A DNA stretch of 64,000 bases. Origin: Antechinus flavipes. Its lineage: Eukaryota. The first letter of the stretch is position 1. Every line of letters starts with the position of its first letter. Below, in pieces: positions 1-64,000 of the stretch. The notes under the pieces are model-generated. The model saw only the letters and a list, made by a program, of their open reading frames with translations, ran no database searches and was not told the DNA's origin. The position numbers were made by a program, and so were the translations under genes. Location of the stretch: positions 63,922,001 to 63,986,000 of the forward strand of contig NC_067400.1 of the NCBI RefSeq assembly GCF_016432865.1. The letters are read 5' to 3'.

Positions 1-204
1 CCCTTGCCCCACTTTCTTGAGATGCACAAGGCAGGTAGGTGGTGGTCTCAAGGTCTAGATAAAGCCCAAGAACTCCCCTTCCCCACTCTTTTGAGATGGA
101 CAAGGCAGGTAGATGGTGGTCTCGAGGACGGACTGGGTGAGGAAGCCCAAGTCTCCCCTCTTTCCCTACTTTCTTGAGGTGGACAAGGCAGGTAGGCTGT
201 GGTG

Positions 205-3200
205 ATGGCACAGTTTGACACCGAGTACCAGCGGCTGGAGGCCTCCTACAGTGATTCACCCCCTGGAGAAGAAGACTTGCTAGTGCATGTCCCTGAGGGA
301 AGCAAGTGTGAGTTCCTGGGGAGAGGGCCGTGGGGTGGCTGGGGAGACTCGGCCAGAGAAGGGTGGTCCTGACTTCCTTATTTCCACAGCACCCTGGCAT
401 CACATTGAAAACCTTGACCTCTTTTTCTCTCGGATATCCTTTTGTGTTGGGTTACGGGGGAGGAGAATGCCCAAACTTAGCCACTTTCCAAGCAGACTGA
501 GGAGGAGGAGGTGGGGTGGCATTGAGGCTGTGTCTGAGAAACAAAGGTGGGAGGCGCTCAGAGTTAAGGGGCAGAGATGTGGGTGGAAGTGATGGTTTTG
601 GGACCCACTGTTCGGGTATCCTGGTCCCTCACTTACCCAAAGTGCTTTCTTAACGGCCACACGTCTATAACCTGCACCAGAAGAATGGCTTTACCTGCAT
701 GCTCATCGGGGAGATCTTTGAACTCATGTAAGTAGACTGAAGAGTGAAGAGTTTCAGCCTCCTGCTCCCCTTTCTCCACTGACAAAGGTAGTGGAGCTGG
801 CCCCTGAGCTGGGGCCACACACACCTCCTTTCTGAGGCTTCTCCCTCTCGGCTGTCCTTTTCACTTTCCCCTGTGCGTCTCCCTGGTGGTGCCCTGACAC
901 CAGAAGACAGAAGTACCCTCCTGCTCCTTTTTCCTCCTAGGCAGTTCCTCTTTGTGGTGGCCTTCACCACCTTTCTGGTTAGCTGTGTGGATTATGACAT
1001 CCTCTTCGCTAACAAGATGGTGAATCACAGTCTGCACCCCAGAGATCCTGTCAAAGTCACCCTGCCGGACGCTTTCCTGCCTGCCCAGGTTTGCAGTGCC
1101 AGGTAAGGTCTAATTTTTCACTTATAGCATCACATCCCCTTTGTGTGTAAGACAAAATTTTCTCTGGGAAATAGAAATTTAAGTCTAAACGTCAGCCTCG
1201 TTAGTAGTGTTGTGCTTTCTCTTGTAATTATAACTTGTTCTTCAGCACATGATGCTTATTTTTTTCTTAAGGCAGGTCAGTGCACATCAAGGCTAAAACT
1301 TGTGGCAATGTTGCTACTGCCATACAATCAGTTGGGGAGTGGTAGCATGTAGGACGCTCAGATGTAGTGACAGGCCTGCAGAATGGCCTTTGGGGCAGGC
1401 AGGCAGGTGGGCCAGGGCTCTCTATTCCCGTCCCCTTTTCCACCAGGATCCAAGAGAACGGCTCCCTTATCTCCATCCTGGTTATTGCTGGCGTCTTCTG
1501 GATCCACCGACTCATCAAGTTCATCTACAATGTTTGCTGCTACTGGGAAATCCATTCCTTCTACCTCCAGGCGCTGCGTATCCCTATGGTAAGACGGACT
1601 GGGAGAGGGGAGCATGGGAAGATGGTGACAGGGAACAAGAGCTCAGCTTCCGGGCCCATGGCTTTTTCAGTCCACACTTCCGTACTGCACCTGGCAAGAG
1701 GTCCAGGCGCGGATCGTGCAGACGCAGAAGGAGCACCAGATCTGCATCCACAAGCGGGAGCTGACGGAGCTCGACATCTACCACCGCATCTTACGCTTCC
1801 AAAACTACATGGTGGCGCTCGTCAACAAGTCCCTCTTGCCGCTGCGTTTCCGGCTGCCCGGCCTGGGAGAAGCCGTCTTCTTCACGCGCGGCCTCAAGTA
1901 CAACTTTGAGCTCATTCTGTTTTGGGGACCCGGCTCCCTGTTTCTTAACGAATGGAGCCTGAAGGCCGAGTACAAGCGCGGCGGTCAGCGCCTGGAGCTG
2001 GCCAGCGCCTCAGCACCCGCATCCTCTGGATTGGCATCGCCAACTTCCTGCTCTGCCCCCTCATCCTGATCTGGCAGATTCTCTATGCCTTCTTCAGCTA
2101 CACGGAGGTGCTGAAACGGGAGCCGGGGGCCCTGGGCGCCCGCTGCTGGTCCCTCTACGGCCGGTGCTACCTTCGGCACTTCAACGAGCTGGAGCACGAG
2201 CTGCAGTCGCGCCTCAACCGGGGCTACAAGCCGGCCTCCAAGTACATGAACTGCTTCCTTTCTCCCCTGCTCACGCTGCTGGCCAAGAACGGCGCCTTCT
2301 TTGCCGGGTCCATCCTGGCGGTGCTCATCGCCCTCACCATCTACGACGAGGACGTGCTGGCCGTCGAGCACGTGCTCACGACCGTCACCCTCCTGGGGGT
2401 CGCTGTCACTGTCTGCAGGTGAGCAGGAGTGCAGGGCGGCGGGAGGAGACGGAAGCAAAGGCGGCCGGCTGGGAGGGGTCACCAGGAGCCGTCTCTTCCA
2501 GGTCATTCATACCCGATCAGCACATGGTCTTCTGCCCCGAGCAGCTGCTGCGAGTGATCCTGGCCCACATCCACTACATGCCTGACCACTGGCAGGGGAA
2601 TGCCCACCGCTCTCAGACTCGGGACGAGTTTGCCCAGCTCTTCCAGTATAAGGCAGTGAGTGGGGCCGAGGTTAGGGCTGTGATGGCAGCCGGGGGAAGC
2701 GCAGGGGAAGGCTGGCGCCCCTGGGTCTCTCTGGAGTCTGCATCTCCCTGATCCCCAGCCCCTTCCACTTCAGGTATTCATTGTGGAAGAGCTGCTGAGT
2801 CCCATTGTCACACCCCTCATCTTAATCTTCTGCTTGCGCCCACGTGCCCTGGAAATAATCGACTTCTTCCGAAACTTCACTGTGGAAGTTGTTGGAGTTG
2901 GGGACACTTGCTCTTTTGCTCAGATGGATGTTCGGCAGCACGGTCATCCTCAGGTGATCCAGAGTGCCCATGAATATCTCCGTCATTGTTGGTGGTTCCA
3001 CCCCCCCCTCCTCCCCCTAGCAAGTTACAGAGCCACTGATTTGGCTGCCCATGGAGTAGGGGGAGGACTGTCACAGGGGGCCCTGTGTGGAGAGACCGAC
3101 AGCTTCTCTGATAAACCGTTTTCTCCATCTGCAGTGGATGTCTGGGGGCCAGACAGAGGCCTCAGTTTACCAGCAGGCAGAGGATGGGAAGACAGAGCTG

Positions 3201-5093
3201 TCGCTCATGCATTTTGCCATCACTAATCCTGGCTGGCAGCCACCTCGTGAGAGCACGGCCTTCCTGGGTTTCCTCAAGGAACAAGTTCAGCGAGATGGAG
3301 CTGCAGCTGGGGTCCCCTCAGGGGGACCCCTTCCCGAAAATGCTCTTTTCACTTCTATCCAGTCCTTACAGTCTGAGTCAGAGGTATGCCTTGAGAATAA
3401 AAAGCTCAAATGTGGCAGTGTCCACCTATGGGCCCTGGACGGTTTGGGTGGACAGAAGCCCTGCTTGGTGCATGTGGCACTAGGCCCCATCCAGGCCAGC
3501 CTTTTCAGACATGGGGCCTTGGGACTGTGAGGTCTGGAGTTGGGCAAGATTCGAGCTTGGCCACCTTCCCTCCTTTCAGGGCGGAGAACCTTGGAGAACA
3601 GGGGACCCTGTCTTCCTTGGAGCCTTCTGACGACTCCTCTTCTTTGCAGCCACTAAGCCTGATTGCGAACGTGGTGGCGGGTTCGTCGTGCCGAGGTCCC
3701 CCCCTGCCCCGGGAGCTGCAGGGCTCCAGGCACCGGGCTGAAGTTGCCTCCGCCCTTCGGTCTTTCTCCCCACTGCAGCCAAGCCAGGGCCCCACAGCCC
3801 GAGCGCCCGGTACTCTGAGTGGCTCAGGGTGAGGAGCAGCGGGAAGGCCGAGCTCCGGAGGGGGCTCTCCTTTGGTGGGGAGGGCGGCGAGGGGAGGGGC
3901 CAACTCGAGGGGCTTGGTCTGGGTCTGTGGAGGAAGGAACAAATAGAGAGCACTGCTTTGGAGAAGCAGATTCCTCCGGCTCTGGTGATAGAGCTGTGTT
4001 CTGGGGCTATGGGGGACAGGGTGGATGCCCGGACAGCCAGTTCTGGAAGCAGCGTGTGGGAGGGGCAGCTGCAGAGCCTTGTGCTATCTGAATATGCTTC
4101 CACAGAGATGAGCCTTCATGCCCTCTACATGCACCAGGTGAGTGGGCTGGGGCTCGGGGCACCGGGTGGGAATGTGGGGGGCTGGAAACCACTAGTCTGG
4201 GGAATGGCCAACTTGGCAATACAAGGGTTGTTGGGGAGGGGCATTTCCTCCAGTGCCATGCTGCTTGATCCCCTCTATGCCCACAGTTGCACAAACAGCA
4301 AGCACAGGCAGAACCAGAGCGGCACGTGTGGCACCGACGGGAGAGTGACGAAAGTGGCGAGAGCGCCCCCGAAGAGGGAGCCGAGGGCTCTCGGGCCCCT
4401 CCCAGCCTCCCTCGCTCCGCCAGTTACCCTTGTGCTGCTCCTCGGCCCGGAGCCCCAGAAACCACTGCTCTTCAGGGGGCCTTCCAGCGGCGCTACGGGG
4501 GGATCACCGGTGAGGACGAGGCCCACGGAGGGAGAAGGTTGTGGGAACAAGACAACTGGGGCATCCCGAGATGAGCAGCAAGTCAATGATTGCCTCAGCC
4601 TCTTTATGTAAAATTGCAATTCTGGGGTGACGACTCATGGAGTAGTTCCTGCCCACATGAGAGCATGGGCACCCTAATTCTGCACACGTGAGCGCAGCAT
4701 ACCCCATAGTTAGGCTGGACAGCCCCCCGCCTGCCCACTGCTCACAGGACCTTGATGGGGGTTCTCTTCTCTAGATTCGGGCTCTGCACCCCGGGCTCCC
4801 TCTCACTTCTCCCGCCTCCCCCTCGGAGGGTGGGCAGAGGATGGGCAGTCAGCGTCACGGCATCCCGAGCCGGTGCCAGAGGAGGGCTCCGAGGATGAGC
4901 TGCCACCCCAGGTCCACAAGGTAAGGAGTGGCCTCAGCAGCTTCTCCCCCTCTCCCCAGCCGGAAGCCTGAGGCACAGGCAGGGTGACCCTAAGCTCCCC
5001 ATCCCTTCAGCTCCAGGATGACTTGGAGGAGGGCAGAGCCTCAGCCCTGTCTCTGAGCCAGGCACCTGCTCTCCCTCTTCTTCGCAGGTATAG
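205..5093 (+). CDS. ATG9A: Autophagy-related protein 9A (lipid scramblase), 14 coding exons, 839 aa after correcting a 1-nt deletion
   Basis: Exons 205-307, 390-433, 663-727, 941-1102, 1447-1588, 1671-2418, 2502-2655, 2774-2953, 3135-3383, 3650-3828, 4020-4137, 4287-4509, 4775-4920, 5088-5093. Translation MAQFDTEYQRLEASYSDSPPGEEDLL...DELPPQVHKV* matches recalled human ATG9A almost residue for residue. Introns are GT-AG except one AT-AC (434-662). Exon 6 is 748 nt against 749 expected, with a frameshift at ~2002. Confidence 0.97.
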
Positions 5094-6121
5094 CCCTGGC
5101 TGAGGAAGGCCCTAGGGCCTCGATGAGCAGAAGTTATCCTCGACCCCCATGTGGCTGAGATCAGCTGGACACGGGGCTCCCTTGGGATTTGCTGCCTGGC
5201 TGTGCTGTGTTTGTCTGAGTGGGGCCCAGGGAAGTGCCAACTCTGTACTCAAAGTAGATCCAGAGAGCGGAAGGCCAGTCCTGGCAGCTGTAGGGCCTGG
5301 GGACACTGGACATTGGCGCAGTCCTGGCTGCCGGGCCCTGACTGCTGGCCCTACCCCCCCAAGCTTCACAGTGTGGTGCTAGGAACCAGCCCCCAAATCC
5401 CGGCCGCAGCACTGCCACCTCCCCTTGCTACTGCCTGCCCTGCCCGGGCCATGCCAACTGGGGTGCCCGTGCCAACAGTGGGGAAGCTGGGCCTGGGCCC
5501 TTCCCCCTCCTCGTTTGGGTGGGAGTCGAGGTGCTGAAAGACCGTGGACCCACCCTGCCCTCCCCCTTCCCCCCTCGGCCCTGCCTGCTCCCCTGCTCCC
5601 CGGGGTTTGTGTGTTTGCCCATTTGCCCTGCTAGGGCTTGGCTTATGCTTTGCACAGCTCCCTCTGGCCGAGATGTGGCCGGAGACCCCCGAGGGAGGGC
5701 TTTGCTTTGTTTTGGGTTTTTTTTTTTTAATCGCCGGAGCGGGACTTTGGAGCTCCTGATTTCCTAGGGTTTGGCCCTCCCCCTTTCATAGATTGGGCCC
5801 CTCGGATCCTCCCCTAGGTCCTTCCATTCTTAGTCCTCCTGCTGCTGGTCGCCACCTGTCCTGTTCCCGCAATCTCCTGCTTTGGAAGTGGGGCTGGCTC
5901 TGCTCCAGGATTTTGATTACCCACCAGGACTACACTTCCCGGCTTGCAGCGCGCAAGGGCGGGGTCGCTGCTCCCCCTCTGGCCCTCGCTGGCGCGTTGC
6001 ATGCTGGGATTCAAAGTCGCTACGCCGGGCACCGGTAACCACCGACCGATTTGCCGTGGTGGCTTTGGATCCGGAGTGGCGGAGCTCGCCCTGTAGGGCC
6101 GTGTACAGCTGGACGGCATTG

Positions 6122-6127
6122 AATAAA
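6122..6127 (+). terminator. ATG9A polyadenylation signal AATAAA
   Basis: AATAAA ~1 kb after the ATG9A stop, followed by GT/T-rich sequence (tttgatttggttgtgg). Confidence 0.7.
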
Positions 6128-6149
6128 AGAGGGACTTTGATTTGGTTGT

Positions 6150-6572
6150 GGTTCCCTAGCTGTTTGGTGTTCTCGGCGGCGCTCCCCTTTTCCCGGCCCA
6201 GCGCCGAACTCCGTCCCTCCTTTCCCCTCCCCCCCCCACAGGCGGGGAAAAGTTGGAGGAGTCCGGCTCGGACGAGCCACCAGAAAACCCTCCGGTTTTC
6301 TGCAGAATGCCGTCGTGGTTATTTGCGGGACCCCTTACCTCTCGGCTAACTCCGTCACGTGATGCAGGGTCGTCCTTGTTATTTTGTTACCTCCGCGTGC
6401 AGCGTGGCCTCCGCCCCTCGGGCAGAATTGGCCAATGGAACGTCTCTAACGGAACCTGGGGGCGGAGTGACAAACTGGGTGGCCGGGAGGCTAGGGTGGA
6501 GTGGGAACGTGCTTCAGAGGGACCCGAGTCCCGGAGACCCCGGCGCATGCGTCGCCGCTGACCTACCCGGCC
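6150..6572 (+). promoter_or_regulatory. ABCB6 CpG-island promoter
   Basis: CpG-rich. GTCACGTGA E-box at 6354-6362, palindromic ATTGGCCAAT double CCAAT box at 6427-6436, GC box GGGGCGGAG near 6458. Lies directly upstream of the ABCB6 ATG. Confidence 0.65.
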
Positions 6573-12733
<6,161 letters not shown>

Positions 12734-12881
12734 CGGAGGCTGCAGGGAGCATCCTCGTCGGTACCGGCTCATGGGAATCCCGTGATCGTGACATTCGGCT
12801 TCTCACCCCACTTCACCCTGTTCCTGGGGTACATTTGTGGGAAGGCCATACCTCCCCCTTCAGGGAAAATGAGACCTCAGA

Positions 12882-12887
12882 AATAAA
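12882..12887 (+). terminator. ABCB6 polyadenylation signal AATAAA
   Basis: AATAAA ~150 nt after the stop codon. Confidence 0.7.
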
Positions 12888-12980
12888 GTGTGGAGTGAAA
12901 CCTGAGCTCCGTTCTGCCTTTATAGAGAGCGAGCTTGAGAAAGATAGTCGTAAGAAGGGTACCACTGTTTGGTAAGATGC

Positions 12981-12986
12981 TTTATT
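12981..12986 (-). terminator. ZFAND2B polyadenylation signal (TTTATT on +)
   Basis: AATAAA on the minus strand ~320 nt past the ZFAND2B stop. Confidence 0.65.
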
Positions 12987-13304
12987 CCTTTCCAAGTCCA
13001 ACCTGCCTGCTCACCGGCTCAAGGGACAGAGGCCACAGCTCCAGGAAAACCTCTCCATGGGGGACACAGAAGGAAAGAGGGGACGGGGGAGAGGCTGGCT
13101 GCTTCTCTCCAAGCCAAACTCCACCTTCCCCCTTCAAACATGCGTAAACAGTAGGGCTTCCGGCCTCAGCTCAGGCACTCCTGGTGTGGTCTTCCTGGAT
13201 TCCCGCCGTCATTCTTGCTTTGAGCTTCTAGCCTCTTCCAGGGGATCCTGGAAGTGTGAGGGCCATAGCCCCTCTAAGCTGAGCCACCCTCCCCACTCCC
13301 GGGC

Positions 13305-16300
13305 CTAACAAAGGCTGCAGTTGGAGGGTTTCGGGCTTCGGCTTTGGGCCTGGAGCAGGGAAAGGGGAGAGAGAGAGGGAATGGGCAGAGTTAGGGCAGC
13401 CCCAGGGTAGAGCCTGCACAGAGACCCCTCCCCTCTCTGTTAACCCCATACCTGCTGCTTTCGGTACTCTTCCTCACTGGCTGACAGTGCTTGGGCCAGG
13501 GCTAAGTCTTCTTCCTCTTGAGTCCTGAGAGTCGAAGGTCAGCTTGAGACAGGATCCTTAGCCCCTTCAGCCCCCCACTCAGCGCCTCCCCCTCCCCCCC
13601 ATGCCTCCCCAGTTCTCAGAGCAGGTACCTGGGAGCCACAGGCTTGCCTTCAGTCAGAGACAGGATCAGCGCCTGCTGCAGGGCTTCATCCTCGCTCTGC
13701 CGAGAAAGACAAGTCACTCATCCCGCTCTCACTCGCCACCCATTCACTTCCCCTTCCTGGGTTCCTATCTCAACTCACCAGGCCATTCTGTAAGGCGTGA
13801 GTCGGTGACTCAGCAGCTCTAGGAGAGAGGAGAAAAACATAGCACGGGGATGGGAGCACAGGTGAGAAACAAGGTGGGGACGAGCGGAGACATACATACC
13901 TGCTGTGAGAGGGGGGCGAGGTTCTAGCCAGCCCTGGGCCAGGCTCAGGGGGGGTGCTAGAACCTAAGCCCTGGGCTCTGGAGATAGCAGCGTGTCTGCA
14001 GGGGAGAGATACCTTCTACATATACCCCAGGAACCAGTCACCTTCCCAGCTACCTCTCCTCCAAGGAGCAACCCAAGAGAAGTGCTCCACTGGAAGTGGG
14101 GGGGGGGGGGAAGGGGGAGGAAGCTGTTGTTCTAGGGAGCCACTACGGAGTATGGGGCAGTTGGGGAGTGCCTGAAGCTTGGGGGAGGGAGGGTCCCTGA
14201 GGAAAGCGCTCCTCGAGTTACCCGGGCTGGCTGGAAGGCAGTCTGTGCCCAGGGCATTCGTGGTCTAGCGGGTGCCTGTGCTTGAGACAGAAGTTTCGGC
14301 TGCATCGTTCACAAGTCAACTCCATCATTTCCCGTTGCCGGCAGCCGGGGCGGGTACACTTATTGGTGAAGATCTACGGGGAGACGGAAGACACTTTACA
14401 CTCATCCACTCCTGTCTGTGGTTGCCTAAAAAGCCAGCCTTCCCGCACAGAGTCTTTACTGCCAGAGGCAGATAGGATAAAGCAAAGCACAGGCGAACCT
14501 CACCTTACGTTTGCGTTGGGCTGGGTCGGATCGGCAGTCCCTGTCGATGTGCTCCCCCACGGCACGATCGGGGGATTCCCCTCTTGCCACAGGCACTGGT
14601 ACATTGCACAGTGGGCACACAGGCACCTGAACATCCTACAGCCAGGAAGGACAGAAGGAAAGGCACTGTTTATCCGATCTGCTTCTGGCAGTAAAGACAG
14701 TCTAGGAGAGCCCCAGGACGTGAACTGTGGACTCTGGGAACCCTTTTCCCCTCCTCCAATAACAGCCCTGACATAGCCTCAAGCTTAGATAAAGTAAGGA
14801 GATACATTCAGTGTGTATGTAGCAAGGCTCCTACTGTGTATGACAAACCATACTAGGTGAGACCCAGCAGTGTGTATCCTAGAGAAATATGACGGATGAC
14901 TGGGTGACACAGTGGGTAGAGAACTAAACCTGGAGTCATAAAGTCCTCAGTTCAAATTCGGCTTCAGGTATTAAGCAATGTGACCTTGTGCAAGTCAATT
15001 AAGTTCTGGCTGCCTCAGTTTCCTCAACCTATAAAATAGGGATGATAATGGCACCTATTTCCCAAGGTCACATGAGCATCTCCCTAAGCCTCTTTGAAAA
15101 CACGTAAGGCACTGTATAAATGCAATATATGACACGAATGATGAGTCATAAATACAAATCGGCACAACGCAAGACAAATTTGAGCAATGCTATAAAAGAT
15201 ATATAAAGAGATCTATAAGGATTTAGAGAAAAGACATATCTAGCTGAAGATATCAAATCTTCATGTAGGAAGTGACATTTTATCTGGGTATTGAAGAATA
15301 GGCAAGATTTAAACAATTTGGGGAGGAAGGGGCAGCCGCAATCTAATCCATAAGTGGCAACATCCAGGATAGATCAGAGAAGTTCTAAGAGTGAAGACTA
15401 GAAAAGTAGGTTGGAGGACTGTTAAGGGCCACAACTCTTGAACTTGAAACAAAGGATTCTTACAAGGTGCTAAGTCAGTGGAATTGAAAGAGACAAGAGT
15501 TATTTAGTGTGGTGCTTAACAGTTCTCTAGTTAAGTAATATAGTTTCACAAGATTCACACCTGTGATAAGAGAGCATATAAACTCGGACAAACTGAACCA
15601 GAATCAGAACTGGAAGACAGAGACTGTGGTGGCGGTCCTCCTGCCTCCCTCACAGAAACCAAGACACATTTAGGAGGACCTCAAGAAGCTGGGAGAGGCA
15701 GAGAAGACAAAGGACTGGTGGCAGGAGCTTAAACTCTCAGAACCAAGAAGAGAGATGGGTCTCTAAGAAAGCTAACCGGGCCCCAGGAAAGTGCAAGACT
15801 TGGAAAGAGACAATAAAGGATTTGGACCAATCCCTGGCTGCACTTGTGGTGATTACTGAACTGAAACCAAGGCTGCCTCCAGAGAAAACCTCAACAGAGA
15901 ACGTTACATTTTAGAGAGACTATCACAGAGGACTATGAATGTCAGGCTTTTGAGTATCAGAGAATCAGAAAACTGATTGATCAATGAGAAATGCATGACT
16001 AGTGATACATTTTAGAAAGACTTACCTGGTATAAGGGCAATAGAGGGAGGAGAAAATGGAGGCAATGACCAATTAGGCTAGTTGAATAGCAAGGAGGTTC
16101 TGGACAAGTGGAAGTAATAAGGGAAAGCAGTAGATAACTGAGAGATATTTTAGAAGAAGAATTGAAAGTGCTAGTAGACTGAAAAAATGGGAGGGATTAG
16201 AAAGAGGGAAGAGGCAAAGAAAATGGATCAAGCTTGGATGACTCGGAGAAAAATGAGAAGGCATCCAGCAGGACATGGAAGATAGGGAAATCATTCTCAT

Positions 16301-17294
16301 ACAAATAATGCCTGAAGGCAAGAGACCGGAGGAAATTATCAAGGGTCAAAGTATATGGAGGAAAAGCCTCTTATTTATTGAGGGTGAGGGAAGATAAAGA
16401 GGAGCCCTCAGCCATAGATCACAGAGATAAAGAGCCAAGGGAGGAGTGAGATGAAGGACACACAATCAGCGTCCATACGGTCCGGGTTTCTCCAATGCTC
16501 CTCCCTCACGCCCCAAAAGAGACAGAAGTCCCAACCACGCCCCAAAAGAGACAGGAGTCCCAACCACGCCCCACGCTCACCTTTTGGTAGGCAGAGCCAC
16601 AGTGATGCTGGTCATAAGCCACGTGGTCCGCGCAGAATATGCCAGAACAGGCGTCACACTTGAGAGGCAGGAAATCTGCCAGGAGGGAAGGACGCTTACT
16701 TAGCCGTCTCTGAGGAGCCTGATGCTAAATCACGCCTCATTCATGTCGTTCCCCCCGCCCTAAGCTCAGCCTTGCCCTTTTCTCGGCCGTCACTGCACTC
16801 CCCCAGTCCCCGCCCCGGATTCACTCCCTGTCCGTCTCCAGCTGCATTTTATACGTGTTTATGTGTACATGTACGTCTACACCCACAACAGGACGTACAC
16901 CTTACGGTGTGCATGCATACACATGTACACACATATAAATGCCCATACAATATACATACATGTGCACACACACACACATACATACATAACGCATTACAGC
17001 AGCGCTTTGGGACTTATTTAATTTCTTTAGCCACCACGCTTCCTCTAGGCTCCTCCCACTCCTCAATCCCGGAAGTCCGTACCGGTCCCAGCCCTCGGCA
17101 GACCCCAGCCACACACAGCCCCAGGCAGGGGTGTAAAACCTGCCTTCCAGTCCAGACCCCGCCTATCTGGCCCCGCCCCCAATCGAACCGCTTCTAGGCC
17201 CCGCCCCCAATCGAACCGCTTCTAGGCCCCGCCCCTCACCCAGGCGCTGACAGGTCGGTTCCGAGCAGTGAGCTCCCAGGTCCGGGAATTCCAT
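13305..17294 (-). CDS. ZFAND2B: AN1-type zinc finger protein 2B (AIRAPL), 9 exons, ~251 aa
   Basis: Exons (minus) 17240-17294, 16581-16675, 14504-14635, 14222-14373, 13900-13995, 13779-13818, 13629-13696, 13452-13524, 13305-13349. MEFPDLGAHCSEPTCQRLDFLPLKCDAC...; two AN1 fingers, two UIMs (SEDEALQQAL, EEEDLALAQALSASE), C-terminal CaaX-type CSLC*. All introns GT-AG with consistent phases. Confidence 0.96.
14897..15125 (+). mobile_element. CORE-SINE (MIR/Mar-like) in ZFAND2B intron 2
   Basis: tRNA-like head (gttcaaatt B box) followed by the MIR core gcctcagtttcctcaacctataaaatagggatgataat. Confidence 0.65.
15420..15927 (+). mobile_element. Solo endogenous retroviral LTR (508 bp)
   Basis: TG...CA termini (TGTTAAG...TATCACA), direct repeat GAGGAC at 15414-15419 and 15928-15933, TATAAA at 15577-15582, AATAAA at 15812-15817. 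Confidence 0.75.
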
Positions 17295-17800
17295 GGCCGG
17301 GGATGGAGGGAGGAGGGGCCTCTGTGTAGAGGAAGCGAAGAGGGAGCGTTGCGATGGCGCTGGCTCCAAACCTGGGCGGACCTACCACGCCCCCGGGGGC
17401 TCCTCTGCCGTGATCCACTCCGTCCCGGGCGGACCCGCTGCTCTCGGATCCGAGACCCAGCCGCCGGCGACCCTCAAACATCTGCAGGCTCGGCTCCGCC
17501 CCCTTTCCGCGCCATAGGCGCGGTGACGTCACGGCACGCACCACTACGGGCGCGTCCCCGTCCCGTGCAGCGAGCAACCTCCCCCCACCTCTCCCACCAA
17601 GCCCCGCCCCTTCATCCTTCCCCCGTGATTTTCCGTCTCCCCTTCCTCCGCAGGAGGAGCGAATGAGCGAGCAGGTGCCGGAGCTGCCGTGAGATCCTGA
17701 GCCTCCCTCACGAGCCCCTATCGAGAGCGCTCTCTGCTCGAACACCTGTAGCGACAAAAGTCTCATAACTTCTGCGCAGCCTCGCGTGGGCTGTGCGACC
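17295..17800 (-). promoter_or_regulatory. ZFAND2B CpG-island promoter with perfect CRE
   Basis: CpG-rich. GTGACGTCAC palindrome at 17523-17532 and several GC boxes. Confidence 0.6.
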
Positions 17801-18704
17801 GTCGCCCCCTCCGGGCGGGTCCTGCCTGGAAGGGCAGAGCAAGGGGGCTCAGAAAAGGGACCTGAGGTAGATCCACACGCTCACCCATTTCTGGGCTAGA
17901 GGTATAAGGTCAAGACATTTTCCCTAGCCGCTGTCTTCTCACGTGGGGACGCTTCAAGTTCACTAGTTGTAGGACCCCGGGACGGCCACAGCCTCCCGTG
18001 ACTCAGTTTCCTCATCTGCAAAGGTGAGGTGATGGTCACGGCTATTTCCCAGCGCTGTCATCGGGATAAAATGTAACATTTGCAAGCACTTTGCAAACCT
18101 TACCGATATATACATGCTAACCATCATTAGCTATTGATGTTTTCAATGAACGTGCTTTTTAAAAGCTGATTGATGTCACCTGGTTAATAGGGGGAGCCCA
18201 TTTATACCTACCCCCTTTCACGAAACGCTGGTCACACAAAAGATCACAATTCCATCCAGCAGCAAGCGTTTATAAACACCTACCAGGTACTAGGCAGCGC
18301 CGAGGGAACAAATGAAGAAAAAACAACCTGCCCCTGCTCTCGAGGAGCTCAGTCTAATGGGTGAGACAGCACGTAAACCCAGGGATCCAAGTAAACCTAA
18401 AAAAGGAATCAGAGCTCTTATACATACTAGAATGTATGGGAAAATACAGGAATACTATGAGAGTGAGAAATCCCAGCCCAACCAAGAGAAAGGCCCTATC
18501 TTACCCAATGGAAAATTTCCCAAAGTCGCCAGGGAAATCACGGGCACGTTGAGGTGCCAGCTTCTCTTCTGAAAGTATTTTTTCCCCTTTCCTCACAAAT
18601 TTCTCCCACAAGATAGTCTGGAATCATACAGACACATATATACAAACCTACAAACACATACATAGGTATATATGCATATATGTTTATACATATATGTGTG
18701 TGTG

Positions 18705-19904
18705 TCTATCCATCTATCCATCTATCTCTCTATCTCTATCCATCATCTATCTATTCATCATCTATCCATCTATCTCTATCTATCTATCCATCATCTATCT
18801 CTATCTATCCATCATCTATCCATCTATCTCTATCCATCATCTATCTCTATCTATCCATCATCTATCCATCTATCTCTATCCATCATCTATCCATCTATCT
18901 CTATCCATCATATATCTCTATCTATCCATCATCTATCCATCTATCTCTATTCATCATCTATCCATCTATCTCTATCCATCATCTATCTCTATCTATCCAT
19001 CATCTATCCATCTATCTCTATCCATCATCTATCTCTATCCATCATCTATCTATTCATCATCTATCCATCTATCTCTATCTATCTATCCATCATCTATCTC
19101 TATCTATCCATCATCTATCCATCTATCTCTATCCATCATCTATCTCTATCTATCCATCATCTATCCATCTATCTCTATCCATCATCTATCCATCTATCTC
19201 TATCCATCATCTATCTCTATCTATCCATCATCTATCCATCTATCTCTATCTATCTCTCCATCATCTATCTCTATCTATCCATCTATCTCTATCTATCTCT
19301 CCATCATCTATCCATCTATCTCTATCTATCTCTCCATCATCTATCTCTATCTATCCATCTATCTCTATCTATCCATCCATCATCTATCTCTATCCATCTA
19401 TCTCTATCTATCCATCATCTATCTCTATCTATCCATCATCTATCCATCTATCTCTATCCCTCCATCATCTATCCATCTATCTCTATCTCTCCATCATCTA
19501 TCCATCTAGCTCTATCTATCTCTCCATCATCTACCCATCTATCTCTATCTCTCCATCATCTATCTATCTCTATCTATCTCTCCATCATCTATCTCTATCT
19601 ATCCATCTATCTCTATCTATCCATCATCTATTTCTATTTCTCCATCATCTATCCATCTATCTCTATCTATTTCTCCATCATCTATCCATCTATCTCTATC
19701 CCTCCATCATCTATCCATCTATCTCTCCATCATCTATCCATCTATCTCGCCATCATCTATCCATCTATCTCTACCTATCCCTCCATCATCTATCCATCTA
19801 TCTCTCCATCTATCTATCCATCTATCTCTATCCATCATCTATCTATCTATCTATCCATCTACCTATCTACCTATCCATCTACCTGTCTATCTACCTATCT
19901 ATCA
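18705..19904. repeat. 1.2-kb complex TCTA/TCCA/TCA (GATA/GGAT-type) satellite
   Basis: Plus strand is almost G-free. Recurrent higher-order units such as CCATCATCTATCCATCTATCTCTAT and CCATCATCTATCTCTATCTAT. Preceded by (TA)n/(TG)n. Confidence 0.95.
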
Positions 19905-20659
19905 TTCCTTGGAGAATAAAGAAGAATTGTTCTGTTGTCCCACTTCTCACCCCTTACATAGGCATGGGGTTTCCAGGTCTCATTCTTTCCTCTATTTAGA
20001 ATAGCCTTGTCCAAAATACTTCAGGCTTGAAATCCTAGGTTTCAAGCTTCAATTGTGTTCTGTGTATGAAGCAGAACAAGTTGAATCACTTTTCTCTTGA
20101 CAGCTCTTCAGCTATTTGAAGATCATGATTGTATAACTTCTCTTTTCCTCAATCATTGCTTATATAATAAGGTTTTAGGTCACCTCACCACACCCATTGT
20201 ATCTTATTTTGAATGTGCTTAATTTTTCCATTGTCCTTTCTTAAAGCATTCTTCTAGTATTCTTGTCTACCTAATATGATTTGGCAGGAGAGGTCATTAT
20301 GTTCCCTTGAACTGAGTATAAAATTATACTATTTATTCCTTTTGTATGTAAGGGTTTTCAGTTTTGGATCTTGGAAAGCATATTGCACTGCTCTTGTATT
20401 CATGTTATGTTTTGTAGTATAATTTTTAAAATATATTTCCTAATAAACTGTAATTTCCATGAGGGTGTAGCACCCATTCTGGGCTTACTCTCTCAGCTGG
20501 AAATTGGCTTGCAAGTTTGATCCCTAGAAGTCAGCTGCTATGTTTATTTCCCAAAGAAGTGAGGGTAATCCTGAGGAGATAAACTTTCTAGTAGTTCCAT
20601 TCATGATTCCCTATCTATTGTGCTCCCCTATATTAATCAACTAATCAAACAAATTAATC

Positions 20660-21475
20660 AATTAATTTTTAAAACCATATTTACTATTGGAGAAGTGGGA
20701 AAACTGGGATACTAATGCATTGTTGGTAGAATTGTGAACTGATCCAGTCATTCTGGAGAGCAATTTATGCCCAAAGGGCAATAAAACAGCATATACCCTT
20801 TGATCCAGCAGTATCATTACAGGTTTTGTATCCCCATGAGATCTTAAAAAAGGGAAAATGACCCACATGTACAAAAATGTTTATAGCAAGCTCTTTTTGT
20901 GGTGACAAGTAATTGGAAATTGAGTAAATGCCAATCAATTGGGGAATGGCTGAATAAATTATGGTATACAAATATAACAGAATATTATTGTTCTATAAAA
21001 AATGATGAACAGGCAGATTTTAGAAAAGTCTGGAAAGATTTATATGAACTAATGCTGAGTAAACAAGCAGAACCAGGAAAACACTGTATATAGCAACTGC
21101 AAGATTGTGTGATGATCAACTATGACAGCTTAGCTCTTCTCAGCAATACACTGATCCAAGCAAATTCTGATAGTCTTGTGGTGGAAGTCGCCATTCTCAT
21201 CCAGAGAAAGAACTATGGAGACTGAATGCAGATTCAAGCATATTATTTTACATTTTTGTTGTTTTATTCTTTCTTGTTATTTTCCCCTTTTGTTTTGATT
21301 TTTCTTTTACAACATAACTAATATAGAAACATGTTTGAAATGATTACACATGTATAATCTGTATCAGATTGCTGTCTTGGGAAGGGGGGAGAAAAATTTG
21401 GAACTTAGAATCTTACAAAAATGAATGTTAAAAACCATCTTTACATGTAATTGGAAAATATTATTAAATGACAAA
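20660..21475 (+). mobile_element. LINE-1 fragment (ORF2 C-terminus plus 3' UTR)
   Basis: Decayed marsupial L1 ORF2 end (GxLIHCW...IPFDPAVSL-like) followed by a typical marsupial L1 3' UTR. Confidence 0.8.
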
Positions 21476-21746
21476 AAAGCATATTTGCTGAGAAAAATAA
21501 TAGCTAATCTTTATAAAGCACTTTAAGATTTACAAAGTGCCTTACAAATATTTTCCTATCTTATCCTCCTGACAACTTTGGGAGATAAGTGCTATTATTA
21601 TCTCCATTTTACAGATGAGTAAATTAAATCACAGAGAAGTTGTGACTTTCCCAGAGTGAAAATTTAAATCTAATACTCTATATACTATTACCAAACAGCA
21701 CAGCAAGACTAGAAACTTTTAAAAATTCCCCCAAATTCAATGGGTG

Positions 21747-21766
21747 TCTCTCTCTCTCTCTCTCTC

Positions 21767-21815
<49 letters not shown>
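21747..21815. repeat. (TC)n(CA)n compound microsatellite
   Basis: Directly visible. Confidence 0.95.
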
Positions 21816-21818
<3 letters not shown>

Positions 21819-22159
21819 GGATTCCTGGGGAGAATGGACTCAAAATTAAGGTGCAAAAAGTGTACAGGATACTGATTACCTCATGCTTACTGGCTACTTT
21901 TCTCCCCGTCAGAGTCCCCAGTTACTCTGCTGCAGAACAAGGCATCTCTTGGGGAAAAAAATCTGCCTTGCTCATGTTCCTTGGCTCTTTGCTAGGTGTG
22001 ATATCCCCGATGACCGGTAGGTAGATTCATACACTGCTGGGCTGGGTCCAGCAAATCTGCTGGTACAGTGGCTTCCCAGCAGACACTGCTGCTACTGCTA
22101 CTGCTCCTGGCTGCTAACTGCTGGCTTCTGGCTGCTACTGCTGCTGAAACAATCAGCAG

Positions 22160-22621
22160 GATGATTTCAGAGAGACCTGGAGAGACTTAGCTGATGCTAA
22201 GTGAAATGAGCAGGACCAGGAGATCATTATACATGGCAACAGCAGGATTATTGATCAATTCTGTTGGACATAGCTCTTTCTAACAATGAGATGATTCAGG
22301 CCAGTTCCAATGACGTTGTGATGAAGGAAGTCATCTACATCCAGAGAGAGGACCTTGGGAACGGAGTGAGAATCACAACATGGCATCTTTACTCCTTTTG
22401 TTGTTGTTCACTTGCATTTTGTTTTCTTACTCATTTTCTTTCCTTTTTGATCTGATTTTTCTTATGCAGCAAGATAATTGCATAAATATGTTTACATATT
22501 TTAACATGTATAACATATATTGGATTGAGGGGAAAATTTGGAACACAAGGGTATGCAAGGGTCAATGTTGAAAAATTATCCATGCATATATTTTGAAAAT
22601 AAAAAACTTTCAAAAAAAAAA
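22160..22621 (+). mobile_element. LINE-1 3' UTR fragment with poly(A)
   Basis: Similar to the other L1 3' ends in the window (29930-30385). Ends with AATAAA and an A-tract. Confidence 0.8.
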
Positions 22622-24420
22622 GAGGAATTCCCTTAGCTTCTTTCTCCATTCTCTCAACATCATTAATCTTTTTATTATTATTATTATTATAGCGTTTCTA
22701 CTATTATCTCATACATCCTGGATTCAGCATAATCCCAAGGAGAGTGAAATCAAACTTTTCTCACATTATCTGGCTGGGTATGCTTTCACTCTGGAGTATT
22801 TATGACAATCTCTTAAACTAAACTTTGCCATAGGATAAAAATGAAGATACTGTATTGAATGAACTCAGCTCAGTTCAGCTGTCCTGCTTCTACGTATCCA
22901 TAATGGTCTGCAGGTCAAGCATCAAAGAAGAGATGGAGTTTTGTACTCATAATTATTTTGTACTCAGATGATAAAGAAACCACATCAACATCAAGAAATA
23001 TAGTGTCATAAGCCAATTAAATCTCAGGGATAGTTTTAATATCACTTCTATTCTAAAAAATAAATTTTTATTGATATTTTTATTTTTACATCATTTAGAT
23101 TTTCCTCCTGTATTCCTCCCACTCTGGTCTCTCAAAAAGACATTTTTAACTAAGAATTTTTTTTAGAAAAAAAGAAAAATCCAGCAAAACTGATCAAAAA
23201 TGGAAAAAATGTAATGTCATATTAATAATTATATTAATAAGATATTAATTAATATAACAATAGTTGTACTTCATATATTACATGTAGTGTTTCACACTCA
23301 TGGACTCTAATCTTTGCAAAGAAGGATTTTTTTCTCCTCATATATTTTCTTTGGGGCCAAGCTTATTTTTTTTGTGATTTTACAATATTCACTTTTAATT
23401 ACTTTGTGGTTATTGTTCTTTCTATATACATTTTTTAGTGTTTGCTATTTTTCTGGCTCTGCTTATTTCATTTTTCATCAGTTCATATAAGCCTTTCCAT
23501 GCTTCTCTTTATTCATTTTAGTTGTTTCCAAAAGTATAGTAACGTTCAATTATACTTACATATCACTTTGCTACCATAAAAAATCCTGCTATAAAAATTT
23601 GTGCATATGGAGCCATTTTTTTTTTGTCATTGACTTACTTGAGATATATGCCTAGAAATTTTAATAGCTTTTAAGGAAAAACTTCACACTCAAGATTATT
23701 CATTCTCACCCCATCTCCAAGATTAGAATCATCCATTCTCAGTGTATCAGGGGTTAGACTCAAATACTTCTTATGGAGCAAGGCATATGTTCTGATTTTT
23801 CCATTGGGATAACTGTTGTGGCCTTTTACTATAGGACATAAGTGACTAACAAGCTCCTGGTTGATCCCTATGCATCCCTGTGACTGGAGAAGACCTTGGG
23901 AAACTGCTCTCAATTACAATATGGCATTAGTTAGGTCTCCCCCTTAAAATGGATTATTACCAAAAAAATTAGAAAATTAAATGGATTATTACATAGTTTC
24001 TTCTACAAAATGTACTCAATGGGCAAACTCAATATGGAGTATTGAACTGTTTTTTGTTTTCTCTATCACAAAAGAAATTCTCAAAATACACAAAAAACTC
24101 ACATGTCCACATGAGCAAATATTCAAACATGAAACAACAATCCACTCCCTAAATAACTCTCCAGAAAAGCAAAAACACTTTGTAGAATTGATAAATTATT
24201 ATTTTACTTTTATCTTTGACCACTCTCTGTGCAACTCACAAATATGGAACTTCTGAAACTAGAGCATGGTTTGTGCTGCCTTAACTCTTTCAGCTACAGC
24301 ATCTTTCAGATTCTAACCTCACCACCATGCTGCTCACTCAACTCTGGGTTGACATTACCTCCCTCAACCTCCTCTCCCCTCTGATTGGAGAGTTGGAAGG
24401 TGGAATACCAAATTCTTCCT

Positions 24421-24645
24421 TGTTGTTATTTAGTCTCTTCAGTCATACCTGAGTCTTTCTGACCCCATTCAGGGTTTTCTTGGCAAAGATACTGAGTAGT
24501 TTGCTATTTCCTTCTCCAGCTCATTTTACATATGAGGAAACTGAGGCAAACAGGATAAGTGACTTGCCCAAGTTCATACAGCTAGTCTCTTAGGTCATAT
24601 TTGAATTCAAGTCCTTTTGATTCAAGCCAAGGCTTGTACCTAGCT
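24421..24645 (-). mobile_element. Mar1-like SINE (CORE plus RTE-derived tail)
   Basis: ggttttcttggcaaagatactgagtagtttgctatttccttctccagctcattttacatatgaggaaactgaggc is the reverse complement of the RTE-type tail plus MIR core. Confidence 0.75.
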
Positions 24646-26333
24646 GTCCAAACTCTTTCTAGTGTTTTCCTTTGTAGAAGACAGAAAGTGGGCTCTGAGC
24701 TCACTTCTCTTTGCTTCTGCTTGGTACCATTTTGTGTTCCATTCCACTCTGCACTTTCTTGATTCCTTCTGTATGTTGTCTCTTTGCTTAGAATATGAAC
24801 TCCTTGAGGGCAAGAGTTGTCTACCTTTTTATTAATTGTACCCCCAGTCTTTATTTAGCACAGTACCTCAAACATAGTCCTTAATAAATGTTTAAACAAT
24901 TGGATTGGATTGGAGTTTCTCCTAGGAGCAGTGTATCTGGTAGGAGACAAAAAGTTTCTCCCAATATCAACTTGTATCAGCTCAAGATTTGGAAAATCTT
25001 GAGCTCATGAGGAAACATCCATCTTTATTTTTCCTTCCCTGAATGTGAAGGATTAATAGCATGCTATCAGGGCCCAGGACACATGAACTTTGCTAATCCT
25101 CCACAACATTACTGTGAATGATTTGTGTGATGCAAGGAATATAGGAAGCATTTGTCCCAAAGTCCCATAAAGTGTCTTTATCTATAATAAGTTTAATCAA
25201 GATAATGGGTTATTGGAGCATTTTATTTCTATATTTGTTCAAAGACAACTTGAGTCTTTTTCCCTTGTGCATTTTCTTTGATGGGTGAAATGATTTTTTC
25301 GTCCTCTACATAAACATTATACTAATGCTATGTCCATTTGGGAATTGAACAGTCTTATGCCCACTTCTGGGGAAATCTAGGCACTAAGCATTTATAAGCT
25401 TTATTCAGATTTTCCCAGAATTTTACTCTAGAGTGAAGGCAATGATCCAAAGAGAGAAACTGACCTTTGGAAAATCAGCCCCAGGTCCATGTGAGCCAGA
25501 GTCTTTGGGGGAGGCAAAAAGAGGGCAGTCTTTAGAGTTCATTTAAGATGCAAAGGTTTGATTTTAAACTCTGGTTCTTAGTCCATTGGGAGAAGCTACA
25601 CACAACTTTTGGATTTTATCTAAATTTATTTATTTTCTTTTAAGCTAGCCTATTTTCCTTTGCAGGAAATTGGTGGGAAATTCCATTTAGAAAGTTATAA
25701 AAATTACAGGGATATATTGGAGAAAATTGTGAGTGGCCCTATGAATAATCAAAATATGACAAAAGTTCAAAGGAACTTTTCATGCCTTTCAAGACACAAA
25801 CCTGGATTACTTCTACTATCTACCTCCTCTGCCCCTAATCACATACTGCTGAATGGCTCTAGAGAAAGTTGACTGCTCTACAAATTTGTATTCTCTAAAC
25901 ACTCTCAACCCAGAATCCGTGAAGTTTCATTGTTGTTGAAACTTGTTTTATCTGATTTATTTAATGTTTCCCCATTTATGTTCAAAAAACTCTTTAAAAA
26001 TTTTTTTGAGTTTTAGGTTCTCTAAACATTTCCATACAAATTAAGTTGTAAAAGAAAACAGATTTCTCACCCTAATGAAAATAAAAACCCTCAAGAAAAA
26101 CTGTTTTAAAAAAAAGAGATAGAGAAAGAGAGAATGCTTCAATGTATATTCAGATACAATCAATTCTTCTCTGGTATGGATAGGATTTTCATCATAAATC
26201 CTTCAAAGTAATCGTGGATGATTGTACTATTGAGAATAGCAAAGTCATTTACAGCTGGTCATCCCAGAGAATTGTTATTACTTCATATACAGCACATTTC
26301 ACTTTGCTTGAGTTCATGGAGGATTCTCCAGGT

Positions 26334-26336
<3 letters not shown>

Positions 26337-26393
<57 letters not shown>
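26337..26393. repeat. (GT)n microsatellite
   Basis: Directly visible. Confidence 0.95.
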
Positions 26394-26396
<3 letters not shown>

Positions 26397-27120
26397 CTGG
26401 AAGCATCTTGTTCATCATTTCTCAAAGAACAATAAAATTCCATGTGTTTTTTTAAAAAAAATTTTGATAATTGAATTTAATTGGCTTCCTTTGTAATCCT
26501 CTATGTCATATATTTAAAAGGTTTACCCATTTTAAAATAATGGTCTAATGGACCCTTACTACAGCAAATTGGTGCTTTTCAAATAGGGTCATGAAAAGGC
26601 TGAACAGCAGCAAATGGATTCTCTATACTATTCACCACATTAGATGTTCTAAAATTTTTCTCTCCTTACCTCTTTCTTGACTGTCTTGGCTGAAGACCTT
26701 GCCTCATTTTTTACTGAAAACTTTTAAATTAAATTAAAATTTTTAATTCTAAATTTAATAGATACCTCCCAGTGAGCATTCCTATACACAAATAGAAGAT
26801 AAAAAGATTAGATGCAAAAGCATAACTCTCAAGTCCATATAGCATGCTTCTGAAAAAAAGTATATAATAAATTCAGTTTTATTTTCCAAGTTTTCCTGCT
26901 TACCTGTGTCTATTTAGGTAGTATTTCCCTTCTGATCCCTTTTGTCTTCCTGTTTCTTCTCTTTTTAGCCTTGCTCTTGCCAGTTTCCATATTCACCAAT
27001 TGATCTACAGATTGACACTCAAATCCTGAAAGCTGCCTCAATTCAACAAATATTTCTAAAAGTGTCTGCTCTTATTTATGGAGTGATCCAGAATCCCATG
27101 GAGAAGTCCATCGGAGCTGT

Positions 27121-27278
27121 TTTTTTTTTTTTTTTTTAAATTATTGTTTGGTCAGGTAATTAAGGTTAAGTGACTCGTCCAGGATCACACAGTAAGTGTC
27201 AAATGTCTGAGATCTCATTTGAACTCCGATCCCCGCTTGCAGGATTGGTGATTTATCCACTGCACCACCTAGCTGCCC
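27121..27278 (-). mobile_element. WSINE1-like marsupial SINE
   Basis: Poly(T), then ggttaagtgact...tttgaactc (B box)...tccactgcaccacctagctgcccc (reverse complement of the GGGGCAGCTAGGTGGTGCAGTGGA head). Confidence 0.8.
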
Positions 27279-28097
27279 TAATTGGAACTACAGCTGGAGC
27301 TTCCCACTGTGGATGTATCTTGCCCCACTTTGTACTTCTGTTTGTTTAAGTCAGGTGTTCCCAAGTCACACCTAAATAGACATCTCCTATTACTCTATGT
27401 CAGTCTTCCAGGCTTCATTGTTCACACTGACAGCTTGCTAGCCAATCCGTGGTCTTGTGAACTGATTAATGCAGCATTTGTGGTGACTCATGCTATTTCA
27501 GCTGGGCAGTTAATTAATCCTGGATTGTATTTCCTGTTTACTAAATGCTGGTGGATGCTGACCCAGAATGATTATGTTGATGATGTACCATGTGTTTCTG
27601 CTTGTGTATTTCCCTGTCCAATACACAGCTTGTTTGAACCTTCCTTAGGATCATATATTCAAAAGCTGGAAGGAATTTCCTGTTAGCAGAGAGTCTGGCT
27701 GTTTACTCCTCAGCTCAAGTCCCATACTTGAGGGGGATTGATACAAATGATTCATGGTACTTAGCCTTGGGAATAGATAGGAAGGTAAATGATCAACTCA
27801 TCTTGCTACAGAGCAAACTGGTTACATATTTTCTATAAATATCTATATCTTACTTAATGCTTTCAAAACCTGAGATTCTGTCAAACATTGTCAGGAATAT
27901 TTACAAAGTATACAGGCCCCACTTATGTACTAGGTTGGAACCTGAAAACCTGTTTTATGCAGGGCACAAAGTATCATGTAGAAATTTGTTAATGGCTATT
28001 GGGTCATTGGAATCTTTGGAAAAATATTTAAAGCTCAGTAGCATAGCTTCTTGGGGGGAAAAATAAATACCTAAATCACTTGGATACCATTTCCTTT

Positions 28098-28233
28098 CAG
28101 TAAAATTATTTTTTTTTCCCCCTAAGGCAATTAGGGTTAAGTGACTTGCCCAGGTTCAGTAAAATTCTTTTTTTTTTTTCTTCTGAGGCAATTAGGGTTA
28201 AGTGACTTGCCCAGGGTCGGTAAAATTCTTTAA
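28098..28233 (-). mobile_element. Two tandem, heavily 5'-truncated WSINE1-like 3' ends
   Basis: Units 28098-28156 and 28157-28217 each carry a T-tract plus aggcaattagggttaagtgacttgcccagg. CAGTAAAATT-like motif present three times. Confidence 0.6.
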
Positions 28234-28823
28234 ATAGGAGTTCCATAACTGCTTCTGGGACTCATGAATCATTCAGGTGGCTAAATTTTTTGATCCCTAA
28301 TTGTTTCAGTTTTCTATTTATATTCCAAAGTGGTACCACCAAGATAAAGGGTTTAATATTTACTTCATATTATCACCTTCTTACAATTCTGCATTTCAGC
28401 AAAAATCAGTCTTCCTGCTATTTCTCACCTCCATATCTTGAATAGGTTGTCCTTGATATCTGGAATGTTCTTCCTCTTCCCATTCACATGATAGGATCCC
28501 TAATTCTCTTCAAGGATGAGTTCAGATGTCTCCAGATGTAAGGAAGATACTTTTAAAAACATTCTTTTTTGTCATTTTGAACTCGTCAAACATCAACAAA
28601 TATGAGCATTTCCATATACAAATAAGAACAGAAAAAGATTGTATGTGGATCCATGAACTTATATTAATACAGCAGAATTTTTTAAAAGTACATTATACAT
28701 TCAACATATGCATTTCAAAGTTTCCTTGTCTGTGTCTATTTCTGAACTTCCTTTATATTTCTTATGTGCATTAAAAACAGACTAATTATCTTCCTTTTCC
28801 CTTCCTCTTTCTTTCTTTTTTAT

Positions 28824-28969
28824 NNNNNNNNNNNNNNNNNNNNNNNNNNNNNNNNNNNNNNNNNNNNNNNNNNNNNNNNNNNNNNNNNNNNNNNNNNNNN
28901 NNNNNNNNNNNNNNNNNNNNNNNNNNNNNNNNNNNNNNNNNNNNNNNNNNNNNNNNNNNNNNNNNNNNN
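28824..28969. other. Assembly gap (146 N)
   Basis: Run of N within an L1 3' end. Confidence 0.99.
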
Positions 28970-29929
28970 TTCTTTCTCATTAAAATAAAATCTTTGTTAA
29001 AAAAAATAAATCTACATTTAATTCTCCTTGACAGTTCAGATCCAACTCATCATCACTAGCTGGTTAAGTCCTCAGAATAGAGCTATTATTATTCTCAGAG
29101 TTCTAAGAAGTGACTCAGTGGGTATCTATAGTCTTAGGTATTAGCTGATGAACTATTAGTGTGATTGTCCTCAATAGTCAGCTAGGAGACCCAGTTGTCT
29201 AGCAAACACATTTTTTTTTTCAAATAGCATAGCAAAAACAGCAGTTTTAAAGCTGATATGAGGGCTCTCACTCTCCCACAATATATCCAGAGTCCAGGAA
29301 GAACAAAGAGCTGGTAAACACTTAAAGTATGATTGTACTTTGACACATATGTCAGGACAAAAATAATCAAGGCAACTTATAACTACAAAATCATGTCTTT
29401 CATTCTAGTGTCTAACCAGTATTTGCTCCTAGTTGCTCAAATGTTCATCTGGATTTACTCCTAGAGTCTGGTGTCAAGGTGAGCTGCTGGACCTGTTCAA
29501 TCCAGCCATGGTGGCTATGCTGTCTTCCTCACTACAGTGGGTTCCATTGCTTGCCTTTAGCACTATTCTTAGGCTTCAGAATATCAATGATCCACTGGTC
29601 TCTTGCCATTGCTCTTCAATTGACAATTATAATCTTTGGTCCTTGGATGGGCTAAGTGACACTGCTCTCTTCTTGGATTATTGTGCTCCATTTTTTTTCA
29701 GTGAGGGATAAAATCCTAGGCTTTATTTACCATTCTTTGTGGGGAACTACTTTTCCTAAAATAGCAAACACACTGAATAAACAAATCTCCAATAACTCTA
29801 AGTTGAATGTAAGCTGCCTGCTGTTAGTGAGTAAGGCTGTTTAGTTTTCTCCTTTTTTTAATTCCAGAACCTAATAGTAAGCCTTGTAGAGGTTTAATAC
29901 ATGTTTGTTGCTTTTTGAAAATCACATTC

Positions 29930-30385
29930 TGGATGCTAAGCGAAGTGAGTAGAATCAAGAGAACATTGTACACAGCAACAAGAAGATTATGTGACAATAA
30001 ACTGTGATGGACTTGGCTCTTTTCAACAATGAGGTGATTCAGGGCAATTCCAATAGACTTGTGATGGAGAGAGCCATCTGTATCCAGAGAGAGGACAGAG
30101 TATGGAGACTCAATGTGGATCACAACATAATATTTTTAGCTATTTGGTTTCCATTCTAATTTTTTCCCTTTTTAATCTGTTTTTTTCTTGTGCAGCATGA
30201 TAAATGTGAAAATACATATAGATGAACTGTACATGTTTAACATTGCTTGCTGTCTAGGGGAGGGGATGGGAAAAGGGAAGGAGAAAAATTTGGAACATAA
30301 AGTTTTTCAAGGGTGAATGTTGAAAATTATCTTTGCATATATTTTGAAAATAAAAAAATTATTATTTTTAAAAATAAAAGAAAAT
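29930..30385 (+). mobile_element. LINE-1 3' UTR fragment
   Basis: Homologous to 22160-22621, with an A-rich tail. Confidence 0.8.
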
Positions 30386-30948
30386 CATGTTCTACCTCTT
30401 CCCCCCCAAGATAAGTTCAGAAGGGGTGCTAATGTTTTTTGAGCACAACACAGCAACACAATTATTTAAAAAGGCAGAAAAAAATTTAAAGCATACAAAA
30501 TCTTAATAGCATACACTTTTAAGTTATATTTGTATGACTAATTGCAGGTTTTGGTTTGATCTTCAGATACTGGCTGTGGCCCAAGTTCAAGTATTGTTGA
30601 TATTTTCTCCTGACTAAGCACCTTCACTGGAGAATCTTGGCCAGAAGAAAAACCTGGATATCCAGTTCTTCAGTATATTGAAGTAATCTTTATTAAATAA
30701 GAAATGAATCATGGATATCATTTGGTACCATTTCTATTCAGTCCTTAAGGATACAAACAAAAGGTGCCCTGGCCCCAGAGTTTATTGGGTCTCCATTGGT
30801 CCTATCCTTTGTAGGCTATGACATGATTGTACTAGCCTTTTGCTTACAGAGGCCTAAAAGTAAACTTTGTTGTTAAACTTTACTTAGGTTATAGACACCT
30901 CTTAACAGTTTGCTAAAGCCTATGGGGCCCTTTCTTAGAATAATGTTT

Positions 30949-31076
30949 NNNNNNNNNNNNNNNNNNNNNNNNNNNNNNNNNNNNNNNNNNNNNNNNNNNN
31001 NNNNNNNNNNNNNNNNNNNNNNNNNNNNNNNNNNNNNNNNNNNNNNNNNNNNNNNNNNNNNNNNNNNNNNNNNNNN
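30949..31076. other. Assembly gap (128 N)
   Basis: Run of N. Confidence 0.99.
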
Positions 31077-31079
31077 TTT

Positions 31080-34000
31080 AGTCCTAAAAGTCTTCTTCCT
31101 TCCCCTTTGCCTTACAGGAAAGTAATTGATTATACATATAAAGTCATGCAAAACATATTTCCATATTGCAAAAGAAAACAAAGGAAAAAACCAAGAAAAA
31201 TAGAGAAATTTTAAAAAGGGATAGACTTTGATCTGTATTCAGGTTATTAGTTCTATCTCTGGAATCTCTGGAATTTCTGGAAGTTGATCATTTCACGATA
31301 TTGCTGTTATCATGTGCAATGTTGTTCTCACTTCACTTTGCATCAATTCATGTAAGTCTTTTTTTCAGGTTTTTCTGAAAGCATTCTGCTCATTTCTTAT
31401 AGCATAATCGTATTCTATCACAATCAAATACTACAACTTATTCAGTTATTGCCCAGTTAATAGGAGTTTCCAATTCTTTGTCATCACAAAAAAGCTGCTA
31501 TAAATATTTTTGTATAAATAGGTCCTTTTCCCTTTTCTTGTACCTTTTTTGGATATAGACCTAGTAATGGTGTTCCTGGGTGACAAATATGTACAGTTTT
31601 AAAGCCCTTTGGGTGTCATTCCACCCTATTAACTTTTTAGAGAAATGTGATTTTCACTGAGAGCTAGAGCTACCTGTCACACTTAAGCTATGCCCAATTA
31701 CAGAAATGTAAATTATTGGCAGTCAAAATACTAGACTGTCAAAGCAAATAAGATACTTTAAGAATCACAGACATATTTGCCTCAAGAAAAGTATCTTATT
31801 TTTTCTGCCATTGTTCCATAATTAGTGCTACTTAAAATTACTCACTATGAAGCTTCTAAAGTGGATGATCTACTTTAATCTCCCTAAAATCATATATCCA
31901 TTCTCAACAGTCCACTTCTAAATCAGATAGTAGGCAACCCTGATTCAGAAGCTGTTTCTGGATATTGGACCTTCCATTTTACTTTTTAATTGCTGCCTGT
32001 GACTGGAAGGCTCTTGAAATAGTATTAACTACCATCTATTTGCTCTGCCAATTTGATAAATTAGCTAAAACTAGGTAGTTAAATCCAACAATGACATATT
32101 TAGGCTATTTTTCTTTCAGGATAACGCTTAAATTGTTGAATGGCATTATATTCAAATTTGCTATAAAAGGTTATTTTATATTTCAAAACAAGTTTTTATT
32201 GATATTTTCTGTTTCTTATATCACCATAGTTATTTTAAGCATCGCTCTGTTCTCCCCATCAAAGAACCATCCCACATGATAAATGGTATTTTTTAAGAGG
32301 CAAAAAAATCAGCCCAACTGATTGTTCAATTGAAGAAATCTGGAAAACATGTACAATGTGTCATCATATCTATGGACCCAGCACCTCTATCAGGGGATAG
32401 ATTGGAAGTGTCTTTTCAACTTTCATTTGAGTCCTGCTTGATCTTAACTTTGTTACATTTACTTTTGATTTTTTGATATGTAATTCTTTCCATTACATTG
32501 TCATAATTACCGTTTATATTGTTTTTTTGATTCTGCTTATTTCACTCTGCATCAGTTATTATAGATCTTTTCATACTTCCCTGGATTATACACACATATG
32601 CACAATACACACCCACATACTTCTTATAGCACAGTAATATCCTATTATCTACATGTACCACAATTTGTATAGTCATTCTCCAATTGATGAGTATTTACTC
32701 TGTTTACAATTTTTAGCTATCACAAAAAGTGCTGCTATAAATATTTGGGAGAATATGGAGACATTTTTCTATTCATGGCTTCCTTGGACCATAATCCAGT
32801 AATGAATTTCTGGTTCAAAGGATGTGGCTCTTGTAATCACTTTATTTACATAATTCCAGATTACTTTCCGAAATGGTTGTACCATTTCACAGCTCTACCA
32901 ATAATTTATTAGTATTGGAGTACCTAGGTGATGAAGTGGGTGGAACACTACCTCTGGAGTGCAGGACTTGAGTTCAAATTCAGTTTCAGATATTTGATAC
33001 TAATTGTCTGACTTGAGGCAAGTCACTTATTCCTACTGCTTTGTCCCCCACCAAAAACAAAATGTATTAGTATGCTGTACTTTGACAAGACCTCCAACAA
33101 TGATTTGCCATTTTTTGGTCATTTTTGTTTATTTTCAGGGTATGAGATGAAACTTTAAGGTTTTTTTTTTTTTTTAAGAATAGTTTTTCATTGATTTTTA
33201 GCAAGATTTTTTACAAGATTTTGATTTCAAAATCTCCCTCACCACTTCTGAAGATGGTAAGCAGGTTGATATAGTTTATACATATGTTATCATGTAAAAC
33301 ATATTTCCATATTTGTCACAGTTGTGAAAGAAGAAACAGATCAAAGAAAGAATGAAGTGAAAAAATGTGCTTCAAGATGAATTCTCAGTCCATCAATTCT
33401 GTATCTGTAGCATTCTCCTTCAGGAATCCTTTCTACTTGTCTGAGATCAATTTGTTGCTGACAAGAGCAGAGTCGATCATACTTGATTATCACACAATGT
33501 TGCTGATACTGTGTAGTGTTTACCTGGTTCTGCTCATTTCATTTTGTATCAGTTTGTATTACTCTTTCCAGGTTTTCCCTGAAATTTGCTTGTTCATTTC
33601 TTATTGCACAGTAGTATTCCATTATATTCATATATTACAGCTTGTTCAGCCATTATCCAACTGATGGGATTCAATTTCTAATATTTTGCCAGCATGAAAA
33701 GGGATGCTGTAAATGTCTATGTGCCTTCTTTTCCCTTTTTTATGATCTCTTTAGGATACAGACCTAGTAGTGGTATTGCTGGGTCAAAGAATATGAAGAG
33801 TTTGGTTACCCTTTGGGCATAGTTCCAAATTGCTTTTCAGAATGCTTTGGATCAGTTCAAAGCTCTACCAACAGTACATTAATGTCCCAATTTTCCCACA
33901 TCCTTTCCAACATTTATCACTTTTTTTTGTCATATTGACCAATCTGATATCTCAACTTTGTTTTAATTTGCACTTCTCTGATCACTTCTTCATATGCTTA

Positions 34001-34249
34001 TAGCTTTGATTTTATTTGAAAACTTCCTTTTATATTTTTTGGTCATTTATCAATTGGGGAATGGCTTGTATTCTTATAGATTTAACTCAATTCTCTATAT
34101 ATTTGAGAAATTAGGCCTTTCTCAGGGTTATTTTAATTTGCATCCCTTATTAGTGTTATAGAGGATTTTTTCATATTGTGAATATTTTGTAAATTTTTTG
34201 AGAACCATTAATGTCAATTGACCATTTATCTACTGGGGAATAGCTATCA

Positions 34250-34286
<37 letters not shown>

Positions 34287-34720
34287 TACATTTTGATACT
34301 AAACTCATCAGATATATTTGATATTAAGCATTTTCCCACTTTCCTTCTTATCTAAGAAGAATTAATTTTGTGTGAAGCTTTTCAGTTTTCAAATGATCAA
34401 GGTTATCCATTTTACCTTTGTAATTGCCTTAGTCTTGTTTGGTTAAACATAATTTCTTATCCATAACTATGAGGGGTAGATGATATTTCTAATTTTTTTA
34501 TAGTATGATCTTCAACATTAAAGATTGCTCACCTGTTTAAAATGTATTGTGAAATGTGGTGCAAGGTGTTGATTTAAGTCTAGTTTCTGCCAGACTACTT
34601 TCCAGTTTTCCTGGTAGTTTTTTATTAGTTTTTTTCTCCTAATTTTTCTGCATCAAATACTGGATTATTTAATTTTATAGCTTAATTCCTTTACCTTCTC
34701 CCTGGATTTTAAAGACTATT
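31080..34720 (-). mobile_element. Cluster of antisense LINE-1 3'/ORF2 fragments (approx. 31080-31625, 32150-32910, 33160-34720) with a SINE at ~32917-33060 (+)
   Basis: Reverse-complement L1 3' UTR and ORF2 motifs (gggtcaaag...tttgggcatagttccaaattgct). Boundaries are approximate. Confidence 0.7.
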
Positions 34721-36666
34721 TTGTGTCTATCCATTAATCTTGCATTTTTTTGTGTTCAAAAACAGTAAAATTCTTCTCTGACAAAGATGAATTTAAAAAT
34801 TTCCTCCCCAGGTTTCCCAGTTCTGGACCCTGGATTCAGTCCACTTTCCCTCCCACATGATCTCTTTTTGAAATATTTCAGGTCCTACCATGTGTCCAAT
34901 AAATTTTGTCTTCATTTTTTGGCAGTTGTTCCTCCTGTGGTATCATTTTGAGACTCTGCCATCCTCACCACTTGTAAGTTTGCCAATGTCCCTGTTAAAA
35001 GTGTGACACCCACAAGTGAACACAATATGCAGCACAAAATACAGGACTATTGCTTCCCCTGATCTCTACATCATACTTCTATTATTGCACCTCAATTATG
35101 CAATTTTTTTTTTGTACTCCCATCACATACTGTTGGCTCAATATTAAGCTTATAGTCTACTTGTCTATCACTTAAGTAGAAACTAGAAGGCGAATTTTTT
35201 CCATACTGAACATAATTGTTTTTTTGACTCTTCAGATTTTCATCTACCCATTAGTTTAATTATCAAAGCATCTTTCTCCAGCCTGCTAAGAAATGACCAA
35301 TTGTCCACTCATTTATAGTCAAAGTAGCAACCACTTCTGGACTAGGCTGGACATCAAAATGAGAGGAGGCATTTATTGCAAAGCTGATTTAACAGTACAA
35401 ATCACATTTTCCCCATTTTAACAGATGAGGAAATTGGGGTGAGGGGACTAAAATCACACACAAATTGGATTCAGAACTGAAACTTTTGTTGAATCCAGGC
35501 TTAGGTTGCAAATGTCCTGCTTCTTATTGACTATTGTGCCATAGCCTCTCAAAACCCCACAAGCTAAGAGGATTTATCTTCATGTCTATTGTGGGATACA
35601 TGGGGATAACATTGCTCCCAAGTCTCTCTTCACATGACTCCATTCTATCCTGACCAGATACTAGTGAATATTTCCACTTCCCTTTCTTGATTTATCATGA
35701 CTTACTAATTTTATTCATTAGATGGCTTGGGATGTCTTTCTCATTAAATTGAAAATGGTTTCTACATATACCTAAAACAAAGGGAAAGGCAAATCTTCTC
35801 AATATCTATGTGGGCTGTGAGGCGAGGCAAGGCAAAAACAAAAATACCTCAAAAGTTAGTGGAAACCATCAGCCGTCAACCACGAAGCAGCCTTCAGTAC
35901 TGCTGAGCACTGAAGGGGAGAATTGCGTAGGGCAGAGAACCAGAGCTGCGTCTGAATCAAGTTCCCATCATCCACAAGTCCTCAAACCCACTCCCGTTCG
36001 TGGTCTTCTCAAGTCGTCGACACCTCTTGTGGGTGCTCCCTGCTTACTTGGTCCTTAGACAGGAACAGGGTTGCTTGAGCGCCAAAGGAATCAATACCTT
36101 CAGTTGATTGATGGGTGGCCACTTGGTGGAAAGCTTTGGTTTGTATCACTAACAGCTCAGTGAAAACCACCATTACCAGACTGCTTTAGACCAGGATAGT
36201 CCAAGACACTTTTTATATTTTTCATTGAACTGTTCAAAGACAGAGATTGTGCTTTAGCACACACTCCCATCCGTGAAAGGGGAGAACTGATACTGGCACG
36301 ACTTACTTCCCCGTGTGGCACAGTAGCACCCCTGGAACAGGGAGGACTGACCTTGAGAGGCCAGGTAGCTGTGCCATCCTGGGCAAGTCTCTTCGCTGAT
36401 TGCTTCCCCCCAACAACAACAAAAAGAATAATCAACGCGAGATCTTCGCAAATTCCAGAAAACTCAGACAACAGTAATTCAGGATAGCCACGTAAAGCTC
36501 TGGGCTGTTTCAGGCATAAGTTTTTTGCCCTTCTCCAGGGCAGGGCTCTAAGCCGTTTAAGTGATCTCAGTAAAGGGCAGTTGGGAAAAGGGAGGAAGTG
36601 AGCAATCCTGTCAAGCAGTGGGCAAGGGGGCAGGAAGGCAGCAGCAAATCCAGCCAACCAACACAT

Positions 36667-36672
36667 TTTATT
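36667..36672 (-). terminator. Probable RETREG2 polyadenylation signal
   Basis: TTTATT on + (AATAAA on -) ~760 nt past the RETREG2 stop. Confidence 0.55.
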
Positions 36673-37432
36673 ATTCTAGTTGATGCCTGCACAGGTGTTA
36701 CAGTCCAGATCCAAACCCAGTCCAGGACACCCTCCTTCAGGTCTTCAGCATACCTGATGTCCAGGTGCCCAGGTCCCTCCTCCTCTCCCTCCCTCCCTCT
36801 TACAAGTATCCCCCCTCCCTCCCACCCCCAATCAGCTTAAAGCCAGGCTTTGTGCTCATCCAACCCCAGTGCTGGTGTATGTGCTGTGAGTTCCCTCATC
36901 CCCCCTCCCCACCCCCCCACCTCCAAACAGCAACCTCCCCAAGTTCAGCTAGCGCCCGGTATGGGGAGGGAGCTGGGGCAGAGCAGCCTAGCTGTAAGAT
37001 GAAGACAACAGGGAAACAGAGCACAGAGGGGAGCAGGAGAAGAGGAAATCGGTAAAGTGCCTTAACTAAACAACTTGGTGGGACACTAGGGCAAAGCAGC
37101 ACAGGTCCCTGAGGCTGGAAGGGAAAAGTTTAGGAGCCCATTGGGGTGAGAGGGAGAGTAGAGTGGGGAGGAGGGAGGCAAGCGATAGGCTGCAGGCAGG
37201 GCTGGCTTCCCTAGGCCTGCACATATCCACTAACCCCAATTTAAAGTTATTTACAAACTTAGAACCAACGTCAGGCCCAGGTGCAGGCGGGATGGTGGAA
37301 TGGTCCCGGCTTCGCTGCTCCACTCCCTGCCTAATGCAGCGGGCCGGGAGGAAGAACAGTGGTACCCTCAGCTAACCAGCCAGACCTGCGCCTGCCTCCC
37401 CACTCTGCCTCTCCTCCCACCCCTCAGCTGGC

Positions 37433-40400
37433 TCAGGGTGCCGCCGTAGCCCCAGCCTTTTGGTCTGGCAGTGCAGGAAGAGGAGCCTCAGGAATGGGGG
37501 GTGGAGCATCAGGGGGTTCTGGGGATGTGCCTGGCCCCAATCCCAGCTCCACTTCCAGCTGCTCCAGCTCCCTTTGATCCAGTAACTCAAAGTCCTCAGA
37601 GGTCAGTGTCTCCTCCTCCTCCTCAGGGGCCAGGGCAGGCAGGGGACAGTCCTGGGGAGTAGGCAGGAGGACAGGGGGGGAGGGAACTTTGCTGCTTTCA
37701 GCATGGCAAAGTGGGGTTGACAGGGTACTGGGCACAGTGTCGAGGGAATCACTCACTAGCTCAGGGCTAAGTGACTCCATTGGTTCCCCAAGGGGAGCCC
37801 TGATCCCAGCCCTGGGGGACCCTGCCCCATTGAAGTGCGTGTTCACAAAGTGCAGTGGGGAAGTGAGTTGAAGCAAGGTCCCCTTGGCGGCCACCTCCTC
37901 TTCCTCCTCAGAGTCCAGTGCCTGTTTTGAAAGGGCATGTTCATGGTCCAGCGGCTCCTCAGAAGGGGCCAATTCTGTTTCTTCCCCCTCTCCGAGATCC
38001 CTGCTCAATGCCTCCTCTGGCTCACTTGGCAAGCTTTGCTGGTCCAGATCTGCAGGGATGGAAGTGGGGTCAGTCCTGTGTTTCTGATGACCAGACTCAC
38101 TAGACAGTAAGAGCCCTGGGGCCAGATTTCCCATGTGCACAGGGAGACCTCGGCAGGGGCGAGAGACCCCTCTGGGGAACCTAGAGAGGGCTTGGGTAGG
38201 GAATCAAGGGTGGAGCCCGAGCACTCTGCATTGGAGGCCTAGCAGGGATAGGAACAGAGCAGAGAGGGAGACTTCCCCATACCCTCCGAGACATCTGTCA
38301 GCTGGGGAGTCGTGGCCCGGGAGACAGAGAAGCCGCCGCTCTCCAAAATAGAGGCCTCCTCATCTGACAGTTCTGAGTCTGTAATGGCCAAGGCAAGGGC
38401 TGTTTTCTTCATATCTACCTGTACCAAAGGAATGGACAACAGCAACTGACCCTTGTGCAGGGCCTGAAGCTTTAAAAAAGTCTTACACACGTTGGGTCAT
38501 TTAAACACAGGCAAGCAGGGAGGAATCCCCTCTGTCTACGCCTTCCATCCCCGATATGCCAACATTTACCAAATGTGGTTCCCCCGACAGTATGCCTCCC
38601 TCCGGGAGCCCCTCACCCCTCTACCCAGGACTCACCACCGGGGAGAAGCCCGCCAGCTCGGCCTCGCTTTCGCTCTCCGTCTCTGCCATGGGTTCATCGC
38701 CTCCGGGGGGCATGCTCCTCACCTGCCGCTCTGGGGGAGAAGGCAAAGCGGGCTCAAGGCTGACCGCGGGGACCGGTGTCGGGGGTGCCCCTGGCCCAAC
38801 CCCCGGCCCTCCCCAAGCCCAGGGGCCGCCCTTACTCCTCTTGTCGTGTTTGTGGTGGAGGGCCTCGGCCTCGGCCTTCATGCTGTAATCCAACTGCATG
38901 AGCAGGGGCTCCAGCCGCGTGTACATCCTCTGGATCAGCTCGTGATAAACCACCAGGGGCCACAAGAGGATACTCAGCACTGTGAGTCAGAAAGCCTCCT
39001 CAGTTCCCCGGACCCCCTCCTTCCCCCCCGGCCTACTCCTCCACTGAGACCTACACAAATATATGGTCTGGGGGAAAGGGAGGAGCATGGGAAGTGTCTG
39101 TGTGGCCCTCACTACGGGCCAGGCACAACCACCCTCAGAAACAGGGACTACTTTACACGGAGGAAATTAAAGCAGATGGAGTTGCAATGACTTGCCCAGG
39201 GTCACACGGCTAAGGGAGCATCTGAGGCCGGACTGGGCTCAGTCCTCCCGACTCCAGGGCCACGGTTCTACTGAGGGTCAGCTAGCTGCCGAGGAGGCAA
39301 CGCCTTTCCTGGCCAGGACCGGATGAGGAAGACCAAAACCTGGGGGCTCAGGGAAAGGTCGGTGTCTACACTCTACTCACAGACAATGTAGGAAATCATA
39401 ATCCCTGGAACATAGTGTCCCAGCATGGCCAGCACTGCACAACCAGAGCAGACGCGAGCGCAGAACTGCAGAGAAGAGCATGGGTCTGAGAATGGCGCTC
39501 GGCTGGCTAGGAGGGGCATCCCCTCCGCGTCACTCTATACCTTGTACGTCACTGAAACCAACACACCCGAATTATGAACCCGAGGCCCTTTGTCCCTGGC
39601 ATCTCTAAGATAGGGTCGCCTTTACAGCTACAACGATTTAACCTGAAGGGCGAGCAGCCCCAGGACGCTGGGGACCGACCTCTAGGGCCCCCCAGGAGGC
39701 CCCACAAAGGTCTGGTCATAAGGACAGTCAGAGCTTTGCCCCCCGCCAGCAGGCAGATCCCCTCCTCCCTCCTGGGGCAGAGCAGGGCGTGGGGCTGGGG
39801 CCGGGACATTTACCTGGGCTGGGTTCTGTCTCTTGTACTGCAGCAGCTCCTGAAGATGAATCTGGAAGGTGAGCCAGCTCTCAGCCAGGTATCGGCACAG
39901 CTCAGGCACACTCAGCAGGTGAGGCCGGGCGCCGGGCCCTGCACCCTCACTGGGGAGACAAGACGCCGCGTCTGGAAGTCTTAGGCATTAGCTGCCTGGG
40001 CCTTCCAGACCCACCTGCTCAACCTAAGCTCTCCCAAACCTCCGCCCCCCCACGCTACAAAAATTGTATTTAAAGTTTCTATTATAATCCGTTGTTGGCA
40101 TCTTACATGCTTTGTAGGTTTCACCAGATTGCCACGAAGCAGAAAACCCCCGAACGTCCCTATTCTGAGGGTGCCAGCCCAATACGGGGGCTAACCCCGC
40201 CATTCCCAACTCAGATGCCCCATGTCCCGGCCCAAAGCCCACAGCAGCCAATGCCCTGTCTCAAGGAGTCGCAACCATTTCCACTTGAGCCTGTGATCCA
40301 GCAAACTTTGTGGCTAAATAGAGAGACAGTGCTTCTAGTGGGGCATGGGCCCAGAAGGGAGGAGGGAACCTGCACCTACCTGTCAGAGTGCGTCTCTTCT

Positions 40401-41292
40401 GGGGTTGAAGCTGGAAAAGAGAAGCAGGTAGAAGGGGGGATGAGTCCCTCACTCCCCCCCATCAGGATGTGGGGTGATGGGCTACCTCCCACTCCCCTCC
40501 TGCTCACCTGAAAAGTCAGCCAAGAAGTGGGGCTGCCAGAGGTCCAGCAGCAAGTAGCCCAGCAGAGAGATGCTGAGGAGGAAGAAGGGCCGGAGGGAGG
40601 AGGAGGACAGCACCCTTGGAGAACAGACAGCAGCTAGGCTCAGCTTGGGTGGCCCCTCCCCTTCTGTTACCCCCTCCCCAGCTATATTCTCAACTGGTCT
40701 GAGGGGTGGCCTGGTCTGACTGGGGGGGAGGGGAGGAGGGGGGTCGGGTCTCCTCTGTCCCTCCCTTTTTACTGCCCCCAGTCTCCAAGTAGCACAAGAC
40801 CGTTGGGGAGGGGGATAAAGGGAAAGAGACCTGGCCCCGCCCCCCCACCGCGGGGGTCTCTTTTGCCCTCCTCTTCTACCCCCCCGTTTCCAGGTAGCAC
40901 CACATCGGACCGGGGGTGGCCCGGCCCCGCCCCCCGCTGCGCCTCGGGCCCCGCCCCCGGCCCCGCCCCTCCCCGGCCCCCAGCTCCGGCGGTGGCGGCG
41001 GCCGTGGCCGTTACCAGAAGAGGCCGTTGATCGCGGCGGCTGAGACGAGGCTGTGCAGCGGCCTCTCCCACACCAGGAGTCGCTGCGCCGCCGCCAGCAC
41101 CGCCTCCCAGCCCCGGAGCCGCAGCCACAGCGCCGTGGTCAGCCGTCCCACCGCCTCGGCCGCTGCCTTCTCCTCCGCCTCGGCTGTCGCCTCGCCCATA
41201 GCCAGGCTGAGACCCAGTCCCACGCCCAGCCCCAGGCCCGAGCCCGAGCCCGGGCCCAGGGCCCCGCCGCCGCCGCCGCCGCCGCTCGCCAT
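37433..41292 (-). CDS. RETREG2: Reticulophagy regulator 2 (FAM134A), 9 exons, ~542 aa
   Basis: Exons (minus) 41015-41292, 40508-40614, 40380-40410, 39814-39949, 39381-39465, 38836-38979, 38636-38730, 38283-38418, 37433-38049. MASGGG...[20 protein letters not shown]; reticulon-homology domain; LIR motif EDFELL at ~37580-37597. Phases are consistent. Confidence 0.96.
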
Positions 41293-42884
41293 GGCCCAGC
41301 AGCAGCTGCCGCCCGGAGCGAGCCCGAGCTGCGCGGCCGCCGCCGGGGGCGCGTCAGGCGGAAGGGGGCGCACGCTGCAGAGACCGCCCTGGAGGCCAAG
41401 GACACCACGTGACTAAGGCGGCCGCGGAGCGCGAGCTCCGCACGTGACCGGGGACTAACCGCCCCGGGGGCGGGGCGTAACACAAAGCGCGTGCGCGACC
41501 GGCGACTCGCCTCCCGGATGTAAATCCCAGAGTACGGAGGAATCTCAATCATCAGGATCCCTGGAGTCTGCGATTGGGTCCCCCCCTTTAGGCGAGCCTC
41601 TGGGAGTCCCCTACCACAGTGGATATTCCTGGTCTTGATTTTCTGGGAGGGGTAATAGGGCTGGGGAGAGGGACGCTTCAACACGGCCAGTACTGCGGGC
41701 TACCTCCCAGGTGACCCAGACTAGGGCGTCAGGGGTTGGCAGCCACGGAGCCTTAGGGTCCAGCAGCTATGGGTTGCCCTCATGACCTTGAGTTCCCTGG
41801 AGCCCGGGCGCCTGAGGGCGGTTGAAGTGTGCCGGGAAAGGACTGGATCCTTGCGGGGCTGGCACCGGGCACCACGCACTGCCAGCTCCGCCCCGTCAGT
41901 TGCGTAGCAAGGACCATCCCCTTGCCCCTCCTCCGGGTGAGAAAAACAAACAAGGGCCAGTGACCCAGTTAGGGATCTTGGGCGGGCGGATGTGGGCTAC
42001 GCCCTGCTGCTTGCACTCGCCTTGTCATACCATCGAGAAATTCACGCTAACCCAAACATCTTGTGATGATGGTGCGGAGACTCAAGAGTTTTATTAACGC
42101 CACCTCAATCTTCTTAAGCACCTCCACGCCGGTTTGGTTGTTTTTGCTCCCGCGCAAGCTTTGCAGTGGTTAATCTTTATCAATAAGCGAGCAAAGTGCG
42201 TACGACTAATTAACCAAGCTTTTATTAAGTGCACACTAAGCGTCAAGCAACGAGCTAAGCGCTGGAGATAAAAAGAAATACAAAGTCCCTTCCCTCAAAG
42301 GACTTGATTATAATCTAATGGAGAAAGCGTGTATCTAAGTCATATCGCCAGTTACAGAGCAGGTGGAAGGCAACCTGCCCGGGGGAAGGGAAGGGACTTG
42401 TGTGCGCTGAGTGGGCGGCCACCAGCCAAAGATTCTAAGAGGCCGAGGTGAGGGGAGAGCATGCCCCGTTTCCCTCCTGGGATACAGCGCGCACAACTTG
42501 TTAGGTACTCGTAGCTCTTCTACGTTGGGGTATTGGGTACCCAGAGGGGGCGGATTTTCATAGCTCCGCCTCCCTCCGCCTTCTTCCCCCTCCTCAAAGC
42601 TAATGCCGGGGGAGGCGGGGGGCGTCTCGCTCTCGGCTCCGCCCCTCCTCTTGCAAGGAAGGCTGGGGATTGGGGGAAGACTGGGACGAGGCCCCGCCTA
42701 CTCCGGCGGAACCGGAAGTACGGATCGCGGAAGCTGCGCTAGAGCCGGCACCGCCCTGCTGTCGCTGTCGGATCGGTTGCTGAAGAGGGCTCCTGGGGCC
42801 ACCTTTTTCCTACTTTTCCCCCCAGGCGGCAGCGGCAGCGGCGGCGGCGGCGGCAGCAGCGGCGGCGGCGGCGGCGGCGGCGTC
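41293..42884. promoter_or_regulatory. Bidirectional RETREG2/CNPPD1 promoter region
   Basis: Head-to-head ATGs 1.6 kb apart with CpG-rich ends. Two CACGTGAC E-boxes (41406-41413, 41441-41448), GC boxes, ETS site CCGGAAGT at 42712-42719. Confidence 0.75.
42826..42881 (+). repeat. Interrupted (GGC)n/(AGC) trinucleotide repeat in the CNPPD1 5' UTR
   Basis: gcggcagcggcagcggcggcggcggcggcagcagcggcggcggcggcggcggcggc immediately before the ATG at 42885. Confidence 0.9.
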
Positions 42885-47391
<4,507 letters not shown>

Positions 47392-48106
47392 ATGGAGAGT
47401 CTGGAAGTGTGTTGAGGGGAGTTAGGTTGCCTTGGGGGGCTTACAGGACAAAGGTTTATCTGTTAGGAAAGAGGGATTTAAAAACATGGGATTTAGTTTC
47501 TCTCTTCTTTTCTGGGTTCTTTGTTCTCTTTCCTCTCAGGGGAAAGGTAAATGGGATGGTGGCAGTGGGGTGGAATATGTTGTCTGTCTTTGTGGCCTTT
47601 GCCCTCTCCAGCTGGACTCCGCAGATTTGGCTTGTGATATCACTTGGGGGAAGGCTTGGTCCAGGTGACCTGTGTAATGTCACATGTAGTAGGCCGTGGG
47701 AGGGCTCTGCCACCTCTGAAGCTTTCTAGAGTTGATAATTTTTGCTTTTGTTTCTTAGGATGAGTGGGCAAGTAGGAGAGTAGTAGGAGGACAGGATGAA
47801 TGGGCAAGTAGGAAAGTGGGGGACAAGTTGAAGCTGGTCTGTGTGAAGTCCCTAGCACTTGAGTGCCAGGGGATGATAGGACCAGGGACTCAGAGGGTGC
47901 TTTGGAATAACATCAGGAGAGGTGATGGAAAAAGCCCTTTTTGAGTCAAAACTCCAGGGCCTTTAGCCTTTTTCCTTTAGGGCTCCCTGCCCATCCAGTT
48001 TACTCTTTGTTGGTACCTTTCTCCTGTGTCTTTTTTCCTCAAGTCTCTAGCCCCCTGGTTTGTACTTCGTTTTTTTCCATACTTTTATAGAAGAATTTGA
48101 AGTTTC

Positions 48107-48112
48107 AATAAA
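48107..48112 (+). terminator. CNPPD1 polyadenylation signal AATAAA
   Basis: AATAAA ~715 nt after the stop, followed by T/G-rich sequence. Confidence 0.65.
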
Positions 48113-48802
48113 GAGTTTAAGTTGCATGTCCTGGACTCTGTTTCCTGCGCCAGTCCCTGACCCCATTCAAGAGACTTCTCAGCTCTTTAATTTCTCAGAA
48201 CTTTTCTCTGCATCTTCAAGCCTCCAATTATTTTCATAGATTTTGGTTTCAGTTTCAAGACTGCTCTACGATCCCTGTATCTTGGTGGTCTTCCAAACCC
48301 TATCTCTTGTACAGTGAGGTCCTGGAAAGTTGTGACTATGTCATTGTTGTTTTAAAGGTTTGTCACTCATTCTGGGTGAGCTTGACCCTTAGAAGTGGCT
48401 CAGGATTAGCCATGAGAAGTAGTTGAAGATTTGTTTTAACCTAGCAGGCCTCCAAGGGAGCATCGTTGATGGCCATTTTGGAAAGCTAGAATGAATGACA
48501 TGTATGGTGTGCCATCCACACTTTCCTGCTCTTCAGGAGCAGGGGATTTGGGAAAAAGACAAAGACCAAGAACTTGGGGGAAGGGACTTGGACTCAGCAG
48601 AACAAGGTCCCCCAGTTAATAGGTGATGGAGTTGACCACAGAGCTGGGCAAAGGTGAATGTGATCTGCTGTGCTGCCGCACATTCCCTCATCCCCTCGTG
48701 TTGCTTTGCTGCCACTTGGCCCCTCCCTGAAGTAGGCAGCTCACCCTTTCCGCTGGTGGCCCCAGCCCTGGATTAGAGCAGAAGGGCCAGAGCGCTGGCA
48801 GC

Positions 48803-51800
48803 ATGAACAAACAGATCCAGAAACCTCATCCACTCCCCTTGCTGGCTCCCCAGAGCCCCTCATCCCCGCCCTGGGATTCCCTCTGTGGGACCCCTTCCTG
48901 GGCCCTCAGCTGGCTCTTGGCTGCCCAGGTAGGAGGAAGCAGGAGATGCCTCCGGGGACATCTGGGAGGTAAATGTGGCTGGGAGCAGTATTTGAGAGTC
49001 TTTCCCCCTCACATCTCCTGCAGCACATTCTGGTTCTGGCCTCTCTGCTTTGTGTCTCCCACCTGCTCCTGCTTTGTAATCTTCCACCAGGAGGACTGTC
49101 CTATCCTCCTGGTCAGCTCCTGGCTTCCAGTTTCTTCTCTTGTGGTTTGTCTACAGCCATGCAGACCTGGATGGGCAGCAGGTGAGGTGAAAACATGGAG
49201 GGGAAACATCTGGTTTGGTGGGCCAGGGGCTTTTAGGAAGGGAGATTCCCCCCACCCTATCCCAACCCCCAGGAGCTTTTCAAGTTAGTGATCTAGCCTT
49301 TTCTGCCTGCTTTCACACAGGCTGCCTCTGGTCCAGGCCCCATCCTTTGAGTATCTCATTCCTGCTCTGGTATTGACCAGCCAGAAACCATACCAAGCTA
49401 CTTGGGCACCTGCAAACAGTGAGCATTGGGCAAGGGCATGGGGAAGGGGTATCGGAAAACCTCTGCAAGGCTAGAAAATGGAAATATTACAGGAGGGGGC
49501 AAGAGTGAGAACACGGGTTGGGCGAGATACTATTAATTGGCACTTCTGGGCAACAAAAGTTGGTCTTCATCTACATAGCCTTCTAATTCTTATACTTGTT
49601 CTCCCCACCATTTTTTCCCAGGTTCTGATGCACCGAGTCCGTGTGTGGGAACGGGCTGCCCTTCCTTGGGAAGCTGGGATGAGTCTCTCAGGGAGGTAGG
49701 TATTCTTTCTTAGAGGGATAGGAAGGGTAAAGGTGGCTTAAGTGGGTCAGAAGGGACAGAGATTGGTTTTTGCTTATTCTTTTCACCAAGGTTTCTGGGA
49801 CCTAACCAGTTTTGCCTTCCCAACATTCAGGAAATCCTCTTTCTTTCCCTCCCTATTCAGGTGTCAGGTGCCGTGCTGATATCTGGGCTGCTTCAGGGAA
49901 TACTAGGGTTGTTGGGGGGACCTGGTCGATTGTTCCTTCATTTTGGGCCTCTGGTCCTTGCTCCCAGCCTGGCTGTGGTAGGGCTTTCTGCTCACAAGGA
50001 AGTTGCACTGTTCTGTTCTGCAAATTGGGGCCTTGCATTGCTGTACGTGAGTCTCAGCAGCCTGAGTTGCCTCACTTCAGTAAAGATTATTTTGCCCAAC
50101 CTTTCCATAATTTTATCCCCCATGAATGATTCTATTCGTTGCCTCTTTTCCCCTATGCTTCTCATTCCACTTTTCAACATTGCTCATTCCCTATAAATCC
50201 CCTATGGTAATATCCCCTCCCTCACTTTCCCCACTCCCTTATGGTACCTAATTCTCATAGCAAGCAAACTCAAATCACTCCTTTTCCCACACATGCCTTG
50301 CGCTTACTGCAATGGTTTCCTGATGCCAGAGTCTATCTCCTTTAGGCCTATCCTCCTTATGGTCGTATGTTCTCAGCATCTGGGATCCTGCCTGCTGCCC
50401 TTGTGCCCACTTCGAACTCCTGTTCCTCCAACTCACACCTACGTCCCCGTCTTCCGCCTCTTTTCGGTACGTGGAGGCCATCCTGCCTGTCAGCGTCCCC
50501 TGTGTGTGTGTTTCTGCAGGGAGGGAGCTGGGGGCAGGGATTCTGTCCTGTCTCAGTCTCGTTTCACGTAGGTGCTGTTCCCTGTCATCTGCGTTTGGAT
50601 GCTCTCTGCTTTATTGGGCCTTAGTTTCACTCCACAGGAGCTGTCTGCCCCTAACTTCAACCCTTGGCTGTGGTTGCCTCACCCAGGTATAACCACCCAG
50701 ATCACTTTTGTCCCCTCAGTCTAGTCAGCGTTTCTTAAGTGCCAGGCACCGTGCCAATTGCTTGAGCTACAAAAAGTAAAAAAAGGGCACAAATCAATTT
50801 TACCTTCAAGGAGCTTATAATCTAATGGAGGAGACAACACAGAAAAAGTCAAAGGGGAGGTATGTGTCAGGGCATGATGAGGTCATGAATCTGGGATGGG
50901 AAATGATGTGAGGGGGGAAATGAGTTTTTGAGCTGGTTTCATGTTGAACGATGAATTATTGGTGGAGATGAAGTAGTCCCAGAAAATAGTAGTTCTCTGA
51001 AGCCAGTGTTCAGTGTTTTCCATTTTGAGCTTAGGACTTGTTTCCCCCCAAGCTTACAGCAGCAGTGTTTAAGATTTTGTGCTTGTGGGAGAAATAGTTT
51101 TGTTGTGAGTATAAAAGAGTTAATAAGAATCCTCACTTTGGAACAAGTAGATTGCCAAGACTCTAGGCAGGGAGCACATGGGAGCAGATTGGGCATTTCA
51201 GATTTGTGTTAACATCTGAGATGCCAAAGGACTCCTCACCCTCTTTGCAGGTGGATGGGGCTGGCCCAGGTTAACCCTCCGAGGCCTGGCTGCAGGCACC
51301 ACCATGGCACTGGCGGCCTCTACCAGCTCCTTGTGCTGTTACGCGCTGTGTGGCCGGCTGCTGCAGCTGACACCTCCCCCTTCACACGCTTGCAGCCGAG
51401 GCCTGGGCTTTGAGGGCCTGGGCAGCCTGCTGGCTGGACTGCTGGGGAGTCCTTTGGGCATTTCCTCTAGCTTCCCCAACGTGGGAACCATCAGCCTCAC
51501 CCAGGTATAGACCTTGCAGGTGGAAGCTGAAGGGGAGGTGTCCTGAGGAGGGGAGGGAGTTGTAGCTGTGCAACTGAGCCCCTATCCTCCTACTTAGGCT
51601 GGGTCTCACAGAGTGGCCAGGCTAGTCAGCCTCCTGTGTATAGGGTTGGGTCTCTCTCCACGCTTGGCACAGGCCCTCACCACCATCCCACTGCCAGTTC
51701 ATGGTGAGTACAAATCCTTGCTGTAAGTTTTCTTGCCTACTTAGTCCCCTTTTAAAACTTTTTCTCTTCCTCATCAAAATTTCCAGTTGAGTTAGTGATA

Positions 51801-54800
51801 CCAGGGGATGGGATCTGTCTTAGTTCTTCTCATCCTGAGGTTTTGTCATCCTTGGTACAAGAAGTCAAGAAAGCTTTCTCTGCAAATGGCACAGAGCTGG
51901 TCACTATACAGAACTTTGATGTTTACCTTTCCAACAAGCCTTGGCCAAGTGCAGTGTCCTTTCCCCCAGCTCTCTTGCTGTTGGGCCTCTCTTTTGCATT
52001 TACTAAAAAGCTTCCATCTTGCTTCATCCTCTCTTCTTTTGGCTACCTGTAATCTCATTGACTCTTCATCTTCCATCTCTTCAGGGTGCTCACTTCTGGG
52101 ACCTACCCAGCTTTGCCTTCCCAACATTCAGGGTGCAGCCTTTATTTTCCTTTTATCCCCAACCCTCTTTCTTTCCATCCCCATTCAGGTGTTTTGCTCC
52201 CCAGTGTTTTGTTCTTAATTATTCCCTTATACACCCAAAGAAAGAACACTGGGAAATGAATATAAATTGCTTGCATTTTCATTTTTCTTCCTGGGTTATT
52301 TCTACCTTCTGAATTCAATTCTCCCTGTGTAACAAGAAAACTGTTCGGTTCTGCACACATATATTGTATCTAGGATATACTGTAACCTATTCAGCATGTA
52401 AAGGACTGCTTGCCATCTGGGGAGGGGGTGGAGAGAGGGAGGGGGAAAATCGGAACAGAAGTGAATGCAAGGGATAATGCTGTAAAAAATTACCCTGGCA
52501 TGGGTTCTATCAATAAAAAGTTTAAAAAAAAAAAAAGATAAAAAGTAATGAAAATTTTGCAAGTTCCTTCAATTACTGGGTTTTTTAAAATTGAAAATTG
52601 TAGATAATTTAGCTGGATGTGATATTTTTGGTTTTCTGTAGATGTGTTTCCAATACCTGCAGTCTTTTATTGTAGCCATTGATAAGTCTTATACAATTCT
52701 AATTGTTGCTCCAGTGTATTGGAATTGTTTTATTCCCCTTGTTTCTTGCTCTTTGATTTGGGGGTTTTGAAATCTAGCAATTATATTCTTATGTGTTTTC
52801 CACAAAGGATTTTTTTGAGGTGGTAATCAGTGCATTTTTTTTTTTTTCTATTTCTACTTTCCCCTCATTTTTAATCATTCCAAGACAATTTTCTAGGATT
52901 ATTTACTGCATTATATTGTGTCAAGATTCTCTTTTTGGTCACAACTTTCTGGTAGTCCAATTATTTTTATACTGTCCCTTCTTGGTCTAGTCTCCAGATC
53001 TTTTGTTTTTCTTATGAGATGTTTTACATTTTGTTCTATTATCCCATTCTTTATATTGTTTCACTGTTTCTTGACCCCTCATAGCTTCATTGGCTTCCTC
53101 TTGCCCAATTCTAATTTTTAAAAATTATTTTAAGCTTTGAGACGCTGTACCTCCTTTTCTAATTGGGTAACTTTTTTTTCATAATCTTCTTGTTTTTCTT
53201 GGATTTCATTTTTTTCTTTAGTTTTTCCTCAATGCCTGTCATTTGAGTTTTGAATTCTTTTTTGAGTTTTTCCATAAATTTTCTTTGGGCAGAGAGCCAT
53301 TTCACATTATTTTTGGGGGCAGAAGCTTTTTTTGCTAAAGGATACTCTTCTGAAGATGAATTCCAGTCTTCCCTATTCCCATAATATATTTTTTGACGCT
53401 TCTTTTTTTTTTTTTTTTTTTTTTTTAACAAGACAGATTTTAATAGAAGGTATTAATGTAAGCACCTTCAATCACTGGGTGGGGGGATAGTGCCTTAAGG
53501 TTCCTTTTTTCTTAATTTGCTTCAATAACCATTTTAGGAAAAATATTTTGTAGCTGTAAGATAAGGATAATGATACATTTTCTTACAGCTTACAATTAAA
53601 AATAATTTAATCTTAATTTTAAATTATTATTTAAGTTGAAAAACTTTTACTTCTTTATTTTGCTAAACTGATACTTTATAGAAATATGCTGAAGAGCGTA
53701 AGCAAAAATTGGATCCATTACCTTCAAGAAATAGACATACAGAATCTATGAATAGACATCTTCAAGAAGAAGTGAAACAGAAATATGACAGGCTGCATCT
53801 TAAGCATCATTTAGGATAATTTAACTGCATTCGACTACAAGAATATGGACCAAAGGTTAAAGAACAAGTGAAGGGAGAGGCTGAAGAACAAGTAAAAAAA
53901 GTCAATCCATTATTAAAGATTCAAGAACTGAAAGCTAAATCCCTCAGAAGAAAAATTGTACATCAAGAGTTGAAGGAAGATCTAGAGAGAAACAGAAAAC
54001 AATTTTCTCAAGAATACAGATTTACTACAGGTCCCTTTCTGAAGCCAATGAATGATGACTTTCTTGATCCTTCTGTGGTACTTCCTAGAAGAAAGTCAAT
54101 ATTTTTTACCGAAAATACAGAGTCTTCAGGAAATTCTACTGAAGATTGCTTTTCAGCGATACAGCAGGCGATGGAAGACTCTGTAGCTAAAAGTGATGAT
54201 GCTGTTTCTGAGCTTCCATCTACATCTCGCTGGGATGTAATAGAATGTAATAGAAAGCCAAATATGAATTGGGGTCCAGTTTCCACGCAAACTAAGCAAT
54301 ACTTAGGAAATTTTAAAGGAAGAAATAATGTACGAGAACTCTACTCCCATCACTATCAGTTTGATAAAGCTCTGTATGTAAGATTCAAGAGCTGTGACTT
54401 GCAGAATCCAAGTTAATTTGCTTCATTATAGAAATTTAGCCGTTGTTTTTCCTTCTCATAGTGACCAAGCCCACTGTGACAGAGTTAATAATTAAATGCT
54501 AAGTCTCCCCCCCCCCAAAAAAAAATTGTTCCCTTAGCAGTGTCATTCATGTCATAGCTTTAATTATTACTCTGCGTGGTTGACTTCTATCTTTAGACTG
54601 GAGCTCTCTAGCCTCATGTTTACAACTACCTGCTGGATAATATCCTCTTGGGTATCTATCAGCCAATATTTGTTATAACTCTAGGATGTGCTGGGCACTC
54701 CAGATGAAAACATCTTAGTTTTCAAAGAACTTATGTCCTCTCAAAGGAGGTGACATGTGCACGTGTAAATATTTGCAGTATAAAATGAAAGGGAAGATGG

Positions 54801-56988
54801 TTATTTCTGTTGGGGAGGCATTAGAATACAGGAAAGGCTTCATGGAGGAGGGGGCCCTTGAGCTGGGTAATGGCTGTAGAAGAAAGAAGGAATTCTAAGA
54901 CTGGGAGGTGAGGAGGGAATTCAAAGGCACGGAAACAGAATTTTGTGAGGAACAGCAAGAAAACTGCCACAGTTCAAACATACTTCAAATTGAGGTTATT
55001 TTCTCAAAACCTAGTCAATCCCTCTCATGCTGTTGCTATTTCTGTTAATAACACCATTCTCTGAGCCTCCTTTCATTCTCATTGAAATCACTCTGGTTCA
55101 AGTCCACATTACCTCATGGAGAGGTGTTTGCAAAAATTCAGTAACTGGTTTTTCTTGCTTTGTTTTGTTCCCTAGTCCTCCCTTTTCCATGTGGTCTTCC
55201 TAATGCATCATTCTGGTCACAGTATTATTTTTGGACTCTCAAATATCTCTTTATTCTAGCATTCAAGCATAGTGTTCTACCATCTGACCTCAGCTTCCCT
55301 CTCTAGCGTCATCTTGTGCGATTCTTCTGCTTCTTTTATGGTGTACATTGTAGAAATGGTCCTGCACTTTAGTGAGAATTTGTTTTCTATCTGTCCCCCT
55401 TAATGATATGATTCCTTGAACAAAGCATTTCATTGTTCAGAAATGTTTTGTTTAGATTCCTTGTCTTTAAAATAAGGCATCTCTTCACTGCTTACCTCTA
55501 GAGTTCTTGTGAGTGAAGTGCTTTGTAAACGCTAAATGCTCTGTAAGTGAGTTTGATGGTGATTATTTTGCTCAAGCAACTTTTCTCATGCCTTGAATGA
55601 ACTCTTCTTTGTCTCCAGCTGTTGGAATTATTTTCTTCCTTAGGGCTTGGCCTCAGGTGATCAGTTTCTCCAAGAAGTCTTGACAAACCAGCTGAAAGGA
55701 AGTTTCCTTCAGTTTTCACATCACACTGTTAGATGATTTCTTTCCACTTTTTACATGGTTCACTTTATTATGATTATCTGTGCACATCTTTGTACCAGTG
55801 TTAGTGGTAATCTCTTTGAGGGTAACCCCAGCCACTGGCACAGTATTGAAACGAGTACCCTACCTAGGTGCTGTGCTGGGAGTGAACCAGGCAGTCATCT
55901 TGTCCACTGGCTTTTCCTACTTCTACTCTACGGACATTGACTCAGGGCGGAATGTCTTCATTGTTGGCTTTGTCATCTTCATGGCACTGCTGCTACCTCG
56001 ATGGCTTCAGGAGGCGCCCATTCTCAACACAGGTGGTATACTTAGGAAGGAGAGCAGATCTCAAGTAGACATGGCTGGAGGATTCCAGTCTTTCATAGGA
56101 GAAGAACCGGGGGCATTTGGAGCCAGGAGAATCCAGCGGCCTAAAGGGTGCTTGATATTTTGAGGGGCTGGGAGCTCAAAAGCAGAAAGTATTGAGCTGA
56201 TGGAATTGGTGAATGAAAGAAAAGGGAGGGGAGGAGGCTTGCTCCAGAAGGCTGGGCTTTTTAGTTCCAAGCGATCATCTGAAAAATGAGGAGGTTGGAC
56301 CAGATAATGGCTCCTATTTATACAGCCCTCTGCCTTTTCCAAAGTACTTTTTTCACAGCCACCTTAAGAAGGTGGGCAATGCAGGCAGCATTCCCCCAGC
56401 TGACAGGAAAGGCCAGAGTGAGCTAAAGGGCCTTCGAGGCTCCGCATGGACCCAACTCTGGAGTCTGGGTTGGGGACGGAGGCCCTTCTCCCAGTTTGCA
56501 TGACTCCCGAGGGCGGCTGGCCCTGAGGGATTCTCATGGCAGTTCTCCCCCGTGGCGCAGGCTGGGGTCCGGCGGACGTGCTGCTTGGGGCCTTCTTGGC
56601 CGAGCCTGTGCTCCTGGCCGGACTCTTGAGCTTCTTCCTGGAGAACACCATCCCAGGCGAGTGGCTGAGGGCACGGTGGGAGTGGGAGGTGGGGGCGTCC
56701 CGTAGGAAAGAATGACTCGCTCTGCTGACCCGTTTTTTCTCCAATGGCTTTTCAGGAACTCGATTAGAGCGGGGTCTGCCCTCTCGGAAAGAAGCTCAGG
56801 GCCCTCTGGAGCTCAGGAAAGCGGCCCTGGAGTACGAGCTGCCCGCGCCCTTGAAAAATATATGTGCCTGGCTCCCCTGGCCCCTGCGAGGCTTCTGCTC
56901 CTCCCCTGAGGAGCCCGAGGATGAGGAGCAAGGGCGTGCGGAGCCCCTAGAAACCGTCGACCTGCTGCCCAGCCCCGACCAGCGCTGA
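48803..56988 (+). CDS. SLC23A3: Solute carrier family 23 member 3 (nucleobase/ascorbate transporter family), 12 exons, ~575 aa
   Basis: Exons 48803-48928, 49024-49181, 49321-49418, 49622-49695, 49861-50042, 50346-50466, 50572-50686, 51251-51504, 51598-51703, 55868-56032, 56561-56656, 56756-56988. Motifs QH(I)LVLASL, GSRLPLVQAPSF, SSFPNVG, DIDSGRNVFIVGF, FLENTIPG. Intron 11 has a GC donor. Confidence 0.93.
52310..52540 (+). mobile_element. Young LINE-1 3' end with AATAAA and poly(A)
   Basis: Nearly identical to 63150-63275 (cagaagtgaatgcaagggataatg...taaaaaattaccctggcatgggttctatcaataaaaag). Confidence 0.8.
52560..53395 (-). mobile_element. LINE-1 ORF1 fragment
   Basis: Minus-strand translation includes MEKLKKEFKTQMTGIEEKL, typical of the marsupial L1 ORF1 coiled coil. 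Confidence 0.7.
53682..54377 (+). pseudogene. Unidentified foreign exon-like fragment (232 codons, one in-frame stop)
   Basis: Acceptor ...tactttatag at 53681, single reading frame KYAEERKQKL...HHYQFDKALY with only TAA at 53817-53819, donor TAT|GTAAGA at 54378. The parent gene was not recognised. Confidence 0.5.
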
Positions 56989-56999
56989 CCCCTCCTCAC

Positions 57000-57960
57000 T
57001 GGCTGGGGCGGGTTTCTGGGGTCCCGCCCCCGCCCTATAAATTTCATCTAAACCTTAAAAACAGGTGGAGCGTATTTTGTTCGGGCGTAGCAGCAAGGTT
57101 GAGAGCGGGGTCACGGGAGGGACCGCCCTATGGGAGGGGCACAGGAGACCACGCCTAAACCGATGTACGGTCCCTCCTCCCCTTGGAAAGGGTGCGCACG
57201 CACGGCGGGGAGGGCAGGCGGCTATGACGTCACGGTAGGAAAGGAAAAGCCCGAGTGGGAAGAGAAACGGGCAGTTGGGCTGGGGGCGCGTGACGTGGGT
57301 TTAAGAGTTGCGCGTGGAAGGGGGTAGGGTGGGTGGAGACGAGACTCGTCCCGGGCAAAAGTGAGAGGGAGCGCGACTTGAAAGTGCCGGATGGGGGTGG
57401 GGCGGGGCTAGGGCGGCTCGCGCATGCACTAAGTAGCCCCAGCTTTCCGGGGAGCCGGGGTGGTCTTAGAAGTTGGGGCTGGTCCTTGGCTCGGGTTCTC
57501 GACTGCGCATGCGCCAGGTTGAGCCGGCAATAGAGCGGGGCGGCATCGCCCCCTGGAGGCGATGCGATCCCAAGGTCCTTCAGGGAGAGAAAATGATTTG
57601 AGCTGCGGTGGGCTGCAGTGCCCCCTGGCGGTGTCCCAGAGGGAGTTGCTCACGGAGGGTCCGGCCCCGCGGCGCCTTACCCAGCTGAAAAGGCGGGTGG
57701 CGATGCCATTCCGGGGTTAGGGTAGGCTACCATTGAGGAGCTGCCCAGGATCTTAGTAGATCCGAGGTGGGAGACGAGATGCCGAGCTCCGCCGCCTTCC
57801 TCCTGCCACGTGTTTGCCTCTGGCCCGCTTCCCTTCCCTCCCACGGCTGCAGCTCCCCGTTCCCCCAAACTTGGATTTTCGGTATTTACAAAGGCCCCAG
57901 TTCAGCTCCTCAGGCGCGGAGAGAACACGTGGGCCGGCCGCCCAGCGCTCCCCCCCCCCC
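57000..57960 (+). promoter_or_regulatory. NHEJ1 CpG-island promoter / first non-coding exon region
   Basis: CpG-rich. GC boxes, CRE TGACGTCA at 57225-57232, NRF1-type TGCGCATGCGC at 57504-57514. The exact non-coding exon was not resolved. Confidence 0.6.
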
Positions 57961-58761
57961 CCCAGCCCAGCCTCCACTTCCCCAAGGCCTCATTCCCTTG
58001 CGGTGGCCCTGAGCTTTCAACGACCTCAAGTTGCTAGCATTCGGTCACTATTCTGATTGGAGAAAGCCGAGATGAAGCTGCATTGGGGCTCTTCTCAAGG
58101 ACAGAGGGTCATATAAAAACAACACGCTCATAACAAGCCGTAGCTTGCAAGTAAAAAGCACGATGCATGGAATGCTCCCTCTGGCTCTACCCACGATGGC
58201 CCCGAGAGTCACCTTCTGAAGCCATTCCCCACAAAGTCACAGCAAGGAATGGTAGTGCTAATTGCCAGCATTCACTTAGTGCTTTGAGGCAGGAGCAATA
58301 CCTGTGGCCCACCAGTTGGGGGTAGTGTCGCACGGAAGGATACTGTGTCTCTGAGGAAAAGGGGGTATGGTTATGTTCTCTGGGAAATCAGGAACGATCA
58401 TTTCCGTTCCATAGACTTAAGCCGGGCTCTGGCTAAATACTAAGAATACAAAAGCAAAAAAAAAAAAAATCCTTTGAGGTGCTTGTGTTCTACTTGGGGG
58501 AGCAAAGAAGTTCTTGAGGAGATGAGGCTGACTCAGGGCCACTAACGAGTATTCCAGGTAGATCTGTACTGATCTAATGGCATTTTGAGTTTTTTTATTC
58601 TTAAATCTGCTTAGTGTTAGCGATAACGGGAGGAATAGACACTTTGTTCTTTTTTTTATTTTTAATTGAGGAAGAGGTTTGAATAGGCTGGGAGCAGGGA
58701 TGGAAATACCTGGTTATTGTCCTTTCGATGCAAGGCTGGTTGAGTGGGTATTCTCCTACAG

Positions 58762-61260
58762 ATGGAAGAACTGGAACAGGGTCTGCTGACCCAACCATGG
58801 GCCTGGCTGCAGCTTTCAGAGGACTCCCTTCTGGCCAAGGCCTGCATCCTGACGGACAAGGGCTATGCCATTCTTCTCTCTGACCTCCAGCATGTGTGGC
58901 ACGAGCAAGTGGACACGAGGGTGGTCAGCCAGAGGGCCAAGGTAAATGTGGGGGGTAGGAATGGCAGAAGGCAGTGTGCTCTCCACCCGGTAAAGCCCAG
59001 GAGGACACACCCCCAAATTAGGGCTTTTGGAATGGAAGAATTAGTGGAACATAATAGAAAGGACCCAGCGCTGGAAACCAAGACATTTGGGACTAGCTTT
59101 GTCCCTTTAGACAAAGCATTTAATTTGGGGGGGGGGTCTGTTTCCTCAGCTAGAAAATGAGAAGACTGGATCACCTGAGTTTCAGCTAAAAGCCTCTTCT
59201 GTCATTGAAATTCTATTTGCAATAATTCAGAGTGAACATTCTTTCGCTTTGACATTAAAGGCTCTGTGCATCCTTTTGCAGTGGGGTCTGATATTATTTA
59301 CCTTCCCATAGGCTACACTTTTGCCAAATTGGTCCTTAGGATCAAGTATTGAATCCCATCTCTGCCTTCTGCATACATGTAACTTTGGGTCTGAAACACT
59401 TCTGGGCTTCAGGTTCCTCAACTTTACAATGGGAGCTTGACTTCTATGCCTTTCATCTCCATATCGGTAGTTCTGTAATGTCCCTGAATTTTTCTGCCTC
59501 CTTGGATTTGCTTACAATGTTCCTCCTGCCAGAAAGGTCATCTCTTTCCGCCTTCCATTTGTAAAATTACCTACCCATGCCTTAAAGCACAGATAAAATG
59601 CCACCTTCCTTCCCCATGAGGGTCTGCTCTGGTCTCCCCAGTTAACAATGATCGTTGCAAGACATTAAACATTTATTAAATGCCATTGGATGCAAAGCAC
59701 TGTATTCCCAGTGAAGGGTAAAAAAGTGAAACAAAATCATTTCTTCTCAGTGAATTTATATTCCTCTGAGAAGACAAAATATGCACATTTAATTGTTTAT
59801 ATTTTTTCTCCCCCATCCTCTAGTAGAATCTGAGAGGAGTTGGGGAGATGAGGGACAGCTTTCTGGAGAAGTTAGCACCTGGTGTAAGTCTTAAAGGATG
59901 ATAAGGATTCTGAAAAGGAGAACATGCTGTTTTTTGGGGAGATTCTGAAAATAGCTATGATTGTCCACTTTGGCTGGAGTATGAAGCATATGAAGGGGCT
60001 TTTTAATGTGAAATAAAGTCAAAAGTTAAGGTTGGAAGCTGTCTAGAGATTATGGAGGATATTAAAAGTCAGTTTCCATTTTATCCTAGAGACCATTATA
60101 CAGAGGCACTGAGGATTTTGGAGAAGATCAGATCTCTGCCTTAGGAATATAATTTTGGAAGAAGTATGGGGTATGGATTAGAGGGAGAGACATCAATTAG
60201 GTGTTGTCCGAGCAAGAAGAGATGAGGAACCAGGCATGTGAATAGAGAGAAGGGGACATATATCTTGTGAGAGAAGTTTTTGATAGGATTTAATCATTTG
60301 TTGTCAGTCAGGTAAAAGGGAAAGCGAAGGATTCAAGAATGACTGAGATTACTATCCTGGGTGCCTTAAGAGGATGAAGGTCTCTTCAATACATTTATGG
60401 AAGTTTGAAATTAGGTTTTAGGGAAGAAGATGAAGCAGGCTGTCTTGAATGTTAAATTTGAAATCATCTTAAACATTCAGATGGAAATGACTAGCAGACA
60501 ATTTAATGATCTAGGACTTCATTTCAGAGTTGGATACATAGATTTTGGAGTCATCTGCATACATAATAATTGGGAACTAGCTCATGAAGCAACAGAGAAA
60601 AGGATCTAGGACTGATCTTTGGAAAATACCTGTATTTAGGGAAGTAAGAGATAGAGGATGATCCAGTAAGGAAGACTGGGAAAATCATTCAGTTGAATAG
60701 AGGAAAGTCATGGAAACCAGTGAATATCCAGGAGTAAGACATGATCAGCAACATAAAACATGAGAAAAATCTATCACATCAATATAGTTGAGGTCTTTAG
60801 TAATGGAGCAATTTCAATTAGTGTGGACTGATCTCCTAATGGTGGGATCAAATGCTACAGGGAAAGGGGCTGAAAAATGAGTTGGTGGTGAAATGAATGG
60901 GTGAAAACTAATTACCCCCAAACACTAAGGACAATCATAAGAATAAAAATGACCACCTTATTAGATTTGGAGCATTGTCTTAGGCTACTCTGTTCTGCTC
61001 TTGAAGGACATTCTGCAATCTCTGCCTCTCTTCTGGTATTCTTACAGGAGCTAAATCGGCGACTGACTGCAACTCCTTCTGCCTTCCTCTCCCACTTGAG
61101 AGACCTCATATGCACCTTGTTAGAAGGTTCGGCCGATCCCAAGGGGGCCATTTTCTCTTGTGAGCGTTTGCCAGATGGATTGACAGTGCGTGTTCGAAGT
61201 GAGCTCTCTGGTCTACCTTTTCACTGGTACTTCCAATGTGCCTTGGCCAGCCCTTCCATG
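58762..61260 (+). CDS. NHEJ1: Non-homologous end-joining factor 1 (XLF/Cernunnos), partial: first two coding exons
   Basis: Exons 58762-58941 ([18 protein letters not shown]...VVSQRAK) and 61048-61260 (ELNRRLTA...[12 protein letters not shown]...SPSM). The gene continues beyond the window. Confidence 0.95.
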
Positions 61261-61433
61261 GTGAGTGGGGAATGGCCTCATTAGGCCCTTTTTAATCTAT
61301 AGAATTCTTTTCTTGTTGGAGGAAGAGATTTTTTTTATGGTGAAAAAAAATCAGAAATATTGTTCTTTTACTTCTCTAAAACTCTTTTCCCCTAGAAGCC
61401 TTCAGGCTAGGAAAGAGGCAGACTTGAATTTTT

Positions 61434-62100
61434 TTTTTTAAACTTAACTACCACTTTATTTTAGAGGATAATTTAGCTTATAAATTATCATGCATTTGGT
61501 CCCTAAAATCCAATTCAATGGAATAATACATAAGTACAAAAAGATGAAACAATTCTTTCTTTTAAATACTCTGTACATATAAAATTAACTTTATACCAAG
61601 ATGTAAATCAAACATGAGAAATTTGAGGGGACTGTGTAGATATTGCTAAGTTTTCCACTTTTGGTACAAAATGGAATTTCTCATTTAGAGCCCCCAAATA
61701 GAGGGAGATCCTAAAAATGTATCAGACATACTTGTACACACTGGGTTTCAGTAATCTAGTTTGTATAGAAATGTTTCCATTAAATTCATATAGTCGATTT
61801 TAGAAGGAGGGACTTTTCACTTAGTCATCTGTCTAACCATCTGTCACTCTTTAACAGGCTCCCATATTTGGTAAATTGTGAAAAATTTTTGAGGCAGGTC
61901 AGTCGTCATATTTTCTCATGGTTCTACATTTTTCTTTCTGTTAATAATCACATCAATTTTGAAAAGGGAATAATATGGACATGTAGGCTGCTCTAAATCT
62001 GGTGAAACTCATGAATGTGATCAAAGGAACAAGTTCTTTCTTTTTCATTATAAATTGTAAGATATTCACGATTGCAACTTTTTGAGCTGGTACATGAGAG
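61434..62100 (-). pseudogene. C15orf48: Processed pseudogene of C15orf48 (NMES1/COXFA4L3)
   Basis: Intronless CDS remnant at 62069-61817: VNILQFIMKKKELVPLITFM.../KIDVIINRKKNVEP*ENMTTDLPQKFFTIYQIWEPVKE*QMVRQMTK*, aligning to recalled human [20 protein letters not shown]...[53 protein letters not shown] (-) at 61455-61460, poly(A) (T-run 61429-61439), imperfect TSD at 61420-61433 / 62101-62114. Confidence 0.9.
61710..61790 (-). ncRNA. mir-147-derived hairpin remnant inside the C15orf48 retrocopy (function unknown)
   Basis: Minus strand TATGAATTTAATGGAAACATTTCTATACAAACTAGATTACTGAAACCCAGTGTGTACAAGTATGTCTGATACATTTTTAGG aligns along its full length with recalled human pre-miR-147b. Confidence 0.75.
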
Positions 62101-62874
62101 AGACTTGATTCTTTCAACCTTTCCCCTTCAAAGGGAACTTGAGTTAGGTAGTTAGAATGCATTTCCACAGCTTTTTAAGGTTCACAAAGCCCATGCCATT
62201 TGTTGGCTCACTTCACAACAGCCCTGAGAGTAGATGCCATTAATCTGTAGATGGCGAACCTGAGACTGAGTTGGGATGCTTGAGAGCTAGTAAATGTCTG
62301 AGGCTGGATCTCCAGCCCAGCCCTCCGGCCTGCACACCTTAGCTTTCAGTGAAACTGGGAAATCAGCGGCGTGCATAGTCCTTTCCCTCGTGCACATTGC
62401 CAGCTGTGAATTTTCATCCTGCGCCATCCTTGTCAGTGTTATTTTCCCCTAGAATACCTTCCCAGAGGGCTCGGTGGGGCAATGGATGCAGATCTGGGAT
62501 TAGGAAGACCTGAAGTTGAATCAAGACTCAAACATCCTGGCCAGGTCATGGGAGCAGTAACTGCCCCTTCTGCCCAGGCCTGTGGTGAGAATCCAGCGAG
62601 ATAATAACTGTAAGGTGCTTATTACAGAAGATGCTTGGTAAATACCTCCTCCCTCTCCTCAGAGAACTTCAGCCGTCCATTTTGTATCACTTGTTTGTGC
62701 CCCATCACTGGCTCGCTCCCTTTTCTCCTATCTCCTCAGCGCTTCCGGGACATTTGAAGTATACCACATGCTACATGGACATATAGATAATAGGCAGCAT
62801 CCTTTCTATGTGTGCGGATAGAGAAGGCTGCACCCAAACACATAGATGGTGCAATTCACTGACAGGCCACGAGG

Positions 62875-63040
62875 AGGCAGAAAGACTGACCTTCACGAAT
62901 TCAAATGATTTAACTCTGCCTTAGTTTCCTCAATGAATTGGAGAAGGAAATGGCAAATCACTCCCCTATCTTTGCCCAGAAAACTCCAAAGGGGATCACA
63001 GAGAGTTGGACCCAGCTGACACGACTAAACAACAAAAATT
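62875..63040 (+). mobile_element. Mar1-like SINE
   Basis: CORE followed by the RTE-type tail ggagaaggaaatggcaaatcactcc...gagttggac...gactaaacaacaa. Confidence 0.75.
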
Positions 63041-63129
63041 CAGAGGATTTTGGGTAATAGGCATTTTTAGGACATCGACTTTTTCCTCTGTGGGTTATCA
63101 GTCAATTCCTTTGCATGATCATGGATTTC

Positions 63130-63275
63130 ATTGAAAAGGCCTTGTAAACATCTGGGGGAGGGGGTGGAGGGAGGGAGGGGAAAAATCAGAACAGAAGTGA
63201 GTGCAAGGGATAATGTAAAAAATTATCCTGGCATGAGTTCTATCAATAAAAAGTTATTAAAAGAAAAGAAAGAAA
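63130..63275 (+). mobile_element. LINE-1 3' end
   Basis: Same subfamily tail as 52310-52540. Confidence 0.75.
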
Positions 63276-64000
63276 AGGCCTTGTAAAGTCAGCCATGATT
63301 ACACCAAGGACCTCACCATCTCTACATCACCATTACTCTTCCATTTATTTTTTAATGTCCAGAGTACATAATATTGTGGTCAGTCTAAGTTTCTGTTTCA
63401 TACCTCACTTTATATTGCACAGATATTACAGAGTAATGCATAGAGCTAATTCTATAGAGTCTTTCAAGGATCCTTGCATAATCTTAAATAAGCAAAGGAA
63501 GCACCTTATTGGAGGAGAGCCTTTAAGGACATCCAGCATTGTCAGATCATAATAAAGGAGCAGTAAACGTAGTGGGATACTGTATTTTCCTCCCATTTCA
63601 GATGCTGGTGTGATTGTAAAAGGGGTAAGTTGATGGGGAATATTGTTTGGGAAAGCTTGCCTATTCTTCTATTTTCATTGTGAATGCTTCCAACACATGT
63701 AGCTCATTCTCCTAAAGATTTTTACAAAATTAGGAAGGTATTTTGTGAGCAACTCTGTGTGTGTGTGTGTGTGTGTATGTGTGTGTGTGTGTGTGTGTGC
63801 ATCCACACAATCTTTTAGGGCATTATTTTATCTGTGATTATCTCTGAGTTATCTTTTTTTTCTTTAAAGTATAATCAGGAAAATATTTTAACATGTATCC
63901 TTGATTTTGCATTTCTCTACTATTGTCCCTTATGACTTCTTTCTATAAAATCCATACAAATTTTTATAATTTAGTTATCAATTAGATGTGGATCTCCTTC

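What the first reader, a model, noticed from the sequence alone, without database searches (positions are those of the whole stretch)
61710..61790. Retroposed miR-147 hairpin: 5p seed intact, 3p seed rewritten - candidate new miRNA paralog
Seen: minus-strand 5p arm TGGAAACATTTCTATACAAACT (61758-61779) keeps the seed GGAAACA of recalled miR-147b-5p with only 2 substitutions. The 3p arm GTGTGTACAAGTATGTCTGATA (61720-61741) differs from GTGTGCGGAAATGCTTCTGCTA, changing the seed to TGTGTAC. Both stem ends still pair (e.g. UAUACA/UGUGUA), but the middle has mismatches and a bulge. Inference: miRNA duplication by retroposition of a dual peptide/miRNA transcript. If transcribed, it could yield a novel-seed miRNA or an antisense RNA to NHEJ1 pre-mRNA; decay is the default explanation.
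Basis: partly seen in the sequence, partly recalled or inferred. Interest (0 to 1): 0.7.

Follow-up and report, generated by a model that had tools for sequence, protein, structure and literature searches.

The report
Decayed miR-147 relic in retrocopy
The stretch is a real but mutationally dead copy of the miR-147 hairpin, carried in the 3'UTR of an old processed pseudogene of C15orf48/NMES1 that lies antisense in an NHEJ1 intron; it no longer folds as a microRNA precursor, so it is an ordinary relic.

Summary
The minus strand at 61712-61790 is homologous to the mir-147 precursor (Rfam RF00693, 51.9 bits, E 2.4e-10, below the gathering score of 57).

The hairpin lies 27 nt after the stop codon of an intronless, polyadenylated C15orf48/NMES1 retrocopy (61429-62095, minus) flanked by target-site duplications. 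The retrocopy is antisense in an NHEJ1 intron.

The reading "candidate new miRNA" is not supported:
- **Folding:** the hairpin in the family register is worth only -2.8 kcal/mol. The MFE is -9.9 (z +0.48) and does not pair the arms; summed probability of the 28 family pairs is 0.04-0.29. The family consensus folds at -30.8 (z -7.1).
- **Neutral decay fits:** placing the same number of random substitutions on the consensus reproduces the observed pairs kept, the hairpin energy and the intact 5p seed.
- **The coding part is dead too:** the start codon is lost, and there is a frameshift and premature stops.
- **Expression:** RNA contigs of a relative show only thin, scattered, boundary-crossing coverage and none over the hairpin.

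Small-RNA data could not be examined. Verdict: neutral relic, a new member of a known kind, low interest. The scan had already noted the retrocopy on this same window (s1-183221).

The parts
62096..62114 (-). 5' target-site duplication of the retrocopy (core 62096-62109)
   Evidence: Direct repeat D2, 79% over 19 nt with 61415-61433. The core TCAAGTCT..CTC directly abuts the retrocopy's first base.
61429..62095 (-). Processed pseudogene (retrocopy) of C15orf48/NMES1: 5'UTR remnant, broken coding region, 3'UTR and poly(A)
   Evidence: Collinear and intronless, bounded by the target-site duplications. Two B12D-family pieces lie in two frames. A mir-147 hit follows the stop codon.
61817..62069 (-). 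Coding remnant. GTG at 62067-62069 stands where the start codon should be. A frameshift lies between about 61972 and 61999. Premature stops are at 61916-61918 and 61844-61846. The original stop is at 61817-61819.
   Evidence: Translations. Pfam B12D (PF06522) profile positions 1-23 match in one frame (E 0.16) and positions 26-44 in another (E 0.076), both below the cut-off. The assignment of the start codon rests on my recall of the human protein.
61712..61790 (-). Decayed mir-147 precursor homolog
   Evidence: Rfam RF00693 gives 51.9 bits (gathering score 57), E 2.4e-10. It has 18 differences in 79 columns from the family consensus. The family-register energy is -2.8 kcal/mol. The MFE is -9.9, z +0.48.
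61758..61779 (-). Former 5p arm (2 changes, seed GGAAACA intact)
61720..61741 (-). Former 3p arm (8 changes including seed positions 6-8; the functional guide strand of the parent)
   Evidence: PMC8035321 names miR-147b-3p as the mature functional strand.
61455..61460 (-). AATAAA polyadenylation signal, 15 nt before the A tail
   Evidence: Read directly.
61429..61439 (-). Poly(A) tail remnant (11 A)
   Evidence: Read directly.
61415..61433 (-). 3' target-site duplication (core 61415-61428)
   Evidence: repeat D2.
61009..61266 (+). NHEJ1 (XLF) coding exon, which fixes the host gene's strand. The retrocopy lies in the following intron, antisense.
   Evidence: ORF 60901..61284. Pfam XLF N-terminal domain, E 1.1e-4. 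PDB human NHEJ1 chains, E 5e-24, aligned to residues 46-132.

Best explanation
An mRNA of C15orf48/NMES1, which carries the miR-147 hairpin in its 3'UTR, escaped Drosha cleavage. The L1 machinery reverse-transcribed it and inserted it antisense into an NHEJ1 intron. The copy brought no promoter and has since drifted neutrally. The coding frame is broken. The hairpin has taken about 23% substitutions, including CpG decay in the 3p seed, and can no longer form the roughly 30-bp stem that Drosha and DGCR8 need. The insertion and the present state are shown. Absence of selection and of processing is inferred. The stretch is a non-functional relic and not a new miRNA gene.
For: Retrocopy hallmarks: an AATAAA signal, an 11-A tail and flanking direct repeats 61415-61433 and 62096-62114. 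It is intronless, with the 5'UTR, B12D-type coding remnant, stop codon and mir-147 hit in one line. The parent's architecture, with miR-147b in the C15ORF48 3'UTR, is documented in PMC8035321. Dead coding part: GTG in place of the start codon, a frameshift and two premature stops. Dead hairpin: the Rfam score is below the gathering score (51.9 against 57). The family-register energy is -2.8 kcal/mol, against -28.5 for the consensus. The MFE is -9.9, z +0.48, with 135 of 200 shuffles folding as well, against -30.8, z -7.1 for the consensus. The summed probability of the 28 family pairs is 0.04-0.29, with or without flanks. Neutral model: 17 random substitutions on the consensus keep 21.6 +/- 1.8 pairs (24 or more in 14% of runs). 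They give a hairpin energy of -3.7 +/- 6.9 (the observed -2.8 is near the median) and an MFE of -16.9 +/- 5.1 (97% of runs are more stable than the observed -8.9). The 5p seed stays intact in 16% of runs. The 2-against-8 arm asymmetry has Fisher p 0.07. Paralog contigs differ from the window copy by 17% over the hairpin segment 61667-61794 and by 13-21% over the coding segments, so the hairpin is not better kept. RNA contigs of a relative are thin (word depth about 3), scattered over the flanks as well, and cross the retrocopy's 5' boundary (61940-62210). None covers the hairpin from the orthologous locus.
Against: No small-RNA library could be examined, so rare processing is not excluded. Contigs cannot show absence, strand or level. 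The 5p arm is well kept (2 of 22 changed) and one pair changed on both sides in a compensatory way (G-C to A-U), although both fall within the neutral simulation. The plus strand folds somewhat better than chance (-17.4 kcal/mol, z -2.43). The orthologs in two close relatives show no change inside the hairpin, but only about one change was expected, so this carries no information.
Confidence: 0.9

Rival explanations
1. The retroposed hairpin is transcribed on the minus strand and still processed, giving a miR-147-5p-like RNA and a new-seed 3p RNA. That would make it a young miRNA paralog.
For: Homology to mir-147 over the full model. The 5p seed is intact and 24 of 28 pairs are nominally standard pairs. 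A low-depth RNA contig of a relative reaches from the flank into the retrocopy's 5' part.
Against: The arms do not pair in the thermodynamic ensemble. The energy is no better than that of randomly mutated consensus hairpins. A retrocopy has no promoter of its own. No RNA contig covers the hairpin. The functional 3p guide strand is the more damaged arm.
Confidence: 0.03
2. The plus strand, which is the NHEJ1 pre-mRNA, uses the mirror-image hairpin as an intronic miRNA precursor, or its near-perfect complement to miR-147-5p (20 of 22) as a nuclear target or decoy site.
For: The plus strand folds at -17.4 kcal/mol, z -2.43, with 4 of 200 shuffles as good. It is certainly transcribed, as part of the NHEJ1 intron.
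Against: A stem of 21 interrupted pairs at -17.4 kcal/mol is well short of the family consensus at -30.8. The fold is not the mirror of the miR-147 register: about 2 of 28 mirror pairs by probability. Rfam gives 17.3 bits and E 5 on this strand. Intronic target sites are removed with the intron, and 5p is not the strand reported as functional.
Confidence: 0.03
3. A minus-strand transcript of the retrocopy acts as a long antisense RNA to the NHEJ1 pre-mRNA, or as a decoy for factors that bind the C15orf48 mRNA.
For: The retrocopy is antisense in the intron. Pan and Lin (PMC7692494) raise this as a theoretical possibility for intronic antisense miRNA retrocopies.
Against: No strand-resolved evidence of transcription. 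The coverage seen is thin, patchy and continuous with the intron flanks, as expected of pre-mRNA or carried-over DNA. The same paper classes all its miRNA retrocopies as pseudogenes.
Confidence: 0.04

Closest known systems
mir-147 / miR-147b precursor in the 3'UTR of C15orf48 (NMES1, MOCCI, MISTRAV); Rfam RF00693
   Same: Full-length homology to the precursor model, the same position just after the stop codon of a B12D-family small ORF, and the same 5p seed.
   Different: The score is below the family's gathering score. Four stem pairs are broken and most G-C pairs are lost. The energy is -2.8 against -28.5 kcal/mol. The 3p guide, reported as identical in all 22 nt from human to spotted gar (PMC7793259), has 8 changes here. 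The host ORF is broken and there is no promoter.
L1-mediated microRNA retrocopies (mir-302a, mir-373, mir-498; Pan and Lin 2020, PMC7692494)
   Same: A miRNA hairpin copied through a polyadenylated transcript, with a poly(A) tail and target-site duplications. Those copies also carry mutations, lack expression evidence and are regarded as pseudogenes.
   Different: The parent here is a protein-coding mRNA with an exonic (3'UTR) hairpin, not a non-coding host transcript. mir-147 is not among the cases in that paper's main text.
Ordinary processed pseudogenes of protein-coding genes
   Same: Intronless, with a poly(A) tail, target-site duplications and a disabled frame, and inserted in an intron of an unrelated gene.
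   Different: Nothing essential. The only special point is that this parental mRNA happens to carry a miRNA hairpin.
Primate miRNAs lying in processed pseudogenes (miR-220, miR-492; Devor 2006, recalled from memory and not checked here)
   Same: They show that a processed pseudogene can in principle host a miRNA.
   Different: Those hairpins were reported as expressed miRNAs. This one does not fold.

Membership tests
mir-147 miRNA precursor (Rfam RF00693) | Covariance-model score at or above the curated gathering score (57 bits) | tested here: not met
   51.9 bits, E 2.4e-10. No hit appears in the gathering-threshold scan of the window. It is homologous but below the membership line.
mir-147 miRNA precursor (Rfam RF00693) | Stable stem-loop that pairs the 5p and 3p arms | tested here: not met
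   The family register is worth -2.8 kcal/mol. The MFE of -9.9 (z +0.48) does not pair the arms. Pair-probability sum is 0.04-0.29 of 28. The consensus control folds at -30.8, z -7.1.
mir-147 miRNA precursor (Rfam RF00693) | Conserved miR-147(b)-3p guide and seed | tested here: not met
   8 of 22 positions differ, including seed positions 6-8. The parent's 22 nt are reported identical from human to gar (PMC7793259).
mir-147 miRNA precursor (Rfam RF00693) | Small RNAs of about 22 nt with uniform 5' ends from both arms | not testable with these tools
   The single run search returned no small-RNA library, and Logan contigs (31-letter words) cannot hold 22-nt reads.
L1-mediated processed pseudogene / retrocopy | 3' poly(A) tract preceded by a polyadenylation signal | tested here: met
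   AATAAA at 61455-61460 and 11 A at 61429-61439 on the minus strand.
L1-mediated processed pseudogene / retrocopy | Target-site duplications at both ends | tested here: met
   61415-61433 against 62096-62114, 79% over 19 nt, abutting the tail and the first base. Short two-copy repeats can arise by chance, but this placement is exact.
L1-mediated processed pseudogene / retrocopy | Intronless copy of a spliced parent | tested here: inconclusive
   The 5'UTR, coding remnant and 3'UTR are contiguous in 667 nt. That the parent is a multi-exon gene rests on general knowledge of C15orf48. The parental locus of this genome was not available.
L1-mediated processed pseudogene / retrocopy | Disabling mutations (pseudogene, not retrogene) | tested here: met
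   GTG in place of the start codon, a frameshift, and stops at 61916-61918 and 61844-61846.
C15orf48/NMES1 (B12D family, PF06522) as parent | B12D-type ORF followed by mir-147 in the 3'UTR | tested here: met
   Two collinear pieces match B12D profile positions 1-23 and 26-44, at weak E-values (0.16 and 0.076) below the cut-off. mir-147 starts 27 nt after the stop codon. This architecture is described for C15ORF48 in PMC8035321.

The most novel reading that the evidence does not exclude
Retroposition of the C15orf48 mRNA has seeded several miR-147-like hairpins in this lineage. At least one of them yields a small RNA with a rewritten 3p seed, which would be a case of miRNA birth by retroposition of a dual peptide/miRNA transcript. 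The candidates are this copy or, more plausibly, the better-kept copy seen at word depth about 50 in a relative's RNA.
Probability: 0.03. Interest if true: 0.5.

Novelty: new member of a known kind. Interest (0 to 1): 0.1.

Why it matters
It matters little for function: this is a decaying by-product of retroposition. It has modest value as a documented example that an mRNA with an exonic miRNA hairpin can escape Drosha cleavage, be retroposed whole, and then lose its hairpin at the neutral rate. It is also a caution for annotation. Homology searches with mir-147 will hit such relics (51.9 bits here), and they should not be called miRNA genes. Reads from the parent or from other copies can cross-map onto them.

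Tried and rejected
1. A new miRNA on the minus strand: rejected on folding and on the neutral simulation.
2. A mirror-image hairpin on the plus strand: weak, in a different register, and without Rfam support.
3. Using paralog contigs as 'the parent' to date the copy: dropped. The reads tool silently removes contigs that match human DNA, so the ultraconserved true parent may be hidden, and the contigs seen may be other retrocopies.
4. Conservation in the two close relatives: not informative, because only about one change was expected in 79 nt.
5. Literature on the origin of miR-147a, or on a known C15orf48 retrocopy carrying mir-147: nothing relevant found. PMC7793259 contains nothing on retrocopies of this gene.
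6. The large protein searches were not spent, because the Pfam, PDB and Rfam results settled the identities.
7. One search was a malformed search term and was corrected.

Operator notes were kept.

Full report
**Observation**

- 61758-61779 is TGGAAACATTTCTATACAAACT.
- 61720-61741 is GTGTGTACAAGTATGTCTGATA.
- An Rfam scan of 60500-63000 gives mir-147 (RF00693) at 61712-61790 on the minus strand. It covers model positions 1-78 of 78, with 51.9 bits and E 2.4e-10.
- That score is below the family's gathering score of 57, so the window-wide gathering scan lists nothing.
- The 5p arm occurs once in the window at up to 3 mismatches, against 0 expected.
- Against the family consensus the stretch has 18 differences in 79 columns. 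Two are in the 5p arm and eight in the 3p arm, including seed positions 6-8.

The homology is real and the description is accurate.

**Surroundings**

The hairpin is part of a processed pseudogene on the minus strand. Reading 5' to 3' on that strand:
- A direct repeat lies at 62096-62114.
- A 26-nt leader follows.
- GTG at 62067-62069 stands where I recall the parental start codon to be.
- A coding remnant follows, and it needs two reading frames. One frame reads ..IMKKKELVPLITFMSFT.. and the other reads ..YSLFKIDVIINRKKNVEP*ENMTTDLPQKFFTIYQIWEPVKE*QMVRQMTK*.
- The original stop codon is at 61817-61819.
- The mir-147 homolog starts 27 nt after that stop codon.
- AATAAA lies at 61455-61460, followed by eleven A at 61429-61439.
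- The second copy of the direct repeat is at 61415-61433 (family D2).

The two coding pieces hit Pfam B12D (PF06522) at profile positions 1-23 and 26-44. The E-values are weak (0.16 and 0.076), but the pieces are collinear. A B12D-type small ORF with miR-147b in its 3'UTR is the published architecture of C15ORF48/MOCCI (PMC8035321). The parent is therefore C15orf48/NMES1.

On the plus strand, ORF 60901..61284 holds an NHEJ1 exon. It matches the Pfam XLF N-terminal domain and human NHEJ1 chains in the PDB at E 5e-24 over residues 46-132. That alignment shows many amino-acid differences, so the genome is not human.

**Does it still fold?**

| Sequence | MFE (kcal/mol) | z-score | Energy in family register (kcal/mol) |
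|---|---|---|---|
| Window copy, minus strand, 81 nt | -9.9 | +0.48 | -2.8 |
| Rfam consensus (parental proxy) | -30.8 | -7.1 | -28.5 |
| Window copy, plus strand | -17.4 | -2.43 | not in the mirror register |

- On the minus strand, 135 of 200 shuffles fold at least as well, and the predicted structure does not pair the two arms.
- Forcing the Rfam register keeps 24 of 28 pairs as standard pairs.
- The summed probability of the 28 family pairs is 0.29 without flanks, and 0.04-0.08 with 20-100 nt of flank.
- The consensus folds into the expected hairpin, so the method recovers a working precursor.
- The plus-strand fold is a 21-pair interrupted stem. About 2 of 28 mirror pairs carry probability, and Rfam gives it 17.3 bits, E 5.

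**Is the pattern more than neutral decay?**

I put 17 random substitutions (13 transitions and 4 transversions, as observed) on the consensus 3,000 times.

| Measure | Simulated (mean +/- sd) | Observed | Where the observed value falls |
|---|---|---|---|
| Family pairs kept | 21.6 +/- 1.8 | 24 | reached in 14% of runs |
| Family-register energy (kcal/mol) | -3.7 +/- 6.9 | -2.8 | near the median |
| MFE (kcal/mol) | -16.9 +/- 5.1 | -8.9 | 97% of runs are more stable |

- An intact 5p seed occurs in 16% of runs.
- The 2-against-8 arm asymmetry gives Fisher p 0.07, and two of the eight 3p changes are at the arm's CpG.
- Pairs survive nominally because half of all transitions turn a Watson-Crick pair into a wobble.
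- The single compensatory-looking pair (G-C to A-U) is within this expectation.

**Reads**

It also returned six runs of unrecorded type from organisms B, C and D, holding 65-95%. I laid X1, X2, X7 and X8 on 61290-62800 at 80% likeness.
- **Orthologs.** X7 and X8 each hold the whole stretch in one contig, with 14 and 19 substitutions. The retrocopy is therefore shared with these close relatives. No listed substitution of these two contigs falls in the hairpin (77 differences were not shown), but only about one was expected there.
- **Paralogs.** Both runs also hold three or four paralogous contigs over 61667-62082. These differ from the window by 17% over the hairpin segment and by 13-21% over the coding segments. 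Two of them are collinear across the coding region and 3'UTR, so they are further intronless copies.
- **RNA contigs of organism A.** They are 92-98% like the window and have word depth of about 3. They lie on both flanks (61290-61448, 62246-62716) and across the retrocopy's 5' boundary (61940-62210). None covers 61494-61646, or the hairpin, from the orthologous locus. This is what intronic pre-mRNA or carried-over DNA looks like. It is not a transcript of the retrocopy's own.
- **A separate 624-nt RNA contig.** It has depth 50.7 and matches only 61744-61788. It continues into a 3p arm that is nearer the consensus but still altered in the seed, so it belongs to a different copy.

Contigs cannot show strand, ends or absence. 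The tool also removes contigs that match human DNA, which may hide the ultraconserved parent. I therefore did not use the paralogs for dating.

**Mechanism**

- **Shown:** an intronless, polyadenylated C15orf48 copy flanked by target-site duplications, with a broken ORF and a hairpin that no longer folds.
- **Inferred:** a full-length mRNA that escaped Drosha cleavage was retroposed by L1 into the NHEJ1 intron in antisense orientation. It had no promoter and has drifted since.

The 23% divergence of the arms from an ancestor that the literature calls invariant across vertebrates (PMC7793259) argues for an old insertion. So does the presence of the copy in a relative that is 3-7% diverged. I estimate tens of millions of years, which is a rough inference.

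**Comparison with what is known**

L1-mediated miRNA retrocopies are described for mir-302a, mir-373 and mir-498, and are classed as pseudogenes for the same reasons (PMC7692494). Searches found nothing on a mir-147 retrocopy or on the origin of miR-147a. The present case is a new member of that known kind. Its small distinction is that the parent is a coding mRNA with an exonic hairpin. It fails three defining tests of the mir-147 family (gathering score, stable hairpin, conserved 3p guide), so I do not file it as a miRNA gene.

**Verdict**

The retroposition origin is supported. The candidate new miRNA is not supported, and neutral decay fits every measure. Small-RNA data remain the one untested line. 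Interest is low. Operator notes were followed, as listed under Tried and rejected.

Noticed in passing
window 61744-61788 (RNA run X2, record 10): A 624-nt RNA contig of a related organism, at word depth 50.7, matches only the loop and 5p arm (5 differences in 45). It continues into a 3p arm nearer the mir-147 consensus but with an altered seed (GUGUGCAAAAUUGC...). This is another C15orf48-like copy present in RNA. It is not the canonical parent if the 22 nt are as invariant as reported.
   Followed up: no
window 61667-62082 (runs X7 and X8): Three to four further paralogous contigs, 13-21% different from the window. Two are collinear across the coding region and 3'UTR, so they are further intronless copies. 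One form skips 61741-61846. C15orf48 seems to have been retroposed several times in this lineage.
   Followed up: partly
window 62157-62207 and 62463-62640: Many-contig depth and many loose ends in the DNA-like runs suggest interspersed repeats beside the retrocopy. Close relatives carry a 21-nt insertion behind 62468 and 5 nt behind 62337.
   Followed up: no
window 61710-61790, plus strand: The NHEJ1-sense strand folds into a modest hairpin (-17.4 kcal/mol, z -2.43) that is not the mirror of the miR-147 register. It also carries a 20-of-22 complement to the miR-147-5p sequence inside the intron.
   Followed up: partly
   Followed up: no
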